Below are positions 1-64,000 of a stretch of 64,000 bases of DNA, one piece after another (positions within the stretch are counted from its first letter, which is position 1; every line of letters starts with the position of its first letter). Below the pieces are notes generated by a model, which worked only from the letters and a program-made list of their open reading frames with translations, had not been told where the DNA came from and searched no databases. The position numbers and the translations under genes were made by a program. Source of the DNA: Gaiellaceae bacterium. Its GTDB lineage: Bacteria > Actinomycetota > Thermoleophilia > Gaiellales > Gaiellaceae. The stretch spans positions 23 to 64,022 of the forward strand of contig DASVEW010000032.1 of assembly GCA_036380355.1 (NCBI GenBank), read 5' to 3'.

Positions 1-89
1 CCATATCTCCAGATATGTACGCGACCCTGCGTCCGGGCCTGGCGTCCGCCCATCGCGTCCTGACGGCGAGGCACGTCCCGAGACGGGGT

Positions 90-539
90 CTATGCCGGGC
101 AGTCGGTGCGTTCGAACCCGCGTGCCGCCTGCTCGGTGAGCACCCAGCGCCACTGGTCGCCGACGCGGACGACGTGGTAGCTCTCCGTGTATTCGGTTTC
201 GTCGGTGACGACGCGCACCTGGACCCGCTTCGCCGGCGTCCGCGGCGGAAGGCCGTACACGGTCAGCGGCGCGTCCTCGACGTCGAGCACCACGACCGAC
301 TCGATCGTCCCCTGGACGTCGATCCCGCGCCTGCACTCGTCGTACTCCTGCCGCTCGACCAGCTGCTGGTGTCGGGGATGGAGGCGATCCCAGGCCCCGC
401 CGTAGTCACCGAAGTACTCCCGCTCGAGCAGGGTCTTGACCGCCGCGCCTGCCTCGTGGTCCTCGGAGTCCTCGGTCAGCGCGCAGCCCGCCGCCAGAGC
501 GACGAGAGCGACTGCGAGGAGCGTGCGGGCCAGGGCCAT
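90..539 (-). CDS. putative secreted lipoprotein, unknown function
   Basis: ATG at 539. N-terminus MALARTLLAVALVALAAGC is a signal peptide plus lipobox. No family recognised. Confidence 0.6.
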   Translation of the reverse strand: MALARTLLAVALVALAAGCALTEDSEDHEAGAAVKTLLEREYFGDYGGAWDRLHPRHQQLVERQEYDECRRGIDVQGTIESVVVLDVEDAPLTVYGLPPRTPAKRVQVRVVTDETEYTESYHVVRVGDQWRWVLTEQAARGFERTDCPA

Positions 540-571
540 GCGCGGTTTCCGACGCTATCGTTACGGGTGAC

Positions 572-644
572 GCGGACGTAGCTCAGTTGGTAGAGCATCG
601 GCTTCCCAAGCCGAGGGTCGTGGGTTCGAATCCCATCGTCCGCT
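572..644 (+). tRNA. tRNA-Gly (anticodon CCC)
   Basis: Hand-folded 73-nt cloverleaf. Acceptor GCGGACG/CGTCCGC, D arm GCTC-AGTTGGTA-GAGC, anticodon stem TCGGC/GCCGA with loop TTCCCAA, T arm GTGGG-TTCGAAT-CCCAT, discriminator T. CCA not encoded. Confidence 0.9.
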
Positions 645-689
645 CTTTCCCTTCGTTCGCCCGTCGCCGAGCCGACGAAAGGAGCAGCC

Positions 690-1004
690 GTGATCGCCCG
701 GGTCTGGAAGGGAGCGATCCGCCGGGCGGATGCCGCGGCCTACGTCGAGTACATGCGCCAAACGGGCATCCCCGGCTACGCGGAAACTCCCGGCAACCGC
801 GGCGTCTGGATGCTTCGCCGCGACGTCGACGACCGCAGCGAGGTCGTGATGTTCACGCTCTGGGACTCGCTCGACGCGATCAAGGCCTTCGCCGGTGACG
901 ACTACGAGGTCGCCGTCTTCTATCCCGAGGACGACCGCTTCCTCGTCGAGCGCGACCTGCGCGCCACGCACTATGAGGTCGTGGCGACGAACCGCTCGGG
1001 CTGA
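690..1004 (+). CDS. small ABM/Dabb-like (antibiotic biosynthesis monooxygenase fold) protein
   Basis: 104-aa ORF with GTG start. Size and the pattern (VMFTLWDSLDAIKAFAGDDY) are typical of the dimeric alpha-beta barrel family. The assignment is tentative. Confidence 0.55.
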   Translation: MIARVWKGAIRRADAAAYVEYMRQTGIPGYAETPGNRGVWMLRRDVDDRSEVVMFTLWDSLDAIKAFAGDDYEVAVFYPEDDRFLVERDLRATHYEVVATNRSG

Positions 1005-1639
1005 CCCGCGAACTGGGCCACGCAGGTGAGCGAGCAGAAGTAGTACGCCTCGCCCTCGTGCAGAAGCCGTCCGGCCGCGCGGTCCGGGTCGACCACCATT
1101 CGGCAGACCGGATCGACCGGGAGCCGCCCCGCTTCCGGCGCTCCGATCGGGAGCGCCGCGAACAGGTCGACCGGCTCGCTGACGTTGCGAGGCGACTTGC
1201 GGCCGCGCGACTCGTAGATCACTCCGTCGAGGTCCGGCGCGAGCGCAGCGGTGTGGCCCGTGAGGAGCACCTCCCCGCCGGTCGCGACGCCTGAGACGCG
1301 CGCGGCGAGATTCACACTCGCGCCGAAGTAGTCGCCGTCCCGCTCGACGGCGGGGCCGTGGTGGAGCCCGACTCGCACGGCGGGAGATCCGTGCTCACGC
1401 AGCAACCCACCGGCGATGCGAAGTCCTAGCCGGATCGCGTCGGCGGGGTCCGGGATCCGGAGCATGACCGCGTCGCCGATCGTCTTCACCCGCTCGCCCT
1501 CCACCGCCGGCAGCTCGGCGTCGACGGCGTCGCAGAACTCGCCGACGAGCGCGACCGCCTCCTCGTCGCCGTGAGCCTCCGTGAGCCCCGTGAAGCCGGC
1601 GATGTCCGCGAACGCGAAGGTGGCGGCGGCGTGGGTCAT
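971..1639 (-). CDS. class III adenylate/guanylate cyclase catalytic domain fused to a C-terminal YHS/TRASH-type metal-binding domain
   Basis: Start trimmed to ATG 1639 (MTHAAATFAFADIAGFTGLTE...). Cyclase motifs FADIAGFT, KTIGDAVM and GASVNLAARV are present. The C-terminus DPVCRMVVD...YYFCSLTCVAQF is YHS-like. Confidence 0.75.
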   Translation of the reverse strand: MTHAAATFAFADIAGFTGLTEAHGDEEAVALVGEFCDAVDAELPAVEGERVKTIGDAVMLRIPDPADAIRLGLRIAGGLLREHGSPAVRVGLHHGPAVERDGDYFGASVNLAARVSGVATGGEVLLTGHTAALAPDLDGVIYESRGRKSPRNVSEPVDLFAALPIGAPEAGRLPVDPVCRMVVDPDRAAGRLLHEGEAYYFCSLTCVAQFAGQPERFVATTS

Positions 1640-1656
1640 TCCGAGGGGAATCCGAT

Positions 1657-2334
1657 TCAGCTCTGGGAGCCGACCGCCGAGGAGCTCGCTTGCTCCACGA
1701 CGTCCGCGACCCAGGGCTGAAGCTCCGCGACGAAGGACGGGTCGACTGAGTGGGCCATGGGCGACTCGCGGTAGAGCACCTCCGCGCCGGCCTCCTCGAG
1801 TAGCTGCTTCGCCTTCCGGCTCCACTCGACGGAGATCACGGGGTCGTAGGTGCCGTGGCCGATCGCGACGGGTGGGAGGGGCGGGGTGAGATCCAGCTCG
1901 AACCCCTCTACGGTGGCGATGAACCCCGACAACGCGATGATCCCCGCCGGCCGTGGGCGTCCGCGGCCGAACCCGAGCGCCCAGCTCATGACCGCGCCCT
2001 GCGAGAAGCCGCCGATCACCGTCCGCTCGGTCGGTATCCCGGTCTCCTCCGCCAGCGCGTCGAGCCAGTCCGACGCGAGCTCGTACGAGGCCGTGAACGT
2101 CTCGCGGTCCGGATAGCCGATGTCGCGGACGATGTACCAGTGCGCGCCGCCGGGCGGACGGACCAGCGGGCCCCGCGGCGTCGCTCCGAGGAGGCGGCGG
2201 TGGGGGTCGAGGGCGTCGAGCAGCGGGTAGAGGTCGTGCTCGCTCGTGCCCCGCCCGTGGAAGAGCACGAGCGCGCCGGCCGGATCGCCGGCCGGCGGCC
2301 GGACGAGATGCGGCAGGGCGTCGAGCCCGCTCAC
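1657..2334 (-). CDS. alpha/beta hydrolase (phospholipase/carboxylesterase family)
   Basis: GTG 2334 overlaps the upstream stop (GTGA). Contains LVLFHGRGTSEHDL and the nucleophile elbow GFSQG. Confidence 0.75.
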   Translation of the reverse strand: MSGLDALPHLVRPPAGDPAGALVLFHGRGTSEHDLYPLLDALDPHRRLLGATPRGPLVRPPGGAHWYIVRDIGYPDRETFTASYELASDWLDALAEETGIPTERTVIGGFSQGAVMSWALGFGRGRPRPAGIIALSGFIATVEGFELDLTPPLPPVAIGHGTYDPVISVEWSRKAKQLLEEAGAEVLYRESPMAHSVDPSFVAELQPWVADVVEQASSSAVGSQS

Positions 2335-3254
2335 GAGACGGGCGTCTTCGCGCGCGGATCCGGCAGCGGCGTCAGCGTCTTCTCGACCTGGTCGCGGTAC
2401 TGCTCGAAGTCCGGCGGCAGCGACAGCCGCTCCCCGAGCGACTCGAGCGGCTCGTCCGACGTGAAGCCGGGCCCGAGCGTGGCGATCTCGAACAGCACGC
2501 CGCTCGGCTCCCGGAAGTAGATCGACTTGAAGTAGAAGCGGTCGATGACCGGTGTGGGCGTGGCTCCTCCGGCCATCGCCCGGTCGCGCCACGCCTCGTG
2601 CTCGTCCATGTTCGACGCCCAGGCGACGTGGTGAACGGTCCCCGCGCCGGGCATTCCCGGCTCGTCGGTCCGGTCGTAGGCATAGAACGACCCGCGCTGC
2701 TCGCCGCGCACCTCGTAGTCGTCATCCTCGGACGGCTCGAAGTTGAGCGAGTCGACGAGAAACGCCCGGCTCGCGAGCGGGTCGTGCGCGTAGGCGCGAA
2801 CGCCGTCGAAGCCCTGGAGGGCCACGTCGTTGGGGATGTCCGGGTGCTCCGAGATCAGCGGCTCGTCGTCGGTCTCGACGACCGCCAGCTCGAGGCCGAG
2901 CCCCTCAGGATCGGCGAAGCGCAGGCGGCCCGGCTCGCGCTCGGCCTCGACGCCCTCGTCGCGCAGCCGGCTCTCCCAGAAGTCGAGCGCCTCCTCGCCG
3001 CCGACGCGCCAGACGACCCGGTGGACCATGCCGGCGCCGGCGCGGCCCTTTCGGGCCCCCGGGTACTCGAAGAACGTGATGTCGCTGCCGGGACTGCCCT
3101 TCTCGTCGGCGTAGAAGAGGTGGTAGACGGTCGGGTCGTCCTGGTTGACGGTCTTCTTCACGAGCCTGAGGCCGAGGATGCGGCCGTAGAAGTCGACGTT
3201 TCGCGGTGCGTCGGCGGTGATCGCCGTGATGTGGTGGATGCCTTCGAGGCGCAT
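2331..3254 (-). CDS. VOC/glyoxalase-family ring-cleaving dioxygenase (two-domain)
   Basis: 307 aa. GIHHITAITADAPRNVDFYGRILGLRLVKKTVNQDDPTVYHLFYAD is typical of this family. A second VOC repeat lies in the C-terminal half. Confidence 0.8.
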   Translation of the reverse strand: MRLEGIHHITAITADAPRNVDFYGRILGLRLVKKTVNQDDPTVYHLFYADEKGSPGSDITFFEYPGARKGRAGAGMVHRVVWRVGGEEALDFWESRLRDEGVEAEREPGRLRFADPEGLGLELAVVETDDEPLISEHPDIPNDVALQGFDGVRAYAHDPLASRAFLVDSLNFEPSEDDDYEVRGEQRGSFYAYDRTDEPGMPGAGTVHHVAWASNMDEHEAWRDRAMAGGATPTPVIDRFYFKSIYFREPSGVLFEIATLGPGFTSDEPLESLGERLSLPPDFEQYRDQVEKTLTPLPDPRAKTPVS

Positions 3255-3329
3255 GCGGAGCTCCTTGGACGAAAGGTGTCCCTGGGTCCTACCGCATCCG
3301 CGGCCGGCGTATTCCCGACAGGGGAGTCG

Positions 3330-4067
3330 CTAGTGGCTGGAGGCGGGGTCGGAGCCCCACCAGCGCTGGTCGCGGCCGCGAAGGGCGTGCTCGCGCTCCT
3401 CCAGCTCCCGCTCCAGGCGCTCGAGCGACTCGAGCCGCTTGTGTGCGTCCTCCTCGACGAGCCCCAGCCGTCGCTGGCGCTCCTCGAGGGTCTGCTCCTT
3501 GGCGATCAGGGCGTGCTGCGTCGCGCTCAGCGCCTGCTCGCGCTCGCGCAGCCGCTCGTCCTGCTCGCGGATCTCGTGCTCGCGACTCCGGAGAGCTGAC
3601 TCGCGCCGGGTGATGTCGGCCGCTGAGAGCACGCGCTTGTGCTCTGCCTCCTCCAGCCGCTTGACGCGGTCGGCGAGCTCGCGCGCCCTCTCCTCGGCGG
3701 CGTGCACCTTTCCCTCGGCCCTGGCGCGGAAGGCGGCCGCCGCGGCCTCGGTCTCGTCCAGGTGGCGGATGAGGTGGTCGATCTTCCGGGTCGCCTCGAG
3801 GCCCGAGCCTCCGACGTCGGCGAGGCGCTGCTCTCGATGCTCGAGCTGCGCTTCACCGGCCTCGACTGCGGCGAGCCGCTCGATCAGGTCCTGCTCGCGC
3901 TTGACCAGGTCCCGCTCGATCTTGTCGATCTCGGCGCCCCGCTCGTCGAGCATGTCGACGGCGCTGCGTAGGACGTGCCGCTCGATGCGGCCGCCGAGGC
4001 GCTGGCGCACGCCCTGGGCGGGCCAGTCGTTCTCGGCGGGGCGGTTGGCGGCTTCGCGGTCGGCCAT
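3330..4067 (-). CDS. coiled-coil protein, unknown function
   Basis: 245 aa, rich in E/R/L/A heptad-like sequence (LEEREHALRGR, ERLREREQAL). No enzymatic motif. Confidence 0.55.
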   Translation of the reverse strand: MADREAANRPAENDWPAQGVRQRLGGRIERHVLRSAVDMLDERGAEIDKIERDLVKREQDLIERLAAVEAGEAQLEHREQRLADVGGSGLEATRKIDHLIRHLDETEAAAAAFRARAEGKVHAAEERARELADRVKRLEEAEHKRVLSAADITRRESALRSREHEIREQDERLREREQALSATQHALIAKEQTLEERQRRLGLVEEDAHKRLESLERLERELEEREHALRGRDQRWWGSDPASSH

Positions 4068-4113
4068 GGGCGGCTGCTCCTCCCATCGGCACGCGGGCCG
4101 CGCGGCTTGACCG

Positions 4114-4599
4114 CTAGCGAGGCCAGGCTTCCGAAAGGCGGCGGCGGGTCTCCAGCAGGTGCTCCGGGATCACCTTCACGTCGGCGAGCACCGGCATGAA
4201 GTTCGTGTCGCCGGCCCAGCGAGGCACCACGTGGAGGTGGACGTGGTCCACGACGCCGGCGCCGGCGATGCGTCCGAGGTTCCAGCCGACGTTGTAGCCC
4301 TGCGGCCCGTAGACCTGGGCGAGCGCGCCGATGCCCTGCTGCGCGAGCCGGTGGATCTCGAGCGCCTCCTCGTCGGTCAGCTCGCCGAACTCGGCGACGT
4401 GCCGGTTCGGCGCGACCATGTAGTGGCCCGAGGCGTAGGGATACTTGTTGACGATCGCCGTCGCGCGCCGGCCGCGATGAATCACCAGCGCGGCCTCGTC
4501 GTCGTCCGCCTCGATGGCGGTGCAGAAGATGCAGCCCTCCTGCTCGTCGGCGCTGCCGACGTACTCGAGCCGCCACGGGGCCCAAAGAGGCTTCGTCAC
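4114..4599 (-). CDS. HIT-family protein (Ap4A phosphorylase/nucleotidyl hydrolase-like)
   Basis: Histidine triad HVHLHVVPRW. N-terminal WAPWRLEYV...CIFC is typical of the actinobacterial Ap4A-phosphorylase type. Confidence 0.85.
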   Translation of the reverse strand: MTKPLWAPWRLEYVGSADEQEGCIFCTAIEADDDEAALVIHRGRRATAIVNKYPYASGHYMVAPNRHVAEFGELTDEEALEIHRLAQQGIGALAQVYGPQGYNVGWNLGRIAGAGVVDHVHLHVVPRWAGDTNFMPVLADVKVIPEHLLETRRRLSEAWPR

Positions 4600-4612
4600 G
4601 CCGGGAGAGGCA

Positions 4613-5593
4613 CTAGATCCAGCGCTTCCAGCGGAAGAACCCGACGAGGCCCAGGAAGACGGCGATCATCGCGGTGACCATCGCCCAGAACGCCTCGCGG
4701 CTCCCTTCGCCCGGGTAGTCCACGTTCATCCCGAAGATGCCCGTGATGAACGTCAGCGGCAGGAAGACGGCGCCGACGACGGTCAGCACGCGCAGGATGT
4801 CGTTCTGGCGGTGCTGGATCGCCGACTCGTTCGTGGCCTCGAGCGCCTCGACGACCTCCTTGTAGTTGTCGAGCAGGTCCCAGAGCCGTTCGGAGGCGTC
4901 CACGAGGTCGTCGAAGTAGAGCTCGAGGTCCTGGGGCAGGAAGCGCTCCACCTGCCGCTCGAGCACGCGGAGCGTCGGTCGCTGGGGCTTGATGATCTTG
5001 CGGTAGCTGATGATCTCCTGCTTCGCGCGGGAGATGTCTCGGACGATCTCGTGCGAGCGCTCGGCCTCGATGTCGTCCTCGATCGCGTCGAGCTTGTGCC
5101 CGATCTTGTCCAGGATCGGGAAGCAGTAGTCGAAGAGGTCGTCGAGGACGTGGTAGAGCAGGTAGCCGGAGCCCTTGCCGAAGAGGCCGTCGCGCAGCTC
5201 CGGGTCGTCCGAGCAGCGCTGGAAGAGGCGGGTCACCGGCAGCAACTCGACCGTCGGCAGCGTGACGAGGTAGTCCGGGCCGAGGAAGATGTCCAGCTCG
5301 CCGGCGTTCAGCCGCTTCGCCGCCTTGTCATAGACGGGGAAGTGGAGGACGATGAAGAGGTAGTCGTCGTACTCGTCGACCTTCGGGCGCTGGCGCTTGG
5401 AGACGACATCCTCGACATCGAGGGGGTGCCAGCCGAGGCGCCCGGCGAGCGCCTGCGCCTCCTCCGTGGTCGGGGAGTCGAGGTGGACCCAGGTCAGGCC
5501 GTTGGCGGTGAGCTCAGCAGGCTGGCGCGCGGGAGGTGCCGCGACCTCGCGCGTCGCGCGCGAGCGAGCCCGGATGCGGGGCAGGCTGGGCAT
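4613..5593 (-). CDS. corA: CorA-family magnesium/cobalt transporter
   Basis: 326 aa with two C-terminal TM helices and the GMN signature (GIFGMNVDYPG). Confidence 0.9.
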   Translation of the reverse strand: MPSLPRIRARSRATREVAAPPARQPAELTANGLTWVHLDSPTTEEAQALAGRLGWHPLDVEDVVSKRQRPKVDEYDDYLFIVLHFPVYDKAAKRLNAGELDIFLGPDYLVTLPTVELLPVTRLFQRCSDDPELRDGLFGKGSGYLLYHVLDDLFDYCFPILDKIGHKLDAIEDDIEAERSHEIVRDISRAKQEIISYRKIIKPQRPTLRVLERQVERFLPQDLELYFDDLVDASERLWDLLDNYKEVVEALEATNESAIQHRQNDILRVLTVVGAVFLPLTFITGIFGMNVDYPGEGSREAFWAMVTAMIAVFLGLVGFFRWKRWI

Positions 5594-5653
5594 CGGTACT
5601 GAGCGGGTCCTCCTGGCGCATAGACAGGCGATTCTACCCCGGAGGCTGATTTC

Positions 5654-6922
5654 CTAGGCTTCCGCGATCGCCGGTTGCGGTCGCTTCGGCGTCGTGCGGG
5701 CCGCCGCGGGGATCGAGCGCTCGAGCGCGAGCGCCGCGGCTCCGGCGGCCAGGCAGACCACGGCCGCGGCCGGCCAGAGCAGGTGCGGCGAGTGGCTGAG
5801 GACGATGCCGCCGATCGCCGGCCCGACGGCGAAGCCGACGCCCCACGAGAACGCCGAGGCCGCCATGTAGCGGCCGATCAGGCTGTGGTCGGCGAGGTCC
5901 GCTACGAGCGGCGCCTGCACCGTCCCGTGGAGGCACTCGCCGACGGCGATGATCGCGAAGGTCACCGCAAGGAGCGCCGCCGCGGTCCAGCCGTCGACCG
6001 CGATTCCCGCGACCGGGACGATCAGCAGCGCCGCCGCCCAGACGACGCCGAGGACGGCGAGCGTGCGCATCCGACGGTGCCCCTCGAGCAGACGGGCCAT
6101 CGGCAGCTGCGCCAGGACGATCACGAGCGTGTTCAGGAAGAAGAGGACGCCGATCCCTCGCTCGGTCACGCCCGCCTCGTTCTTCGCGTACACGGGCAGC
6201 GTCTCGAGCTGCGCCATCCCGGCCCCGATGAAGACGAAGTTCAGGGCCACGACCGCCATGAACACCCGGTTCCGGACGACCTCGCCCCAGCCGCCGCGCT
6301 CGCTGCCCTCGGGCCGCGGCGTCTTCGCCGGGGCGGGGACTCGGATCAGGACGACCGAGTAGACCAGGAACGTCGCGGCGTCGCCCAGGAAGAGCACCTG
6401 GAACGTGGTCGGGTTGCCGGTCGTGGCGATCAGCCCGCCCGCGAGGCCGCCCAGGCCGATCCCGAGGTTCATCATCACCCGCTGCATCGCGAACGCCTGG
6501 TGGCGCTGCTCGACGGGCGTCAGCCCGGCGACGAGCGACGACTGGCTCGGCCAGAAGCCGCCGTTCCCCACGCCTGCGATCGCACTGGCGACGAATCCCT
6601 GCCAGGGATGCTCCACGAACGCGTAGCCGCCGAAGCCGATCGCCATCAGCCAGAGCGAGAAGGCCAGCGTGATCCGGCCGCCGATCCGGTCGATGAGGGA
6701 GCCGATGATCGGCCCGGCGACGAGCCCGACGGCGGCGGTCGTCCCGACGATGAGCCCGGCCGTCGCCAGGTCGATGTCCCGGACGTTGTGGAGGTAGATG
6801 AAGAGGAACGGGTACGCGAGCCCGTTTCCGAGCGCGTTGACGAGCGCGCCGGCCTGCAGCGTCCGCACAGAGGTCGGAAGCGGCGGGTTCAGCGTCCGGA
6901 GGTAGGCGCGCAGGAGCTCCAC
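5654..6922 (-). CDS. MFS transporter
   Basis: 422 aa, about 12 hydrophobic segments, MFS-like loop motifs (GSLIDRIGGR). Confidence 0.85.
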   Translation of the reverse strand: MELLRAYLRTLNPPLPTSVRTLQAGALVNALGNGLAYPFLFIYLHNVRDIDLATAGLIVGTTAAVGLVAGPIIGSLIDRIGGRITLAFSLWLMAIGFGGYAFVEHPWQGFVASAIAGVGNGGFWPSQSSLVAGLTPVEQRHQAFAMQRVMMNLGIGLGGLAGGLIATTGNPTTFQVLFLGDAATFLVYSVVLIRVPAPAKTPRPEGSERGGWGEVVRNRVFMAVVALNFVFIGAGMAQLETLPVYAKNEAGVTERGIGVLFFLNTLVIVLAQLPMARLLEGHRRMRTLAVLGVVWAAALLIVPVAGIAVDGWTAAALLAVTFAIIAVGECLHGTVQAPLVADLADHSLIGRYMAASAFSWGVGFAVGPAIGGIVLSHSPHLLWPAAAVVCLAAGAAALALERSIPAAARTTPKRPQPAIAEA

Positions 6923-6959
6923 GAGAGCGGAACCTACCCGCGGCTACACTGCGCGCTCC

Positions 6960-7032
6960 GGGCCTGTAGCTCAGGGGATAGAGCGCGCGCCTCCGGAGCG
7001 CGAGGTCGCAGGTTCGATTCCTGCCAGGCCCA
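6960..7032 (+). tRNA. tRNA-Arg (anticodon CCG)
   Basis: Hand-folded 73-nt cloverleaf. Acceptor GGGCCTG/CAGGCCC, anticodon stem CGCGC/GCGCG with loop CTCCGGA, T arm GCAGG-TTCGATT-CCTGC, discriminator A. Confidence 0.9.
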
Positions 7033-7271
7033 TAGACCGCTTCACTGCGCGGAACCGGTGACGCTGGCGGAACGGCGTTTCTCGGGGGCGAAGCACCCCG
7101 CAGACGCCGCAGCCGTTAGTCCCCACGGCACTCCGCCCTAAGCGCTAACGCGCTCGCGCGCCGACTGGTTACGCCGGGTAATCCCTAGCGACCCTCGCTC
7201 AGGGAGCGTGAGCCATGGATTCGGGAAAACCGCGTTCCGGAGGGGACTCGGCCGACACGACGTCTGGGCGG

Positions 7272-8588
7272 TCAGCGATCGCCGGTATCGACCGCCCGGA
7301 CGATTTGCGCCAGCACGATCGTCCCGAGCAGTGCGATCGCTCCGAGGAGCAGCGCAATGATCGTCAGCACGATCGGATCGTCGAGCGGTTTGTCATCGGC
7401 GGCTCCGATGACCCGGTCTGCGAAGCCCCTCGCGGTTCCGGCGACCCCGCGGACCGCTCGGGCGACCGATTCCTTGATGTCCTCTACGCGGCTTCCGCCT
7501 GCACCCAACTCGTCAGCGGTGCCTCCACCTGCTGCGAGGAAGGCGATGTCTGCGATCGGCTCGCGGCAGGTGTTTTCCGTGCGGGCCTTTCGCACCCTTG
7601 CCTGCGACATCTTCCCGCTCGCGATCACGATCGGGACGGCCGCGGCATCCCGCTTCGCCCCGCGCGCCCGAATGACGAGTCGATAGCCGCCCGGCGGGAG
7701 TGTTCGCCCGCGAAACCGTCCACGGAAGGGAAGCCGGTTCACGCCTGCATGGGCTCGGACCGAGTAGCTTCCCAGCCGCTTGCAGGACGGGTAGACGCGC
7801 ACGATCGAGATCCGCAGGACGGCGCCGCGCGAGAGCCGGAAGGTCAGCGTGGTTCCGGCAGCCTTGCGGCCGGGGCGCAGGACGGTGCGAGAGGCGCGGA
7901 CCGCGCTTCGTTGCTCGCTGCAAGCTCTCGGCTTCGGCGGGCAGCTGGCAGCTCTGAGCGTGAACGGCCCGGCCGGCATCGAGCCGGAGGTCGAGGCCGA
8001 GGCGGCCGCTCCGGGGGCGCTGAGCCCCTCTCGGGAGCCCGACCGTCCGGTTGACCCGCTTCCGGACCCGCTCGTCGGCGTCGACCCGCTGCCAGTGCCG
8101 CCTGTCGTGGGCGTCTGCGTGGTCGTCGACGTCGTCAGCGTCGGGGCCGGAGGCGGCGGTGCAGGAGGCGGCGGAGGCGGCGGGAGATTCGGCGGCGGCG
8201 GCGGAGGCGGAAGCGGAGGCGGTGGCGGAAGGGGAGGCGGCGGCGGAAGGGGAGGCGGCGGCGGGAGCGGTGGTGGAGGCGGGAGCGGCGGCGGTGGTGG
8301 TGGAGGCGGTAGCGGCGGCGGTGGTGGTGGAGGCGGTAGCGGCGGTGGCGGTGGTGGAGGCGGTAGCGGCGGTGGCGGCGGCGGAGGCGGGAGTGGGGGA
8401 GGCGGCGGCGGAGGAGGAAGCGCGCTTTCCCGTGGCGTACCAGCCCCGACCTGCGCGTCGGACGCGCCCCCTGCCGGGGCCAGCACGAAACAGGCAACCG
8501 CGGCCGCAAGCGAAGCGGTCAGGGTTCGTTTCCTCACCGCAGAACCCCCGTACGCATCTTCACAGAGCGATTCCCCGGTCGCGCGCAA
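7272..8588 (-). CDS. secreted, C-terminally membrane-anchored protein with an extreme poly-proline tract, a Thr/Ser/Gly linker and a beta-sandwich-like domain
   Basis: Signal-like N-terminus (alternative GTG start at 8537 preceded by GGGGG). Tract is (P8L)x5 then (P5L)x4 plus further P runs. C-terminal TM is IVLTIIALLLGAIALLGTIVLAQIV. The TM region shows high GC3 on this strand. Confidence 0.7.
   Translation of the reverse strand: MRATGESLCEDAYGGSAVRKRTLTASLAAAVACFVLAPAGGASDAQVGAGTPRESALPPPPPPPPLPPPPPPPPLPPPPPPPPLPPPPPPPPLPPPPPPPPLPPPPPLPPPPPLPPPPPLPPPPPLPPPPPPPNLPPPPPPPAPPPPAPTLTTSTTTQTPTTGGTGSGSTPTSGSGSGSTGRSGSREGLSAPGAAASASTSGSMPAGPFTLRAASCPPKPRACSEQRSAVRASRTVLRPGRKAAGTTLTFRLSRGAVLRISIVRVYPSCKRLGSYSVRAHAGVNRLPFRGRFRGRTLPPGGYRLVIRARGAKRDAAAVPIVIASGKMSQARVRKARTENTCREPIADIAFLAAGGGTADELGAGGSRVEDIKESVARAVRGVAGTARGFADRVIGAADDKPLDDPIVLTIIALLLGAIALLGTIVLAQIVRAVDTGDR
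8142..8417. repeat. tandem 27-bp and 18-bp coding repeats (poly-Pro tract)
   Basis: The + strand reads GGCGGTAGCGGCGGCGGTGGTGGTGGA-type units in tandem. They encode PPPPPPPPL and PPPPPL on the - strand. Confidence 0.85.
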
Positions 8589-8686
8589 TTCAATCCTCTT
8601 CGGCGAGGAAACGTCGCGCCAGGCATTAACGTCCCCCGCCGACCTCTCTCCTGCCGGTCGCGCTGCTCGTCTGCGCGACGCTGCCG

Positions 8687-9030
8687 GTGACGGTCAGTCG
8701 CGTTCTCCAGCACCGCCGGATCACACTCGAGACCGTGCTCGGCGCGCTGTGCGCCTACGTGCTGATCGGGCTGCTGTTCGCCTTCGTCTATCTCGCCGTC
8801 GAAGAGCTCCGCAGCGGGCCGTTCTTCGCCCAGCCGGGGCCGCACCAGCAGTCCGAGTACCTCTACTTCAGCTTCGTTGCCTCACGACGCTGGGGTTCGG
8901 CGACCTCTCGCCGTCGGTCGGGCTGCCGCAGGCGCTCGCTGTGCTGGAGGCGCTGGCCGGCCAGATCTTCCTCGTCACGCTCGTCGCCCGGCTCGTGACG
9001 CTCCGGGTTCGTCAGAGCGAAGCTCAGTAG
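8687..9030 (+). pseudogene. small 2-TM potassium-channel-like protein (Ion_trans_2 type) interrupted by a 1-nt deletion
   Basis: The frame from GTG 8687 gives TM1 and the pore helix (EYLYFSFV). The selectivity filter LTTLGFGD and TM2 continue in another frame from 8881 to the stop at 9030. The junction GTTGCCTCACG looks like GTTGCCCTCACG minus one C. Confidence 0.65.
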
Positions 9031-9041
9031 AGTCCTCGTTC

Positions 9042-10058
9042 GTGCAGGCCACCGCTCGCATCGGGTCTCTGACGCTCAAGGAGCCGTTCACGATCGCCCG
9101 CGGCACCCAGACCGAGGCCGAGGTCGTCTGGGTCGAGATCGACCACGAAGGCGAGCGCGGCTTCGGCGAGGCCGCGCCGATCGAGCGCTACGACGAGTCG
9201 GCGGAGTCGGCCGTGGCGTACGTCGAGGAGGTCGCGGACTCGCTCGGTGACGACCCATTCGCCCTCGACGAGATCCAAAGCCGGCTGCCGGACCGTGAGT
9301 ATGCGGCCCGCGCGGCCCTCGACGCGGCGCTGCACGACCTCTGCGGCAAGCTGGTGGGGCTTCCCGTCTGGCGCTTCCTCGGACTCAGGCAGGCTGGACC
9401 GCCGACAAGCTGGACGATCGGGCTCGGCGATCCGGATGAGATGGTGCACAAGGCGGAGCGCGCGACCGACTTCAAGAGCCTGAAGCTCAAGCTCGGCGGC
9501 CGCGACGGCAAGGACGTCGACCGCGTCCGGGCCGTGCGCGGCGTGTGGCCGGGACCGATCCGCGTCGACGTGAACGAGGGCTGGACGCTGGACGAGGCCA
9601 TGGACGCGATCCCGCAGCTGAAGGAGCTCGGCGCGGACTACGTCGAGCAGCCGCTACCCGCCGGCGATCCCGCCGGCCCGACGCTGAAAGCCTCGTCGCC
9701 GCTCCCGATCTACGTCGACGAGGACTGCCACACCCCGGCGGACGTCGCCTCCTGCGGCGAGCGCGCGCACGGGATCAACATCAAGCTCGCGAAGTCCGGC
9801 GGAATCCGCGAGGCGGTCCGCATGGCCCACGCGGCGCGGGCGCTCGGCCTCGGCGTCATGCTCGGCTGCATGGTCGAATCGGGCCTCGGAATCGCCGCAG
9901 GAGCCTCGATCGCGAGCCTCTGCGACCACGTCGACCTCGACGGAAACATCCTCATCGCCGACGACCCGTGGCCCGGCGTCGAGCTGGTCGACGGCGTTCA
10001 GCTTCCCTCTGCCTCTCCAGGACTTGGCGTCCGGCAAGAAGTACCTAGTCCTCGCTGA
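9042..10058 (+). CDS. enolase-superfamily dipeptide (L-Ala-D/L-Glu-type) epimerase / N-acyl amino acid racemase-like
   Basis: GTG 9042. Contains KLKLGG, VDVNEGW, EQPLP and IYVDED (metal ligands) and INIKLAKSGG, typical of the MLE subgroup. Confidence 0.85.
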   Translation: MQATARIGSLTLKEPFTIARGTQTEAEVVWVEIDHEGERGFGEAAPIERYDESAESAVAYVEEVADSLGDDPFALDEIQSRLPDREYAARAALDAALHDLCGKLVGLPVWRFLGLRQAGPPTSWTIGLGDPDEMVHKAERATDFKSLKLKLGGRDGKDVDRVRAVRGVWPGPIRVDVNEGWTLDEAMDAIPQLKELGADYVEQPLPAGDPAGPTLKASSPLPIYVDEDCHTPADVASCGERAHGINIKLAKSGGIREAVRMAHAARALGLGVMLGCMVESGLGIAAGASIASLCDHVDLDGNILIADDPWPGVELVDGVQLPSASPGLGVRQEVPSPR

Positions 10059-11055
10059 GGGCCGCTCCGGCGACCCGCACTACGGGAAGACGATGCGCGG
10101 GATCGTCGCCTACGCGCCCGATCCGGTCGTCGCGATCCTCGACTCCGAGCGGGCCGGGGAGAGCTACCGCGACATCCCGATCGTCGCGACCGTGGAGGAG
10201 GCGATGGCCTACGGGCCAACGACGGCGACCGTAGGCGTGGCGACGCAGGGCGGCCGCTTTCCGCCCGCGTGGCGCGAGCTGCTGAAGGACTCCATCCGCG
10301 CCGGGCTCGACCTCGAGAGCGGGCTGCACGAGTTCATCAGCGAGGACCCGGAGCTGACCGTGCTGGCGCGCGAGCACGGCGTCGAGCTCCGCGACCTCCG
10401 CAAGCCCCCGACCGATCTCAGCGTCCCGACCGGCGAGAACCTGCGCGTACCGGCGAAGATCGTGCTCACGGTCGGCTCGGACTGCGCGATCGGCAAGAAG
10501 ACCGTCGCTGTGGAGCTCGACCTCGCCGCCCGCGGGCGCGGACTGAAGTCCGTGTTCGTGCCCACCGGGCAGACGGGGATCGCGATCGCGGGCTGGGGGA
10601 TCGCGATCGACGCTGTCGTGGCGGACTTCCTGGCCGGCGCTGCCGAGCGGCTCGTCGTCGAGGGGGCCGCCCGCGAAGGCGAGCTGCTGTGGGTCGAGGG
10701 GCAGGGATCGCTGAACCATCCGGCGTATTCCGGGGTCACGATGGGCCTGATCCACGGAAGCGCCCCGCACGCCTACGTCCTCGTCCACAAGGCGCGAGCG
10801 ACCCACGTCGAGGGCTACCCCGACCATCCGCTACCCCAGCTCCGGGACCTGATCGAGCTCCACGAGCGATCGTCGCTCCTCCTCCGTCCGGCGAAGGTCG
10901 CGGCCGTCGCGCTGCACACCGGCGGCCTCGAGGAGGACGCTGCGCGCGCCGAGATCGCCCGCGTTGCTGAGGAGACCGGGCTCCCGACGGACGATCCCGT
11001 GCGCTTCGGCGCCGATCCCCTCCTGGACGCCGTCCTGGACGTCGTGGCAGACTGA
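10024..11055 (+). CDS. DUF1611-family protein (reported as D-glutamate N-acetyltransferase DgcN in some bacteria)
   Basis: 343 aa. Contains GTMRGI-type, VGSDCAIGKKTVA (P-loop-like) and GQGSLNHPAYSGVT motifs as I remember them for DUF1611. Overlaps the epimerase gene. Confidence 0.8.
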   Translation: MASGKKYLVLAEGRSGDPHYGKTMRGIVAYAPDPVVAILDSERAGESYRDIPIVATVEEAMAYGPTTATVGVATQGGRFPPAWRELLKDSIRAGLDLESGLHEFISEDPELTVLAREHGVELRDLRKPPTDLSVPTGENLRVPAKIVLTVGSDCAIGKKTVAVELDLAARGRGLKSVFVPTGQTGIAIAGWGIAIDAVVADFLAGAAERLVVEGAAREGELLWVEGQGSLNHPAYSGVTMGLIHGSAPHAYVLVHKARATHVEGYPDHPLPQLRDLIELHERSSLLLRPAKVAAVALHTGGLEEDAARAEIARVAEETGLPTDDPVRFGADPLLDAVLDVVAD

Positions 11056-12635
11056 TGCGGTTTCGCAGAGGAATGAAGGGGTTTAGGGAAACCGCCGTCT
11101 TGACGGCCTGCATCTGCGGGCTGCTTGCGCTGGCCGCGCCGGCTGCGGCGGACGTCAGCGTCGGGGTGGCCGACGACCGCGGCAAGCTTGCGCCGGACGG
11201 CGGCGCCGCGTTCCTCGCCGCCATGCGGGACGTCGGGCTGACCGAGAACAGGATCACGCTTGCCTGGGACCCCGACCATCCAACGACCATCCGCGAGAAG
11301 GACTCGCTCGACCGCTACATCGCGAACGCAACGGCAGCGGGCGTCCGCATCTCGATGGTGATCGCGCCCAGCCGTGCGCGTGCGCTCTTTCGCTCCACCT
11401 CGGCGACCGGCCAGTACATCGCGTTCCTCGCCCAGGTCGCCCGGACCTACCCGCAAGTGAGGGACATCGCCGTCGGCAACGAGCCGAACCAGCCCCGGTT
11501 CTGGCAGCCCCAGTTCAGCACCCGCGGCGCCGGCCTCGCGTGCACCTCGTACGCCCGCGTCCTGGCGCAGGCCTACGACGCGCTCAAGGCGGTCAACACC
11601 TCGATCACCGTCCTCGGCGTCTCGCTCTCCCCGCGCGGGAACGACAACGCCCTCGCGGCCACGAACGCCTCGACCTCGCCGGTCCGCTGCATCCGCGACA
11701 TGGGCGCCGCCTACCGCGCCGGCCGCCGCAAGCGGCCGATCATGGACGAGCTCGCCTTCCATCCGCATCCGAACTCGAACACCGACACCTTCCTCGTCGG
11801 CTACCGCTGGCCGAACGCCGGCACGCCGAACCTCGGGCGGATCAGGCAGGCCGTTTGGGATGCCTTCCGCGGCACCGCCCAGCCGGTCTTCGCCGAGGCC
11901 GGGCGGCCCGTGTCGCGCGCGGCGCGGCCGCCGCTCCGGTTCCGCCTCAACGAGATCGGCTGGCAGACGTCGATCCCGGCCTCCTCGATGCACGCGTACT
12001 ACGGGCGCGAGTCGGTCCCGCGCCTGGCGGAAGACCGCCACCAGTCCGACGTCTACTCGGCCCTGATCCCGTACTACGCGTGTGACCAGTCCGTGAGCTC
12101 GATGCTCTACTACGGCCTCGTCGACGAGCCCGACCTCGAACGCTGGCAGGCCGGCCTGCTCCGCGCCGACTGGAGCCGCAGGCCGTCGTACAACACCGTG
12201 AAGTCGATGATCGCCCGCGGTCGCACCAAGTGCGCCCGCCGCGCGGTCCGTTGGCGTCACTCGACCGTCGTGGTCGGCGCGACCGCGAAGTTCGGCGAGC
12301 GACGCCGGTCGGCCGGCGACACGAACTGGACGTTCGTCTCGAGCTCCGAGGAGGCGAGCACGTTCACGGGCGCGATGTACCGCCTGAAGAGCCGCAGGCT
12401 GGGCGCGAAGGCGCGGAAGCGCCTTCTGGCCGCGGTCGGTGTGAGGAGGGCTCCGAAGCCCGTTCTCACCGCCCGCGGCAAGGTCCGCGCACACCAGGGG
12501 GCGTTCGTCCGCTTCAAGCGGAAGCGCCTCAGGCCGGGCCACTACGTGTTCGCGGTCCGGCTCCGGGCCGAGATGAACCCCACCCGGACGACGGCGTTCG
12601 TCTCGCGGCCCTTCGCAGTCGGAACGCGTAGGTAG
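11055..12635 (+). CDS. secreted TIM-barrel glycoside-hydrolase-like protein (clan GH-A features)
   Basis: Signal peptide (LALAAPAAADV). VGNEPN (acid/base-type NEP) and LNEIGWQ (nucleophile-type) motifs. C-terminal Ig-like tail. Family not resolved. Confidence 0.6.
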   Translation: MRFRRGMKGFRETAVLTACICGLLALAAPAAADVSVGVADDRGKLAPDGGAAFLAAMRDVGLTENRITLAWDPDHPTTIREKDSLDRYIANATAAGVRISMVIAPSRARALFRSTSATGQYIAFLAQVARTYPQVRDIAVGNEPNQPRFWQPQFSTRGAGLACTSYARVLAQAYDALKAVNTSITVLGVSLSPRGNDNALAATNASTSPVRCIRDMGAAYRAGRRKRPIMDELAFHPHPNSNTDTFLVGYRWPNAGTPNLGRIRQAVWDAFRGTAQPVFAEAGRPVSRAARPPLRFRLNEIGWQTSIPASSMHAYYGRESVPRLAEDRHQSDVYSALIPYYACDQSVSSMLYYGLVDEPDLERWQAGLLRADWSRRPSYNTVKSMIARGRTKCARRAVRWRHSTVVVGATAKFGERRRSAGDTNWTFVSSSEEASTFTGAMYRLKSRRLGAKARKRLLAAVGVRRAPKPVLTARGKVRAHQGAFVRFKRKRLRPGHYVFAVRLRAEMNPTRTTAFVSRPFAVGTRR

Positions 12636-12796
12636 TGCCCCACCAGGCAATCCACGCCGGTTTCTGGCCCGCGATCACGCTGCGCCAGAGCCGACCCTCC
12701 TCCTCACCAAGGCTGTCCAGCCTTGGCTCGTCGGACGGCGCGCTCTGGCTTGGTGCTCGCGACCCAGAAAAGGGGCAGGATCACCTGGAGGGGCAC
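12635..12796 (+). repeat. 162-bp imperfect-palindrome intercistronic element, copy 1
   Basis: About 89% identical over its full length to 29633..29794 (18 mismatches, hand alignment). Folds into one long hairpin with conserved apical stem CCAAGGCT/AGCCTTGG. Confidence 0.85.
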
Positions 12797-12798
12797 TA

Positions 12799-13926
12799 GT
12801 GCGCGACCCGCGGCTCGAGAAGCTCGCCGAGCTGATCGCCGGCTACTCGCTCGACCTCCGCGAGGGGCAGGTCTACCGGATCGACGGCGAGGAGGTCTCG
12901 ACGCCGCTGGCCGTCGCGCTGTACGCCGCGGCCCTCCGCCGCGGCGCCCACCCGTACACGCGGATCGTCCCGGCGGGGCTCGACGAGATCGAGCTCGAGG
13001 CGGCCTCGGACGAGCAGCTGACCTACATCCCGGAGGTCGAGCGGATCGCGACCGAGGAGCTGGACGCCTGGACGTCCCTCTGGGGAACCGTCAACACCCG
13101 TGCGCTCACACGCGCGGACACCGAGCGGCGCCGCCTGCAGCTCTCGACGCACTACCGGATGGTCAACCGGCGCTGGGAGCGGATCAGCGCGGGCGAGCTC
13201 GCGTGGTGCGGCACCCTTTACCCGAGCCAGGCGCACGCGCAGGACGCCGAGATGTCCCTGGCCGAGTTCGAGGACTTCGTCCACGGCGCCTGCCACACGC
13301 GCGAGGGCGACGACCCGATCGCGCACTGGCAGAGCATGTCGCAGACGCTCACGGCGCGGGCGCGGGAGCTCGAGGGCGTGCGCGAGCTCCGCATCGTCGG
13401 CCCCGACACCGACCTCAGGGTGGTCGTCGAGGGCCGCCGGTGGTTGCCCTCGGACGGCAAGGACAACATGCCCGACGGCGAGGTCTTCACGAGCCCGGTC
13501 GAGACCGGGACGAACGGCGAGATCTACTTCGCCTTCCCGTCGGTCTTCCAGGGCCAGGAGGTGGAGAACGTCCGCCTGCGGTTCGAGGACGGGCGGGTCG
13601 TGCACGCCGAAGCGAGCTCGGGCGAGGAGTACCTGCGCTCGCTCCTCGACACCGATCAGGGGGCGAGCGTGCTCGGCGAGGTCGCGTTCGGGCTCAATTA
13701 CGAGATCGACCGCTTCACCCGCGACATCCTCTTCGACGAGAAGATCGGCGGGACGATGCACGTCGCGCTCGGCGGCGGCTTCGACGAGGCGGGAACCGAG
13801 AACAAGTCCGACCTGCACTGGGATCTCATCTGCGACCTCCGCGAGGAGGGCGAGGTGTACGCCGACGGGCAGCTCGTCTGGAAGACGGGCTCGTTCCTCG
13901 CCGAGCCGGCGGTCGAACGTGTCTGA
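12799..13926 (+). CDS. M29-family aminopeptidase (AmpS/PepS-like), paralog 1
   Basis: 375 aa. LAELIAGYSLDL at the N-terminus, NMPDGEVFTSP, and GGTMHVALG...LHWDLI at the C-terminus are typical of thermophilic-metalloprotease M29. Confidence 0.85.
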   Translation: MRDPRLEKLAELIAGYSLDLREGQVYRIDGEEVSTPLAVALYAAALRRGAHPYTRIVPAGLDEIELEAASDEQLTYIPEVERIATEELDAWTSLWGTVNTRALTRADTERRRLQLSTHYRMVNRRWERISAGELAWCGTLYPSQAHAQDAEMSLAEFEDFVHGACHTREGDDPIAHWQSMSQTLTARARELEGVRELRIVGPDTDLRVVVEGRRWLPSDGKDNMPDGEVFTSPVETGTNGEIYFAFPSVFQGQEVENVRLRFEDGRVVHAEASSGEEYLRSLLDTDQGASVLGEVAFGLNYEIDRFTRDILFDEKIGGTMHVALGGGFDEAGTENKSDLHWDLICDLREEGEVYADGQLVWKTGSFLAEPAVERV

Positions 13927-13930
13927 CCCC

Positions 13931-15040
13931 ATGCACGCCAAGCTCGCCGAGGTCGTCGTCGGCTACTCGACCGAGGTGAAGCCCGGCAACGTCGTGCGCA
14001 TCGAGGCCTACGACGGCGTGGCGGCGCCGGTCATGCGCGAGGTTTACGCCGCAGCCCTCCGGGCCGGCGGCCATCCGACCGCGAACCTCGTGCTCGAGGA
14101 GGCCGACGAGACGCTCTACAAGGAGGGCAGCGACGTCCAGCTCGAGTGGATCTCGCCCGACCAGCGCTGGAACGTCGAGCACGGCGACGTCTGGGTCGTG
14201 TTCGACGCGCCGACGAACACGAAGCGCCTCTCGAACGTCGACCCGGAGCGGATCGCGAGGCGCCTGAAGGCGCGCCGCCCGCTGCAGTCGCTCTACCTCG
14301 AGCGCTCGGCGAGGGGCGAGTTCCGCTGGCTGATCTGCGGCTTTCCGTGCGAGGCGTCCGCGCAGGACGCCGGCATGTCGCTGCGGCAGTTCGAGCAGGT
14401 GCTCTACCGCGCGGCGTTCCTGGACGAAGACGACCCGGTCGCGGCGTGGAAGCGCTTCGGCGACCGCCTCGAGGAGATCGGCTCGCTGCTGGAGACGAAG
14501 CGGGAGCTGCGAATCGTCGGCGAGGACACCGATCTCACGCTCGGCGTCGAAGGCCGGTCGTGGATCCGCGCGAAAGGCCTCCGGAACTTCCCCGACGGCG
14601 AGGTGTTCACGGGGCCCGTCGAGACGAGCGTCGAAGGGACGATCCGGTTCTCCTTCCCGGCGATGATGCGCGGCCGCCAGGCCCACGACGTCCGCCTACG
14701 CTTCGAGGGCGGCGAGGTGGTCGAGGCGACCGCACGGCGGGGCGAGGGCTTCCTGCGGGAGATGATCGGCATGGACGACGGCGCAAGGCGCGTCGGCGAG
14801 TTCGCCTTCGGCCTCAACGACGCGATCAGCGAGTACACCGGCAACCTCCTGCTCGACGAGAAGATCGGCGGCACCGTCCACCTTGCTCTCGGGCGGTCCG
14901 TCCCCGGGACGGGCGGCCAGAACCAGTCGGGCCTGCACTGGGACATCGTCTGCGACCTGCGGGACGGGGGAGAGGTGTACGCCGACGGCGAGCTCGCGTA
15001 CAGGAACGGCGCCTTCCTGAACGGCGCCTCCGGCTCCTGA
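13931..15040 (+). CDS. M29-family aminopeptidase (AmpS/PepS-like), paralog 2
   Basis: ATG 13931 lies 5 nt after paralog 1's stop. Same motif set (NFPDGEVFTGP, GGTVHLALG, LHWDIV). Confidence 0.85.
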   Translation: MHAKLAEVVVGYSTEVKPGNVVRIEAYDGVAAPVMREVYAAALRAGGHPTANLVLEEADETLYKEGSDVQLEWISPDQRWNVEHGDVWVVFDAPTNTKRLSNVDPERIARRLKARRPLQSLYLERSARGEFRWLICGFPCEASAQDAGMSLRQFEQVLYRAAFLDEDDPVAAWKRFGDRLEEIGSLLETKRELRIVGEDTDLTLGVEGRSWIRAKGLRNFPDGEVFTGPVETSVEGTIRFSFPAMMRGRQAHDVRLRFEGGEVVEATARRGEGFLREMIGMDDGARRVGEFAFGLNDAISEYTGNLLLDEKIGGTVHLALGRSVPGTGGQNQSGLHWDIVCDLRDGGEVYADGELAYRNGAFLNGASGS

Positions 15041-15519
15041 AGCTCACGGTCATCTCGGACACGCATATGCCGCGGGGGACGCGGCGGCTTCCGAAGGAGT
15101 GCCTGCGCCTGCTCGGCGAGTCGGACCGGATTCTCCACGCGGGCGACTTCGTGTCGAAGGCGTTCTACGACCAGCTCGGGCGGCTCGCCCCGGTCGACGG
15201 CGTGGCCGGGAACATGGACGAGGCGGAGTTGCGGTCGATCCTGCCGCCGAAGCTGGTGGTCGAGCTCGAGGGCGTCCGGATCGGGATGGTGCACGACGCC
15301 GGGCCCTCGCTGGGTCGCGCCGAGCGGCTCGTCGAGGCGTTTCCGGGCTGCGACGCCGTCGTCTACGGCCACACGCACGTTCCGGAGGCCAGGCGGCTCG
15401 GCGATGTTTGGATCCTGAACCCAGGCAGCCCGACCGAGCGGCGGTCTGCGCCTCACCACGGGATGCTCGGCCTGGAGGTGAGCGACGGGAGCCTTGACGT
15501 CCGAACATACGTTCTGTAG
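15037..15519 (+). CDS. YfcE/MJ0936-type metallophosphoesterase
   Basis: Motifs ISDTH, HAGD, GNMD and GHTH. There is no ATG/GTG/TTG before the ISDTH motif, so the likely start is CTG 15037, overlapping the upstream TGA (CTGA). The start is uncertain. Confidence 0.7.
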   Translation: MKLTVISDTHMPRGTRRLPKECLRLLGESDRILHAGDFVSKAFYDQLGRLAPVDGVAGNMDEAELRSILPPKLVVELEGVRIGMVHDAGPSLGRAERLVEAFPGCDAVVYGHTHVPEARRLGDVWILNPGSPTERRSAPHHGMLGLEVSDGSLDVRTYVL

Positions 15520-15538
15520 CATGGCGAACGTATGTTCG
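15494..15538 (+). promoter_or_regulatory. SOS-type promoter with two LexA (Cheo) boxes
   Basis: TTGACG (15494-99), 17-nt spacer, TAGCAT (15517-22). Box 1 CGAACATACGTTCT (15502-15) lies in the spacer. Box 2 CGAACGTATGTTCG (15525-38) covers the expected TSS and ATG 15532. Confidence 0.8.
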
Positions 15539-15774
15539 TGCGGATCGCATTCGTCGCGTTCCTCGTGATGGTGCTCGCCTGGAGCGTCCTGACGCGCGTC
15601 TCCGAGGCGACCGGCACGCCGCAGCCGTATCGCGTGGAGGCGGGCGACACGCTGTGGTCGATCGCGGCCGATCACTACGGCGGCGATCCGCGGCAGGGGG
15701 TCTGGGCGATCCGGCGTGAGAACGACCTGGCCGGCGCGACGTTGACGCCGGGTCAGGTTCTGCTCCTGCCCTAG
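15532..15774 (+). CDS. small TM + LysM-domain protein (YneA/ChiZ-like SOS cell-division inhibitor candidate)
   Basis: 80 aa. N-terminal TM (IAFVAFLVMVLAWSVL) then LysM (YRVEAGDTLWSIAADHYG...LTPGQVLLLP). Confidence 0.75.
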   Translation: MFVRIAFVAFLVMVLAWSVLTRVSEATGTPQPYRVEAGDTLWSIAADHYGGDPRQGVWAIRRENDLAGATLTPGQVLLLP

Positions 15775-15813
15775 GAGGGCTTGGCCGATCGCGCGCGTTC
15801 TTAGACTCTCGGC

Positions 15814-16824
15814 GTGGACCTCGATCTCGTCTTCCTCGGGACGTCCGGCTCGATGCCGACCGCGCAGCGAGCACCGACCGCGATGCTCCTCCGGCGAGGC
15901 GGCGAGCGGCTGCTTTTCGACTGCGCGGAGGGGACCCAGCGCCAGCTGCTCCGGTCGAACGTCGGGCTCGTGGAGCTGCGCGAGATCTTCCTCACGCACT
16001 ACCACGCCGACCACTACCTCGGCCTGCCTGGGATGCTGAAGACCTTCGCGCTCCGGGGCCGCGAGCTGCCGATCACGATCTACGGCCCGCGCGGCCTCCA
16101 CGACCTGTTCTCGTCGCTCAGGCGGATCTTCGGCAGGCTGACATACCGCTACGACCTCGTCGAGCTGGACCCGGGCGACGTGCTGGAGCGGGGCGAGTAC
16201 GACCTCGCGACTTTCCCGGTCGACCACGGCGTCTCGGCGCTCGGCTACGCGCTCGTGGAGCGGCCTCGGCCGGGCCGCTTCGACGTGGCCGCGGCCGACG
16301 CCTTGGGAATCCCCGAGGGGCCTCAGCGCGGCATGCTGCAGGGCGGCGAGTCGGTGACGCTGCCCGACGGGCGGGTGATCACGCCCGACTCCGTGCTCGG
16401 CCCGCCCCGTCCGGGACGCAAGGTCGCGCTCGCCGCCGACACGGCGTACTCGCGGTCGGTCGTCGACGCGGCCCGCGGCGCGGACCTCCTCGTCCACGAG
16501 GCGACCTTCGCGGAGGAGGAGCGCGAGCGCGCCCACGAGACGCTCCACTCGACCGCACTCGAGGCGGCGACGGTCGCGCGGGACGCCGAGGCCGGCCTGC
16601 TCGCGCTGACCCACCTGTCCAACCGCTACTTCGGCGGCGAGATCGAGCGCGAGGCCCAGACGGTCTTCCCCGACACGGTCGTGCCCCGAGACCTCGATAT
16701 CATCGTCGTCCCGTTCCAGGAGCGGGGGGCGCCGGAGCTCGTGAGGGGAGGAGCCACGCACCGCCACCCCCAGCAGGCTCCGAAGCAGCAAGCCGTGCCG
16801 ACCGTCGAGGAGGCCCCGCGATGA
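15814..16824 (+). CDS. rnz: ribonuclease Z
   Basis: LVFLGTSGSMPT at the N-terminus and the metallo-beta-lactamase motif THYHADH. Overall RNase Z layout. Confidence 0.9.
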   Translation: MDLDLVFLGTSGSMPTAQRAPTAMLLRRGGERLLFDCAEGTQRQLLRSNVGLVELREIFLTHYHADHYLGLPGMLKTFALRGRELPITIYGPRGLHDLFSSLRRIFGRLTYRYDLVELDPGDVLERGEYDLATFPVDHGVSALGYALVERPRPGRFDVAAADALGIPEGPQRGMLQGGESVTLPDGRVITPDSVLGPPRPGRKVALAADTAYSRSVVDAARGADLLVHEATFAEEERERAHETLHSTALEAATVARDAEAGLLALTHLSNRYFGGEIEREAQTVFPDTVVPRDLDIIVVPFQERGAPELVRGGATHRHPQQAPKQQAVPTVEEAPR

Positions 16825-17054
16825 CCAGGATGGTGCAGGTCGCCGTCGCAGGCGACGTAACCGAGGCGGAGGAGCTGGAGTCGATGCTTCGCTCCGCCGG
16901 CATCGAGACCCAGCTGGAACCGGCGACCGAGCACCACCCGCGAGAGGTGGAGGACGCGCCGCAGAAGGTGCTCGTGCCCGAGGGCTCGCTCGAGGCGGCC
17001 ATTCACGCCATCGAGTCCCTCAGCGATCCCGACGAGATCGTCGCCGACGCGTAG
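16821..17054 (+). CDS. DUF2007-like small protein
   Basis: 77 aa, start overlaps the rnz stop. Its pattern (VAVAGDVTEAEELESMLRSAGIE...VLVPEGSLEAA) resembles the putative signal-transducing DUF2007 fold. Confidence 0.5.
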   Translation: MTRMVQVAVAGDVTEAEELESMLRSAGIETQLEPATEHHPREVEDAPQKVLVPEGSLEAAIHAIESLSDPDEIVADA

Positions 17055-17169
17055 CCCTCCGGACTTCGGGGCCGTCGCCGCCCGCTACGACGAGCTGCGG
17101 CCGCAGGACGAGGACTGGTGGACCCTCTTCGACCTTCTCGTCCAGGAGGCCGACCTGCTCGGGAAGCGG

Positions 17170-17784
17170 GTGATCGACGTCGGGTGCGGGACCGGCCGGT
17201 GGTCCGAGGCGCTGGCCGAGCGGGGATCGCGCGTGTGGGGCGTCGACCCGTCCGCCGAGATGGTCGCCGAGGCTCGGAAGCGAGGCGTGAACGCGAAGGT
17301 GGCGCGGGCCGAGACCCTTCCGTTCAAGGAGGGGTGGTTCGACCGCGCGCTGCTCGTCCTCGTGATCCACGTGCTCGACCGGCCGGCGGTTTTCCGGGAG
17401 CTTCGGCGGGTGCTCGCGGACGACGGCCGGATCGCGATCGGCACGTTCGATCACGCCCAGTTCGCGGGCCACTACCTGAACCCGTACTTCCCGTCGCTCG
17501 CCGAGATCGACCGGGCGCGCTTCCCCACCAGGGAGCAGCTCGAGGGCGAGCTGCGCGCGGCCGGCTACGAGCCCCGCACGATCCCGCTCCACCAGCGGGC
17601 CGTGCGAAGCCGCGAGTGGGTCCTCGAGCGGATTCGCGGCCGGTTCATCTCCACGTTGCAGCTGCTCGGCGAGGACGAGTTCGCGGAAGGCCTCGCGCGG
17701 GCCGAGCGAGAGCTCCCGGCCGAGGTCGAGGCCGAGCAGCACCTCCTGGCGGTCGTCGCCGACGTCGTCCGGCCACCGTTGTAG
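17170..17784 (+). CDS. class I SAM-dependent methyltransferase (true N-terminus probably upstream, near 17047)
   Basis: Motif I VIDVGCGTG lies right at the first canonical start (GTG 17170). The same frame upstream reads PPDFGAVAARYDELRP..., which is typical methyltransferase N-terminal sequence. Confidence 0.75.
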   Translation: MIDVGCGTGRWSEALAERGSRVWGVDPSAEMVAEARKRGVNAKVARAETLPFKEGWFDRALLVLVIHVLDRPAVFRELRRVLADDGRIAIGTFDHAQFAGHYLNPYFPSLAEIDRARFPTREQLEGELRAAGYEPRTIPLHQRAVRSREWVLERIRGRFISTLQLLGEDEFAEGLARAERELPAEVEAEQHLLAVVADVVRPPL

Positions 17785-17802
17785 AGTCCCGCTCGCTCCA
17801 CG

Positions 17803-17841
17803 TCCTTTAACTCGGTCCCGAGAGGCCGGAAAGGAGAGCGG
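17803..17841 (+). promoter_or_regulatory. PyrR-binding RNA motif overlapping the pyrR ribosome-binding site
   Basis: TCCTTTAACTCGGTCCCGAGAGGCCGGAAAGGAG matches the remembered PyrR site core (CUUUAA...GGUCCAGAGAGGC). The SD AAAGGAG is part of it. TTG start at 17842. Confidence 0.7.
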
Positions 17842-18429
17842 TTGACGCTGCCTGCCCAGACGAGCGCACGAGTCCTGCTGGACGAGGCCGCGATCGCACG
17901 GACGCTCACGCGGATCGCGCACGAGATCATCGAGGCCAACCCGGACCTGGACCGGGTCGCGCTGGTCGGCATTCACACGCGCGGTGTCCCGATTGCGCAG
18001 CGACTCCGCCGCCTGATCCACGAGTTCAGCGGCGAGGAGCTCGTGTCCGGCTCGCTCGACATCACGTTCTACCGCGACGACGTCCAGGTCCGCGGCGGCG
18101 AGCCGCCGAGGCAGGCGCAGCCCGTCGTGCGCTCGACGCGCCTCGACTTCCCGCTCGAGGGGATGACGTGCGTGCTCGTGGACGACGTCCTCTACACGGG
18201 CCGCACGATCCGGGCTGCGATCGAGGCGCTCTTCCACTACGGCCGCCCGGCGCGCGTGCAGCTGGCCTGCCTCGCCGACCGCGGCCATCGGGAGCTTCCC
18301 ATCCGCCCCGACTACGTCGGCAAGAACCTGCCGACCTCGCGCGGCGAGCGCATCCAGGTGCAGCTCGTCGAGGTCGACGAGGTCGACCGCGTCCTGCTCG
18401 TCCCGAACCCGGAGGAACAGCATGGGTGA
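17842..18429 (+). CDS. pyrR: bifunctional pyrimidine operon regulator / uracil phosphoribosyltransferase PyrR
   Basis: PRPP-binding VLVDDVLYTGRTIRAA and DRGHRELPIRPDYVGKN. Confidence 0.9.
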   Translation: MTLPAQTSARVLLDEAAIARTLTRIAHEIIEANPDLDRVALVGIHTRGVPIAQRLRRLIHEFSGEELVSGSLDITFYRDDVQVRGGEPPRQAQPVVRSTRLDFPLEGMTCVLVDDVLYTGRTIRAAIEALFHYGRPARVQLACLADRGHRELPIRPDYVGKNLPTSRGERIQVQLVEVDEVDRVLLVPNPEEQHG

Positions 18430-19417
18430 CATCCGCGTCATGCGCGACGACCTGCTGCCGCCCGCGCCCGCAGAGCGGCGGCACCTGCTGTCCGTCGCCG
18501 ACCTGTCCCGAGACGACATCGAGCGCTTGCTCGGCACGGCGCGCAACTTCGCCCGCTCGCTCGAGCGCGAGATGAAGAAGCTGCCGACGCTCCGCGGGCG
18601 GCTCGTCGTAAACGTCTTCTACGAGTCGTCCACGCGCACGTCGTCCAGCTTCGAGCTTGCCGCCAAGCGCCTCTCCGCGGACACGATGTCGATCAAGGCG
18701 TCCGGCTCGGCCGTGGACAAGGGCGAGTCGCTGAAGGACACGGCGCTGACGCTCGGCGCCTACGACCCCGACGTGATCGTCATGCGCCACCCGCAGATCG
18801 GCGCGTCGCACCTGGTTGCCAGGGTGACCGCGGCCCACGTCGTGAACGCGGGCGACGGGAAGCACCAGCATCCGACCCAGGCGCTGCTCGACCTCTACAC
18901 CCTCCGCGAGGAGTTCGGGCGCCTCGAGGGGCTCCACGTAGCGATCGTGGGGGACGTCCTGCACTCGCGGGTGGCACGCTCGCTGATCCAGGCGCTCGAC
19001 CTCGTCGGTGCCCGGACCACGCTCGTCGGGCCGCCGACGCTCATCCCCCGCGGCGTTGGGGCCATGGGTTGCGAGACGTCGATCGACATCGGCGCGATCG
19101 GCGCCTCCGACGTCGTCTACGTCCTGCGGATGCAGCGCGAGCGCATGCTCGAAGGCGCGAACTACGTCCCGAGCCTCCGGGAATACACCGAGCGCTGGGG
19201 CGTGACGCCGGAGCGGCTGCGAACCGGGCAGAAGGTGATGCACCCCGGCCCGATGAACCGCGGCGTCGAGATCGACCCGCGCGTCGCGGATGCCGCGGAC
19301 GCGCTGATCGAGACGCAGGTGCGCGCCGGGCTCGTGACGCGGATGGCCGTCCTCTACGACCTGCTGACGAGCGGCCCGGTCGGGGTCCGGGCCGCGCAGC
19401 TGACGGAGGTGGCGTAG
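18422..19417 (+). CDS. pyrB: aspartate carbamoyltransferase catalytic subunit
   Basis: STRTR-type motif (ESSTRTSSSFE), HPTQALLDLYT and HPGPMNRG. Confidence 0.95.
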   Translation: MGDIRVMRDDLLPPAPAERRHLLSVADLSRDDIERLLGTARNFARSLEREMKKLPTLRGRLVVNVFYESSTRTSSSFELAAKRLSADTMSIKASGSAVDKGESLKDTALTLGAYDPDVIVMRHPQIGASHLVARVTAAHVVNAGDGKHQHPTQALLDLYTLREEFGRLEGLHVAIVGDVLHSRVARSLIQALDLVGARTTLVGPPTLIPRGVGAMGCETSIDIGAIGASDVVYVLRMQRERMLEGANYVPSLREYTERWGVTPERLRTGQKVMHPGPMNRGVEIDPRVADAADALIETQVRAGLVTRMAVLYDLLTSGPVGVRAAQLTEVA

Positions 19418-20718
19418 TGCTGTTCTCGAAGGACGGGCCGGGCGAGAGCCTGATCGTCCGCGGCGCCCGGGTGCTCGACTCCGTCGCGAACGTCGACGCG
19501 ATCCTCGACGTCCGCATCGACGGTGGGACGATCGCGGAGCTCGGCTCCCGGCTCGATCCGAACTCCCACCGCGTGGTCGACGCGGACGGGCTCACGCTCG
19601 CGCCGGCGTTCGTCGATCCGCACGTCCACCTGCGCACGCCCGGTCGGGAGGACGAGGAAACGATCGCGAGTGGCACTGCGGCCGCGGCCGCGGGCGGTTA
19701 CTGCGCGATCCTCGCCATGCCGAACACCGACCCGGTCGTCGACTCCGCGGCCGTCTTGGGCTCGCTCGCCGAGAGCGCGCAGGCGGAGGCGGAGATCCCC
19801 GTCGGGTTCCTGGCCGCGATCAGCAAGGGCCAGGAGGGCGCCGAGCTCACCGAGATGGCCGAGCTTGCCGCTGCCGGCGCGGCCGGGTTCAGCGACGACG
19901 GCCGTCCGGTCACGACGCCCGGGCTGATGCGGCGGGCGCTCCAGTACGGCGCCGTCACCGACCGCCCGCTCGCCCTCCACTGCGAGGAGCCCACGCTCTC
20001 CCGGAGCGGCCAGATGCACGAGGGCGCGGTGTCGGCCGAGCTCGGCTTCTCGGGGTACCCGTCCGTGGCCGAGAGCCTGATGGTCGAGCGCGACCTCTCG
20101 CTCGCCGCCTACGAAGGCCGCCCGATCCATCTCCTCCACCTCTCGGCGCGCGAGTCGGTCGAGGCGGTGCGGGCCGCTCGCGCGGCTGGGGTGAAGGCGA
20201 CCGCGGAGGTCACGCCCCACCACCTCTGCCTCACGGACGACGCGGTGCGGTCGCTGGACTCGAACCTCAAGATGAACCCGCCGCTCCGGTCGGTGAACGA
20301 CCGGGCCGCGCTCGTCGAGGGCCTCCGCGACGGGACGATCCAGGCGATCGCAACCGACCACGCGCCGCACGCCCGTCACGAGAAGGAGGTGCCGTTCGAG
20401 GCCGCGCCGTTCGGCGTCACCGGGCTGGAGACGGCGTTCGCCGCGCTCTACACGCACCTCGTCGAGCCGGGCCTCGTCAAGCTCGAGCTGCTGCTGAAGC
20501 GGATGTCCGCGGGGCCTGCCGAGATCTTCGGCCTGCCGGCGCCGCGAATCGCCGCCGGCGAGCCGGCGAACCTCGTCCTGCTCGACACCCGGGCCGGCTG
20601 GCGGGTCCAGGAAGACGGCTTCCGCTCGCGCTCGTCGAACTCGTGGCTGCTCGGGCAGCGGCTGACCGGGAAGGTCCGGATGACGGTCGCCGCCGGCAGG
20701 ACGGTCTTCGAGACATGA
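19417..20718 (+). CDS. pyrC: dihydroorotase
   Basis: GTG 19417 overlaps the pyrB TAG. Contains DPHVHLR, AILAMPNT and TDHAPH. Confidence 0.9.
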   Translation: MLFSKDGPGESLIVRGARVLDSVANVDAILDVRIDGGTIAELGSRLDPNSHRVVDADGLTLAPAFVDPHVHLRTPGREDEETIASGTAAAAAGGYCAILAMPNTDPVVDSAAVLGSLAESAQAEAEIPVGFLAAISKGQEGAELTEMAELAAAGAAGFSDDGRPVTTPGLMRRALQYGAVTDRPLALHCEEPTLSRSGQMHEGAVSAELGFSGYPSVAESLMVERDLSLAAYEGRPIHLLHLSARESVEAVRAARAAGVKATAEVTPHHLCLTDDAVRSLDSNLKMNPPLRSVNDRAALVEGLRDGTIQAIATDHAPHARHEKEVPFEAAPFGVTGLETAFAALYTHLVEPGLVKLELLLKRMSAGPAEIFGLPAPRIAAGEPANLVLLDTRAGWRVQEDGFRSRSSNSWLLGQRLTGKVRMTVAAGRTVFET

Positions 20719-21764
20719 CTGGCTTCCTCGTGCTCGAGGACGGCACGGTCTTCCGCGGCGAGGCCGTCGGCGCGCCGTGCTTCGCCTTCGGCGAGGCGGT
20801 CTTCACGACGGCGATGACGGGCTACCAGGAGGTCGTCACCGACCCGAGCTTCGCCGAGCAGATCGTCTGCTTCACGGCGCCGATGGTGGGCAACTACGGC
20901 GTCGATCCCGAGCGGTCCGAGTCGGGCCGCGTCCATGCCCGCGGCGTGCTGATGCGCGAGGCGCGGGGGCCGGCGTGGACGGACTGGCTGTACGAGCGCG
21001 GCGTCCCGGCGCTCACCGGCATCGACACGCGCGCGCTCGTCCTCCGGCTCCGGAAGGCCGGGGCGATGAGGGCGGCGATCGTCTCGGGCGAGGCGTCGGT
21101 GGACGAGACGCTCCGCGCCGTCCGCGAGCAGCCGCCGATGGCCGGCCGCCCGCTGGCGGCGAACGTCTCCTGCGAGGAACGGTACGAGTTCGCCGCCGGC
21201 GGGAGGGCTCGCATTGCGGTCGTCGACTACGGGTGCAAGCGCTCGATCCTGCGCCGCCTCGCTAGGACGGGCGCCGGCGTCACGGTCTTCCCGGCCACGG
21301 CCGGCGCGGACGAGCTCGCGGGCTTCGACGGCGTCGTGCTCTCGAACGGCCCCGGCGACCCGGGACCGCTGGGCGACCAGACGGCGACCGTGAAGGCGCT
21401 GCTCGGCCGGGTGCCCCTCTTCGGGATCTGCCTCGGCCACCAGCTGCTCGCGCTCGCGGCCGGCCACGAGACCTTCAAGCTGCCGTTCGGCCACCGGGGC
21501 GCGAACCACCCGGTGCTGGAGAAGGCGACGGGCCGCGTCCTCGTCACCGCCCAGAACCACGGCTTCGCGGTCAAGGCGTCGGCCGGCCGGGAGGCGACGC
21601 ACGTCTCGCTCTACGACGGCACCGTCGAGGGGCTCGAATACCCGGAGCTCGCCGCGCGCTCGGTCCAGTTCCATCCGGAGGCCGGGCCCGGGCCGCACGA
21701 CGCCTGGCCGCTGCTCGAAACCTGGGTCGAGGAGGTGTGCGCGGGCCATGCCAAGGCGGCCTGA
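20715..21764 (+). CDS. carA: carbamoyl-phosphate synthase small (glutaminase) subunit
   Basis: ATGA overlap with pyrC. Contains [10 protein letters not shown]-like [22 protein letters not shown] and NHGFAV. Confidence 0.95.
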
Positions 21765-24700
21765 CCTCCGGTCGATCTGCCTGATCGGCTCCGGGCCGAT
21801 CGTGATCGGGCAGGCCTGCGAGTTCGACTACGCCGGGTGCCAGGCCCTGAAAGTGCTCCGGGAGGACGGGTTCCGGACGGTCGTCGTCAACTCGAACCCG
21901 GCGACGATCATGACCGACCCTGGGTTCGCCGACCGCACGTACGTCGAGCCGCTCGACCTCGAGGGGGTCGCCGGCGTCCTGGCGCGAGAGCGGCCGGACG
22001 CGCTCCTTCCGACGCTCGGGGGGCAGACGGCGCTCAACCTTGCGCTCCGGCTCGCGGAGGAGGGCGTGCTCGACGACCTGGGGGTGGAGCTGATCGGGGC
22101 CGGGCTGGACGTGATCCGGCGGGCCGAGGACCGCGAGCTGTTCCGGGAGACCGTCCGGCTGGCGGGCTACCGCGTGCCGGCCTCGACGGTGGTGACCGAG
22201 TGGGAGGACGTTCCCCAGGAGCTGACCTTTCCGGTCGTCCTGCGGCCGGCGTTCACGCTCGGCGGGCACGGCGGCGGCACGGCCCGCTCGGAGGACGAGC
22301 TCGTCGAGCTGCTCGAGCGCGGCCTGAACGAGAGCCCCGTCGGCCAGGTGCTCGTCGAGGAGTCCCTGATCGGCTGGGACGAGTTCGAGCTCGAGGTCAT
22401 GCGCGACCGCAACGACAACGTCGTGATCGTCTGCTCGATCGAGAACCTCGACCCGATGGGGGTCCACACCGGCGATTCCGTGACGGTCGCGCCGCAGATG
22501 ACCCTCTCGGACGAGGCGTATCAGGAGCTGCGCGACGCCGCCGCGGCAGTGATCCGCGCCGTCGGCGTGGAGACCGGCGGCGCGAACATCCAGTTCGCCC
22601 GCGACCGGGAGAGCGGCGCGCTGCGCGTGATCGAGATGAACCCACGCGTCTCCCGCTCCTCGGCGCTGGCGTCGAAGGCGACCGGATACCCGATCGCCAA
22701 GGTCGCCGCGAAGCTCGCGGTCGGCTACACGCTGGACGAGATCCCGAACGACCTCACGGGGACGACGCCGGCGAGCTTCGAGCCGACGCTCGACTACGTG
22801 GTCGTGAAGTTCCCGCGCTTCGCGTTCGAGAAGTTCCCCGGCGCCGACCGGACGCTCGGCACGCAGATGAAGTCCGTGGGCGAGGCGATGGGGATCGGCC
22901 GCTCGTTCTCCGAGGCGTTCCTGAAGGCTCAGCGGGCGCGCGAGCTCGACGACGGCTGGGAGCCGCGCAACCTCCATCCCTGGTTCGAGACGGAGCTCGA
23001 GGCGGCGCGCCGGACTTTGTGTTGCATCACCTCGGTCGACTCGCTCGTCGCCGACGACTGGATTCGGCTCAAGCGGGCGGGATGGTCGGACCGGGCGATC
23101 GCCGAGCACTGCAACACAAGCGAGCACCTCGTGCGGGCGAAGAGGCGGGCGTGGGGCGTGCGGCCGGCGTTCAGGCGGGTGGACTCCTGCGCCGGGGAGG
23201 TCGAGGCCGCGTCGACCTACTACTACTCCACTTGGGGCGAGGCGGACGAGGCGCCGGCGCCGAGCGGCAAGAGCGTCGTCATCCTCGGGTCGGGCCCGAA
23301 CCGGATCGGCCAGGGGATCGAGTTCGACTACTGCTGCGTCCACGCGGCGCAGAGCTTCCGGGAGCTCGGCTTCGAGACCGTGATGGTCAATTGCAACCCG
23401 GAGACGGTCTCGACCGACTACGACACCTCCGACCGCCTGTACTTCGAGCCGCTCGGCGTCGAGGAGGTGCTCGCGATCTGCGAGCGGGAGAAGCCGGTCG
23501 GCGTCGTGATCCAGTTCGGCGGCCAGACGCCGCTCAAGCTCGCGCGGGCGATCGAGGACGCCGGCTACCGCATCCTCGGGACGCCGTTCGACGCCGTGGA
23601 CCTCGCCGAGGACCGGGAACGCTTCGGCGCGCTCTGCCACGACCTCGGGATCGACGTGCCGGCGTGGGGGATGGCGAGCTCCCAGGCGGAGGCGGTGGGC
23701 CTGGCCGAGCGGATCGGCTATCCGGTGCTCGTGCGCCCCTCGTACGTCCTCGGCGGTCGGCAGATGGTGGTCTGCTACGACGCCGAGACGGTCGCGTCGA
23801 GCGTTCCGCCCGCGTCGCGCGTGCTCGTCGACCGCTTTCTCGAGGGCGCGCTGGAGATCGACGTCGACGCCCTCTGCGACGGGCGGGAGACGTTCGTCGC
23901 CGCCGTCATGCAGCACGTGGAGGAAGCAGGCGTCCACTCGGGAGACTCGAGCTGCGTGCTGCCGCCGCCCCGGCTCGACGACGGGGTGCGCGCGGAGGTC
24001 GAGGAGATCGTCTCGACCCTGGCTCTCGCGCTGGGCGTGGTGGGGCTCGTGAACGTCCAGCTCGCTGTTCTGAACGGCCGTGTCTACGTGATCGAGGCGA
24101 ACCCGCGCGCGTCGCGAACCGTCCCGTTCGCGAGCAAGGCGATCGGGATCAACCTTGTGGATACGGCCTGTCGGGTCGCGGCGGGAGCGCGCCTGGCAGA
24201 CCTCGCCGTGGAAAGGGGTCAGACCCCGACGCAGGTCAGTGTCAAGGCGGCCGTCTTTCCGTTCCAGCGGTTCCCCGGGTCGGACCCGGTCCTCGGGCCC
24301 GAGATGCGCTCGACCGGCGAGGTCATGGCCAGCGCTGCCGACTACCCGACCGCGCTTGCAAAGGCCGAGCGCGCCGCCGGGCGGCCGCTTCCCTCCTCCG
24401 GCACCGCGTTCCTGTCCGTCTGCGACGCCGACAAGGACGCTGTCGTCCCCGTCGCCGCGGCGCTTGCCGACCTCGGCTTCTCGCTCGCGGCCACGAGCGG
24501 CACGGCCCGAGTCCTCGCAGCCGCGGGCCTCGCCGTCGACCACGTCCGGAAAGTGACCGAGCGCGGGGAGGGGGCAACCGTCGTCGACCTGCTGCGCCGG
24601 GGCCGCTGCGACCTCGTCGTCAACACGCCCCAGGGCTCGGGCGCCCGCACCGACGGCTACCGGATCCGCGAGGCGGCGCTCGTCGCGCGGATCCCCTGTA

Positions 24701-24810
24701 TCACGACGCTGAGCGGCGCCGCGGCCGCGGCGCACGCCATCGCCCACGCCCGCGGAGAGGCGGTGGTCTCGCTCCAGGAGAGGATCGATGCTCAGGCGCG
24801 ACCTGCATAG
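21748..24810 (+). CDS. carB: carbamoyl-phosphate synthase large subunit
   Basis: 1020 aa. Duplicated ATP-grasp halves ([15 protein letters not shown] / [15 protein letters not shown]) and a C-terminal MGS-like domain. Confidence 0.95.
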
Positions 24811-25447
24811 GGTCGTCGCGGCCGAGCCGGTGGGGCCGTACACGCTCCTCCGCGTCGCGCGTGGGGTACTCGATCCGGGGATTCCCGGCCGCTTCTTCAT
24901 GCTCGAGGCGCCCGGCCGCGTGCTCCCCCGGCCGATGAGCCTCTGCCTCGCGCCGCCCGGTGAGCTCGGGTTCCTCTTCGAGCCGGTCGGGCCCGGCACG
25001 CGCGCCCTCGCGGAGCTCGAGCCCGGCGAGCGAATCGGCATCCTCGGCCCGCTCGGCAACGGCTTCCGGCTCGATGTCGACCGTCCGCTTCTCGTCGGCG
25101 GCGGAATCGGGGTCGCGCCGTTGCCGCACCTCTCCGAGGCGCTCGGGCGCCCGCCGGCCATCCTCGGCTTCCGCACGGAGCACCACGCCGAAGCGGCCGA
25201 GCTGATCCCGAACGCCGAGGTCGTCGTCGAGCCGACGCGGGTCACCGACCTGCTCGAGCCGGGCTACGACGTGCTCGCGTGCGGGCCCGAGCCGATGCTC
25301 GAGGCGGTGCGGCGGCTCGCGCACGGCGCGCAGCTCGCGCGGGAGGCGCCGATGGCGTGCGGCTACGGCGCGTGCTACGGCTGCGTCGTGGAGATCGGCG
25401 GCCGGTACCAGCGGCTCTGCGTGGAAGGTCCGGTTCTTGCTGCTTAA
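24788..25447 (+). CDS. pyrK: dihydroorotate dehydrogenase electron-transfer subunit
   Basis: FAD/NAD-binding fold ([13 protein letters not shown]) and C-terminal 2Fe-2S Cys cluster CGYGACYGC...C. Confidence 0.85.
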
Positions 25448-26324
25448 CGCCTCCGGCTGCCTCGACGCCCTCGCCGCGCCCGACGTCGCGCGCTCGCTGG
25501 ATGCGTTCGTGACGAAGACGGTCACGCCGGAGCCGCGCGGCGGGAACCAGCCGACGCGCATCGCCGAGACCGACCACGGCATGCTCAACTCGATCGGGCT
25601 CCAGAACCCCGGCCGCGAGCGCTTCCTGACCGAGGTCCTGCCGCGCCTGAGGGAGCTCGGCGTCCCGCTCTGGGTCTCCGTCGGCGGCTTCGACGCGCAC
25701 GAGTACGCCGAGACGTGTGCCCGCCTCGACGACGTCACGATCGAGCTCAACCTGTCCTGCCCGAACGTCGACGAGGCGCCGGAATCGGCCGCCGAGATCG
25801 TCGCCGCGTGCCGGGTCGCGACGTCGCTTCCGCTCTACGCGAAGCTCTCGCCCGCCCAGCCCGACATCGCCGGCGCGGCGCGGGCAGTGCAGGCCGCGGG
25901 CGCCGACGGCCTCTCGCTCGTGAACACGATCCGCGGCCTCGAGCTCGACCCCCGGACGCTGCGGCCACGCCTCGCGCGGGCAGTCGGGGGCTACTCCGGG
26001 CCCGCGCTCAAGCCGATCGCGCTCGCCGCCGTCTACGCGGCGTTCGGCGCCACCGGGATGCCCATCGTCGGTATGGGCGGGATACGAAACGGGCGGGATG
26101 CGGCGGAGTTCATCGCCGCCGGCGCGAACGCGATCGCGGTCGGCACCGCGCTCTTCGCCGACCCCGCGACACCGGCACGCATCAGGCGGGAGTTGGCCGA
26201 GACGGTCACGTCGCTCGGCTTCGCGAATCCGGACGAGCTACGCGGCCTCGCGCACGAGCCCGACTTCGGCCCTCTGCCGTCAGGATTGGCAACGGAAGAA
26301 ACTCCTGCATTTCTGGCGAATTGA
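25437..26324 (+). CDS. pyrD: dihydroorotate dehydrogenase catalytic subunit (class 1B type)
   Basis: Contains NASGC, MLNSIGLQNPG, ELNLSCPN and GMGGI. TTG start. The N-terminus is shorter than usual. Confidence 0.85.
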   Translation: MLLNASGCLDALAAPDVARSLDAFVTKTVTPEPRGGNQPTRIAETDHGMLNSIGLQNPGRERFLTEVLPRLRELGVPLWVSVGGFDAHEYAETCARLDDVTIELNLSCPNVDEAPESAAEIVAACRVATSLPLYAKLSPAQPDIAGAARAVQAAGADGLSLVNTIRGLELDPRTLRPRLARAVGGYSGPALKPIALAAVYAAFGATGMPIVGMGGIRNGRDAAEFIAAGANAIAVGTALFADPATPARIRRELAETVTSLGFANPDELRGLAHEPDFGPLPSGLATEETPAFLAN

Positions 26325-26348
26325 CCGCTCTCGACAAGCTGTTAGTAT
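26321..26348 (+). promoter_or_regulatory. sigma-70-type promoter for a leaderless mihF transcript (predicted)
   Basis: TTGACC (26321-26), 16-nt spacer, TAGTAT (26343-48). GTG 26357 lies 8 nt after the -10. Confidence 0.5.
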
Positions 26349-26356
26349 CCCGCGCC

Positions 26357-26686
26357 GTGGCCTCCGTGAAGACTCAGGCCCAGGCGCCGGCCCGGTCCCG
26401 CGACCAGCGCATGGAGGCGCTGCAGCGCGCAAATGACATCCGCGTGAAGCGGGCGCAGCTGAAGCGAGACCTCAAGAACGGCATCGCCGACATCGAGAAG
26501 ATCCTCGAGAAGCCGCCCGACTACGTCGCGACCGCGAAGGTCTTCGACATCCTCATGGCGGTGCCGAAGTTCGGGCGGGTCAAGGCCACCAGGTTCCTCA
26601 CCCAGGCGCGCATCAGCCAGTCGAAGACGGTGGGAGGTCTCTCGGACCGCCAGCGGGCCGAGCTCATTGGCCTCTTCCGCCGCTAG
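26357..26686 (+). CDS. mihF: actinobacterial integration host factor mIHF
   Basis: About 109 aa. RVKRAQLKRDLK...VPKFGRVKATRFL...GGLSDRQRAEL resembles mycobacterial mIHF. Conserved position before gmk-rpoZ-coaBC. Confidence 0.8.
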   Translation: MASVKTQAQAPARSRDQRMEALQRANDIRVKRAQLKRDLKNGIADIEKILEKPPDYVATAKVFDILMAVPKFGRVKATRFLTQARISQSKTVGGLSDRQRAELIGLFRR

Positions 26687-27266
26687 CTCGACCGCGACCC
26701 CGGTCGTCGTCGTCACGGGGACGTCGGGCGCCGGCAAGGGCTCGATCGAGCGCATCCTCCTCTCACGCATGCCCGAGCTCGAACTGGCCGTCTCCGCGAC
26801 GACGCGGGAGCAGCGGCCGAACGAGGTGAACGGGAAGCATTACTGGTTCGTCTCCGACGAGGAGTTCGACCGCAAGCTCGAGGAAAAGGGCTTCCTGGAA
26901 TACATCACGTTTCCGTGGGGTCAGCGTTCGGGGACGCTCAAGTCGGAGATCGACCGGATCCGCGCAGCCGGCCGGATCCCGCTGCTCGACCTCGAGACGG
27001 ACGGGGCCCGGTACGTCCAGGAGAAGGTGCCCGAGGCGGTCACGATCTTCGTCACGGCGCCCACGTTCGAGGAGCTGGAGCGGAGATTGCGTGCGCGGGC
27101 GACCGAGAGCGCGGGGGAGATCGAAGAGCGGCTCGACCTTGCGCGGCAGCAGCTCGCAGAGGCCGCGCTGTTCGACCACGTGATCGTCAACGACGACCTC
27201 GAGCGGGCCGCGGCGAAGGTGCAGCGGATCGTCCAGGAGCGGATCGCCGCTACGATGGCGTCGTGA
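26667..27266 (+). CDS. gmk: guanylate kinase
   Basis: P-loop GTSGAGKGS, SATTR and the GKHYWFVS motif. Confidence 0.9.
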   Translation: MASSAASSTATPVVVVTGTSGAGKGSIERILLSRMPELELAVSATTREQRPNEVNGKHYWFVSDEEFDRKLEEKGFLEYITFPWGQRSGTLKSEIDRIRAAGRIPLLDLETDGARYVQEKVPEAVTIFVTAPTFEELERRLRARATESAGEIEERLDLARQQLAEAALFDHVIVNDDLERAAAKVQRIVQERIAATMAS

Positions 27267-27493
27267 TCCATCCGAGAGTCGACAAGTTGCTCTCGAACGT
27301 TCCCGACCGCTACGGCCTCGTGCTCGTCGCGGCGAAGCGCGCGAGGCAGATCAACAACTATCACCACCAGCTCGGCGAGGGCACGTTCGAGGACTTCCCG
27401 CCGCCGCTCGTCGAGTCCCGCTCGAAGAACTACCTCACGATCGCCCTCGAGGAAGTCGCCGAGGGCAAGATCAAGCACGAATACAAGAAGTAG
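27263..27493 (+). CDS. rpoZ: DNA-directed RNA polymerase subunit omega
   Basis: GTGA overlap with gmk. Contains DRYGLVLVAAKRARQI. Confidence 0.85.
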   Translation: MIHPRVDKLLSNVPDRYGLVLVAAKRARQINNYHHQLGEGTFEDFPPPLVESRSKNYLTIALEEVAEGKIKHEYKK

Positions 27494-27502
27494 GTAGCCC
27501 TC

Positions 27503-28678
27503 GTGGCGCGCGTCCTGGTCGGTGTCACCGGGGGGATCGCCGCTTACAAGGCGTGCGAGCTGGTGCGTCTGTTCGTCAAGGGCGGCCACGAGGTCGTCCC
27601 GCTCGTGACGCCCGGCGCCGACCGCTTCGTGCGGGCCGAGACCTTCCACGCGCTCGCGCGGCGGGCGCCCGATGCGGCGTACCCGCACCTCGAGCGCGCG
27701 GATCTCTACCTGATCGCGCCGCTCACGGCCAACACGCTCGCGCAGCTCGCCCACGGGCTCGCCGACAACGTCGTCTCCGAGGCGGCGCTCGCACACGACG
27801 GGCCGCTGCTTGTGGCGCCCGCGATGAACGTGCGGATGTGGAACCACCCGGCGACGCAGGCCAACGTCGAGACGCTCAGAAGACGCGGCGTGGAGATCGT
27901 CGGGCCCGAGGAGGGCGACCTCGCCGAGGGCGAGGAAGGCGTCGGCCGGATGGCGGAGCCCGTGGACATCTTCGCGCGCGCCGAGCAGCTTCTCGGGGCA
28001 AGTAACAGTCTGTTACTTGGAAAGACGGTGGTCGTTGCGGCCGGTGGCACGCGGGAGCCGATCGACGCGGTGCGCTACGTCGGCAACCGCTCCTCCGGGC
28101 GGATGGGCGCTGCGGTGGCCGAAGAAGCTCGCCGCCGCGGAGCCCGGGTGACGCTGATCGCGTCGAATCTGGGCGTCGATCCTCCCACCGGCGTCCAGGT
28201 CGTGCAGGCCCCGACCGCGGCCGACCTGGCCCGGGAGACTGTGGCCCGGGGAGACGCGGACGTCGTGGTCATGGCCGCGGCCGTCTCCGACTACCGGCCT
28301 GCGGACCCTCGCGCCGACAAGCGCCCGAAGGACGAGGCGCCCTGGCAGCTCGAGCTCGAACCGACCGACGACGTGCTGCGGACGCTCGGCGCGCAGTCGA
28401 CGAACGGCCGGATCCTGGTCGGCTTCGCCGCGGAGACCGGGGAGGACGGTCTCGCCCGCGCCAGGGCGAAGCGGACCGGCAAGAATGCAGATCTCGTCGT
28501 CTACAACGATGTGGGCAGGTCGGACGTGGGGTTCGAGTCGGCCGACAACGAGGTCGTACTGATTTCCGAGGCAGGGGAGCGGAGGGTGAGCAAGGCGCCG
28601 AAGAGCCGGATCGCAGCCGAGATCTGGGACGAGGTCGAGCGGCTGCTAGGGGAGAACGGTGGCCGAGCGGAGGGCTGA
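27503..28678 (+). CDS. coaBC: bifunctional phosphopantothenoylcysteine decarboxylase / phosphopantothenate-cysteine ligase
   Basis: GVTGGIAAYK (flavoprotein domain), PAMN, then AGGTREPIDAVRYVGNRSSG (CoaB domain). Confidence 0.9.
   Translation: MARVLVGVTGGIAAYKACELVRLFVKGGHEVVPLVTPGADRFVRAETFHALARRAPDAAYPHLERADLYLIAPLTANTLAQLAHGLADNVVSEAALAHDGPLLVAPAMNVRMWNHPATQANVETLRRRGVEIVGPEEGDLAEGEEGVGRMAEPVDIFARAEQLLGASNSLLLGKTVVVAAGGTREPIDAVRYVGNRSSGRMGAAVAEEARRRGARVTLIASNLGVDPPTGVQVVQAPTAADLARETVARGDADVVVMAAAVSDYRPADPRADKRPKDEAPWQLELEPTDDVLRTLGAQSTNGRILVGFAAETGEDGLARARAKRTGKNADLVVYNDVGRSDVGFESADNEVVLISEAGERRVSKAPKSRIAAEIWDEVERLLGENGGRAEG
27999..28019. repeat. perfect 21-bp AT-rich palindrome CAAGTAACAG-T-CTGTTACTTG inside the coaBC interdomain linker
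   Basis: Read directly. Same motif family as 49760..49780 and 49816..49836. Confidence 0.8.
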
Positions 28679-29630
28679 GGAGCGTCCGAGGTCGATCGAG
28701 GTCTCGGGCGAGACGCTCGACCGCGTGACCGCGAACATCGGCCGGGTCGTCCACGCGCCACAGGAGACGCTCCGGCTGGCCGTGCTCTCGCTCGTCAGCG
28801 AGGGACACCTGATCATCGAGGACTTCCCCGGGGTCGGGAAGACGATGCTCGCGAAGGCGCTCGCGCGCTCGCTCGACTGCTCCTTCTCGCGGATCCAGTT
28901 CACGCCCGACCTGCTCCCGTCGGACGTCACCGGCGTGAACGTGTTCGACCAGCGGACGAACGAGTTCGAGTTCCGGCCCGGCCCGGTCTTCGCGAACCTG
29001 CTGCTCGTGGACGAGGTCAACCGCGCCTCGCCCAAGACCCAGGCGGCGCTCCTCGAGTGCATGCAGGAGAACCAGGTGACGGTCGACGGGGTCAGCTATC
29101 CGCTCGGCCTGCCGTTCATGGTGCTGGCGACGCAGAATCCAATCGAGTACGAGGGCACGTATCCGCTGCCGGAGGCGCAGCTCGACCGCTTCACGATGCG
29201 CCTCTCCATCGGCTACCCGCCGCTCGCCGAGGAGGCGCGGATGCTCAACGAGCAGACGAGCGAGCCGCCGCTCGAAACCCTCGAGCCCGTCTCCAGTACG
29301 GCGGAGATCGTCGGCGCGATCGAGGACGCGAAGCGCGTCTTCGTCGAGGAGAGCGTCAACCGCTACGTGGTCGCGCTGCTCCGGCACACGCGCGCCGACG
29401 AGCGGCTCTACCTCGGCGCGAGCCCCCGGGCCGGCATCGCCCTGCTGCGCGTCGCCAAGGCGCGCGCGATCTCGGAGGGCCGCGAGTACGTCCTGCCGGA
29501 CGACGTCAAGGCGGTCGCCGAACCGGTGCTCGGCCACAGGCTGATCCTCGGCCCGGAAGCGCGTGCGGCCGGCCTCGGGGCCTCAGAGCTGATCGCGGAC
29601 GCCGTCGAGCGGACGCCGGTCCCCGTCTAG
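28659..29630 (+). CDS. MoxR-family AAA+ ATPase
   Basis: Walker A FPGVGKT. Also FSRIQFTPDLLPSDVTG, Walker B LLLVDEVNR and ATQNPIEYEGTYPLPEAQLDRF. Confidence 0.9.
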   Translation: MAERRAEERPRSIEVSGETLDRVTANIGRVVHAPQETLRLAVLSLVSEGHLIIEDFPGVGKTMLAKALARSLDCSFSRIQFTPDLLPSDVTGVNVFDQRTNEFEFRPGPVFANLLLVDEVNRASPKTQAALLECMQENQVTVDGVSYPLGLPFMVLATQNPIEYEGTYPLPEAQLDRFTMRLSIGYPPLAEEARMLNEQTSEPPLETLEPVSSTAEIVGAIEDAKRVFVEESVNRYVVALLRHTRADERLYLGASPRAGIALLRVAKARAISEGREYVLPDDVKAVAEPVLGHRLILGPEARAAGLGASELIADAVERTPVPV

Positions 29631-29632
29631 TC

Positions 29633-29794
29633 GTGCTCCTCCAGGCGATACACGCCTGCTTCTGGCCCGCGATCACTCGGCGCCAGAGCCGACCCTCCTC
29701 CTCACCAAGGCTAGGCAGCCTTGGCTCGTCGGAGTGCGCGCTCTGGCTTGGTGCTCCCGACCCAGAAACGGGGCAGCATCACCTGAAGGAGCAC
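29633..29794 (+). repeat. 162-bp imperfect-palindrome intercistronic element, copy 2
   Basis: See copy 1. Lies between the moxR stop (29628-30) and the DUF58 ATG (29797). Confidence 0.85.
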
Positions 29795-29796
29795 TG

Positions 29797-31020
29797 ATGC
29801 TGACCCGCCGCGGCCGGTTCACGCTGGCGCTGGGCGGAGGCACCTACCTGGGCGCCTGGGCATTCGGTGCGCAGGTGCTCTACGCGCCTGCCGTCGGCCT
29901 CTTGCTCGCCGTCGGCGTAGCGCTGATCTGGACGAACGCGCTCGCGCGGCCGCTCCGTCTCCACCGCCACCTCGACCGCGAACGGCCGGTCGAGGGCGAC
30001 GACGTCGTCGTGAGGGTCGAGCTCGAGGCGGAGGGAGGCGTGATCCCCGCAACGGTGCTGCTGCACGAGCCGGTCGGGAGGCTGGGCGAGCAGGAGGTCG
30101 TCGTCGCGCGGGACGGACGATTCCTCCGCGCGGTCTACCGGCTGCCGAACGTCCCGCGGGGCCGCTACCGCTTCACCGGCGCCCGCGCCGTCGTGGACGA
30201 CCCCTTCGGGCTCGCGAAGCGCGTCCAGCCGCTCGAGGACGCGGCGCCGCTGCTCGTCTATCCGCGGCTCGCGCGCCTGAACGCGCTCTTCGCCGAGCGG
30301 GGCCTCCGCGCCCACGGCGCCGGGCGGATGCTCCTGCGCCGCCCGACCGGCTTCGAGCTCCACAGCGTGCGCGAGTACCAGAGCGGCGAGTCCCTCCGGC
30401 GGGTCCACTGGCCGTCCACGGCCCGCCGCCACCAGCTGATGGTGAAGGAGCTCGAGGACGCCCCGCGCGACGAGCTCGTCATCGTGCTGGACGCGGAGGC
30501 CGGGCACGGTGCCGGGCGGCCGGGCGACTCGAGCTTCGACGCGCAGGTGCGCGCGGCCGGATCCCTCCTTTGGGCCCACGCGCGCCGCGGCCGGCACGCC
30601 CGTCTCGTAGTCACGAGCGCCGCCGCGGACGACGCTGTGTCGGTCCGCAACTACGAGCGGGACTGGCCGCGCGCGCTCGAGATCCTCGCCTCGGTGGAGC
30701 AGAACGGCCGCCGCCCGGTCGAGACGCTCCTGAGCGACCAGGCCGGGGCGGCCACCCATGCGCGCGACCTCGCAGTCGTCACCGCGGCGCTGCGGCCTCC
30801 GCTGGTCCAGACGCTGATCTCCCGCGCGGCGGCGAGGCAGGAGGTCTCGGTCGTGTACGTGGACGCACCCTCCTATGCCGGCCGCCGGCAGGCGACGCTC
30901 GGCGCCGCGACCGCCGTCCTGCGTCTGGAGAGCGCCGGCATCGCCGTTGCCGTGCTCCGCCGGGGCGACGACCTGGAGGCAGTGCTCGGCGGAGCGGAGA
31001 GTGGGGCGGCGCATGGTTAG
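29797..31020 (+). CDS. DUF58-domain protein (vWA-like partner of MoxR)
   Basis: ATG 29797. Two N-terminal TM segments. REYQSGESLRRVHWPSTAR is the DUF58 signature. Confidence 0.85.
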   Translation: MLTRRGRFTLALGGGTYLGAWAFGAQVLYAPAVGLLLAVGVALIWTNALARPLRLHRHLDRERPVEGDDVVVRVELEAEGGVIPATVLLHEPVGRLGEQEVVVARDGRFLRAVYRLPNVPRGRYRFTGARAVVDDPFGLAKRVQPLEDAAPLLVYPRLARLNALFAERGLRAHGAGRMLLRRPTGFELHSVREYQSGESLRRVHWPSTARRHQLMVKELEDAPRDELVIVLDAEAGHGAGRPGDSSFDAQVRAAGSLLWAHARRGRHARLVVTSAAADDAVSVRNYERDWPRALEILASVEQNGRRPVETLLSDQAGAATHARDLAVVTAALRPPLVQTLISRAAARQEVSVVYVDAPSYAGRRQATLGAATAVLRLESAGIAVAVLRRGDDLEAVLGGAESGAAHG

Positions 31021-33304
31021 GACCGCGCTGCTCGCGCTTCTTCCCGCGCTTCTGATCACCACCGGCTGGCAGGGCCTCGAGCAGCCGGTCCGCGGGACCG
31101 AGCTCACACTCGCCGCGGCGCTGGCGGTCGCGGCGGCGATCATCCCGCGCCGCTGGCTGCGGCGGTGCGCGGAGGTGGCCGCGTCCGTCGCCGTGCTGTC
31201 GATCGCCTTCGAGGTCTCGCCGCTCGACGCCCGGCCCTTCGACGGCGACCACGACTTCCTCGGCCCGGTCCTCACGGGCTTCGGCAACGGCGTGATCGAC
31301 TTCTACGAGGTCTCGCTGCCGTTCGACCCGTCGGCCGAGGCGCGCATGCACGGCGTCCTCGTGGTGGCCGTCTTCGCGTTCACGCTCCTCGCCGCGCTCG
31401 CAATCGCCGCGCGCCGGCCGGTCCTCGCCGCCGCGACGACGTTCGCCGGCGCCGCCTGGCCGGCGACGCTCGTTCCCGAGAACGCCACGACCGCCCGCGG
31501 GGTGATCCTGCTCGCGTCCGCGCTGATCCTCCTCGCCGCGCTCCGGCCGGGAGCTCGCCGCGGCGAAAGGCAGGCGCTGCTCGTCGGCGGCGCCGTCGTG
31601 TTCGCCGCGCTCGTCGCCGTCAGCTCGCCGTCGGTCGCGAAGGGCGGCTTCCTCGACTGGGAGCAGTGGGAGCCCTACAAGCGGGCGGCGAAGCCGATCA
31701 GCGTCCAGTACGTCTGGGACTCGGACTACGACGGCATCGACTTCCCGAAGACGGCGACCACGGTCTTCACAGTGGACGCGCCGCGCCGGTCGCCCTACTG
31801 GCGCGCCACGACGCTGGACTTCTTCCTCGACGACCACTGGCAGGAGCGCGCGGAGCCGACCCAGTGGACGAGCGACGGGGACCGCGACGTGCTCGATTTC
31901 GACCCCTTGATGCCGCCGCGCGCGTTCAACCGCCAGAACTGGCTCCAGCAGCGGGTGAAGATCAGGGCGCTGCAGGACACGCACCTCGTCGGGGCGAGCG
32001 TCCCGGTCGCGTTCGAGCAGGGGCTGACGCAGACCTATGCGCCCGGCATCGCCTACGTCGGCCGGCTCGAGCGCGACGAGGAGTACCGGGTGTGGAGCTT
32101 CGCGGCGCAGCCGACGCCGCAGGCGCTCGCACGGTCACGGCCGTCGTACCCTCCCGAGCTCGAGCTCGACAGCCCGTTCCTCACTGTCGGAGGCTTCTAC
32201 GGCCTCCCGGCCCTCGGGACGCCCGGACGGGATGCCGCGGTGGAGGAGCTGCTCGACGCCCGCGAGGAGCTGGCTCCCTACCGCGCGCTGTACCGCCAGG
32301 CGCAGAGCGTCGTCGGCAGCCCGCAGAACCCGTACGCGGCGGCGGTGGCGCTCGAGGCCTGGTTCCGCTCGAGCGGCGAGTTCACGTACGACGAGCATCC
32401 GCCCACGACCGGCACGGCACCCCCGCTCGTCTCGTTCGTGACCGGCCATCGCCGCGGCTACTGCCAGCACTTCGCCGGCGCGATGGCGCTGATGCTGCGC
32501 TACCTCGGGGTCCCGGCCCGCGTCGCCGCCGGCTTCACGACGGGCACGTTCGACGAGGACGAGGGCCGGTGGACGGTCTCGGACACGAACGCGCACACCT
32601 GGGTCGAGGTCTGGTTCCAGGGCTACGGCTGGCTCCCGTTCGACCCGACGCCCGGGCGCGGCCGGCTGCGAGCCGAGTACACGGCGTCGTCGCTCTTCTT
32701 CGACGCGCCCGGAGCGACGGCGGCCTTCACCGGCGCAGCGGCTGCGCTCGGCCTCACCGTCCTCCGCGACCGGCTGGGCGGCGCGTCGCTCTCGCCCGAC
32801 GACCGCGTGCGTGGCCCGGACGAGGGCTTCGCGCCCGACGCCCCGGGCGCCGGCGCGGCGACGCAGCCGACGGACGAGCGGAACGATGTCCGCCTCCTCG
32901 CGACGCTCCTGGGCGCGAGCGCCGCGGTCCTCGCCGCCTTCTGGCTCGCGAAGGCCGGCCGGCGGCGGCTTCGATACAGGAGCGACGACCCGCGCAGGGT
33001 CGCCGGAGCCGTGCGGGCCGAACTCGAGGACTACCTCGCCGACCAGCGCGTCCGGCTCCCGAGAAGCGCCACGCCCGCCGACCTCAGCCGGACGATGTGG
33101 GAGCGGTTGCGGGTGGACGGCGACCAGCTCGCCGCGGCTCTCGCTCAGGCCCGGTTCGGACCGGCGGACGAGGCGGAGCGCGCCGCCCGCGCGGCCCGTC
33201 GAGAGCTTCGCACCGTGCTGCGGACCATCCGTCGCCGGCTCGGCGCGAAGCGACGGCTGCGAGGCCTTGTCTCGCTCCGGTCGTTCGGGCTCCGCTCGGC
33301 TTGA
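31013..33304 (+). CDS. membrane transglutaminase-domain protein (TgpA-like)
   Basis: Multiple N-terminal TMs. Transglutaminase core GYCQHFAGAMALMLR...HTWVEVWFQGYGWLPFDPTP. C-terminal TM plus DUF4129-like tail. Confidence 0.85.
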   Translation: MVRTALLALLPALLITTGWQGLEQPVRGTELTLAAALAVAAAIIPRRWLRRCAEVAASVAVLSIAFEVSPLDARPFDGDHDFLGPVLTGFGNGVIDFYEVSLPFDPSAEARMHGVLVVAVFAFTLLAALAIAARRPVLAAATTFAGAAWPATLVPENATTARGVILLASALILLAALRPGARRGERQALLVGGAVVFAALVAVSSPSVAKGGFLDWEQWEPYKRAAKPISVQYVWDSDYDGIDFPKTATTVFTVDAPRRSPYWRATTLDFFLDDHWQERAEPTQWTSDGDRDVLDFDPLMPPRAFNRQNWLQQRVKIRALQDTHLVGASVPVAFEQGLTQTYAPGIAYVGRLERDEEYRVWSFAAQPTPQALARSRPSYPPELELDSPFLTVGGFYGLPALGTPGRDAAVEELLDAREELAPYRALYRQAQSVVGSPQNPYAAAVALEAWFRSSGEFTYDEHPPTTGTAPPLVSFVTGHRRGYCQHFAGAMALMLRYLGVPARVAAGFTTGTFDEDEGRWTVSDTNAHTWVEVWFQGYGWLPFDPTPGRGRLRAEYTASSLFFDAPGATAAFTGAAAALGLTVLRDRLGGASLSPDDRVRGPDEGFAPDAPGAGAATQPTDERNDVRLLATLLGASAAVLAAFWLAKAGRRRLRYRSDDPRRVAGAVRAELEDYLADQRVRLPRSATPADLSRTMWERLRVDGDQLAAALAQARFGPADEAERAARAARRELRTVLRTIRRRLGAKRRLRGLVSLRSFGLRSA

Positions 33305-33879
33305 CGCTGGAGGCAGTCGTCCTCGCGGCGGGCGAGGGCCGGCGCCTTCGTCCACTCACGGAGACCTGGCCCAAGCCGCTGCTTCCGATCGACCGCCGCC
33401 CCGTGATCGCGACGCTCCTGCGCGAGCTCGAGTTCGCCGGCCGCGTCACGGTCGTCACGGGCCACCTGGAGGACAAGCTGCGGCGGTTCCTCGCGCCCTG
33501 GGACGTGACGTTCGCCCACCAGCCGGAGGTGCTCGGCTCGGCGGACGCCGTCCGGCGGGCGCTGGACGCCGGCGCGAGGCCTCCGATCCTGGTCACCGCC
33601 GCCGACACGCTCTACGTCCCCGGTGCGCTGGCGCGCTTCGCCGCCGTTTTCGAGGAGAGCGGCGCCGCGGCGGGAATGGCGCCGCCCGCCTGGGCGTTGA
33701 AAGAAGAGGCCGTTCCGTTCCTGGACGACCTGCCGGGCCCGCCGTACGAGCTGCGGACCGCGTTCGAGCGAATGGCGGAGAGCGGCCTCCACGTCGAGAC
33801 GATTGAGATCGGCCCGACGCGGAGCATCACAACTCCGGCAGATCTCGTCCGCGAAAACTTCATCTACCTTGAGGACTGA
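33301..33879 (+). CDS. nucleotidyltransferase (sugar-phosphate NTP-transferase fold)
   Basis: TTGA overlap with the upstream gene. Contains VVLAAGEGRRLRPLTETWPKPLLPI. Confidence 0.7.
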   Translation: MTLEAVVLAAGEGRRLRPLTETWPKPLLPIDRRPVIATLLRELEFAGRVTVVTGHLEDKLRRFLAPWDVTFAHQPEVLGSADAVRRALDAGARPPILVTAADTLYVPGALARFAAVFEESGAAAGMAPPAWALKEEAVPFLDDLPGPPYELRTAFERMAESGLHVETIEIGPTRSITTPADLVRENFIYLED

Positions 33880-33882
33880 GCA

Positions 33883-34233
33883 ATGAGCGACACCTACGAA
33901 CTCTTCCAGCAGGGCCGCACCCACCTCCGCAAGGGGCGGGCCGCCCAGGCGACCGTGGCTTTGGAGAAGGCGAAGAAGCGCGAGCCGGACAAGGCCTCGA
34001 TCCGGGAGGCGCTCGGCATCGCGTACTTCCGCATCCAGCGCTACGACGAGGCGGAGCGCGAGTTCCGCGCCATGCTCGAACTGTCGCCGACGGACGACTA
34101 CGCGCACTACGCGCTCGGTCGCTGCCTGGAGAAGAAGGGCCGCGAGCACGAGGCCAACGGCCACTACAAGCTCGCGAGCTCGCTGAAGCCCGGCAGCGAG
34201 CAGTACTCGTCGCGGATCCGCGATCTCGGCTAG
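33883..34233 (+). CDS. TPR-repeat protein
   Basis: 116 aa. Two to three TPR-like units (ALGIAYFRIQRYDEAEREFRAMLELSP...). Confidence 0.65.
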   Translation: MSDTYELFQQGRTHLRKGRAAQATVALEKAKKREPDKASIREALGIAYFRIQRYDEAEREFRAMLELSPTDDYAHYALGRCLEKKGREHEANGHYKLASSLKPGSEQYSSRIRDLG

Positions 34234-34665
34234 TTGAGAGCCGTCGTCCAGCGCGTCGCGGAGGCGCGCGTGCTCGTGGACGGCGAGGGCGTGGCGGAGA
34301 TCGGCGCCGGTCTGTGCGTGCTGCTGGGCGTGGCGCGGGAGGACGATGAGGGCGAGGCCGTCCGCCTCGCCGACAAGGTCGCGAAGCTGCGAGTCTTCGA
34401 GAACGAGGACGGACGCTTCGACCGGTCGGTGGTGGACGCGGGCGGCGCCGCCCTCGTCGTCAGCCAGTTCACGCTGATCGCCGACACCGCGAAGGGCAAC
34501 CGTCCGAGCTTCTCCGGCGCGGCGCCACCCGAGCAGGCAGAGCCGCTCTACGAGTCGTTCTGTGCGGCTCTGCGAGGCCTGGGCGTCGACGTCGCGACCG
34601 GGCGCTTCGGCGCCCGGATGGCCGTCGAGCTCGTGAACGACGGCCCGGTGACGATCGTCCTCTAG
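34234..34665 (+). CDS. dtd: D-aminoacyl-tRNA deacylase
   Basis: MRAVVQRV..., SQFTL and GNRPSF motifs. 143 aa. Confidence 0.9.
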
Positions 34666-34789
34666 ACCTGGTCGGACGCTCCGAGCTCGGCGAGCCGGGT
34701 CGTCACGAGCCGCGACCGCCCAAGACAGGCGGGAATATTGCCAACGTCTTCGTGTGTGGGCCCACCGCATTGCTATCCTCCAAACACCA

Positions 34790-34836
34790 CATTTCGAGGT
34801 GCAGGACGAAATGGGCGCGCGGCGCCCGTTTTTTTT
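34790..34836 (+). terminator. leader hairpin plus intrinsic terminator/attenuator immediately upstream of rimP-nusA
   Basis: CATTTCG(34790-96)/CGAAATG(34807-13), then GGGCGC-GCG-GCGCCC (34813-27), a G and eight T (34829-36). The rimP SD GAGGAG and ATG 34849 follow. Confidence 0.65.
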
Positions 34837-34848
34837 GAGGAGATTCGG

Positions 34849-35295
34849 ATGGCAGACGTGTACGACAAGGAGAAGACGCTGCTCCGGGAGATCACGCCGA
34901 AGGTCGAGGGTGCGATTCCCGGGGTCGAAGTGCTGGCGCTGGAGCTCTCCGGACCGGAGCGCTTCACCGTCTACATCGACCACCCGCAGCGGGTGGACCA
35001 CGCGCTCTGCGAGCGCGTCACCGACGTGCTGCGCCCGTATCTCCAGCAGTACACCGTCGACGTCTCGTCGCCGGGCGTCGAGCGCCCTCTGCGGACGCCT
35101 GCTCACTTCGAGCGGGTCGTCGGTCGCCGGGCCGCGCTGCGGACCGCGGACGACGTCGGCGGCCGCCGCAAGTTCAAGGGTGAGGTCGTGGACGCGGGCC
35201 GGAACGGCATCCGCCTCTCGGCCGACGGCAACGAGTACGAGATTCCGTACGACTCGATCGTGCGGGCGAACCTGATCGAGGAGGACATGAGATGA
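34849..35295 (+). CDS. rimP: ribosome maturation factor RimP
   Basis: Start trimmed to ATG 34849 (MADVYDKEKTLL...). SSPGVERPL motif. Position before nusA. Confidence 0.9.
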   Translation: MADVYDKEKTLLREITPKVEGAIPGVEVLALELSGPERFTVYIDHPQRVDHALCERVTDVLRPYLQQYTVDVSSPGVERPLRTPAHFERVVGRRAALRTADDVGGRRKFKGEVVDAGRNGIRLSADGNEYEIPYDSIVRANLIEEDMR

Positions 35296-36926
35296 GCCGC
35301 GAGATCGTCGAGGCAGTCCGCGAGCTGGAGCGCGACCGGAATCTCGAGAGCGGGATCCTGGTCGACGCCCTCCGCGACGGGCTGCTCGCCGCCTACAAGA
35401 AGACCCCGGGCTCGTACCGGCACGCCACCGTCGAGATCGACGATGCCGGCGACTTCCGCGTCTTCGCGATCCACATGCCCGAGGACCTCGAGGAGCGGCT
35501 GCTCGACGACGCCCGCGAGCATGCGCTCGAGGAGCTCGAGAAGATCGAGGAGGAGACGGGCGAGAAGCAGCACACGCTGATCACCGACGACGACCTCGAC
35601 ATCGACTGGGACCAGGTGCCCGAGGATCAGGTGAGCCGCGAGGACGTGACGCCCGAGAACTTCGGCCGCATCGCCGCGCAGACCGCGAAGCAGGTCATCC
35701 AGCAGCGGATCCGCGAGGCCGAGCGCCAGATCATGTACGAGGAGTACGTCGACCGCGTGAGCGAGGTCGTGACGGGCATCGTCCAGCAGGCCGGAGACCG
35801 GAACAACATCCTCGTCGACCTCGGCAAGGTCGAGGCGCTGCTCCCGCGCTCCGAGCAGGTCGACGGCGAGCGCTACGAGCAGGGCAGCCGGATCAAGGCC
35901 GTCATCACCGAGGTCCGCTCGGGGACGAAGGGCCCGCAGGTGATCCTGTCGCGGCGCGATCCCGAGCTGATCAAGACGCTCTTCGAGCTCGAGGTGCCCG
36001 AGATCGCCGACGGCCTCGTCGAGATCCGCGGGGTCGCCCGCGAGCCGGGGTACCGCTCGAAGATCGCGGTCGTCTCGCACGCCCAGGGCGTCGACCCCGT
36101 CGGCGCCTGCGTCGGCCCGAGAGGCTCGCGCGTCCGCATGGTCGTGTCGGAGCTTCGCGGCGAGAAGATCGACATCATCCCGTGGAACACGGAGCCGGCC
36201 CGCTTCCTCGCCAAGGCGTTGTCGCCGGCGCGGGTGCGGGAGGTCTACATCGACGACGAGACCAAGGAGGCGACGGTCATCGTCCCCGAGGACCAGCTGG
36301 CGCTCGCGATCGGCAAGGAGGGCCTGAACGCCCGCCTCGCCGCGCGCCTGACCGGCTGGAAGGTGGACATCCAGTCCGAGGCCGAGTTCGCGGCCGCGGA
36401 GGCGGAGGCCGCGTTCGGCGGCGGCGAGGCCGGGGAGGACTTCTCGGGCCGCTGCGCCGCCATCCTCTCGAACGCGAAGCGCTGCCCGAACGCCGCGATC
36501 CCCGGGACCCGCTTCTGCGGCATCCCCGCCCACGTCGCGCTCGCCGACCGCGAAGCCGCCGGCGAGACGATCGAGAGCGGCCAGGCCGTGCCGATCGGCG
36601 GAGCCCAGGAAGAGCTCCCGGCCGAGGGCGAAGCCGAGGAGGTCGTTGCGGAGGCCGACGTCACGGAGCTGCCGACGCCGGAGCCGAGCGAGGTTCCGTC
36701 CCCGGAGCCGAGCCCGATGCCAACCGGGCCGGAGGTGCCCGCGCCCGAGCCGGCGGAGGTGCCCGCGCCGGAGCCGTCGGAGGTTCCCGGCCCCGAGCCC
36801 GGAACCGTCCCGCCGATCCCGGCCGCGGCGGCCGAGCAGGGCCAGGAGGCCGAGACGGACACAGAGATTCCCGTCGCCGCCTCGGCCGAGACGGACGAGG
36901 AGAGGAACGACGCACGGACGGGGTGA
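35292..36926 (+). CDS. nusA: transcription termination/antitermination factor NusA with a long C-terminal extension
   Basis: N-terminal domain, S1 (ERYEQGSRIKAVI) and KH1/KH2 (GACVGPRGSRV, AIGKEGLNARLAARLTGWKVDI). Then about 180 extra residues. Confidence 0.95.
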   Translation: MSREIVEAVRELERDRNLESGILVDALRDGLLAAYKKTPGSYRHATVEIDDAGDFRVFAIHMPEDLEERLLDDAREHALEELEKIEEETGEKQHTLITDDDLDIDWDQVPEDQVSREDVTPENFGRIAAQTAKQVIQQRIREAERQIMYEEYVDRVSEVVTGIVQQAGDRNNILVDLGKVEALLPRSEQVDGERYEQGSRIKAVITEVRSGTKGPQVILSRRDPELIKTLFELEVPEIADGLVEIRGVAREPGYRSKIAVVSHAQGVDPVGACVGPRGSRVRMVVSELRGEKIDIIPWNTEPARFLAKALSPARVREVYIDDETKEATVIVPEDQLALAIGKEGLNARLAARLTGWKVDIQSEAEFAAAEAEAAFGGGEAGEDFSGRCAAILSNAKRCPNAAIPGTRFCGIPAHVALADREAAGETIESGQAVPIGGAQEELPAEGEAEEVVAEADVTELPTPEPSEVPSPEPSPMPTGPEVPAPEPAEVPAPEPSEVPGPEPGTVPPIPAAAAEQGQEAETDTEIPVAASAETDEERNDARTG

Positions 36927-37167
36927 GACACGCCACCGTCCGGTCCGGACGTGCATCGGCTGCGGCCGGCGGTCGCCGAAGGACGAGCTCCTCCGGTTCG
37001 TCGCCGTCGACGGCAGCGTGGTCTTCGACCGGACGGCGCCGGGCCGCGCCGCCTACACCTGCCGGCGCCTTTCGTGCTTCGAGCGGGCGGCGGCGCGCAA
37101 CGCCTTCAGCCGGACGCTCAGGACTCGCGTCCGGGTCGATCAGGGGCTTTCACGCCTCTACACTTGA
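36923..37167 (+). CDS. ylxR: YlxR/DUF448-family RNA-binding protein (start region apparently shifted by 1 nt)
   Basis: The frame from 36922 reads [22 protein letters not shown]...GRAAYTC, the DUF448 signature. It has no start codon. GTG 36923 (GTGA overlap with the nusA stop) is one frame off. Confidence 0.7.
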
Positions 37168-37176
37168 GGACTGACT

Positions 37177-39171
<1,995 letters not shown>

Positions 39172-39179
39172 CCGCGTCG

Positions 39180-39479
39180 GTGGGCGCCGGCTACGTCGGC
39201 ATCCTCAGCGTCGAGCTGCACTTCCCCGAGGCGGGGTCGCTCAAGGGCAAGCGGCGCTACGTCAAGTCCGCGAAGGCGCAGCTCCAGAACCGCTTCGGAG
39301 CGTCGGTGGCTGAGGTGGACCACCACGAGCTCTGGCAGCGGAGCCGCCTGACCGTCGCCTGCGTGGCGAGGGGGCACCGCGAGGCGGAGACCCTGCTCGA
39401 GGAGGCGGTTCGCTATCTCAACGGGCAGGAATACGACGTCGTGCGCGTGGAGCGGGAGGTGGTGGTTCCCGATGAGTGA
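39180..39479 (+). CDS. DUF503-family protein (YlxP-like)
   Basis: GTG 39180. Contains ILSVELHFPEAGSLKGKR. Conserved position between infB and rbfA. Confidence 0.75.
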   Translation: MGAGYVGILSVELHFPEAGSLKGKRRYVKSAKAQLQNRFGASVAEVDHHELWQRSRLTVACVARGHREAETLLEEAVRYLNGQEYDVVRVEREVVVPDE

Positions 39480-39825
39480 GCGGATGCGGCGCGTGAACGC
39501 GGCCGTCCGCGAGGTGCTCTCCGAGGCGGTCGGCGAGCTGAAGGACCCGCGAATCGGCTTCGTGACGATCACGGGGGTCGACACGTCGACCGACTTGCGC
39601 CAGGCGGTCGTCTACGTCAGCGTGCTCGGCTCCGAGAAGAAGCGGGAGAAGACGATCGACGGGCTGCAGGCGGCGCACGGCATCCTCCAGGGCCGGATCG
39701 CCCGGGAGCTGCGAATGAAGCGGACCCCCCAGCTGACCTTCGAATACGATCCTTCCGTCGAGCGCGGAGTGCGCATGACGCAACTGATCGATGAGCTCGA
39801 CCCCGGACCCGCATCCGAAGAGTGA
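39472..39825 (+). CDS. rbfA: ribosome-binding factor A
   Basis: RVNAAVREVLSEAV...DPRIGFVTITGVDTSTDLRQAVVYVS. Confidence 0.9.
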   Translation: MSERMRRVNAAVREVLSEAVGELKDPRIGFVTITGVDTSTDLRQAVVYVSVLGSEKKREKTIDGLQAAHGILQGRIARELRMKRTPQLTFEYDPSVERGVRMTQLIDELDPGPASEE

Positions 39826-40810
39826 CGACCTGAAGGCGGTTGCCGACGCGATCCGCGAGCGCGACCGCTTCCTCCTGACGACGCACGAGAACCCCGACGG
39901 AGACGCGCTCGGCTCGCTCCTCGCCGCGAAGCAGCTGCTCGACGCGCTCGGCAAGGAGTCCGTCATGTTCCTCCCGGGCCAGGCGCCGCTGCCCGCCGAG
40001 TACAGGTTCATGCCGCTCGAGGAGGTGCGCCGGGAGTTGCCGGACGACGTCGAGGAACGCGTCCTCTTCGCGCTCGACTGCGCGAACGAGAGCCGGCTCG
40101 GCTCCGGCCGGGAGGCGATCGAGCGCGCGCCGCTCGTCCTCAACGTCGACCACCACCACGACAACTCGCGCTTCGGCGACGTGAACGTGGTCGTGCCCGA
40201 GGCCTCGTCGACCGGCGAGATCGTGCGCGACCTCGTCGACCTGCTGGGCGTCCAGCTCACGCCCGAGCTCGCGGAGTCGATCTACATCGCCCTCGTCACC
40301 GACACGGGCCGGTTCCAGTACGCGAACACGACGCCGAAGGCGCTCCGCCTGGCGGCCGAGCTGGTGGAGGCCGGAGCAGACGTCCACCGTGTGTTCCAGT
40401 CGATCTACGAGTCGGTGCAGCTGGCGAAGCTCAAGCTGCTCGCGCGGGCGCTCGAGCGGGCCCAGGTCTACGAGGGCGGCGGGATCGTCGTCTCGTACCT
40501 CCTGAAGACCGACTTCGCCGAGGTCGGCGCGGCCGAGCCGTACTCCGAAGGGATCATCGACTTCCTCCGCGCGGTCGAGGGCGCCGACATGGCCGCGCTG
40601 ATCCGCGAGCCGCCCGCGCCCGGCCGCCCTGCGCGCCGCGTCAGCCTGCGCTCGAGCTCGGACGAGCTCGACGTCTCCGCGATCGCGCGGGCCTCGGGCG
40701 ACGGGGGAGGCCACCGGCAGGCGGCCGGCTTCTCGTCCGAGCAGGAGATCCCGGAGATCGTGGACTTCATTCGCACGCAGTACGCAACGGCGAAGGACGG
40801 ACGATCGTGA
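39791..40810 (+). CDS. nrnA: DHH-family phosphoesterase (NrnA-type oligoribonuclease/pAp phosphatase)
   Basis: Contains HENPDGDALGS, DHH (VDHHHDN) and the DHHA1 GGGH motif (GDGGGHRQAAG). Confidence 0.8.
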   Translation: MSSTPDPHPKSDDLKAVADAIRERDRFLLTTHENPDGDALGSLLAAKQLLDALGKESVMFLPGQAPLPAEYRFMPLEEVRRELPDDVEERVLFALDCANESRLGSGREAIERAPLVLNVDHHHDNSRFGDVNVVVPEASSTGEIVRDLVDLLGVQLTPELAESIYIALVTDTGRFQYANTTPKALRLAAELVEAGADVHRVFQSIYESVQLAKLKLLARALERAQVYEGGGIVVSYLLKTDFAEVGAAEPYSEGIIDFLRAVEGADMAALIREPPAPGRPARRVSLRSSSDELDVSAIARASGDGGGHRQAAGFSSEQEIPEIVDFIRTQYATAKDGRS

Positions 40811-40852
40811 CCTCGGCCCTCTGGCGGGAGCCGGGCCGGCCAGAGGGTCGAG

Positions 40853-41506
40853 GTGCCGCCGCGCGGGCTTGATCCGTCGGGGCTCGTCCTCTTCGACAAG
40901 CCGGCCGGGCCGTCGTCCTTCGCGATCGTCCGCGACCTGCGCGAACGGACGGGCGCCCGGGCCGGGCACGCGGGGACACTGGACCCGTTCGCGACCGGTC
41001 TCCTGCTCGTGCTGCTCGGGCGCTTCACGAAGGAGCAGAACCGCCTCGTCGGGCTCGACAAGCGCTACCTGACGGAGGTGGATCTCACGAAGCGGACCAC
41101 GACCGGCGACCCCGAGGGCGACGTCGTCGACGAGCACGCCGCTCCGACGCTCGCGGAGCTGGAGGAGCGGCTGGCGGCGCTGCGCGGCGAGGTCGAGCTG
41201 CGTGTTCCGGCCGCTTCGGCGGTCAAGATCGGCGGCGAGCGCGCCTACCGTCTCCACCGGCGCGGCGACGAGGTCGAGATGCCTGTCCGGCGCTCGACGG
41301 TGCACTCCCTCGACCTGGTCGGCTACGAGGACGGGATTGCGACGCTCGACCTGCTGGTCGGCTCGGGGACCTACGTGCGCTCGATCGCCGCCGAGCTGGG
41401 CGGGCACTGCCGGTCGCTCCGGCGCACCGAGGTGGGGCCGTTCCGCGTCGACGACGCCGACCCGACGCGGATCGTCCCGCCGGACGAGGCGCTGGCGGCG
41501 CTGTGA
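40853..41506 (+). CDS. truB: tRNA pseudouridine(55) synthase (short form, no PUA domain)
   Basis: GLVLFDKPAGPSS and catalytic GHAGTLDPFATG. 217 aa. Confidence 0.9.
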   Translation: MPPRGLDPSGLVLFDKPAGPSSFAIVRDLRERTGARAGHAGTLDPFATGLLLVLLGRFTKEQNRLVGLDKRYLTEVDLTKRTTTGDPEGDVVDEHAAPTLAELEERLAALRGEVELRVPAASAVKIGGERAYRLHRRGDEVEMPVRRSTVHSLDLVGYEDGIATLDLLVGSGTYVRSIAAELGGHCRSLRRTEVGPFRVDDADPTRIVPPDEALAAL

Positions 41507-42369
41507 AGGTCGCGAGCTCGCCGCAGGAGCTGGGAGCCGGCGACCGCGCCGTCGCGATCGGCACGTTCGACGGCGTTCACCTCGGCCACCGTCGGGTCCT
41601 CGAGGCGGCGCTCGCGGCCGGCCCGCAGGCTGCCGTCGTCACGTTCGACCCGCATCCGCGGGTCGCGCTCGGGCACCGCGTCGAGCTGATCACGACGCTG
41701 GAGCGCCGGCTCGAGCTGATCGCGGCGCTCGGCGTGCCGGAGACGCTCGTGGTGCCCTTCACGCCCGACCTCTCGCTCGCGACGCCGGAGGAGTTCGCCC
41801 GGTCCGTGCTCGAGCCGCTCGGGGCCCGTGTCGTCGTCGCCGGCGCCAACTTCCGCTTCGGGCGCGGCCGGTCCGGCGATCTCGACACGCTGGCGGGGCT
41901 CGGCTTCGACGCGCGGCCCGTCCCGCTCGTCGAAGGCGTCTCGTCGAGCCGGATCCGCCAGCTCGTCACCGCCGGGGAGGTCTGGCGGGCCGCGAAGATC
42001 CTCGGACGGCCGGTCGAGGTCGAGGGCACAGTGGTCGCGGGCGACGCGAGGGGCGGAACGCTCGGCTTCCCGACCGCGAACATCGCCGCGCCGTCCGATC
42101 TCCTCGTGCCCCCGTTCGGGATCTACGCCGGCGAGGCGCTCGGACATCGCGCGGCGACCTCGATCGGCGTCAACCCGCACTACGGCGGCGAGGAGCGCCG
42201 GATCGAGGCGTTCCTCCTCGACTACGAGGGGGATCTCTACGGCCGCCGGCTGGTCGTGGAGCTGTGGGAGCGGCTTCGCGAGGAGCGCGCCTTCGAGTCC
42301 GAGAGCGAGCTGATCGCGCAGATCGGAAAGGATGTCGAGGCGACCCGTGCGGCGGTCAAGCCTGTGTAA
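41503..42369 (+). CDS. ribF: bifunctional riboflavin kinase / FMN adenylyltransferase
   Basis: Contains IGTFDGVHLGH and FPTANI. C-terminal riboflavin kinase (LVVELWERLREERAF). Confidence 0.9.
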   Translation: MKVASSPQELGAGDRAVAIGTFDGVHLGHRRVLEAALAAGPQAAVVTFDPHPRVALGHRVELITTLERRLELIAALGVPETLVVPFTPDLSLATPEEFARSVLEPLGARVVVAGANFRFGRGRSGDLDTLAGLGFDARPVPLVEGVSSSRIRQLVTAGEVWRAAKILGRPVEVEGTVVAGDARGGTLGFPTANIAAPSDLLVPPFGIYAGEALGHRAATSIGVNPHYGGEERRIEAFLLDYEGDLYGRRLVVELWERLREERAFESESELIAQIGKDVEATRAAVKPV

Positions 42370-42419
42370 GACGGTCGGAAACGGCGCAAGTTTTTGCAAA
42401 TTGCGGAATCTCCCCTGGC

Positions 42420-42647
42420 ATGGGAGGCAACGACAGTGGCGGGCGGCCGCTCTCGCGCATCGAGCGCGTCCGCTGTCTCAACTGCAGCGCGTCGTACGTG
42501 AAGCCCGCGGGCGGGGGAACCGTCAGCGCCAATCCCGGCTGCCCGGAATGCGGGTACGTCGGGTGGGTGCTCGAGCAGGTGCCGGTCACCGAGGATGCCG
42601 GGCCGAGCCGCTCCTTCGTGGGTCGCCTGCGGCGCCGGACCGGCTGA
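42420..42647 (+). CDS. small zinc-ribbon protein, unknown function
   Basis: 75 aa with ATG start. Two CxxC pairs (CLNC...CPEC). Third codon positions are mostly G/C by eye. The 3' end overlaps the convergent ggt-like gene by about 60 nt. Confidence 0.5.
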   Translation: MGGNDSGGRPLSRIERVRCLNCSASYVKPAGGGTVSANPGCPECGYVGWVLEQVPVTEDAGPSRSFVGRLRRRTG

Positions 42648-43929
42648 CCGCGCTGACACCGCCGAAGTAATGGTGAAGCGCCGGCCAGGGTCGAACGGCA
42701 AAGCCCGCAGCCTCGAGGTCCTCCGGGACGTGGTCGGGGAAGCCGGGCTCGAGGTGGACGAGGTCGCCGACGGGATGAAGACGTGGCCGCTCCACGGCAT
42801 CCCGGGCGCTCAGGCCTTCGTCGAGCACGCCGGCGACGACCTGGACGAGCGCGCTGCGCAGCCGGGTCCCGCCCGCCGCGCCGAGGGCAAGCGCTAGGCC
42901 GTCGCCGTCGAAGGCGAGCGTGGGCGCCATCATGCTGGCCATCCGCTGCCCGGGGACGAGCTCGCCCACAAGGAGATCCGCCTCGCCGAGCATCGAGTTC
43001 AGATGGAGGTCCAGGCCGGACAACCAGTCGCCCGACCCGAGCCCCAGGCTCGTCGTGAGGACGACGGCGTTCCCGGCGCTGTCCACGACGGTCACGTTCG
43101 TCGTGTCGCCATGCCGGTCCGACTCTGAGAGCGCCCTGGCGAGCCGAATGGGGTCAGACCCCGTTAGGGACCTGTAAAGCGGCAGCGGGCTGGACAGGCC
43201 CCTTCGGCACACGAACTCGACGCCCTGGCGCGACGCCCGCCCCGGCTCGCCCCAGATCGGCTCGTACGAGCTGAGATCCTCAGGGGAAACGAGGCCGCCG
43301 CGCTCCTCCATCAGGGCGAGCAGCGCCGACTCGACGGTCGGGCTGCCGGCGCCCTCCCTGGCGATCGCCTCGAGCGCCGGCACGAGGCCCGGCTGCTCGA
43401 GCCGGTCTCCCTCGGCGAGGAGGCGGCCGTCCCGCCGGTAGATCCGCCCGCCCTCGCGCATGGTCATCACGGCCGCGAGCATCTCCAGGCACGCGGCGTG
43501 CGCCCGCGGAAACTCCGTTCCGTCGCGCGCCAGCCGCAGCGCAGGCTCCACGAGCCGCGCCCAGGGGAGGCTCCCGTCCCGCCGCCAGAGCTCGCCGAGG
43601 CCGGCGAGCACACCGGGCACGCCGCACGAGCCGATGCCGACCGCGTAGTGGACGAGCTCGGTGCCGAAGGGAACCTGCAGGTGCTCCAGCGGAACTCGCC
43701 GCTCGCCTCCGAGGCCCGGCACGGCGACGAAGAAGTCGAGCGTCCGCACCTCCCCGTCGGAGAGCACGATCGCGTGCCCGCCGCCCAGGAGGCCGGTCAT
43801 GACCGTTTCGGCCACGCAGGAGGCCAGGCAGGCCGCCACGGCCGCATCGGCTGCATTCCCGCCCTCCTCGAGGATCTCGACGCCGGCGTCGACGGTCGCG
43901 GGATGTCCCGCAGCCACGGCGGCTCTCAT
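42586..43929 (-). CDS. gamma-glutamyltransferase-family protein
   Basis: 447 aa. N-terminal [27 protein letters not shown], autoprocessing region [10 protein letters not shown] and C-terminal GGV...DPRRSG. Confidence 0.85.
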
Positions 43930-44026
43930 GCGTTGCTACCCTAACGGCGCCCGCAGACCCGGCTCGCCATGCAGCTTCCGCATGGCACGGCGGGGACTGC
44001 GGATTCGTCTAGAGGAGGTCAACAAG

Positions 44027-44296
44027 GTGACCCTCACCAAGGAAGCCAAGCAGGAGATCATCGGAAAGCATGGTCGCGCGGAGGCCGATACGGGCTCTGC
44101 CGAGGTGCAGATCGCCCTGCTCACCGCGCGCATCAACTACCTCACCGAGCATCTGCGCACCCACGCGAAGGATCACTACTCGCGCCGGGGGCTGCTCAAG
44201 CTCGTCGGTAAGCGCCGGCGGCTGCTCAACTACCTGCAGAAGAAGGATCTCGAGGGTTACCGGAATCTGATCAAGGAGCTCGGTCTGCGGAGATAG
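44027..44296 (+). CDS. rpsO: 30S ribosomal protein S15
   Basis: GTG 44027 after AGAGGAGG. Contains [34 protein letters not shown]. Confidence 0.95.
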
Positions 44297-44311
44297 GCGC
44301 AGGGAGCAATC

Positions 44312-44408
44312 GGAGGGTGGAAGTTTGGGCGAGCCCTTCTGGGCACGCGGAGCCAGACTGCAGTCTGGCACCGCCGAACGGAAGAGCTGACCCAAACCTC
44401 CACTCTCC
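44312..44408 (+). promoter_or_regulatory. long imperfect hairpin in the rpsO-pnp intergenic leader
   Basis: GGAGGGTGGAAGTTTGGG (44312-29) pairs with CCCAAACCTCCACTCTCC (44391-408). The apex is the perfect palindrome CCAGACTGCAGTCTGG. Confidence 0.6.
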
Positions 44409-44426
44409 ACGAAGAGTGGAGGACAG

Positions 44427-46913
44427 ATGAGCATTGCAGTACAGGGCCCGACGCGCGTCTCGGTCGAGATCGGCGGACAGGAGCTCTCTTTCGAGACGGG
44501 GAAGCTGGCCAAGCAGGCCGACGGCGCCGTCGTCGTGCGCTCCGGCGACACGATGGTGCTGTCGACGGCCCAGGGCCGGATGGAGGCCCGCGAGGGCGCC
44601 GACTTCTTCCCCCTGACCGTCGACGTCGAGGAGCGGATGTACGCCGCGGGCAAGATCCCCGGCGGCTTCTTCAAGCGCGAGGGGCGCCCCACCGAGCGGG
44701 CGATCCTGACCGCGCGGATGATCGACCGCCCGATCCGGCCGCTGTGGCCGAAGGGCTACAAGAACGAGGTACAGGTGATCTGCACCGTCCTGTCGGCGGA
44801 CATGGTCGTCCCGCACGACATCCTCTGCATCAACGGCGCGTCGGCGGCGCTGATGATCTCGCCGCTGCCCTTCATGGGGCCGGTGGGAGCCGTCCGGATC
44901 GGCCAGCTGAACGGTGAGCTGACCCTCAACCCGACGCTCCAGGAGATCGAGGAGAGCACGCTCGACCTGATCGTCGTCGGCACGAAGGAGGGCCTGACGA
45001 TGGTCGAGGCCGGCGCGCAGGAGATCCCCGAGGACCTGCTCCTCGAGGCGCTCGAGCTCGCGCACGCCGAGATCATCAAGATCTGCGAGATCCAGGAGGA
45101 CCTCCGCGAGCAGGTCGGCAAGGCCAAGTGGCTCGATCGACAGCTCACCACCGAGCTCGAGGAGCGCTTCGGCGACCGGATCCGCGAGCGCATCCTGAGC
45201 GAGGGCCTCCGCGAGGGCGGCGCCATCGTCGAGGAGATCCTCCTCGAGGAGTGCCCGCCCCTCGAGATGAGCTCGAGCGAGGAGGACATCCTCCGCCAGC
45301 TCCAGCACAAGATGTCGCTGGACCTGCTCCTCGACAAGACCCGTCTGGCGGTCGTCGAGGCGCCGGTGAGGGAGCAGTTCGAGGACGACCTCCGGGCGCT
45401 CACCGAGGCGGAGCAGGACTCGAAGGAGCTGCGCTCCGCCAAGCGGGCGCTGCTCTTCGACCGGATCATCGAGACCGTGGAGCTGCCGTTCCCGATCGGG
45501 CCGGCCACCGTCGAGGGCGAGCGGCCGACCGTCAAGGACGGCCTCACGCGCCAGTTCGTCAAGCGCGCCGCCGAGGCGATCTACAAGCAGCTCGTCCGTC
45601 AGAAGATCGCCGTCGACAAGCGGCGGCCTGACGGGCGCGCCGCCGACGAGATCAGGCCGATCGAGTGCGAGGTCGGCGTCTCGCCCAGAACGCACGGATC
45701 TGCGCTCTTCACGCGCGGCCAGACGCAGATCATGTCGCTGCTCACGCTCGGCACGGCCAAGGAGGGTCAGCGGATCGACGACCTCTCCCTCGAGCAGGAG
45801 CGGCGCTTCATGCACCACTACAACTTCCCGCCCTACTCGGTCGGCGAGACCGGGTTCATGCGGGGCCCGAAGCGGCGTGACATCGGGCACGGCGCGCTCG
45901 CGCAGCGGGCACTCGAGCCGATCATCCCCGCGCCGGACGAGTTCCCGTACACGATCCGCATCGTGTCGGAGACGCTCGAGTCGAACGGCTCGTCGTCGAT
46001 GGGCTCCGTCTGCGCCTCGACGCTTGCGCTGATGGACGCCGGCGTGCCGATCAAGGCGCCGGTCGGCGGGATTGCGATGGGCCTCGTCAAGGAAGGCGAC
46101 GACTACGTGATCCTGACGGACATCCAGGGCGCGGAGGACCACCTCGGCGACATGGACTTCAAGGTCGCCGGCACCCGTGACGGCGTGACCGCGCTCCAGA
46201 TGGACATCAAGATCACCGGCGTCACGCAGGAGATCATGCGGAACGCGCTCGAGCAGGCGAAGCGGGCGCGGGACTTCATCCTCGACAAGATGCTGGAGGC
46301 GATTCCCGAGTCGCGCGAGCAGCTCAGGGATCACGCCCCGCGCATCTCGACGATCAAGATCAACCCGGAGTTCATCGGGATGGTCATCGGCAAGGGCGGC
46401 GAGACGATCCGCTCGCTCGAGGCCGAGTACGACGTCCAGATCGACATCGAGGAGGACGGCACGATCCTCGTCTACGCCACGGAGGGCAAGAACGCCGAGG
46501 CTGCGATGGCGGCGATCGACGCGCTGACGAAGGAGCCCGAGGTGGGGGACACCTACACGGGCAAGGTGGTTAAGACAACCCAGTTCGGCGCGTTCGTCGA
46601 GCTCAAGAAGGGCACCGACGGCCTGCTCCACGTCTCGAACGTCGGCCCGGGGCGAGTCGGCCACATCGAGGACGTGATCAACCGCGGAGACGTGCTCGAC
46701 GTCGTCGTGCAGGAGGTCGACAAGGAGCGGGGCCGCATCGGGCTCAAGCTGGTCGCCAAGCACGAGAACGGCGCGATGGTCTCGCCCGAGGAGCTGATCG
46801 AGCGCGCGAAGAACGCGCCAGAGCGGCCGCGCGAGGAGCGTCCTCCGCGCCGCGACGGCGGGCGGGGCGGCGGCCGTGGCGGCCGAGACCGCGAGCGCGG
46901 CAGGCGCGACTGA
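44427..46913 (+). CDS. pnp: polyribonucleotide nucleotidyltransferase (PNPase)
   Basis: Two RNase PH cores, KH (GKGGETIRSL) and S1 (GKVVKTTQFGAFVEL). Arg/Gly-rich C-terminal tail. 828 aa. Confidence 0.95.
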   Translation: MSIAVQGPTRVSVEIGGQELSFETGKLAKQADGAVVVRSGDTMVLSTAQGRMEAREGADFFPLTVDVEERMYAAGKIPGGFFKREGRPTERAILTARMIDRPIRPLWPKGYKNEVQVICTVLSADMVVPHDILCINGASAALMISPLPFMGPVGAVRIGQLNGELTLNPTLQEIEESTLDLIVVGTKEGLTMVEAGAQEIPEDLLLEALELAHAEIIKICEIQEDLREQVGKAKWLDRQLTTELEERFGDRIRERILSEGLREGGAIVEEILLEECPPLEMSSSEEDILRQLQHKMSLDLLLDKTRLAVVEAPVREQFEDDLRALTEAEQDSKELRSAKRALLFDRIIETVELPFPIGPATVEGERPTVKDGLTRQFVKRAAEAIYKQLVRQKIAVDKRRPDGRAADEIRPIECEVGVSPRTHGSALFTRGQTQIMSLLTLGTAKEGQRIDDLSLEQERRFMHHYNFPPYSVGETGFMRGPKRRDIGHGALAQRALEPIIPAPDEFPYTIRIVSETLESNGSSSMGSVCASTLALMDAGVPIKAPVGGIAMGLVKEGDDYVILTDIQGAEDHLGDMDFKVAGTRDGVTALQMDIKITGVTQEIMRNALEQAKRARDFILDKMLEAIPESREQLRDHAPRISTIKINPEFIGMVIGKGGETIRSLEAEYDVQIDIEEDGTILVYATEGKNAEAAMAAIDALTKEPEVGDTYTGKVVKTTQFGAFVELKKGTDGLLHVSNVGPGRVGHIEDVINRGDVLDVVVQEVDKERGRIGLKLVAKHENGAMVSPEELIERAKNAPERPREERPPRRDGGRGGGRGGRDRERGRRD

Positions 46914-46931
46914 GCGACTGACGTAGGAACC

Positions 46932-46957
46932 AGGAGGGCCGCGGGAGCGGCCCTCCT
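46932..46957 (+). terminator. strong GC hairpin after pnp (no U tract)
   Basis: AGGAGGGCCGC-GGGA-GCGGCCCTCCT, an 11-bp perfect stem. Confidence 0.45.
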
Positions 46958-46971
46958 ACTACGATCAGCCC

Positions 46972-48264
46972 ATGCAGAAGTACGTCCTCTCCGAGCTCGA
47001 TTCCGGCCAGCGGGTCGTCACCGAGCGGTTGACGCACGTTCGTTCGGTCGCGCTCGGGTTCTGGATCGGCGCAGGCTCGCGCGACGAGCGGGACGAGCGG
47101 GCGGGCGTCTCCCACTTCATCGAGCACCTGCTCTTCAAGGGCACCGAGCGGTACACCGCGCAGGAGATCGCCGAGGTCTTCGACGCCATGGGCGGCGAGC
47201 TCAACGCGGCCACTTCCCGGGAGCACACGGTCGTCTACGCCCGGGTCGCCGACCACCACCTCGACGAGGCGATCGACGTCATGAGCGACATGGTCTACGC
47301 GCCGCTCTTCGCCGAGGTGGACTCGGAGCGCGAGGTCGTCCTCGAGGAGATCGCGATGTACGAGGACCAGCCGCAGGAGCTCGTCCACGACCTGATCGCC
47401 GAAGCCGTCTTCGGGCACCATCCGCTCGGCCGGCCGGTGATCGGGACGGCCGAGGTGATCTCCTCGATCTCGCGCCGCGCGATCACGGCGTACCACCGCT
47501 CGATGTACGTCCCCGGCAACGTCGTGGTCGCGGCAGCGGGGAGCCTCGACCACAACGCGCTGCTCGGCCTTCTCGAGCGCGCGGAGGAGAAGGTGGGGGA
47601 CAGCCCCGCGCGCGGGAGGCGCGTCCGCGCGCCGCTCGTGAAGCCGCCGCCACCCGACCTGCGGTTCATGCGCAAGGACACGGAGCAGTACCACCTCTGC
47701 CTGGGCGCGCCGGGCATCGCGCGCTCCGACAGGCGGCGCTTCGCCGCCTCGCTGCTGGACGCGATCCTCGGCGGCTCCGCCTCCTCGCGGCTCTTCCAGG
47801 AGATCCGCGAGAAGCGGGGGATGGCCTACGCGGTCTACACCTTCGCCTCGCAGTACACGGACACCGGCCAGGTCGGGCTCTACGTCGGCACGCGCGAGGA
47901 GAACCTCGGCCCGTGCCTGGAGATCGCGGCCGAGCAGATCGCGGACGTCGCAGCCGGCAACCTGCGGCCGAACGAGCTGGAGCGCGCGAAGGAGAACCTC
48001 AAGGGGCGGATCCTGCTCTCGATGGAGGCGACGTCGAGCCGGATGAGCCGCCTCGGCAAGTCGCTCATCACCGACACCGAGATGCTCTCGCTCGACCGGA
48101 TCATCGCGGAGATCGACGCCGTGGAGCCCGAGAGCCTCGCCGAGCTGGCCGGGGTGCTGCTGGCACCGGAGCGGCTGTCCGCGGCGGCGATCGGGCCGAG
48201 CGAGGATCGCTTCCTCGCCGCCGTCGAGCGGGTGAACCCGTCGCTCGCGGCCGCGGCGGCGTGA
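46972..48264 (+). CDS. M16-family zinc peptidase (PepR-like)
   Basis: Inverted zinc motif HFIEHLLFKGT. 430 aa. Conserved position after pnp. Confidence 0.85.
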   Translation: MQKYVLSELDSGQRVVTERLTHVRSVALGFWIGAGSRDERDERAGVSHFIEHLLFKGTERYTAQEIAEVFDAMGGELNAATSREHTVVYARVADHHLDEAIDVMSDMVYAPLFAEVDSEREVVLEEIAMYEDQPQELVHDLIAEAVFGHHPLGRPVIGTAEVISSISRRAITAYHRSMYVPGNVVVAAAGSLDHNALLGLLERAEEKVGDSPARGRRVRAPLVKPPPPDLRFMRKDTEQYHLCLGAPGIARSDRRRFAASLLDAILGGSASSRLFQEIREKRGMAYAVYTFASQYTDTGQVGLYVGTREENLGPCLEIAAEQIADVAAGNLRPNELERAKENLKGRILLSMEATSSRMSRLGKSLITDTEMLSLDRIIAEIDAVEPESLAELAGVLLAPERLSAAAIGPSEDRFLAAVERVNPSLAAAAA

Positions 48265-48866
48265 GGATCGTCCTCAACGGCCGCGGCGGGAAGGTCGGCT
48301 CGGTGCTCGGGCCGGCGCTCGAGGCGGCCGGTCACGAGCTCGTGGAGCTGGACGACGCCGAGGCGATGGTGGACTTCACGGCCCCGGAGGCAGTGGAGGC
48401 GAACGTCCGGGCCGCAATCGAGTGCGGAATCCCGTGCGTGGTAGGAACGAGCGGCTGGGCGGCGGAGGGAGTCGACCAGGCGGCCCGAGAGCAGGGCGTC
48501 GCCGTCCTGTACGCGCCGAACTTCGCGCTCGGCGCGGTGCTGATGATGCGCTTCGCCGAGCAGGCCGCCCGCTACCTGCCGCGGGCCGAGATCGTCGAGC
48601 TGCACGGGGAGGCGAAGAAAGACGCGCCGTCCGGCACGGCCAGGGCTACGGCCGAGCTCGTCGGAGGAGCCGAGATCCACTCAGTGCGCCTCCCGGGCCT
48701 CGTCGCCCACCAGGAGGTGCTGTTCGGCGCCGACGGGCAGCTGCTCACGATCCGGCACGACGCCTTCAACCGGGAGGCGTACATCCCCGGCGTCCTGCTC
48801 GCGCTCGATCGTGTCGCAGACCTCCCTCCGGGCGTTACCGTGGGTCTCGAGACCCTCCTTGACTGA
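48261..48866 (+). CDS. dapB: 4-hydroxy-tetrahydrodipicolinate reductase (short form)
   Basis: GTGA overlap with the upstream gene. Contains VVGTSGW, APNFALGAVL and EIVELHGEAKKDAPSGTA. Confidence 0.85.
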   Translation: MRIVLNGRGGKVGSVLGPALEAAGHELVELDDAEAMVDFTAPEAVEANVRAAIECGIPCVVGTSGWAAEGVDQAAREQGVAVLYAPNFALGAVLMMRFAEQAARYLPRAEIVELHGEAKKDAPSGTARATAELVGGAEIHSVRLPGLVAHQEVLFGADGQLLTIRHDAFNREAYIPGVLLALDRVADLPPGVTVGLETLLD

Positions 48867-49254
48867 GCTCGCCCGCGGAAAGCAGCGCTGCTACCTCGTC
48901 TACGCCGTCGCGCCGGACGGTGTGACGGCCAGGCAGGCCAACGAGCTCCTGAACGAGTACGTCGAGGACCGCCGACGCGGCTTCGTCATCTTCCACGACC
49001 ACTTCACGGGCAAGCCGCACGGCGGCATCGCCGTCTTCGACGTCCGCGACGAGGAGGCGTTCGGACTGCTGGAGGACCCGGGGCCGCTCGCCGGCTGGGA
49101 TCTCCGGGTGCATTCGTTCACCTTCTCACTCGCCGCGACCGGGTTCGCTGCCCAGATGGCGCTCACGGCCGAGGCCTACGGCGGCAAGAAGCTCGAGGAG
49201 CTGCGTGCGGAGGAGGCGGAGGACGAGCGCTTCTGGTGGCTCCGGCGTGATTGA
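48859..49254 (+). CDS. hypothetical protein
   Basis: In-frame TTG 48859 overlaps the dapB end. About 131 aa. No family recognised. The stop overlaps the next gene's start (GTGATTGA). Confidence 0.45.
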   Translation: MTELARGKQRCYLVYAVAPDGVTARQANELLNEYVEDRRRGFVIFHDHFTGKPHGGIAVFDVRDEEAFGLLEDPGPLAGWDLRVHSFTFSLAATGFAAQMALTAEAYGGKKLEELRAEEAEDERFWWLRRD

Positions 49255-49762
49255 GCTGTCCGTCATGGAGGGGGACATCACGACGCTCGAGGTCGACGCG
49301 ATCGCCAACGCGGCGAACGACGCGCTCTGGATGGGAGCCGGCGTCGCCGGCGCCATCAAGCGGGCCGGGGGAGAGGAGATCGAGCGCGAGGCGGTCGCCA
49401 AGGGGCCGATCGAGATCGGCGAGGCGGTCGCCACGGGCGCCGGGCGACTGGCTGCGAAGTGGGTCGTCCACGGTGCGGTGATGGGACAGGATCTCCGCAC
49501 CGACGCGGACCTCGTCCGCCGGACGACGGAGAGCTGCCTCCGCGTCGCGGACGAGCTCGGCGCCGAATCCGTGGCCCTACCGGCGTTCGGCACCGGCGTC
49601 GGCGGGTTCCCGCTCGACGAGTGCGCCCGGATCATGGTCGAGGCAGCGCGCGCCCACCGTCCGGCGTCGCTGAAACGGGTCGTCTTCGCCGTCTTCGGCG
49701 CCGAGCCGAAGCGCGCCTTCGATCGGGCGCTGGCGGGAGCGCCAGGCGAGCCCGGAGAGTAA
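49247..49762 (+). CDS. macro-domain protein (ADP-ribose/O-acetyl-ADP-ribose hydrolase type)
   Basis: Contains GDITTLEVDAIANAAN, GAGVAGAI and PAFGTGVGGFP. Confidence 0.85.
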   Translation: MIELSVMEGDITTLEVDAIANAANDALWMGAGVAGAIKRAGGEEIEREAVAKGPIEIGEAVATGAGRLAAKWVVHGAVMGQDLRTDADLVRRTTESCLRVADELGAESVALPAFGTGVGGFPLDECARIMVEAARAHRPASLKRVVFAVFGAEPKRAFDRALAGAPGEPGE

Positions 49763-49780
49763 GCAACACTGTGTTACTTA
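49760..49780. promoter_or_regulatory. 21-bp palindromic operator-like site TAAGCAACAC-T-GTGTTACTTA
   Basis: Read directly, one mismatch from a perfect palindrome. Overlaps the TAA stop of the macro-domain gene. Confidence 0.55.
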
Positions 49781-49815
49781 CCGCCCGAGGCCGCGGCTGG
49801 ACGGCGATTCCCGGC

Positions 49816-49836
49816 CTTGTAACACAGTGTTACTTG
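49816..49836. promoter_or_regulatory. 21-bp palindromic operator-like site CTTGTAACAC-A-GTGTTACTTG overlapping the predicted -35 of the MerB-like gene
   Basis: The core GTAACAC-A-GTGTTAC is a perfect palindrome. A -10-like TAAGGT (49855-60) lies 6 nt before GTG 49867, which suggests a leaderless transcript. Confidence 0.55.
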
Positions 49837-49866
49837 GCCTTCGGGCGCCCTGGGTAAGGTCGCACC

Positions 49867-50530
49867 GTGGAGCTCGACAACCGCGTCCGCCTCGCGCTCT
49901 ACAAGCGCTTCGTCGAGGACGGCGAGCCGCCGACCGCCGCCGACGTGGCAGCCGAGCTCGGGATCCCGGCCGGGGACGCCGAGGCGGCCTACCAGCGGCT
50001 GCACGAGGCGCACGTGATCGTCCTCATGCCGGGCACGAAGCAGGTGTGGATGGCGAACCCGCTCTCCGCGGTCCCGACCGCCTTCCGGGTGGAGACGCCG
50101 GGCGGCTACCACTACGGGAACTGCATCTGGGACGGTCTCGGAGTCGTCTCGATGCTGGGCGGCGACGGGACCGTCGAGACGCGCTGCCCGGATTGCGAGG
50201 AGCCGATGACGCTCCGGGTCGAGCACGGCGGGCTCCTCGACGGCGACGGGCTCGCGCACTTCGTGGTCCCGGCGGCCCGCTGGTGGGACAACGTCGGCTT
50301 CACCTGAGCGACGATGCTCGCCTTCCGGTCGGAAGCGCACGTCGACCGCTGGTGTGAGCAAACGGGCCTCGAGCGCGGCGCGGCCTTCCCGCTCGAGACG
50401 GCCTGGCGGCTCGCCGACGCCCTGGTACCGCGACCGCCTGAGCCCGGACTGGCGGCGCCGCACCCCAGCGGAGGCCGAGACGGTCTTCCGGGACCTCGGC
50501 CTGACCGGAGCGTTCTGGAAGCTGGCGTGA
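49867..50530 (+). CDS. MerB-like (alkylmercury lyase family) protein with N-terminal wHTH. Contains an in-frame TGA (50305-07, possible Sec) and a 1-nt frameshift near 50420
   Basis: 49867..50307 and 50314.. are in one frame. GNCIWD matches MerB's Cys96/Asp99 motif. The TGA aligns with the second catalytic Cys. A family-typical C-terminus (WYRDRLSPDWRRRTPAEAETVFRDLGLTGAFWKLA) runs in the next frame from 50423 to stop 50528-30. Confidence 0.65.
50319..50337 (+). other. SECIS-like hairpin downstream of the in-frame TGA
   Basis: CG / bulged C / CUUCC - GGUC - GGAAG / CG. The bulge is 17 nt and the loop 23-26 nt from the U of UGA. Confidence 0.55.
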
Positions 50531-50535
50531 GCTCC

Positions 50536-50565
50536 GCCGATCATGAGAAGAGTCTCATGATCGGC
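50536..50565 (+). terminator. perfect 13-bp hairpin right after the frame-corrected MerB-like stop
   Basis: GCCGATCATGAGA-AGAG-TCTCATGATCGGC, followed by TT. Weak U tract. Confidence 0.5.
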
Positions 50566-50660
50566 TTACCGAGGTCTCACTGGTGTCTTAACGCTCCCTC
50601 ATCGCGGCCGGGAAGGCTTGTGGGAGGAGGAACTGCGACAACGAAACCGGGGGAGAAACG

Positions 50661-51221
50661 ATGCAGAGGTTGAGAATCGGTCTGATCGGAGTGATCGCGC
50701 TCCTTGCGGCCATGGTGCCGCAGGCGGCGTACGGCGAGGAGCGGTCGTGCCGAGGGACGCTCGGCGCGATCACAGTCGACAACCTGCGCGTGCCGAAGGG
50801 GAAGACGTGCACGCTCCGAGGCACACGCGCCAAGGGGACGATCAAGGTGGAACGGGGCGCCACGCTCGTCGCGACGGGAATCAGGGTCGTCGGGAACATC
50901 CAGGCGGAGAACCACAAGAACGTCGTCGTGAACGGCGCGTCCCGCGTCGGCGGCAGCATCCAGATCAAGCAGGGCGGCGGCGCGAGCGTCAGGAACACCC
51001 GCGTCACGGGTGACATCCAGTACGACCACAACCGCAAGCCGCTCGTCGCTGCGGGCAACCGCGTGAACGGCAGCATTCAGGTCGTCGGAAACCGGGGCGG
51101 CGCGTTGATCCGCAACAACGTCGTCAACGGCAACCTCGACTGCAAGGAGAACAGGCCGCGGCCGACCGGCGGAGGCAACCGCGTCGGGGGGAGCAAGACC
51201 GACCAGTGCGAGCGCCTCTGA
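50661..51221 (+). CDS. secreted beta-solenoid-like repeat protein
   Basis: Signal peptide (ALLAAMVPQAAYG). Five to six units of about 19-20 aa of type N-x-V-x-G-x-IQ. Cysteines near both ends. Confidence 0.65.
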   Translation: MQRLRIGLIGVIALLAAMVPQAAYGEERSCRGTLGAITVDNLRVPKGKTCTLRGTRAKGTIKVERGATLVATGIRVVGNIQAENHKNVVVNGASRVGGSIQIKQGGGASVRNTRVTGDIQYDHNRKPLVAAGNRVNGSIQVVGNRGGALIRNNVVNGNLDCKENRPRPTGGGNRVGGSKTDQCERL

Positions 51222-51267
51222 CGCGCTGACGAAGGAAGGAGCGGGCTCTCGGAGTAAGATCCTCCAG

Positions 51268-52152
51268 GTGCTCGGCGAGGTCCTCACCGCGAGCGTCACG
51301 CCCTTCGACGCGAACGGCGCCGTCAACCTGGCGAGGTTCCGAGAGCTCGCGGCCTTCCTGGTCGACAACGGGTCGGACGGGCTCGTTGTCACCGGGTCGA
51401 CGGGCGAGTCGGCGACGCTGACCGACGACGAGCGGTTCGCTCTGTACTCCACGGCGGTCGACACGGTGGGCGAGCGGGCTACGGTCGTCGCCGGGACCGG
51501 CACGTACGACACGCGCCACTCCGTCCACCTGACGGCGAAGGCGCACGAGCTCGGCGTCGACGGCTTCCTGATCGTCACGCCGTACTACAACAAGCCGCCG
51601 CCGCGGGGGATCGTCGAGCACGTGAAGGCGATCGCGTCCGTCACGGACAAGCCGATCGTCTACTACAACATCCCCGCCCGGGTCGTGAACCTCGTCACCG
51701 TCGAAACCCTGACCGAGCTGGCCGAGATCCCCAACGTCGTCGCCGTGAAGCAGGCCTGGGACGACCTGGCGGACGCCCGGCGGATCGTGGACGAGACGGG
51801 CCTCGCGCTCTACGCGGGCGACGACAACCTGCTGCTCCCGTTCCTCGAGCTGGGCGGGACCGGCGGCGTCTGCGTCCACACCCACGTCGCCGGTCCGCAG
51901 GTGCAGGAGCAGGTGCGGGCGTTCCGCGCCGGAGACGTCGAACGGGCCCGGCAGATCGACGAGGAGCTCGCGCCGGTCTACGAGATCCTCAAGGTCACCG
52001 TCGGCCCGATCGGGATCAAGGCGGCGCTGAACCTCCTCGGGCACGACGTCGGAGGGCTCCGCCTCCCGCTGGTCGAGACCACGGACGAGGAGAAGGCGAC
52101 GATCCGGGGTTGCCTCGAGCGCCTCGGGGCGCTCCAGGCCGTTCCTACGTAA
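51268..52152 (+). CDS. dapA: 4-hydroxy-tetrahydrodipicolinate synthase
   Basis: Contains VTPFD, GSTGESATLTDDER and YYNKP. GTG start. Confidence 0.95.
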   Translation: MLGEVLTASVTPFDANGAVNLARFRELAAFLVDNGSDGLVVTGSTGESATLTDDERFALYSTAVDTVGERATVVAGTGTYDTRHSVHLTAKAHELGVDGFLIVTPYYNKPPPRGIVEHVKAIASVTDKPIVYYNIPARVVNLVTVETLTELAEIPNVVAVKQAWDDLADARRIVDETGLALYAGDDNLLLPFLELGGTGGVCVHTHVAGPQVQEQVRAFRAGDVERARQIDEELAPVYEILKVTVGPIGIKAALNLLGHDVGGLRLPLVETTDEEKATIRGCLERLGALQAVPT

Positions 52153-53971
52153 CCGCGGCGAGGCGGCGCTCGCCGATCATCGCCGTCCGCGGGGCGTCGG
52201 CGAGAGCCAGGCCGAGGCGATCGAGCGACGAGCGTGCGGCGGCGAGGACGTGCGCAGGAGGGTGGCCGGCTCCACCCAGGACGAGGAACCCCACGAGCGC
52301 GCTGTTCTCGCGCCGGAGCGGGAGCGCGAGGCAGACACCGTCCCGACCCAGCTGCGATCCGTCGTCCACGATCAGGTCGGGCGCCGACTCCGCCTCCCGC
52401 AGGAGCCAGCTCGTGAGCTGCGGATCGGGGATCCGGCTCGCGCCTCGCTGAAGCTCGAGCGTGCCGCCCATGCCGTCCTCCCGCCAGGCGACGAGCAGCG
52501 CGTAATCCAGGGGCCAGGAAGCCTCGACGGCGTCGGCGACGCGGCCGAACATCACCCCGCGGTCTCCGTCGGCAATTGCGCGCTCGAGCGACGCCGAGAG
52601 GCGATGGGCGCCCACGCGACCCGCGAGCCACACAGCGCCGCCGGCCGCTGCCGTCACGGCACCGGCGACGGCAAGCTCCGGCAGCCCGATTCCGAGGCCG
52701 ACGAGCCCGGTCGTCATCCCGACGGCGACGAGCAGCTCGGGGCGGCGTCGTGTAGGGCCCCCCGGAGCTCGCGTCGCGGACGGAACCGACGAGTCGCGGA
52801 TCGCCGCAAGCTCCTCCTCTGTGAGGACGTCTTCGGGCGCGAGCCCGCGCTGCACGGACACGAACGCCTTCGCGACGGCGGGGTGGAACTGCGTGCCCGC
52901 GTTGGCCTCGATCTCCGCGAGCGCCTCGCCGCGGGACATCGACGCCCTGAACGGACGCTCCGAGATCATCGCGTCGAAGGCGTCGGCCACGATGAGGAAG
53001 TGGGCGGCGAGGGGGATGTCGGCGCCCTGGGCTCCGTAGTAGCCCTTCCCGTCGAAGCGCTCGCGGTGGTACTCGACCGCCTTCGCCTGCTGCGCCGCGA
53101 AGCGGAATCGCTGGAGGAGGCGCGCGGAGAGCCTCGGCGCGCGCGCTACGGCCGCCCACTCGCTCGGGTTGAGGAGGCCGGGCTTGGTGAGCACGGAGAC
53201 GTCCACGGCCACCTTGCCGAGATCGTGGAGGCGGCCGGCCCACCACAGGCGGCGGACGTCGGCCTGCGGGAGACGGAGCGCTTCCGCGAGCTCGCGGACG
53301 CTCTCGGCCACACGCTGCGAGTGACCCTGGGTCGAGCGGTCCCGCTCGTCGACGATGTTCGCAAAGGTCTCGAGCGCGGCCGTGACCTCTCGGCGAAGGC
53401 CGATGAGACGCCACTGAATCCGCTCGAGCAGGATGAGCACGGGGAGGAGGAGCGCCGCGTACCAGAGGTTCGAGTCGGCCGCGACGGCGAGCGCCGCGCC
53501 CAGCGAGACCTCGGCCCCCGCGGTGAGGAGATCCGTCTCGATCACCGTGGCCCGGGCGGCGAGACGATCGACGAGCGTCTTGACCGTCGAGAAGACGATC
53601 CCGAGGACGACGAGGCCCAGCAGATCGTCCGGCAGGACGACCGATCCGGTGGACGAGCCGGCGAGCGCGTACGCGAAACCGCCCGCGAAGCCGGCCGCGC
53701 CGAGCGACGTCGCACGCACCGTGCTCTCGCGCCAGGAATCGCCGGCAAGGCGCCGGACGGCCAGACTGCCGGGCAGGGCGACGAGCAGCGCCGGCCACGG
53801 GCCGAGGACGAGCGCGGCGGCGGCGACGAGCGGCGCGGTAATCGAGAAGCGGTCGGGCGAGGCGTCGTCGGCGCCGAGGTCGTCGTCCCGGCGATGCAGG
53901 AGCTCGGCGGCGATCACCGCCGCCGCGACCAGCGCGACAGATCCGAGCGACACCGCAGGCAGCACGGACAT
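52145..53971 (-). CDS. multi-TM membrane protein with an HD-GYP-like domain (degenerate GYP) and a C-terminal GAF-like region
   Basis: Contains HSQRVA and LHDLGKVAV. YHRERFDGKGYYG stands in place of HHERxDGxGYP. About 7 N-terminal hydrophobic segments. Confidence 0.75.
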   Translation of the reverse strand: MSVLPAVSLGSVALVAAAVIAAELLHRRDDDLGADDASPDRFSITAPLVAAAALVLGPWPALLVALPGSLAVRRLAGDSWRESTVRATSLGAAGFAGGFAYALAGSSTGSVVLPDDLLGLVVLGIVFSTVKTLVDRLAARATVIETDLLTAGAEVSLGAALAVAADSNLWYAALLLPVLILLERIQWRLIGLRREVTAALETFANIVDERDRSTQGHSQRVAESVRELAEALRLPQADVRRLWWAGRLHDLGKVAVDVSVLTKPGLLNPSEWAAVARAPRLSARLLQRFRFAAQQAKAVEYHRERFDGKGYYGAQGADIPLAAHFLIVADAFDAMISERPFRASMSRGEALAEIEANAGTQFHPAVAKAFVSVQRGLAPEDVLTEEELAAIRDSSVPSATRAPGGPTRRRPELLVAVGMTTGLVGLGIGLPELAVAGAVTAAAGGAVWLAGRVGAHRLSASLERAIADGDRGVMFGRVADAVEASWPLDYALLVAWREDGMGGTLELQRGASRIPDPQLTSWLLREAESAPDLIVDDGSQLGRDGVCLALPLRRENSALVGFLVLGGAGHPPAHVLAAARSSLDRLGLALADAPRTAMIGERRLAAVT

Positions 53972-54047
53972 ATCGGAATGGATCGGCGTCCAGGCCGCAT
54001 CCCTTGAACGGGGGAGCGGCGGCGGGGCAGGCCGTTAGAGTGCGCCC

Positions 54048-55703
54048 GTGGCAGACGAGACTCTTCGCATCATCCCGCTCGGGGGCCTCGGCGAGGTCGG
54101 CAAGAACATGATGGTCTACGAGCTGGGCGACGAGATCGTGGTCGTCGACGCAGGCCTCGCCTTCCCGAGGGACGAGCACCTGGGCGTGGACCTCATCCTT
54201 CCGGACTTCGAGTACCTCGCCGAGCGGAAGGATCGCGTCCGGGCCGTGATCCTCACGCACTCCCACGAGGATCATGTGGGCGCTCTCCCGTACCTCCTGC
54301 GCGAGGTGCCGATCCCCGAGGTCTGGGGCACCCGCCTCACGCTGGGGCTGGCGCAGTCGCGGCTCGACGAGCACGGCCTGCTGAACGCCGTCGACCTCAA
54401 GGAGGCCCGGCCGGAGGAGGATTCCGTCCAGATCGGGCCGTTCCGCGTGAGCTTCGTCCGGGTCGCGCACTCCGTGCCCGATGCCGTCGCAATCGTGCTG
54501 GACACGCCCGCGGGCCGAGTGCTCCACACGGGCGACTGGAAGCTCGACCACACGCCCGTGGACGGCCTGCGCACAGACGTCGGCCGACTCGCGGTCCTCG
54601 GCAGCGAGGGGGTCGACCTGCTCCTCGGCGACTCGACGAACGCCGAGCGCCCGGGCGTCACCGGCTCCGAGCGTCTCGTCGGCGAGGCGTTCCAGCAGAT
54701 CATCCCGCGACTGCAGGGACGCGTCCTGATCGCGTGCTTCGCCTCGAACGTCCACCGGATGCAGCAGGCGATCGACGTCGCCGTCCAGATCGGGCGCAAG
54801 GTGGCCGTCGTCGGACGCTCGATGCGGAAGAACATGAACATCTCGCGGAACCTGGGCTACGTCGACGTGCCCGAGGAGACACTGATCCGGCCGAACGAGC
54901 TCGAGAACTACAGGCCGGAGGAGGTCCTGATCCTCTGCACCGGCAGCCAGGGCGAGCCGATGTCGGCCCTGACCCGTATCGCCTACAGCGACCATCCGGC
55001 GGTCTCCGTCGAGCGCGGCGACACGGTAATCCTCTCCGCGAAGCCGGTTCCCGGGAACGAGCTGCGCGTCCACGACACGATCAACCAGCTGGCGAAGATC
55101 GGCGCGGAGGTGCTGCACCAGGAGAACGCGCCGGTGCACGTGTCCGGCCACGGCCACGCAGAGGAGCTCCGGACGATGATCGGGCTCGTGCGACCGAGGG
55201 CCGTCATGCCCGTCCACGGCGAGTTCCGGATGCTCGCGGCGCACGGGCGGCTCGCGCAGGAGGGCGGTGTCCCAGCCGACTCGATCGTCCTCGCGGAGAA
55301 CGGCGCGGTGGTGGAGCTCACGAGGCGCGGCCCGAGGATCGTCGGCGAGATCGACTCGGGCGTCACCTTCGTCGACGGCCTCGGCGTGGGCGATGTCCGC
55401 GATGTCGCCCTGCGGGACCGCCGGACGCTCTCCGAGGACGGCGTGCTGATCGTCGTCGCGACGATCGGCGGCTCGAACGGCGCGCAGGCGATGCCCGAGC
55501 TGATCGCGCGCGGACTCACTGAGCCCGGGCCGCTCCTCGAGGAGACGCGCGAGGAGGCCAACCGCGTCCTCCGGGAGCTCCTGGGCCAGAACGTCCGGGA
55601 GATCAAGCTGCTCCAGGAGCACCTTCATGACGCAGTCGGGCAGCTGATTTACGACAGAACGGGGAGGCGGCCGATGATTCTCCCCGTCATAGTGGAAGTG
55701 TGA
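54048..55703 (+). CDS. rnj: ribonuclease J
   Basis: Contains IIPLGGLGEVGKNM, THSHEDHVGALPYLL and HVSGHG. Confidence 0.95.
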   Translation: MADETLRIIPLGGLGEVGKNMMVYELGDEIVVVDAGLAFPRDEHLGVDLILPDFEYLAERKDRVRAVILTHSHEDHVGALPYLLREVPIPEVWGTRLTLGLAQSRLDEHGLLNAVDLKEARPEEDSVQIGPFRVSFVRVAHSVPDAVAIVLDTPAGRVLHTGDWKLDHTPVDGLRTDVGRLAVLGSEGVDLLLGDSTNAERPGVTGSERLVGEAFQQIIPRLQGRVLIACFASNVHRMQQAIDVAVQIGRKVAVVGRSMRKNMNISRNLGYVDVPEETLIRPNELENYRPEEVLILCTGSQGEPMSALTRIAYSDHPAVSVERGDTVILSAKPVPGNELRVHDTINQLAKIGAEVLHQENAPVHVSGHGHAEELRTMIGLVRPRAVMPVHGEFRMLAAHGRLAQEGGVPADSIVLAENGAVVELTRRGPRIVGEIDSGVTFVDGLGVGDVRDVALRDRRTLSEDGVLIVVATIGGSNGAQAMPELIARGLTEPGPLLEETREEANRVLRELLGQNVREIKLLQEHLHDAVGQLIYDRTGRRPMILPVIVEV

Positions 55704-55842
55704 GCCTCGCTCACCTGACCGGCCCCGGCTCCCGCCGGGCGAAGCACACGGCCACGCCGGCGAAGCCGGCATGGCCTCTTCTCGGCATCGCAAGCGATGC
55801 CTCGGCCGGCTCCGCCGCGGCCTCCCGTCAGGAGACCGAGCA

Positions 55843-56403
55843 GTGAGCACACTGCGGACAGATCCCACGCCCGCCTGGGCCGAGGCGCTGTTCGACCGCG
55901 CGGCCGAGGAGGCCACGGCGCGACGCCTGATCGCCCAGCTCGCGGCCTGCGAGGTCGCGGCGCTGGCGTTCTGCCGGCTGCTCGAGCGGTGGGCGCGAGG
56001 CGAGGCCCAGCCGAGCACCGCCGGGAAGCGCCAGGCCGCGCTCAGGCGCGCCGCGGAGCGTGCGGAGACGGCCCTCGCGGGCCTGGAGCGGCCGCTCGGG
56101 CGCTACCTCCTGGAGCTCGAGCCCGAGCAGGCGGAGGGGCGCTCGTGGTACGGCGAGCCCGGCCCCGCCGAGCTGATGGAGTGGGGGCCGGTGCTCGGAC
56201 GCGCCGGCGTCTGCGTCGCCTCGCACCGGGTCGCCCAGGTCTACCTCGAGCTCGCGGTGCTGGTCCGGGCGCTGGAGGGGCTGACGACCGCCGTACGGAT
56301 GGACGCGCCGCCGGACCGCTCGTCGCTCTGGGCGGGCCTCTTCGATCTCCGCGAGAACCTGCTCGGCGGGACGCTCGAAGACCTGCGCGCGCTTGCGGCC
56401 TAG
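55843..56403 (+). CDS. hypothetical alpha-helical protein
   Basis: GTG 55843 after AGGAG. No recognisable motif. The strand choice over antisense ORF 55828..56523 rests on composition and on the overlap with the next gene's start. Confidence 0.45.
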   Translation: MSTLRTDPTPAWAEALFDRAAEEATARRLIAQLAACEVAALAFCRLLERWARGEAQPSTAGKRQAALRRAAERAETALAGLERPLGRYLLELEPEQAEGRSWYGEPGPAELMEWGPVLGRAGVCVASHRVAQVYLELAVLVRALEGLTTAVRMDAPPDRSSLWAGLFDLRENLLGGTLEDLRALAA

Positions 56404-57205
56404 CCTCATCGTCGTCGGGTCGGTCAACCTCGACCTGGCAGCGAGAATGGAGCGTCTCCCGCGGCCCGGGGAGACGGTGACCGGCGCCGCGCTCGTGCGC
56501 TCACCGGGCGGCAAGGGCGCCAACCAGGCGGTTGCTGCGGCGCGACTCGGGGCGGACGTGTCGTTTTACGGCGCGGTCGGGGAGGACGAGTTCGCCGAGC
56601 AGGCGCTCGCCGGTCTCAGGGAGGCCGGTGTCGACCTCCACGTCGAGCGCCGCGGACAGACGGGGATCGCCATGATCGCCGTCGATGCGCAGGGCGAGAA
56701 CCAGATCGTCGTCGTCCCGGGGGCGAACGCCACCGTCGACGCGGTCGCGCGGGGGAACGTTCTCTGCCAGCTCGAGATCCCGCTCGAGACCGTCGAGGCG
56801 AACGCCCGCTCCGCGGACTTCTTCTGCCTGAACGCGGCGCCGGCGAAGCCCGTGCCTCCCGGGCTCCTCGACCTCGTCAGCGTGGTCGTCGTGAACCGGT
56901 ACGAGCTGGAAGCGCTCGGGACGGAGCCTCCCGGCCTGGTCGCCCTGACGCTCGGGCCGGAGGGTGCCGTGCTCCTCGAGGGCGGGAGGGAGGTCGCCCG
57001 GGCCGCGCCGCCGCGGGTCGAGGCCGTCGACGGGACCGGCGCCGGCGATGCGTTCACCGCCTGCCTGGTCGTCTCGCACCTCGAAGGCCGCGACTGGGTA
57101 GAGGCGCTGCGCCGCGCGTGTGCGGCCGGCGCCCTGGCCGCCTCCCGGTTCGGCGCCCAGCCGTCGCTCCCGACTGCCGCGGAGGTGGACGAGATCCTTG
57201 GCTGA
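56393..57205 (+). CDS. rbsK: ribokinase (PfkB family)
   Basis: Contains VVGSVNLDL, GGKGANQAVAAARLG and GTGAGDAFTA. Confidence 0.85.
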   Translation: MRPSLIVVGSVNLDLAARMERLPRPGETVTGAALVRSPGGKGANQAVAAARLGADVSFYGAVGEDEFAEQALAGLREAGVDLHVERRGQTGIAMIAVDAQGENQIVVVPGANATVDAVARGNVLCQLEIPLETVEANARSADFFCLNAAPAKPVPPGLLDLVSVVVVNRYELEALGTEPPGLVALTLGPEGAVLLEGGREVARAAPPRVEAVDGTGAGDAFTACLVVSHLEGRDWVEALRRACAAGALAASRFGAQPSLPTAAEVDEILG

Positions 57206-58109
57206 GCGCCTTCTCGTCGACTGCGATCCCGGGCACGACGACGCCATCGCACTCCTCCTGGCGCTCGCAAGCCGCGAGGTCGAGCTGCTCGGCGTCACGA
57301 CGGTCGCGGGAAACCAGACGCTCGAGAAGACGACGGCCAACGCTCTTCGCATCCTCGAGTTCGCCGGCCGGACCGACGTGCCCGTCGCCGCGGGCGCGAA
57401 CCGGCCGCTCCTCCGCGAGCCGTTCGTCGCCCGGCACGTCCACGGCGAGACGGGGCTCGACGGCCCGGACCTGCCGCCGGCGGAGGGGAGCCCGGTCGAC
57501 GAGCACGCGGTCGACTTCCTCGGCCGGCACGCGGACGGGGCAACCCTTGTCCCGGTCGGCCCGCTGACGAACGTCGCCCTCATGCTCGCCCGCTACCCGG
57601 AAGTGCGGCCGGAGCGGATCGTGCTGATGGGCGGCTCGATCGGCGTCGGCAACATCACACCGGCGGCCGAGTTCAACATCTGGGCCGACCCGGAGGCGGC
57701 CGCGCGCGTGTTCCAGAGCGGCATCGACGTCACGATGATCGGCCTCGACGTGACGCACGAGGCCCTGATGACCCAGGCCGACGCGGACCGCCTGCGGAAG
57801 ACCGGTCGCACCGGCACGCTCGTCGCGGAGCTGTGGGACTTCTACAACCGCTTCCACCGGCAGACCTACGGCTTCGACGGCTCGCCGATCCACGACGCCG
57901 TCGCGCTCGCGCACGTCTTCCGGCCCGACCTCGTCGAGACCGCGCACCGCCATGTCGCGATCGACTGCGACTCCGAGCTCTGCCGCGGCCGCACCGTGGT
58001 CGATCTCTGGCAGCGCACCGGCGAGGAGCCGAACGCCCACGTGGGAGTCGGGATCGACGGCCGCGCGTTCGTCGAGCTCCTCATCGAACGCCTGCCGACC
58101 CTCGACTGA
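57198..58109 (+). CDS. nucleoside hydrolase (IUNH family)
   Basis: TTG 57198. DCDPGHDDAIALLLA signature and VHGETGLDG. Confidence 0.85.
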   Translation: MAERLLVDCDPGHDDAIALLLALASREVELLGVTTVAGNQTLEKTTANALRILEFAGRTDVPVAAGANRPLLREPFVARHVHGETGLDGPDLPPAEGSPVDEHAVDFLGRHADGATLVPVGPLTNVALMLARYPEVRPERIVLMGGSIGVGNITPAAEFNIWADPEAAARVFQSGIDVTMIGLDVTHEALMTQADADRLRKTGRTGTLVAELWDFYNRFHRQTYGFDGSPIHDAVALAHVFRPDLVETAHRHVAIDCDSELCRGRTVVDLWQRTGEEPNAHVGVGIDGRAFVELLIERLPTLD

Positions 58110-58310
58110 CAGCGTCCCGACGGGCGCCTGGGGTCAGACCCGGGGCCGCCCGCGGCTCGGCCAGACCGCTCGCCGGGTCGCGTGGGGTCAGACCCCTTGA
58201 GTGTCGGCGTGTCAACCGTCCAGCTCGGGCTGCTCCAGAACGGCCACGTCACCACAGACCGCCCGCCGGTGCAGGTAGGGGACGCCGTCCGCGCGTCGAA
58301 GCACGCCCGC

Positions 58311-60494
58311 ATGGCGAAGCGCCGCAAGAAGCGCACCCTGAGACCGCGCGTGCCGTCCCGCGTCAAGCGACGCAAGCGCGCGGCGAAGGAGCGCAGCCAT
58401 CACCACCCCGAGCTGATCGGGCTCGGCCTCGCAGCCGTCGGGCTCTTCCTCTCGACCCTCGTCTACCTGGGGTGGGAGGGAGGGACGGCCGGCGGCTGGA
58501 TCGTCGACGGCCTCTGGGCTGTCGTCGGGGACGCGGGCCACCTGCTGCCCGCGGCGCTCGTCGTCGTCGGCTCCCTGATGCTCGGCAGGAGCCGCATTGT
58601 CAGCGTCCATCCCTTCCGCTGGGGCCTCGCCTCGACCGCGCTGGGCGTCTTCCTGCTCCTCGCCGACTCCGGGGGGTACGTCGGAACGGGCCTCGACGAG
58701 GTCGTCGGCACGCTCCTCGGCCGGACCGGAGCGGTGATCGCCGGCACCGCCTTCTCCCTCGCCGGCGTCCTGCTCCTCTCCGGTGCTTCCGTCGGCGCGC
58801 TCGTGCAGCGCTCGGGCGGCGCCGTCAGGCGGGCCCACACGGCCGCGAGGCAGCGGGCGGAGCGCCGCTCGGTGCTGGACGACGAGCCTTTGACGCCGCC
58901 GATCCCGCTGCGGCCGCGCGACGTCCACCCGCCCGTCGACGGCGTGTCGGACTTCCCCGACGTCGTCGGCGAGGGCGGGCCGCCGCCGCTCATGACGCTG
59001 AGCGACGAGGAGCCGACGGAGGAGAGCGAGCAGCAGGTGCTCTTCCAGCCGCCGACCCCGGCGAAGACCGACTATGTGCTCCCCGAGCCCTCACTCCTCA
59101 GGCGCGCGACGGCCCGGCCGGCCGGGAAGAGCGACAACGGCAAGGTGGCCGAGTCCCTGACGCGTGCCCTCGCCGACTTCGGCGTGGATGCGCGGGTCGT
59201 CGGCGAGATCACCGGCCCCCGGGTCACCCGCTACGAGCTCCAGCTCGCCGCCGGCACGAAGATGTCGAAGGTCTCGGCGCTCAAGGACGACCTCTCCTAT
59301 GCGCTCGCCACGACGGAGATCCGCATCCTCGCGCCGATCCCGGGCAAGCAGGCGGTCGGCGTCGAGGTCCCCAACCTCTCCCCGAACCTCGTCACGCTCG
59401 GCGACGTCTTCGACCAGCTGCCCGCGACGGCGAGCCCGCTCTCGGTGTGGCTCGGCAAGGACATCTCGGGCAACGCCGTCTGGACCGACCTCGCCCGCAT
59501 GCCGCACCTGCTCATCGCCGGAACCACCGGCTCGGGCAAGTCCGGCTGCATCAACACGATCCTCACGTCGGTCCTTCTGCGGGCGACCCCCGACGACGCC
59601 CGCCTGATCCTGATCGACCCGAAGCGGATCGAGCTCTCGCTCTACGAGTCGATCCCGCACCTGCTCACGCCTGTCGTCTCCAGCCCGAAGGAGGCGTCGA
59701 TCGTCCTCACGAACGTGCTCGCCGAGATGGAGCGCCGCTACGAGCGCCTCTCCAGCGTCCGCGCCAGGAACCTCCCCGAGGCGAACCGCGCCTTCCGCCA
59801 GCGCGGGGACGAGACCCTTCCGTACCTGCTGGTCGTCATCGACGAGCTGGCCGACCTGATGATGATCTCGCCGCAGCAGGTCGAGGACGCCGTGATCCGC
59901 CTCGCGCAGAAGTCGCGCGCGGTCGGCATCCACCTCGTGCTCGCGACGCAGCGGCCGTCGGTGGACGTCATCACCGGGATGATCAAGGCGAACGTGCCCT
60001 CCCGGATCGCGTTCGCGGTCTCGAGCCAGACCGACTCGCGCGTGATCCTCGACCAGGCCGGCGCCGAGAGCCTGCTCGGCCAGGGCGACATGCTCTTCAA
60101 GCCGCTCGGAACCTCACGGCTCCAGCGCGTCCAGGGCGCCTACGTGACCGAGGAGGAGATCGCCCTCCTCGTCGAGCAGTGCCGCAGCCAGCGCGGTCAG
60201 GAGCTCGACGAGTCGCTGCTCGAGGCCCCGGAGGTGCCGCCAGAGGAGCTCGGGGAGGGGGACGAGGACTTCGACCCCGACCAGGACCCGCTCCTCGAGC
60301 GCGCGATCGAGATCGTCGTCCAGACGCAGACGGCCTCCGTCTCCCTGCTTCAGCGGCGCCTGCGCGTCGGCTACACCCGGGCCGGCCGCCTGATCGACAT
60401 GCTCGAGCGCCGCGGAATCATCTCCGGCTACGAGGGGTCGAAGCCGAGGCGTGTGCTCGTCGACGAGCATGCGCTCGACCGGGTGCACTCGTAG
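58311..60494 (+). CDS. ftsK: DNA translocase FtsK/SpoIIIE
   Basis: Start trimmed to ATG 58311 (MAKRRKKR...). Four TMs. Walker A GTTGSGKS, Walker B LLVVIDELADL. C-terminal gamma wHTH (SVSLLQRRLRVGYTRAGRLIDMLE). Confidence 0.9.
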   Translation: MAKRRKKRTLRPRVPSRVKRRKRAAKERSHHHPELIGLGLAAVGLFLSTLVYLGWEGGTAGGWIVDGLWAVVGDAGHLLPAALVVVGSLMLGRSRIVSVHPFRWGLASTALGVFLLLADSGGYVGTGLDEVVGTLLGRTGAVIAGTAFSLAGVLLLSGASVGALVQRSGGAVRRAHTAARQRAERRSVLDDEPLTPPIPLRPRDVHPPVDGVSDFPDVVGEGGPPPLMTLSDEEPTEESEQQVLFQPPTPAKTDYVLPEPSLLRRATARPAGKSDNGKVAESLTRALADFGVDARVVGEITGPRVTRYELQLAAGTKMSKVSALKDDLSYALATTEIRILAPIPGKQAVGVEVPNLSPNLVTLGDVFDQLPATASPLSVWLGKDISGNAVWTDLARMPHLLIAGTTGSGKSGCINTILTSVLLRATPDDARLILIDPKRIELSLYESIPHLLTPVVSSPKEASIVLTNVLAEMERRYERLSSVRARNLPEANRAFRQRGDETLPYLLVVIDELADLMMISPQQVEDAVIRLAQKSRAVGIHLVLATQRPSVDVITGMIKANVPSRIAFAVSSQTDSRVILDQAGAESLLGQGDMLFKPLGTSRLQRVQGAYVTEEEIALLVEQCRSQRGQELDESLLEAPEVPPEELGEGDEDFDPDQDPLLERAIEIVVQTQTASVSLLQRRLRVGYTRAGRLIDMLERRGIISGYEGSKPRRVLVDEHALDRVHS

Positions 60495-60605
60495 CCCATA
60501 TCTATCGAAACCGACTTGGAACTTCACTAACCTCCCTTTAGGATCAGCGTCGAAGTCAAAGGCAGACAGGGGTCTGTCTTTGAACCTGTACTTAGGGGAG
60601 GTTTT

Positions 60606-61628
60606 ATGAGAGCACGAAGGCTCATCCCGCTTGCGATCGTCGCTGTTGCTGCGATCGTCGTCGCTGCGGCAGCGGGGCTCGCGTCCAGCGGGTCGAGCGA
60701 CGCTGCGCCAAAGGTCTACAAGGTCGGCCTGGTCAGCGACGTCGGTCGCTTCAACGACCGGTCGTTCAACCAGTCCGCGCTCGAGGGTCTTCGGCGCGCC
60801 CAGCGCGTCCTGAAGGTTCAGGGCCGCGCGGTCGAGTCGCGCCAGACGAGCGACTACATCCCGAACCTCTCGGCGCTCGCACGTCAGCGCTACGACGCCA
60901 CGATCTCGGTCGGTTTCCTGCTCGCCGAGGCGACGAACACCGTCGCCACGCGCTTCCGGAACTCGAAGTTCGCGATCATCGACTACTCCGTCGCGGCAGC
61001 GCCGTTCAAGAAGAACCGGAACGTGGTGGGCCTGGTCTTCGCGACCAACGAGAACAGCTACATGATCGGCTGCCTCTCGGCCCTGATGGCGAACCAGCGT
61101 GGACGCAGGATCATCAGCGCGGTCGGCGGCATCAAGCTCCCGACGGTGGACATCTTCATCGCCGGGTACCGGGCCGGCGCCCGTCGCTGCGTCCCCGGGA
61201 CGCAGGTCCTGATCGGCTACTCGCAGGACTTCGTCGCGCAGGACAAGTGCAAGGAGGTCGCGCTGAACCAGATCGCCCAGGGCTCGCAGGTCGTGTTCCA
61301 GGTCGCCGGTGGCTGTGGCCTCGGCGCGCTCGACGCGGCCAAGGAGCGGGGCGTGTGGGGTCTGGGCGTCGACAAGGACCAGAAGGTCCTCGGGGCTCAC
61401 ATCCTCACGAGTGCGGTCAAGCGGGTGGACACGTCGGTCTACCTGACCGCGAAGGCCGTCAAGGAGGGCAAGTTCCGCGGTGGCCGCGACCTGAACTTCA
61501 ACCTGAGGAACGGTGGCGTGGCTGTCGGCCGGATCGACCGGCGCGTACCGCGCGCCTTCATCCGGCGGATGAACAACCTGAAGCCGCTGATCATGAGCGG
61601 CCGCATCAAGCCGCCGAAGAAGCTCTAG
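60606..61628 (+). CDS. BMP-family (PnrA-like) ABC substrate-binding protein, paralog 1 (no lipobox Cys)
   Basis: Contains VGLVSDVGRFNDRSFNQSA and GGIKLPTVDIFIAGY. N-terminal TM/signal without Cys. Confidence 0.85.
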   Translation: MRARRLIPLAIVAVAAIVVAAAAGLASSGSSDAAPKVYKVGLVSDVGRFNDRSFNQSALEGLRRAQRVLKVQGRAVESRQTSDYIPNLSALARQRYDATISVGFLLAEATNTVATRFRNSKFAIIDYSVAAAPFKKNRNVVGLVFATNENSYMIGCLSALMANQRGRRIISAVGGIKLPTVDIFIAGYRAGARRCVPGTQVLIGYSQDFVAQDKCKEVALNQIAQGSQVVFQVAGGCGLGALDAAKERGVWGLGVDKDQKVLGAHILTSAVKRVDTSVYLTAKAVKEGKFRGGRDLNFNLRNGGVAVGRIDRRVPRAFIRRMNNLKPLIMSGRIKPPKKL

Positions 61629-61645
61629 GCGCATCCTCGGACTCA

Positions 61646-61677
61646 CGAAGGGGCGGGCAGTTGGGCCCGCCCCTTCG
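61646..61677 (+). terminator. 13-bp perfect GC hairpin between the two BMP genes
   Basis: CGAAGGGGCGGGC-AGTTGG-GCCCGCCCCTTCG. No U tract. Confidence 0.5.
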
Positions 61678-61723
61678 CGGTCCACGCCGATAGCATCGCC
61701 CCGAGCAACAAAAGGGGGCAAAG

Positions 61724-62773
61724 GTGCGCAAGACGCAATGGCTCGCGGCGTTCCTCGCCTGCGGGCTCCTCGCTGTCGGTTTCGCCTGCGGCGGAGACGA
61801 CGACGACGGTGAGGAAGCCGGAGGAGCGACCACGGCCGAGACAACGGCCGGCGAGCCGATCAATGTCGGTCTCGTCAGCGACGTCGGTCGCTTCAACGAC
61901 CGCTCGTTCAACCAGTCCGCGCTCGAGGGCCTGCAGCGCGCGGAGGAAGAGCTCGGAGTCACAGGCCGGCCCGTCGAGTCGAGACAGACGAGCGACTACG
62001 TGCCCAATCTGTCGACCCTCCCGAGGGACGGCTTCGAGCTCACGATCGGCGTCGGGTTCCTGCTCGCGGAGGCGCTCAACACGGCCTCGAAGCGGTTCCC
62101 GGACTCCAACTTCGCGATCATCGACTACTCCGTGAACGCAGAGCCGTTCGCGAAGAACCCGAACGTGCAGGGCCTGACGTTCGCGACGAACGAGAACAGC
62201 TACATGATCGGTTGCCTGGCCGCGCTGATGGTCGAGCGGCAGGGCGGCCAGCAGGTGATCAGCGCGGTGGGCGGGATCAAGCTGCCGACCGTCGACATCT
62301 TCATCGCCGGCTACCAGGCGGGCGCGAAGCAGTGCAACCCGGGCATCAGGGTCCTGATCGGCTACTCCCAGGACTTCGTCGCCCAGGACAAGTGCAAGGA
62401 GGTCGCGCTCAACCAGATCGCACGCGGCTCGCAGGTGATCTTCCAGGTCGCCGGCGGGTGCGGCCTCGGCGCCCTCGACGCGGCGCAGGAGCGGGACAGG
62501 TGGGGCATCGGCGTCGACCGCGACCAGTCGAGCCTGGGGCCGCACATCCTCACGAGCGCGGTCAAGCGCGTCGACCAGTCCGTGTTCCTCACGGCGCAAG
62601 CCGTTCAGGAGGGCGAGTTCCAGGGTGGGACCGACGCGACGTTCGACCTCGAGAACGAGGGCGTCGCGATCGGGAAGATCAGCCCGGACGTGCCGCAAGA
62701 GTTCATCGACCGGATGAACGAGATCAGGGACCAGCTGATCTCCGGAGAGCTCGAGGCGCCCGCGACGCTGTAG
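61724..62773 (+). CDS. BMP-family (PnrA-like) ABC substrate-binding lipoprotein, paralog 2
   Basis: GTG 61724 after AAGGGGG. Lipobox LAVGFAC. About 70% identical to paralog 1 by eye. Confidence 0.85.
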   Translation: MRKTQWLAAFLACGLLAVGFACGGDDDDGEEAGGATTAETTAGEPINVGLVSDVGRFNDRSFNQSALEGLQRAEEELGVTGRPVESRQTSDYVPNLSTLPRDGFELTIGVGFLLAEALNTASKRFPDSNFAIIDYSVNAEPFAKNPNVQGLTFATNENSYMIGCLAALMVERQGGQQVISAVGGIKLPTVDIFIAGYQAGAKQCNPGIRVLIGYSQDFVAQDKCKEVALNQIARGSQVIFQVAGGCGLGALDAAQERDRWGIGVDRDQSSLGPHILTSAVKRVDQSVFLTAQAVQEGEFQGGTDATFDLENEGVAIGKISPDVPQEFIDRMNEIRDQLISGELEAPATL

Positions 62774-62829
62774 AGCGCCAAACAGGTCCTCGTTTCTAGG
62801 GAGCCGTCGCCGCCATAGAATCGCCCGGA

Positions 62830-64000
<1,171 letters not shown>

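Follow-up and report, generated by a model that had tools for sequence, protein, structure and literature searches.

A palindromic, typically 162-nt element of the Gaiellaceae is an old, low-copy, non-autonomous MITE, as shown by its terminal inverted repeats, its TA target duplication and its presence at many unrelated sites in both orientations. We report here that it occupies the TA of stop codons where genes are tightly packed, and that it has probably been retained there as a predicted translational relay; judged from its sequence, its design seems to let ribosomes pass, so that the downstream gene stays translated. Gaiellaceae abound in soil and are almost wholly uncultured. A literature search found no description of mobile elements in the family.

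Element copies in the window

The window, by which we mean the whole stretch of DNA that was analyzed, comprises 64,000 nt of a Gaiellaceae bacterium (GenBank assembly GCA_036380355.1, contig DASVEW010000032.1, positions 23 to 64,022). It holds two full copies and one remnant (Table 1). Exactly 18 ungapped differences separate the two 162-nt copies (element positions 5, 8, 15, 18, 25, 27, 45, 47, 81-83, 102, 103, 125, 137, 145, 154, and 158), and their similarity ends abruptly on both sides, with flanks that bear no relation to each other, both as a preliminary description of this DNA had claimed. Each copy folds into one long hairpin, of -95.1 kcal/mol in copy 1 (z -7.4) and -84.9 kcal/mol in copy 2 (z -5.3), and for neither did any of 200 shuffles fold equally well. 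Further details of that description were borne out, namely, the apical stem (12707-14/12719-26) with its differing loops (GTCC in copy 1, AGGC in copy 2), the CCTCCTCCTC internal loop, the GGAGG and AAGGAG motifs, the compensatory C-G to T-A change in the terminal helix (element positions 5/158), and the location of the downstream SD inside the 3' terminal arm, where it is about 80% paired in modeled free mRNA. The absence of a known RNA family also held, as an Rfam search of the window returned tRNAs only; in a permissive search of Rfam 15, the best match was sub-threshold (MIR839, 24.5 bits; gathering score 200). Missed earlier were the better folding of the opposite strand of copy 1 (-115.8 kcal/mol), the TA on either side of this copy, the 15-nt remnant of a third copy, and the open frame of 54 codons that the element itself forms, whose peptide in the window copies reads VPHQAIHAGFWPAIT...

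Table 1. Features of the element and its neighbors in the window
Feature	Position	Strand	Evidence
Copy 1, palindromic MITE, termini GTGC...GCAC	12635..12796	+	Aligned with copy 2 and a further 51 copies; folding; empty relatives L191-L196
Left TA of the target duplication; first G of the element completes TAG stop (12633-12635) of upstream ORF 11055-12635	12633..12634	+	Single TA in empty L192, L195, L196
Right duplicated target TA	12797..12798	+	Empty sites; family-wide TA flanks
Relay frame, copy 1: GTG start, 54 codons, TAG stop (12797-12799)	12635..12799	+	No internal stop on translation
Peptidase_M29 gene, GTG start	12799-13926	+	Start confirmed by tandem paralog and relatives
SD-like GGAGG in 3' terminal inverted repeat, paired to 5' arm	12787..12791	+	Sequence; mean unpaired probability 0.20 (free mRNA model)
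CCTCCTCCTC asymmetric internal loop (GAGGAGGAGG on other strand)	12696..12705	+	Defines element orientation
Copy 2 of MITE, between MoxR-type AAA ATPase (28659-29630) and DUF58 (29797-31020)	29633..29794	+	Alignment, folding, relatives
Relay frame, copy 2: GTG start, 54 codons, TGA stop (29795-29797)	29633..29797	+	Translation
SD-like AAGGAG, 3' terminus of copy 2	29786..29791	+	Sequence; free mRNA model
15-nt remnant GTGCCTCTCCCGGCG of third copy, directly after TAG stop of minus-strand gene 4613-5593	4599..4613	-	Junction alignment; L122 flank homology both sides

The GTG of the copy 1 relay frame shares its G with the upstream TAG, and the TAG stop of the frame shares its G with the GTG of Peptidase_M29, 7 nt upstream of which lies the GGAGG. 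The TGA stop of the copy 2 frame overlaps the ATG of DUF58 (TGATG). We take copy 2 to be an old insertion, common to L128, L154, and L197, and the corresponding junction in L198-L201 is tight or carries a remnant. At the site of the third-copy remnant, L122 has a full copy. No terminator-like site occurs in 12300-13100 and no T-run follows the element, and no promoter-like sites were found at the element locus, so that both a terminator and a promoter were rejected.

Family census, termini, and target sites

We count 53 full copies of the family, distributed over 43 independent sites and at least 17 Gaiellaceae species-level genomes, with about 2 to 14 copies per MAG; 7 of 42 genome and 7 of 28 metagenome k-mer matches were chance hits in unrelated genes and were removed. 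The preliminary description had allowed for a recent local duplication that left only these two copies and no wider family. Although the window holds only two full copies, 17 kb apart, this has next to no probability, given their 18 differences and unrelated flanks, and it is refuted by 51 additional copies from other genomes and from metagenomes and by copy 2 being orthologous to copies in three other species. As a further case, that description had named a plain MITE with copies in random orientation and position. Many copies, both orientations, terminal repeats, and the TA duplication were indeed found, but the positions are nonrandom, at stop codons of tight gene junctions.

Element length is exactly 162 nt in 45 of the 53 copies, 159 to 163 nt in 52, and divisible by 3 in 46; no transposase gene is present, the relay frame encoding a 54-codon peptide. 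The terminal inverted repeats (GTGCCCCTCCAGGC... and ...(A/G)CCTG(A/G)AGGGGCAC) are complementary throughout, final base included, in every copy, and TA flanks 36/53 left ends and 38/53 right ends (53 copies, 43 sites). Beyond the TA, copies with TA on both sides have C on the left in 19/30 and G on the right in 27/30, in agreement with a CTAG preference. Filled and empty sites were compared directly: L127 reads ccTA[element]TAgtctctc and L152 reads ccTAgtctctc, and the copy 1 site (ggTA[element]TAGTGcgcgac) corresponds to TA|GTGcg in L192, L195, and L196. All of the relatives L191-L196 carry the two genes that flank copy 1, without the element between them.

In this 71% GC genome, CTAG is depleted about 8-fold (22 observed versus 169 expected), and 11 of the 22 lie on predicted stops. 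Because CTAG is rare and half of its occurrences fall on stops, insertions hit TAG or TAA stops, as a rule those that overlap a start (TAGTG or TAATG). Co-directional sites divide 25 versus 14 between the two orientations (independent sites), and 3 sites lie between convergent genes. At one locus, two single 162-nt units stand 156 nt apart; a tandem VNTR arrangement was not found.

Insertion at TA with TA duplication matches IS630/Tc1-mariner, and the mobilizing enzyme is presumed to be of this type. IS630 duplicates TA and prefers CTAG (PMC2170065; for the preference, Tenzen & Ohtsubo 1991, as cited there). A search of 511 kb of loci for matching, TA-flanked termini at a spacing of 0.7 to 3 kb detected no cognate autonomous IS, the terminal patterns of the element were absent from IMG/VR, and BLAST returned no match that would indicate a plasmid or phage origin. 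The apical hairpin CACCAAGGCTNNNNAGCCTTGG, used as a search key, matched more than 120 viral contigs, all of one unrelated phage family with different flanks, and was set aside as coincidence.

Relay frame and proposed translational coupling

In the mechanism that we propose, the duplicated TA and the element's first G would restore the upstream TAG stop, and the element's GTG start would overlap this restored stop. A 54-codon frame without apparent coding function would run through the hairpin, the 3' terminus would provide the SD, and the second TA (or TG) would form a stop overlapping or abutting the downstream start, turning a single termination-reinitiation junction into two in series. 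A ribosome on the relay frame would melt the hairpin that buries the downstream SD and start and thereby arrive at the downstream start. The element would have been tolerated, and later conserved, because its ends rebuild all that an overlapping junction needs; either orientation should work because the termini are inverted repeats, provided that the frame has no stop. A model in which a ribosome at the upstream stop alone frees the SD was rejected, as masking of the 5' arm in the model did not consistently free the SD and start, with results that differed between the two copies. Coupling is described in PMC10666635 as requiring -1/-4 overlaps, and MITEs with TA ends, stem-loops, and ORFs have been reported before (PMC2229807).

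Read in the sense direction, the relay frame stays open at 33.3 of 39 independent sites, versus 16 of 39 for the antisense (Fisher 1.3e-4), with sites discordant between the two at 19 versus 2 (p 2.2e-4). The sole common antisense stop is a TGA created by A at column 72, found at 16/22 top-sense and 2/12 bottom-sense sites, an association over about 34 independent sites that could partly reflect subfamily history. The ends of the frame overlap operon neighbors: the 5' end does so as TAGTG, and at the 3' end roughly half of the copies show TAGTG, TAATG, or TGATG. The downstream start is no more than 19 nt away in most copies and stands at +2 in roughly half of them. Some copies have a downstream start 12 to 19 nt away, or convergent neighbors, for which coupling is irrelevant. 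Frameshifted copies are enriched outside operons (2/4 nonoperonic versus 4/47). Orthologous copies are 93.3% identical, versus 85.3% for flanking coding DNA, and conservation is 92% in the core versus 79% in the outer stems; the near-invariance of the core is partly an ascertainment artifact, its 19-mer being kept in 7/16 independently found copies. We read the open frame across the element as selectively kept. A real protein or transposase fragment was rejected as an explanation of the relay peptide, which has no homologue among 5.8 billion proteins and was never predicted by gene callers. Open frames are common in GC-rich DNA.

A plain selfish MITE without translational role is possible, though rather unlikely. 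The stop codons would then be merely the available harmless TA/CTAG sites, the hairpin would at most act like those of REP, ERIC, or Correia elements (3' end protection, RNase III/E processing), and the open frame would be a by-product of GC-rich composition and subfamily insertion history. In its favor, terminal inverted repeats, target duplication, occurrence in both orientations, and remnants are typical of MITEs, frames are often open at 71% GC (the top orientation has a second open frame as well), the relay peptide is annotated nowhere, and known MITE RNAs modulate mRNA stability (PMC2229807). Against it stand the sense/antisense asymmetry inside the same sequences (the 19 versus 2 discordant sites), the exact multiple of 3 in 46/53 copies, the exact stop/start overlaps at both ends, and a conservation above that of neighboring coding DNA.

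The preliminary description had seen a hairpin that sequesters the downstream SD. Burial and covariation uphold the sequestration, whereas a dedicated regulatory RNA does not fit the MITE features and the strand mismatch described below. Such a cis-regulatory RNA, a switch or thermometer controlling the SD of specific genes, is very improbable: a stable, covarying hairpin does bury the SD and is conserved in situ, but unrelated genes lie downstream at 43 sites, both orientations, 3 convergent sites, a TA duplication, and empty sites occur, and all top-sense copies pair better on the strand that is not the mRNA. Rfam gave no match, and no unpaired conserved core resembles a ligand pocket other than the CCUCC loop; L166, the more distant copy in which the CCTCCTCCTC internal loop has diverged, lacks it. 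Since position is nonrandom and the frame is kept, burial of the SD probably matters within translational coupling and not as a switch.

Strand asymmetry of the hairpin and related elements

Compensatory changes are plentiful, as expected from the earlier claim that the structure is conserved: 23 pairs changed on both sides versus 8.4 in shuffles, with 0/500 shuffles reaching 23. When the same 60 pairs are scored on either strand, pairing holds in 97.9% of cells for the GAGGAGGAGG strand and in 88.1% for the other, and non-Watson-Crick cells comprise 317 G.U versus 11 A.C. In 53/53 copies, the GAGGAGGAGG strand gives the better fold, no matter which strand is transcribed by the host. Because the better-pairing strand is independent of host transcription, the structure was not shaped as part of an mRNA, and mRNA-level selection of the hairpin was rejected. 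Rare one-sided changes number 16 versus 5, the outer-stem covariation predates insertion, and remnants are asymmetric, with one end always retained. Double-stranded cut-and-paste fails to explain this one-strand pairing bias, and the wobble pattern is not predicted by the IS630 mechanism; some of the asymmetry is already set in the consensus of the family, where it could stem from descent and not from selection.

Copying through the single-stranded hairpin of one strand (REPIN- or IS200-like, by an HUH or structure-recognizing enzyme) or through an RNA intermediate, in place of IS630-type cut-and-paste, seems improbable. The pairing bias and wobbles, the one-sided changes, the older outer-stem covariation, and the asymmetric remnants all favor it, and REPINs share compensatory stems and asymmetric excision remnants (PMC3116915). 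Perfect terminal inverted repeats to the last base oppose it, as do the possibly inherited share of the asymmetry and the 2-bp TA duplication at CTAG, an IS630/Tc1-mariner hallmark (PMC2170065). The features of the relay frame could still explain retention under such copying. HUH elements (IS200/IS605) are not known to make a target duplication. A combined reading is tentative and on balance unlikely: a mobile coupling cassette that propagates via the single-stranded DNA hairpin of one strand, duplicating TA yet selected like a REPIN or structured RNA, and that the host retains for ribosome hand-over. On this reading, only the GAGGAGGAGG strand would tolerate G.U wobbles, whatever the direction of host transcription, and strict hand-over of ribosomes between neighboring genes would lead to retention after insertion.

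The closest analogues of the element would be the ERIC, Correia, and RUP MITEs and, for relay ORFs, the MIRUs. ERIC/IRU and YPAL are palindromic MITEs of enterobacteria and Yersinia, 127 to 168 bp long, that fold over their whole length into a single stem-loop. Their termini carry TA, their target is duplicated, and they lie within operons, in intergenic regions that are transcribed; they include a contiguous ORF, occur in both orientations, and show filled versus empty sites among relatives (PMC2229807). The Gaiellaceae element resembles them in all of these respects, size included, but differs in having no sequence similarity (Rfam and BLAST negative), in belonging to a different phylum with far fewer copies, in termini that encode start, SD, and stop and so give a separate relay cistron instead of a fusion, and in its strand-specific pairing. 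RUP of pneumococcus, likewise a small MITE with TA target duplication, is credited to an IS630-family transposase, IS630-Spn1 (PMC2229807, PMC2170065); in contrast, the Gaiellaceae element keeps an open frame, and no parent was found in the 511 kb or IMG/VR. Correia/NEMIS elements of Neisseria share the TA duplication, long terminal inverted repeats, and lack of a known transposase, and form a co-transcribed hairpin RNA (PMC2229807); an IHF site, promoter elements, and a role as RNase III substrates are described for them in addition, and promoter-like sites were not found here. MIRUs are mycobacterial repeats between operon genes, with an ORF coupled to the downstream gene and a minimal insertion effect (PMC12548453), and the Gaiellaceae element is likewise an actinobacterial repeat between operon genes whose internal ORF overlaps the neighbors' stop and start, although it is a single-copy palindrome with terminal inverted repeats and TA duplication. 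REPINs combine conserved blocks with a hairpin showing frequent compensatory changes and with asymmetric excision after which a few bases of one end stay behind (PMC3116915). Compensatory changes and asymmetric remnants recur in the Gaiellaceae element, which has, unlike the RAYT-mobilized REPINs, a TA duplication and terminal repeats that are perfect to the last base. REPINs depend on a flanking RAYT gene. MIRUs are 46- to 101-bp tandem VNTR-type units that are not known to have long terminal inverted repeats or a whole-element hairpin.

For annotation, 162-nt gaps of this kind should be read as insertions and not as regulatory leaders. Conservation above that of coding DNA and a one-strand hairpin raise a testable question, namely, how palindromic MITEs without a known transposase (Correia, ERIC) are copied. 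The family shows how a transposon could settle in overlapping stop/start junctions inside the operons of a compact, high-GC genome without polar effects. What is new is that a start codon and a ribosome-binding site are encoded in the element's inverted-repeat ends, which also form two stops with the duplicated TA. If the relay frame is translated, the element would be a natural, orientation-independent "ribosome hand-over" module, would bear on translational coupling (unfolding versus reinitiation), and would be a potential spacer for synthetic operons.

The element and its family

Copies 1 and 2 of the palindromic element differ at 18 ungapped positions, and pairwise comparison showed their likeness to stop sharply at either boundary. 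Alignment and folding agreed with the preliminary description: each 162-nt RNA forms a single long imperfect hairpin (copy 1, −95.1 kcal/mol, z = −7.4; copy 2, −84.9 kcal/mol, z = −5.3) with the helices described, an identical apical stem under differing loops, the internal loop CCTCCTCCTC, GGAGG or AAGGAG in the 3' arm, and a compensatory C-G to U-A change between copies. The much stronger fold of the reverse strand (−115.8 kcal/mol) had been overlooked. No Rfam family matched the element, in line with the earlier failure to recognise one, and no further full copies were found in the window.

GTDB species representatives searched with a 5' inner-arm 19-mer gave 42 loci, 35 of them full copies spread over 17 MAGs (Gaiellaceae or "uncultured Actinomycetes"; 1 to 6 per genome). 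An independent 20-mer from the opposite arm, run over metagenomes, added 16 full copies, together with truncated, internally deleted, and diverged ones; capture-recapture of both patterns (7/16 and 29/37) indicated roughly 2 to 14 copies per MAG. The pooled set of 53 full copies (45 of exactly 162 nt) at 43 independent sites contradicts an origin of just two copies by local duplication. Searches of plasmids, phages, and IMG/VR gave no matches to the element, and our literature search turned up no account of such an element in Gaiellaceae. On metagenome contig L181 (7648-8126), two copies 156 nt apart flank a very short gene on both sides, at sites singly filled in L152/L140 and in L127 (L-numbers denote loci fetched from other genomes or metagenomes). 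In one phage family among IMG/VR contigs L001-L120, the hairpin CACCAAGGCTTCCGAGCCTTGG lies within a noncoding block that is strongly conserved; this hairpin was rejected as a member of the element family, being otherwise unrelated and having only an 8-bp stem in common with the element.

Element copies, remnants, and other features (window positions unless another site is named)
Feature	Position	Strand	Description
Copy 1	12635-12796		Occupies the entire gap from the unannotated 526-aa ORF to the Peptidase_M29 gene
Copy 2	29633-29794		Occupies the gap between a MoxR-type AAA ATPase gene and a DUF58 gene
Upstream ORF	TAG stop 12633-12635		526 aa, unannotated
Peptidase_M29 gene	12799-13926		GTG start 12799, downstream of copy 1
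Peptidase_M29 paralog	13919 onward		In tandem, 8-nt overlap (GTGTCTGA); arrangement kept in 6/6 relatives examined
Third-copy remnant	4599-4613	minus	15 nt, GTGCCTCTCCCGGCG; same site filled in L122
L201 remnant	copy 2 site		TA-GTGCCCC-g-GTG
L200 remnant	copy 2 site		TAG-GTGCC-GTG
L127 remnant			7 nt; site filled in L152, L140, and L181
tRNA genes	572-644; 6960-7032		Sole Rfam gathering-level matches in the window
G-rich repeat	8106-8446		About 21 overlapping copies (GGCGGTGGTGGT...), period 9, 12, or 15 nt; probably a glycine-rich coding repeat
Paralogous segments	60719-62557		Tandem pair at a spacing of about 1.14 kb with 78-91% identity, from a recent tandem gene duplication

Insertion at TA and persistence in place

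All 53 full copies end in GTGC...GCAC, with TA flanking the left end in 36 and the right end in 38; where both flanks are TA, the outward bases are C (19/30) and G (27/30), giving the target C-TA-G. That insertion duplicates TA is proved by orthologous sites found both filled and empty, as in ccTA[element]TAgtctctc (L127) versus ccTAgtctctc (L152). Six relatives carry this gene pair without an intervening element at the copy 1 site; three of these read ...TA|GTG..., in which the G of the TAG stop is also the first base of the peptidase GTG, versus ...TA[element]TAGTG... in the window. TA duplication with CTAG preference is the hallmark of IS630/Tc1-mariner elements (PMC2170065, citing Tenzen 1990 and 1991). 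The element is, with high confidence, a TA-duplicating MITE, and the chances that its mobilising enzyme is of IS630 type are about even; neither 511 kb of fetched sequence nor IMG/VR yielded a parent IS.

Within the window (71% GC), CTAG is found at 22 sites where 169 would be expected; in 11 of these 22 the TA lies inside a predicted stop codon, so an element seeking CTAG/TA lands mostly on TAG stops; insertions into coding DNA away from stops would be lost. Rough gene calls over the whole window gave 27 TAG, 25 TGA, and 4 TAA among the stops of 56 genes; so large a TAG share is unusual in a 71% GC genome and provides the element with more target sites.

Copy 2 is an old insertion: L128, L154, and L197 have it too, with flanks of only 80-89% identity; more distant relatives retain 5- to 7-nt left-end remnants at the exact site. 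The third-copy remnant directly follows the TAG stop of gene 4613-5593, and the GTG at 4599, made by the junction of remnant and flank, may now serve as the downstream start. In all four remnants (15, 7, 7, and 5 nt) it is the sense-5' end that survives, with the rest gone through to the other boundary; they could be excision footprints or hairpin-driven deletions. The right junction of copy 2 (29795-29805), set beside L154 and L198, reads CAC TGATG CTG ACC in the filled window, L128, and L197, versus CAC TAG TC ATG CTC ACC in filled L154; its stop/start overlap arises from a junction 3 nt shorter, which may reflect tightening after insertion. Orthologous copies across species averaged 93.3% identity against 85.3% in flanking protein-coding DNA, indicating that the element is constrained where it has inserted.

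Strand-specific pairing

Pairing was analyzed on the strand carrying GAGGAGGAGG (52-copy alignment, 60 pairs, 3,116 cells). Standard pairs filled 97.9% of cells, falling to 35-45% when partners were slid along the alignment, and both-sided changes occurred in 23 pairs (8.4 ± 1.7 in shuffles; observed value reached by 0/500). Outer stems were 79% identical between random copies and about 91% between orthologous ones, so the covariation arose in the mobile lineage before insertion. The identical 60 pairs on the other strand matched in only 88.1% of cells: 317 G.U versus 11 A.C among the non-Watson-Crick cells. The GAGGAGGAGG strand folded 10-37 kcal/mol better in 53/53 copies, whichever strand host genes transcribe; among rare one-sided changes in top-sense copies (CCTCCTCCTC strand sense), wobbles favored it 16 to 5. 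Double-strand cut-and-paste does not predict this wobble asymmetry, which suggests a role in propagation for one strand in single-stranded form (ssDNA or RNA), as in REPINs, whose stems likewise show compensatory changes and whose excision likewise leaves asymmetric remnants (PMC3116915); the perfect terminal inverted repeats (TIRs) and the TA duplication point the other way.

Relay frame and probable translational coupling

Neighbor transcription was called from GC phase at codon positions 2 and 3, with the nearest 12 nt excluded. Between codirectional genes, the CCTCCTCCTC strand was sense in 30 copies and antisense in 13 (25 versus 14 with orthologous insertions collapsed; binomial p = 0.11); three copies lay between convergent genes and one between divergent genes. 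Either orientation is common, which the preliminary description had itself counted among the marks of a MITE and which speaks against its dedicated riboregulator.

Read along host transcription, nearly every copy has one layout: an upstream stop TAG that shares its last base with the element's GTG (as TAGTG), then an open frame of 54 codons (3 × 54 nt; the relay frame) through the entire hairpin, an SD-like G(G/A)AGG(G/A)G about 7 nt before the end, and a stop formed with flanking TA/TG (TA+G/A or TGA). Because the ends are inverted repeats, GTG comes first and the SD last in either orientation. The downstream start lies at +2 (TAGTG, TAATG, or TGATG) in about half of copies and ≤19 nt away in most others. 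The frame was open in sense at 33.3/39 independent sites but in antisense at only 16/39 (Fisher p = 1.3e-4; discordant sites 19 versus 2, p = 2.2e-4). The main antisense stop, a TGA, arises where alignment column 72 holds A, a position that is synonymous for Ser when read on the other strand; this A occurs at 16/22 top-sense but only 2/12 bottom-sense sites. Variants of ±1 nt were overrepresented in convergent/divergent contexts (2/4 versus 4/47, our own count). These statistics point to selection keeping the frame open in the transcribed direction, and we lean slightly toward its functional translation; the relay peptide had no homologue in our searches and was never predicted as a gene.

Of the proposed SD-sequestering hairpin, the burial itself stands: the partition-function model paired about 80% of the SD in free mRNA of both window copies. 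It results from the complementarity of the TIRs in a mobile element and probably matters by way of translational coupling. As masking the 5' arm alone did not reliably free both SD and start codon in the model, the most consistent mechanism would be termination-reinitiation by way of the relay frame, in which ribosomes unwind the hairpin as they translate it. This agrees with what has been described for coupling at −1/−4 overlaps (PMC10666635, PMC12548453), as well as with the suggestion that MIRU ORFs are coupled to the gene located at their site of insertion (PMC12548453).

In kind, the element belongs with bacterial MITEs such as ERIC, YPAL, Correia, and RUP (100-200 bp in size, ending in TA, folding over their whole length as a stem-loop, often containing an ORF, and cotranscribed with operons; PMC2229807), although it has no sequence relationship to any. 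It differs from them in three ways: its strong conservation in situ with strand-specific pairing; the statistical evidence for a frame kept open in the transcribed direction; and termini that supply a start, an SD, and, joined to the duplicated TA, a stop, thus providing a separate relay cistron in either orientation.

Follow-up and report, generated by a model that had tools for sequence, protein, structure and literature searches.

The window, the whole 64,000-nt stretch of DNA analysed here, carries two copies of a 162-nt element that is probably (at a rough probability of 65%) a dispersed, non-autonomous, MITE-like palindrome of uncultured soil Gaiellaceae acting as a self-contained translational-coupling cassette between adjacent genes. 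Its copies share one anatomy and one kind of insertion site, lie preferentially in the orientation of the flanking genes, conserve a reading frame, form a hairpin with covariation and encode a peptide on which selection is not apparent.

Copy 2 occupies positions 29633-29794 of the forward strand, where 162 nt running from GTG to CAC (54 codons) form a single long imperfect hairpin. Upstream lies a gene for a MoxR-type AAA ATPase (AAA_3; 28659-29630, forward strand), whose TAG stop (29628-29630) falls 2 nt ahead of the element, and downstream a gene for a DUF58 protein (29797-31020, forward strand), whose start at ATG 29797 is supported by the conservation of its N-terminus, MLTRRGRF, in relatives. 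The mini-frame that opens at GTG 29633 closes at TGA 29795-29797 on the same strand, and the A of this stop also opens the DUF58 ATG (TGATG). The 5' terminal arm, GTGCTCCTCCAGG (29633-29645, forward strand), combines the GTG start of the mini-frame with a CCUCC stretch that pairs with a downstream Shine-Dalgarno-like motif for DUF58, GAAGGAG (29785-29791, forward strand), which sits inside the 3' terminal arm, 5 nt ahead of ATG 29797; in the consensus structure the two arms correspond to positions 1-13 paired with 152-164, with covariation. The apical stem-loop CACCAAGGCT-AGG-CAGCCTTGG (29703-29724, forward strand) is the segment used as the search pattern of the census described below. No protein on record matches the MoxR protein of this locus exactly, and the element is 93.8% identical to its orthologous copies in the metagenomic loci L012 and L027.

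Copy 1 (12635-12796, forward strand; GTG...CAC, 162 nt, 54 codons), recognised by sequence, fold and profile search, follows a forward-strand gene for a 526-aa protein without a Pfam match (11055-12635) and precedes a forward-strand gene for a 375-aa M29 aminopeptidase (Pfam PF02073; 12799-13926). The same upstream gene also precedes the aminopeptidase in relatives, and the aminopeptidase start at GTG 12799 is supported by homologues of equal length. On the 5' side, TA (12633-12634, forward strand) and the first G of the element together make the TAG stop of the upstream gene (12633-12635), which shares that G with GTG 12635. After 54 sense codons, TAG 12797-12799 shares its G with the aminopeptidase GTG 12799; the TA within it (12797-12798, forward strand) is a second TA that comparison of filled with empty sites marks as an apparent target-site duplication. 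A Shine-Dalgarno-like GGAGGGG (12787-12793, forward strand) again lies inside the 3' arm, 5 nt ahead of the downstream start. The overlaps, coordinates and 54-codon lengths that an earlier sequence-only reading of this DNA had given for both copies, including the TAGTG junctions of copy 1 and the TGATG junction of copy 2, were confirmed.

Over 162 nt the two copies show 18 differences, distributed as 5, 7 and 6 over the three codon positions, and their peptides share 42 of 54 residues, with 4 of the 16 changed codons synonymous. These counts agree with the sequence-only reading, as does its remark that the reverse complement contains an in-frame stop, which holds for the frame that starts at the reverse complement's own GTG. 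A repeat search recovered the pair at 88% identity over 171 nt, an nhmmer profile of the element matched copies 1 and 2 alone within the window, and a 40-nt core pattern occurred twice but never in 100 shuffles, so that the pair is not due to chance. The description of the unit as a single 162-bp palindrome also proved correct, each copy folding into one long hairpin with energies of -90.8 and -102.6 kcal/mol for the two window copies (z = -5.1 and -6.8 against shuffles).

For the census, one genome per species was scanned with the apical stem pattern, and BLAST was used to delimit the copies. The pattern is the exact apical stem and selects copies with an intact apex, divergent copies lying outside the sample; since it is palindromic, it cannot bias orientation. 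The scan returned 32 loci, all but one from Gaiellaceae or actinomycete MAGs, and the total, both window copies included, is 36 copies in about 20 genomes of Gaiellaceae or uncultured Actinomycetes, at a density of 2-5 copies per Mb contig. No tandem copies occur in any locus examined. The orientation of each element is clear-cut (140-177 bits for the forward profile match versus about 45-55 bits for the reverse), and open frames together with the GC1/GC2/GC3 phase gave the coding strands of the flanks. Among 35 copies with both flanks callable, 26 have both neighbours on the strand of the element and four are reversed (L009, L011, L017 and L028), the remainder being mixed or ambiguous. Orthologous sets (the four moxR-DUF58 copies, L005/L021 and L020/L022) were then collapsed, using only bit scores above 200 because tblastx clustering of the flanks was swamped by spurious matches among G+C-rich flanks, which left 21 independent sites co-oriented with both flanking genes versus 4 reversed. 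The co-orientation that the sequence-only reading had proposed for a wider census thus holds at those 21 sites and fails in the four reversed copies.

By Pfam, the sites are classical operon junctions, including ribosomal protein S14-S8 (L031), the position upstream of S13 and the adenylate kinase-methionine aminopeptidase junction (adk-map; both L025), DnaJ-HspR-type MerR (L005/L021) and ABC permease-ATPase (L020/L022), and a further copy lies upstream of cytochrome b (L013). Copies in non-operonic positions had been named beforehand as an observation that would speak against a coupling role; what was found instead is co-orientation of both flanks at the independent sites and operon partners by Pfam. 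This context bears on the proposal that the hairpin is a transcription terminator or a translation insulator, that is, a ribosome termination structure separating cistrons. A very stable hairpin does start 0-3 nt past the upstream stop, and stable structures after stop codons have been reported to govern re-initiation (PMC7518266). However, copies reside within operons for ribosomal proteins and chaperones, in which termination would do harm, a T-run is absent, no terminator was called, and insulation requires neither a start codon, nor a frame of 3n nucleotides, nor a stop/start overlap, which makes this proposal very improbable. A scan for promoters and terminators found nothing.

The frame of the element is conserved at both of its ends. 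In 23 of the 35 copies readable from the 5' end, a stop at the 3' end follows after exactly 54 codons. The distance between the upstream stop and the GTG of the element is 0-8 nt, the commonest arrangement being (C)TAGTG, and the downstream start overlaps the stop of the mini-frame as TGATG in 11 copies, TAGTG in 7 and TAATG in 3, with ATGA or GTGA in others (L024, L025b and L023) and a distance of at most 2 nt in L026 and L027. The stop/start overlap that the sequence-only reading had regarded as conserved is accordingly seen, exactly or within 2 nt, at about 18 co-oriented sites, but in 0 of the four reversed copies are the junctions welded. Within the family the terminal triplets GTG/CAC show no covariation, and one related family has altered ends, ATG/CAT, which again provide a start codon. 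The last 13 nt of the 3' arm contain GGAGGGG, GAAGGGG or GAAGGAG, located 5 nt ahead of the downstream start in the window copies, and in the folds of these two copies this purine block pairs with a CCCCUCC-type sequence of the 5' arm; a G-rich purine block at this position of the 3' arm is common to all copies.

A length divisible by three, claimed from the two window copies, was found in every structural length variant when measured from the terminal GTG/ATG to the terminal stop in co-oriented copies and variants (24, 48, 147, 162, 165, 168, 225 and 228 nt). The 225/228-nt composite carries a 63-nt internal insert (L006 and L023), the shortened variants comprise 147 nt (L079), 48 nt (L074) and a 24-nt in-frame remnant of 8 codons (L033/L034), and related families measure 162, 165 and 168 nt (L065, L082, L091, L041 and L045). 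Co-oriented copies thus record at least five independent indel events in multiples of three versus one that is not, the exception being L003, a co-oriented and welded copy in which a 1-nt deletion shifts the frame so that it ends 13 nt early; it is the sole shifted co-oriented copy. The reversed copies behave differently: the frame overruns the element by far in L009, is broken by indels in L011 and L028, and is open across the element but lacks the terminal stop in L017. Of 33 copies, 29 have an open forward frame, and almost none has a reverse frame free of stops. Openness taken alone is weak evidence, because all three forward frames are largely open in this G+C-rich sequence (and all three are open in the consensus). 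However, stops are depleted: 3 stop-creating differences were observed versus 13.3 expected (P<0.001; 0 of 1000 permutations were as low), and 1 versus 4.9 among unique variants (P=0.04). The openness asserted by the sequence-only reading is upheld to this extent and fails in L018, which has an internal stop and a downstream gene 500 nt away, in the shifted L003 and in the broken or overrun reversed copies L009, L011 and L028.

The encoded peptide shows no sign of coding-type selection. Over 33 aligned copies, differences at codon positions 1, 2 and 3 number 142, 192 and 159, with no excess at the third position, and the synonymous share equals that of random placement (41 versus 40.7 for unique variants), in line with the earlier claim that the peptide is not under purifying selection. 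GC content at the three codon positions is 0.66, 0.64 and 0.74, versus a GC3 of about 0.9 in flanking genes, and a Pfam search with both peptides returned no match. A search of a collection of 5.8 billion proteins yielded only 4 predicted proteins of this kind, so that a protein-based census was not feasible. Most copies do have a GTG, an open frame and a stop, which, together with those four predicted proteins, is what a functional small protein of 54 codons would present. Yet beyond the codon statistics, variants with 8- and 16-codon deletions or 75-76-codon insertions keep only the ends and the frame. A small protein gene was rejected, the frame showing neither purifying selection on amino acids nor a gene-like codon composition, and a functional product of this type is considered extremely improbable.

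Comparison of filled and empty sites accounts for much of the junction geometry. At the site of copy 1, the empty relatives L113 and L116 read AAG TA and TCC TA, respectively, each followed directly by GTGCGCGAC, which is a plain TAGTG stop/start overlap, and L115 has TGATG at the orthologous position. The filled site reads TA, then the inserted GTG..CAC TA, then GTGCGCGAC, so that 164 nt were added (162 nt and the second TA); formally, this equals insertion of AGTG...CACT into the stop codon, immediately after its T and ahead of its A. The TAGTG at both junctions of copy 1 therefore follows from insertion into a pre-existing TAGTG overlap, and the welded TAGTG junctions arise mainly in this way rather than being built by selection. 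The dnaJ-hspR junction is TAATG or TGATG where empty and, where filled, AGC TA, the inserted GTG...CAC TG, and ATG. Eight copies have TA on both sides, as target duplication would give, whereas about 14 end in CAC-TG, and a TA duplication at CACTG 3' ends requires an extra A>G change; copy 1 and dnaJ-hspR, with its mixed empty sites, each fit either TA duplication or insertion after the T of the stop. Some copies end in CACTGATG, an example being the ABC permease-ATPase site of L020/L022.

At the moxR-DUF58 junction, eighty metagenomic moxR loci were examined. Distant relatives show an ATGA overlap (GTATGACC), and the close outgroups L036, L037 and L038 are empty, with TAA/TAG stops. A neighbour-joining moxR tree places the four filled sites in one clade, within which L035 has lost the element completely and L033/L034 retain the 8-codon remnant. 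Within this single insertion the 3' junction varies between TAGTG (L012), TAG-TC-ATG (L027) and TGATG (the window and L032), a stop always standing next to a start; the moxR junctions have been remodelled since insertion. Other, distantly related palindromic elements occupy the same junction in L041, L045, L060/L091, L065, L082, L079 and L074. These begin at the moxR stop and are co-oriented; wherever the contig spans the whole element, its frame terminates at the DUF58 start or overlaps it. A second element in L002 shows the same bridging-frame behaviour upstream of another gene. The ancestral ATGA start was lost through the insertion in L091, L065 and L082; within the element, the DUF58 frame then has an ATG or GTG start in L091 and L065 and only CTG in L082.

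Since called stop codons account for 11 of just 22 CTAG sites in the window, an element preferring (C)TA(G) would often hit stop codons. This observation favours one alternative, a neutral selfish MITE whose junctions and frame are by-products of its target (TA/CTAG at stops), its GTG...CAC ends and high G+C content, with nothing selected by the host. Insertion into TAGTG yields the junction geometry automatically, three forward frames are open in the consensus, and bacterial MITEs often contain contiguous open frames (PMC2229807). However, a palindromic target confers no orientation preference, and neutrality leaves the excess of co-oriented over reversed sites, the indels confined to multiples of three, the depletion of stops and the conservation of orthologous copies far above that of neutral sites without a cause; strict neutrality is thus regarded as quite improbable.

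The favoured explanation, a coupling cassette, would begin with a unit 5'-(A)GTG...CAC(T)-3' of 162-164 bp that inserts at a T-A/T-R step, which in a 71% G+C genome would most often be a stop codon. On landing in a TAGTG-type overlap, the flanking T or TA and the G of the element would rebuild the upstream stop, the GTG would become a start overlapping this rebuilt stop, and the far end would give a stop overlapping the untouched downstream start. The element itself supplies a length in multiples of three, a frame free of stops in one orientation only and a Shine-Dalgarno sequence in its 3' arm, which together would allow ribosomes to cross it. In the mRNA, the predicted hairpin would hold the downstream start and its Shine-Dalgarno sequence locked to the 5' arm. 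A ribosome terminating on the upstream gene could re-initiate at the overlapping GTG, translate the 54 codons while melting the hairpin en route, terminate at the 3' end of the element and re-initiate on the downstream gene; termination-reinitiation at -1/-4 overlaps is described as established in bacteria in PMC6728339. Because the ribosome would cross the element and re-initiate, the operon would tolerate the insertion and downstream translation would remain coupled. Copies that keep coupling would persist, and others would be lost or survive only outside tight junctions. Coupling is proposed here on comparative grounds, from which we also infer translation of the frame, re-initiation and transposase-driven mobility. 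Several observations fit such a cassette less well, namely the frameshift in L003 despite its co-orientation and welded junctions, the persistence of four reversed copies between co-directional genes, the largely open state of all three forward frames, and the result of scanning 660 kb for an autonomous element or cognate transposase with ends like these, which turned up nothing beyond the 225-nt composite copy in L006. The spacer maintaining translational coupling that the sequence-only reading had proposed is supported by the orientation bias, the multiple-of-three lengths and the depletion of stops, but the nucleotide conservation described next exceeds what a mere spacer needs.

The family hairpin comprises 56 pairs, with 96.4% of cells paired, and has the ends GTGCCCC.../...GGGGCAC. 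It is maintained with strong covariation, 23 of the 56 pairs having changed on both sides, versus 8.0+-1.5 in shuffles and 5-10 in slid controls. Two G.U pairs are fixed, but variable cells hold more A.C than G.U, and this strand-specific RNA signal is not decisive. Conservation extends beyond pairing. Orthologous moxR-DUF58 copies are 90-97% identical, whereas four-fold sites of the adjacent moxR are 54-65% identical, and in L020/L022 the element reaches 98.8% identity versus 88% at four-fold sites. Central columns 29-70 and 96-137 vary by about 5%, versus 16-19% in the terminal stems, and unpaired columns are conserved too, so the central ~100 nt, unpaired bases included, are far more conserved than the coupling model requires. 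Copies are as similar within a genome (0.869) as between genomes (0.861), which excludes recent bursts and concerted evolution. Were pairing and openness of the frame all that a spacer required, faster drift would be expected, so that a further constraint specific to the sequence is indicated. This argument would fail had the four filled moxR sites arisen by separate recent insertions; common descent of these copies is favoured by the moxR tree and by diagnostic substitutions common to all four. The part of the central conservation that falls in the apical stem stems from the census search pattern.

Such conservation would be expected if the element were a domesticated cis-acting RNA or DNA module, in which a sequence-specific trans factor (for instance an RNA-binding protein, ribonuclease or recombinase) targets the conserved central stem with its internal loops. 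The open frame would then merely let ribosomes through, and the true role would be to regulate or process the operon mRNA. The excess identity of orthologous copies, whose filled sites form one clade, the invariance of the centre with its unpaired columns, and the equal identity within and between genomes, free of bursts or concerted evolution, all favour this possibility. However, a module of this kind would leave the multiple-of-three lengths and the depletion of stops unexplained if it acted alone, part of the central conservation is the effect of the search pattern just mentioned, and no Rfam family matches. At the Rfam gathering score only two tRNAs in the window reach the threshold, and at an E-value threshold the best hits on the element are noise. 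This alternative is unlikely but deserves serious consideration, and it is compatible with the coupling cassette rather than exclusive of it. A rather unlikely, more speculative extension is that the elements have become a domesticated control device, in which a shared trans-acting factor recognising the conserved ~100-nt central hairpin, whose internal loops and G.U pairs are fixed, controls either the passage of ribosomes between cistrons or the cleavage of mRNA in many core operons simultaneously. The deep nucleotide conservation at orthologous sites raises this possibility of domestication, and if it were true, a regulon would have been made from a mobile translational-coupling cassette, spanning ribosomal proteins, dnaJ-hspR, moxR-DUF58 and transporters.

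Returning to the coupling cassette, if this explanation is correct, a mobile element may survive in tightly packed operons because a start, a stop-free frame, a ribosome-binding site and a stop all come with it. Stop/start overlaps can serve as safe landing sites in G+C-rich genomes, and the element provides a natural setting in which to study termination-reinitiation through a very stable structure. For annotation, the 54-codon frames and the N-terminal extensions sometimes given to downstream genes should be recognised as element-derived. A literature search covering one literature collection found nothing on Gaiellales repeats or on a MITE with a coupling design.

Among known systems, the element satisfies the description of bacterial MITEs (PMC2229807) in its small size, multiple dispersed copies, terminal inverted repeats and long stem-loop. 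Like Correia/NEMIS, ERIC, RUP and YPAL, it measures 100-200 bp, has TA ends, would give a long stem-loop transcript and occurs in filled and empty sites, and like YPAL (168 bp, 56 codons) it contains a contiguous open frame. However, the open frames of those MITEs are described as fusing to neighbouring genes, or the elements as acting via RNase III, IHF or mRNA stability, whereas, relative to their description in PMC2229807, the present frame is self-contained, welded on both sides and equipped with a built-in Shine-Dalgarno sequence. REP/REPIN sequences, described in PMC3733652 as RAYT-associated palindromes of 20-40 nt with a GTAG/CGTC tag, do not correspond to an element of 162 nt; its 5' flank is mostly CTA, with GTA in only 2 copies. 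An attC-like reading was also rejected. Rickettsia palindromic elements (RPE; PMC10969869) are inserted within coding sequences as in-frame fusions; they resemble the element as palindromes of about 150 bp whose length and frame permit translation without harm to the host gene, but the element is a separate mini-cistron, all copies lying between genes with their own start and stop. Synthetic bicistronic designs and leader-ORF coupling (PMC12548453) likewise use a short frame that ends at the start of a gene and holds its Shine-Dalgarno sequence, the translating ribosome removing inhibitory structure and delivering itself to the start; the element differs in being natural and mobile rather than engineered.

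The closest functional parallel named beforehand is with the MIRUs of Mycobacterium, which PMC12548453, summarising Supply et al. 1997, describes as direct-repeat units of 40-100 bp, often in tandem arrays, with coupling frames proposed to preserve translational coupling after insertion. Like MIRUs, the element consists of co-oriented repeats between operon genes and contains a short frame that overlaps the stop codon of one neighbour and the start codon of the other (TAGTG, TGATG, TAATG, ATGA or GTGA). The MIRU-like behaviour attributed to it by the sequence-only reading is borne out in position, orientation and overlapping frame, but the structure of the unit does not fit the MIRU definition. 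By description, a single 162-bp hairpin palindrome is set apart from tandem direct repeats of 40-100 bp, and the element further differs in its terminal inverted repeats and apparent TA duplication, in a 3' arm that carries the downstream Shine-Dalgarno sequence, and in its host, Gaiellaceae of the class Thermoleophilia. The element represents an apparently new MITE-like family whose coupling frame resembles that of MIRUs, and it is not a member of the MIRU family; if coupling is real, it would represent a second, independent invention of the MIRU strategy, by a hairpin-forming MITE.

The junction between moxR and DUF58, which holds the second window copy of the 162-nt palindromic element, is also occupied in other soil actinobacterial lineages by at least five further palindromic element families, distant relatives of the main element. 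These elements lie directly 3' of the moxR stop in the loci L041, L045, L060, L065, L074, L079, L082, and L091 (e.g., L091:3430-3607), and every one covered in full carries a bridging frame. The recurrence of these families at the identical site, with a bridging frame in all complete members, therefore indicates that the moxR|DUF58 junction is an insertion hot spot.

In three loci (L091:3430-3610, L065:1052-1230, and L082:1519-1700), insertion has abolished the ancestral ATGA start of DUF58, leaving the junction sequence CACTGACC. An in-element ATG or GTG is available to the DUF58 frame in L091, where the frame from within the element reads MSPGGAL-TSRGR, and in L065; hence, DUF58 may have gained an element-derived N-terminus in these two loci. 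At the corresponding position, L082 has CTG alone.

Shorter sequences also occur between moxR and DUF58. In L033 and L034 (both 3470-3510), the element is reduced to 28 nt (CAGTGCCCCTCCAGGCGATGGAGCACTG), in which an eight-codon frame (VPLQAMEH*) with a TGATG overlap persists, the deletion of 138 nt corresponding to exactly 46 codons. In L037 (3470-3490), the moxR TAG and the DUF58 ATG are separated by a four-codon frame, ATG TCT CGC CGA TGA (MSRR*), which overlaps DUF58 through ATGA and is perhaps all that is left of an L041-type element.

Within the hairpin of the main element, two adjacent G.U pairs (columns 48-49 with 118-119 of A2, the alignment of 33 copies; window 29680-29681 with 29749-29750) are fixed in 29-33 of the 33 copies. 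Invariant positions also include several internal-loop bases and the U.C mismatch of columns 42/124. Mismatches in the 3' arm eliminate TGA triplets that a perfect palindrome would contain. A composite subfamily (L006:1591-1815, L023:669-896, L029:1-183, and L079:3454-3600) contains an internal insert of 63 nt built from two small palindromes, GACGGTCG..GGCAAAGCC.. and GTCGGCGCCGAC, which takes the place of part of the 3' arm; the frame remains intact at 75-76 codons. A similar small palindrome stands alone at L008:1656-1713.

The window contains other repeats and paralogues. A periodic repeat of 9/12/15 nt (8106-8446; 21 overlapping copies) encodes, on the minus strand, a long proline-rich tract (PPPPPPPPL) within a 438-aa ORF (7272-8588). 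Two tandem M29 aminopeptidase paralogues (12799-13926 and about 13918-15040) are also paired in the relatives L113-L116, and tandem paralogous segments with 78-91% identity lie at 60719-61412 and 61861-62557, spaced by about 1.14 kb.

At the dnaJ|hspR junction, another site of the main element, related lineages carry hydrophobic small ORFs of 61 aa (L118:516-701) and 77 aa (L119/L120/L121:471-704). Their overlap with dnaJ is 1 nt (TGATG); with hspR, it is 1 nt in L118 (TGATG) and 4 nt in L119-L121 (GTGA). None of these ORFs is a palindromic element, and their products resemble small membrane proteins.

Follow-up and report, generated by a model that had tools for sequence, protein, structure and literature searches.

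Palindromes between a macro-domain gene and a MerB-like gene of a Gaiellaceae bacterium belong to a dispersed REP-like family associated with a small, putative helix-turn-helix protein

Two AT-rich palindromes lie between a macro-domain gene and a MerB-like gene in the window, the 64,000-nucleotide stretch of DNA analyzed here. We conclude, with a probability of roughly 60%, that this pair is one doublet of a REP/REPIN-like family of palindromes, whose partner is a small DNA-binding protein and not a RAYT transposase. Copies of the family are dispersed in Gaiellaceae genomes, are present or missing at orthologous positions in relatives, bracket the gene of a 97-residue protein and covary in sequence with that protein. 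The palindromes are almost certainly functional DNA and not the private operator of the MerB-like gene.

The pair is as originally described: two AT-rich 21-bp palindromes at 49760-49780 and 49816-49836, whose centers (49770 and 49826) are 56 bp apart. Copy 1, TAAGCAACAC-T-GTGTTACTTA, is a 10-1-10 palindrome in which a single pair is mismatched, and it departs from the GTAACA core at one base. The macro-domain gene (49205-49762, plus strand; PF01661, E 4.6e-30) takes its TAA stop codon from the first three bases of this copy. Copy 2, CTTGTAACAC-A-GTGTTACTTG, contains the exact 15-bp core as a perfect palindrome, with non-complementary outer flanks (CTT/TTG). Downstream lies the MerB-like gene (49867-50307, plus strand; 146 aa; PF03243, E 1.8e-13). 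The GC-rich spacer (49781-49815) shows no sequence conservation from one pair to another. The window contains a third copy (27999-28019, with the match to the core starting at 28002); this is a perfect palindrome that is read in frame in the linker of coaBC, and it occupies the same position in many relatives with differing center triplets. With up to three mismatches, GTAACACNGTGTTAC occurs three times in the window against 0.13 expected, a number that none of 100 shuffled sequences reached. The motif GTAACA/TGTTAC is absent from the sequence of the window's 162-bp MITE (12600-12830), and a relation of the pair to that element was rejected.

The original prediction placed the pair around a leaderless promoter, with a -35 element overlapping site 2. 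Such a promoter is plausible: TTGGCC (49833-49838) overlaps the right arm of copy 2 and, after a 16-nt spacer, is followed by TAAGGT (49855-49860), which ends 6 nt upstream of the MerB-like GTG at 49867, giving a candidate promoter at 49833-49860 on the plus strand. A simple scan for sigma-70 promoters called none, and the candidate rests on the conserved TANNNT box. Over 49600-50000 no U-tract terminator was found, and a scan of 49500-50100 revealed no relevant Rfam family. As had been noted, no regulator gene adjoins the pair, the genes next to it being the macro-domain and MerB-like genes themselves; there is neither an adjacent MerR or ArsR regulator nor an operator in a mer-operon promoter, and across genomes the occurrence of the motif is unrelated to the presence of a MerB-like gene.

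The window's genome (G000; an assembly of 2,065,348 bp in 116 contigs, 70.6% GC, 82% complete) carries 26 sites of the form GTAACA-N3-TGTTAC: 19 exact, five with one mismatch and two with two. Composition predicts 0.007 exact sites, which bears out the earlier statement that such sites are unlikely by chance, and a reversed control pattern gave no match in any genome searched. Stacking 24 of these sites with 130 from relatives yielded a 21-bp consensus, CWAGTAACA-NNN-TGTTACTWG, to which conservation is confined; the flanks are essentially unconserved, and about 150 of the stacked sites share the same 18 bases. Within the genus, 22 of 24 sampled genomes contain 1-52 copies. A stricter 17-bp version of the motif was found in 55 of 151 Gaiellaceae genomes, representing 40 of 89 genera; the motif gave no match in 16 genomes drawn from four other families within the same order. 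The assignment of the group to Gaiellaceae, class Thermoleophilia, follows the source names attached to homologous proteins and loci. These tallies take in genomes flagged as unpublished (G049 in the genus; G095, G163 and G169 in the family), on which no specific claim depends. A literature search returned no paper connecting the motif or Gaiella with such repeats.

The placement of the copies in the window's genome does not resemble that of operators. Gene calls for this analysis were conservative and GC3-based, with some genes missed. The flanking genes are convergent at 11 of the 21 intergenic sites and tandem at the other 10, and no site separates divergent genes; intergenic length would predict about 4 convergent, 14 tandem and 3 divergent cases. 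Measured from the site center, 15 of the intergenic sites are within 64 bp of a gene 3' end and 10 within 15 bp, and in many sites the stop codon is the TAA inside GTAACA or a TAG just 5' of it. The five genic sites (of 26) comprise exact or near-exact in-frame copies in four genes, namely the coaBC linker, queA, a wecB-type UDP-GlcNAc 2-epimerase and a DnaE-type polymerase of 1100 aa, and a fifth copy within the final codons of a biotin carboxylase gene, 17 bp upstream of nusB. The genes that adjoin the sites are functionally unrelated; they include beta-lactamase-like, HAD hydrolase, thiolase, aminotransferase and isocitrate/isopropylmalate dehydrogenase genes, together with genes for HD-domain proteins, LigD, SerA, acyl-CoA dehydrogenase, Tad pilus components and COX2. 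A genome-wide scan for the genes that follow the motif, as had been proposed, therefore uncovered no coherent regulon. Sites were not concentrated in promoters or 5' regions, with the exception of the upstream copy at the gene of the 97-residue protein and possibly site 2. A dedicated repression layout at the MerB-like gene is contradicted by this preference for 3' ends, convergent gene pairs and gene interiors, by the unrelated neighbors and by relatives that have the same gene pair and no palindromes. Macrodomain-type clustering was also considered and rejected, the sites being spread out in three genomes with long contigs.

Comparison of the macro/MerB-like gene pair in 11 genomes of the genus revealed two states. 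Five genomes (G011, G010, G024, G023 and G047) have no palindrome at this locus, and the MerB-like start overlaps the macro-domain stop or all but adjoins it (...GCGCTGTGAC...GAGCTC). Six genomes (G000, G054, G052, G044, G009 and G006) contain an extra segment with the palindrome pair. In the window this segment spans 134 bp (49733-49866, plus strand) and consists of a C-terminal extension of the macro-domain gene, the pair and a new 5' region of the MerB-like gene. The segment lengthens the macro protein by about 10 residues, after which the TAA of site 1 terminates it. All six filled genomes have a TANNNT box, TA[AG]G[GC]T, located 6-8 nt upstream of the MerB-like start codon. The center triplets of the orthologous pairs differ, being CTG/CAG in G000, GTC/CTC in G054 and G052, and CTG/CTG in G009 and G006. 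Moreover, the spacer of G000 is inverted relative to that of all five other filled genomes, with alignment scores of 9-17 in reverse and -4 to +1 in forward orientation; among the other five, the forward orientation wins.

A similar polymorphism exists at the 3' end of the LigD Prim-Pol gene, where six genomes have overlapping stops with no repeat, G000, G010 and G024 have a doublet, G041 has a single site, and in several further genomes another palindrome (GGTGCCTGGCACC) or a gene occupies the position. No consistent target-site duplication was found at the filled/empty junctions of the macro/MerB-like and LigD loci. The coaBC copy, by comparison, is at the identical codon position in at least 14 genomes read and is a perfect palindrome in at least 11 of them; it is absent or half present in the more distant G042 and G020. 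Its center triplet varies (GTC, ACT, AGT or CTG) and the encoded peptide shifts along with it (SNSLL, SNNLL, SNKLL, SNTVL), which would support selection on the DNA rather than on the peptide. Taken together, the filled and empty loci and the persistence in coaBC indicate that copies are both gained and lost and that, once present, a copy can stay perfect as DNA.

Many copies occur as doublets with constrained spacing. In the window's genome, 12 of the 26 sites form six pairs, five with a spacing of 54-57 bp and one of 75 bp. Among 64 pairs collected from the site listings of this genome and its relatives, 37 are spaced by 53-57 bp (mode 56), five by 63-68 bp (mode 67-68) and 21 by 75-79 bp (mode 78), with a single pair at 159 bp that belongs to no mode. 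The classes step by about 11 bp, one turn of the double helix. The spacers of 26 doublets are GC-rich and mutually unrelated in sequence, and together with the regular steps this indicates that the length of the spacer is constrained and its sequence is not. We read the phasing as the mark of proteins bound on double-stranded DNA. Spacer self-complementarity is weak, and a structured spacer was rejected since the mean folding energy does not depart from that of shuffled sequence (MFE z = -0.25). A MITE was likewise rejected, because the 26 doublets share no internal sequence and have no consistent target-site duplication. Because the two sites of a pair are mutually complementary, the whole pair can form a single long hairpin; all six doublets of the window's genome fold in this way (-33 to -50 kcal/mol), each unit also being palindromic by itself. 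By our own tally of the listings, the two center triplets of a doublet are direct repeats in 38 pairs, inverted in 17 and mixed in nine.

Recurrent pairs of sites about 380 bp apart led to a small ORF that encodes a protein of about 97 aa. Palindromes flank this gene on both sides at 33 of the 34 loci inspected, which come from 27 genomes; the exception (L015) has no downstream copy. In the loci aligned with a full N-terminus, the upstream copy ends 50-63 bp before the start codon, and the downstream copy begins between -4 and +46 bp from the stop codon. The gene is present in 27 of 39 genus genomes, with one to four copies each, and in four genomes it is syntenic, between an oxidoreductase gene and an SDR gene. 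It was not found in the 82%-complete assembly of the window's genome. A search of that assembly for the syntenic locus failed to find the oxidoreductase gene, and the SDR query gave only a distant match with 38% identity; the missing gene is uninformative because the flanking locus was not found either. Paralogues within one genome have only about 75% DNA identity, for which reason recent transposition of the gene was rejected. In the sole pair with 99% identity (C7 and C22 of G002), the identity continues into the flanks, and the probable cause is a duplication or a redundant assembly of the region.

The protein has a conserved core (...PIAE..RRVG..A..LGL.RPSYERVR.LVH..RR...). It matches no Pfam, PHROG or NCBIfam family and has no relative in the PDB by sequence; the matches from sequence searches were no better than noise, among them a VapB antitoxin model (E 0.04-0.07). 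Its 302 close homologues are all hypothetical proteins from Gaiellaceae or soil metagenomes. An exhaustive search returned 399 cluster representatives at 50% identity, and the best 150 listed are all small. Fused or longer forms were not found, apart from four longer proteins that are probably mis-called ORFs, as they have no recorded Pfam domains. The AF2 model has five helices (pLDDT 76), and residues 1-63 can be superimposed on homeodomains and on the domains of TnsB, MuA and Tc3 that bind transposon ends (Z 5-7.6). The top VIA-align match was the TnsB DNA-binding domain (Z 7.6 over 63 residues, rmsd 3.1), below the level that the tool regards as decisive for helical proteins; the many homeodomain matches (Z 5-6.6) were also below that level, with Foldseek E values of about 1. 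The model suggests a sequence-specific helix-turn-helix protein, bearing in mind that other proteins with this common arrangement of helices could score alike. The protein has no obvious catalytic residues, so the making of new copies is not explained by it.

The sequence of the sites covaries with that of the protein. In a FastTree phylogeny, the clades of the 97-residue protein match the center type of the flanking palindromes: A (ACT/AGT), C (CAG/CTG) or G (GAC/GTC). At residue 48, which stands at the start of helix 3 directly after the near-invariant Tyr47, 12 of 13 C-type proteins have Gln, and all 15 A-type and all six G-type proteins have Glu, a pattern that rests on two or three independent changes. 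At least three A-type sites are present in each of the 15 genomes with an A-type gene, and eight of 11 genomes with other gene types only have none; C-type sites track C-type genes across genomes in the same manner. Exceptions are G016, with 11 C-type sites but only an A-type gene found, G022, with 12 A-type sites and a C-type gene, G041, and also G052 and G023, where the coaBC site is the only A-type site. Distant homologues from other Thermoleophilia MAGs (40-55% identity) are flanked by GTTACA..TGTAAC, by GTGACA..TGTCAC or by other centers, and these variants are symmetric.

We propose the following model. The 97-residue protein, a putative three-helix, homeodomain-like helix-turn-helix protein, would bind each palindrome on double-stranded DNA as a dimer, and dimers on the two sites of a doublet would contact each other, which could account for the steps of about 11 bp. 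The original prediction invoked a dimeric helix-turn-helix binder, and the symmetric, helically phased sites are most likely bound by one; its suggestion that the MerB-like protein is that binder fails for the family at large, because a MerB-like homologue was found in 13 of 39 genus genomes and the motif in nearly all. In G002, for instance, there are 46 sites and no MerB-like homologue was found. Copies would accumulate where insertion is tolerated, behind stop codons, between convergent genes and in in-frame linkers. At the locus in the window, the doublet would have arrived in the 134-bp segment, parting a macro/MerB-like gene pair that formerly overlapped. One side effect is that transcription of the MerB-like gene now probably begins at a leaderless promoter of its own, adjoining site 2. 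When occupied, the doublet may stop read-through or cover the -35 element and so modulate MerB-like expression, which would be a local and secondary effect; any influence on transcription, like the dimer binding and the dimer-dimer contact, is inferred.

Other explanations have to be weighed against this model. That the pair is a dedicated operator, at which a local repressor or the winged helix of the MerB-like protein loops the DNA and represses the leaderless promoter, is highly improbable. Site 2 does abut a plausible -35 element, the TANNNT box recurs in six of six filled genomes, and the MerB-like N-terminus has a weak Pfam match to HTH_20 (E 0.001). Against these points, the genome carries the motif at 24 further positions, most of them at gene 3' ends or in convergent intergenic regions, and the genes beside them are unrelated; the gene pair has no palindromes in five relatives; the MerB-like homologue is far less widespread in the genus than the motif; and no sigma-70-type promoter was called. 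The location of sites at stop codons and between convergent genes, and the stable folds of the doublets, would suit punctuation at the RNA level alone, by bidirectional terminators or 3'-stabilizing hairpins with no dedicated protein. We consider this explanation unlikely as well, since neither a U-tract terminator nor an Rfam family was detected and since selection on structure only would permit covarying stems, yet the same 18 bases recur at about 150 sites. Punctuation of this kind would also leave unexplained the in-frame copies in the coaBC, queA, wecB-type epimerase and DnaE-type polymerase genes and the association with the gene of the 97-residue protein.

Two further explanations draw on transposition, and we regard both as improbable, if slightly less so than RNA punctuation. 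If the sites were classical REP elements or REPINs, a Y1 transposase (RAYT/IS200-like) would copy them as single-stranded hairpins, with the small protein as a passenger or regulator. PF01797 genes are indeed present in 37 of 39 genus genomes, the window's genome included, and the long hairpins of the doublets, the differing center triplets at one orthologous site and the spacer inverted in G000, as expected of hairpin-forming inverted repeats, are consistent with such copying. However, none of five Y1 loci inspected has the motif within about 1.5 kb, and Y1 genes also occur in genomes with zero or one copy (G013, G020 and G008). Furthermore, the stem sequence is invariant and does not covary, the spacing steps of about 11 bp are not accounted for by a hairpin, and the spacers fold no better than shuffled sequence. 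Alternatively, the sites may be relics or active sites of a DDE-type element, consisting of two abutted TG...CA ends (...CAAGTAACA | NNN | TGTTACTTG...) separated by 3 bp, as in an IS-circle junction; the small protein would then represent what is left of a lost transposase, its end-binding domain, and recombination would take place between sites. The structural matches to the end-binding domains of TnsB, MuA and Tc3 point in this direction, as do center triplets that are direct about twice as often as inverted (38 vs 17), hybrid GAG/CTC centers that resemble cross-overs of G-type and C-type sites, and the inversion of the G000 spacer exactly between the two sites. Nevertheless, no fused or longer form of the protein exists among the homologues found, no transposase gene is bracketed in any site listing, no larger element with these termini was observed, and no Pfam transposase helix-turn-helix matches even at an E of 1; direct-repeat centers are far from universal, and the structural Z scores are indecisive.

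We favor a palindrome family with a small DNA-binding partner. In a more specific and tentative form of this reading, the repeats would be in partnership with a 97-residue, homeodomain-like protein that has no recognizable catalytic domain, analogous to that of REPINs with RAYTs. Selection or gene conversion across the family would keep the palindromes perfect, the specificity of protein and site would co-evolve, and the phased doublets would serve as protein-bound boundaries of transcription units. REP-like repeats are usually explained by a RAYT; in these uncultured soil Actinomycetota, a repeat family with the same genomic habits is linked to a tiny, putative DNA-binding protein that belongs to no described family. 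Should this protein bind the repeats, the question arises as to how the repeat population is maintained with no dedicated transposase, and the sites might also serve the host, for instance by insulating convergent genes from each other, by acting as roadblocks between them or by marking 3' ends. The A, C and G centers and the GTAACA, GTTACA and GTGACA half-sites provide a natural series of changes in protein-site specificity. For annotation, the lesson is that AT-rich palindromes near start codons in these genomes should not be equated with gene-specific operators.

Several known systems share features with this family. The matS sites of MatP, the binding sites of SlmA and Noc, and the parS sites of ParB are chromosomal site families recognized by small site-specific proteins. 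As in those families, a Gaiellaceae genome may contain tens of near-identical palindromes (13-21 bp across the systems compared), both genic and intergenic, with a presumed dimeric binder. However, the matS, SlmA, Noc and parS sets are conserved and confined to chromosomal domains, whereas the Gaiellaceae sites are spread out, are gained and lost, hug stop codons, form phased doublets and bracket the gene of their own putative protein. Autoregulated repressors offer another parallel, in that the probable promoter of the gene for the 97-residue protein is directly preceded by a symmetric site of about 21 bp and site 2 adjoins the possible MerB-like promoter; most Gaiellaceae copies differ in lying outside promoter regions and in defining no coherent regulon.

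A further comparison is with REP elements and REPINs and their cognate RAYT transposase (Bertels & Rainey 2011, PMC3116915; PMC3337134; bioRxiv 10.1101/2021.07.10.451892). Like these, the Gaiellaceae repeats are short, dispersed and over-represented palindromes, 21 of the 26 in the window's genome being extragenic, and they often form doublets that may be read as inverted and can fold into one hairpin, as six of six doublets do in that genome; each unit, however, is palindromic by itself, the spacers fold no better than shuffled sequence, and about two-thirds of center triplets are direct rather than inverted. Copy number is very variable among relatives, the repeats flank a cognate gene of low copy number (here syntenic in four relatives), and one genome may contain several repeat types, each with its own gene copy. 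The two systems differ in the bracketed gene, which here encodes a 97-residue, all-helical, putative helix-turn-helix protein instead of an HUH/Y1 transposase: the flanked gene has no Pfam match, and the five PF01797 loci inspected are not flanked by the motif. They also differ in copy number, which is low in the Gaiellaceae (0-52), in the conservation of an exact sequence rather than of a hairpin, and in the spacing of the doublets, which in the Gaiellaceae follows turns of the double helix.

Several copies of the 21-bp palindrome CWAGTAACA-NNN-TGTTACTWG, which often occurs in pairs, lie in or next to genes of the Gaiellaceae genome that contains the window (G000): at contig positions C63:4890, C86:11294-11364 and C45:39447 and at window 49760-49836. 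Both NHEJ loci, the full-length LigD and the Prim-Pol/ligase pair, are touched by such sites. In addition, one copy is located in frame within the gene for a DnaE-type polymerase of 1100 aa, and a pair follows the macro-domain gene. These neighbours may reflect a DNA-repair theme or may be coincidental.

Asymmetric "hybrid" centres of the palindrome should include GAG/CTC and GTG/CAC equally if they arose by point mutation. Nearly all of them are GAG/CTC and very few GTG/CAC, as seen in the site lists of two relatives (G023 and G006) and on contigs C58, C111 and C81 of G000; in G023, the GAG/CTC hybrid is the predominant centre type.

Immediately 3' of the palindrome upstream of the small gene, which encodes a 97-aa helix-turn-helix protein, we found a conserved TTGGCAC-N6-GGCAC (or TTGACAC). 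A CAYASTnnnnnnn box lies 6-8 nt before the start codon (both elements, e.g., in fetched loci L011, at 1448-1500, L017 and L015), a spacing which suggests that the mRNA of this gene is leaderless too. In relative G002, the small-gene regions on contigs C7 and C22 (L024 and L025) share 99.4% identity across the entire 1.2 kb fetched; the segment was either duplicated recently or assembled redundantly.

G000 (e.g., at C54:30474-30773) and 36 other genomes of the genus each carry 1-5 Y1 (IS200/RAYT-like, PF01797) transposase genes. These genes showed no association with the GTAACA/TGTTAC motif, which was absent nearby at all five loci inspected. They may be paired with other palindromes, such as GGGGTCAGACCCC.

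The convergent spacer 3' of the LigD Prim-Pol gene carries a different palindrome, CCGGTGCCTGGCACCGG, in at least 10 of the genus genomes read (including L147 of G051, L150 of G011, L155 of G054, L157 of G053, L162 of G013 and L164 of G046), whereas G000 has a GTAACA/TGTTAC pair at this position. Moreover, an Xre-type helix-turn-helix gene is inserted there in G002, G014 and G052 (L153, L169 and L170), with a long inverted repeat of its own upstream, ATGTAAAGC..CTTGACA……TGTCAAG..GCTTTACAT. Several families of palindromic repeats share this spacer as a hot spot. The Prim-Pol protein itself is 93-95% identical across most genus genomes read (L144-L173), compared with 74-88% for CoaBC (L042-L071); for an NHEJ polymerase, such conservation is unusually strong.
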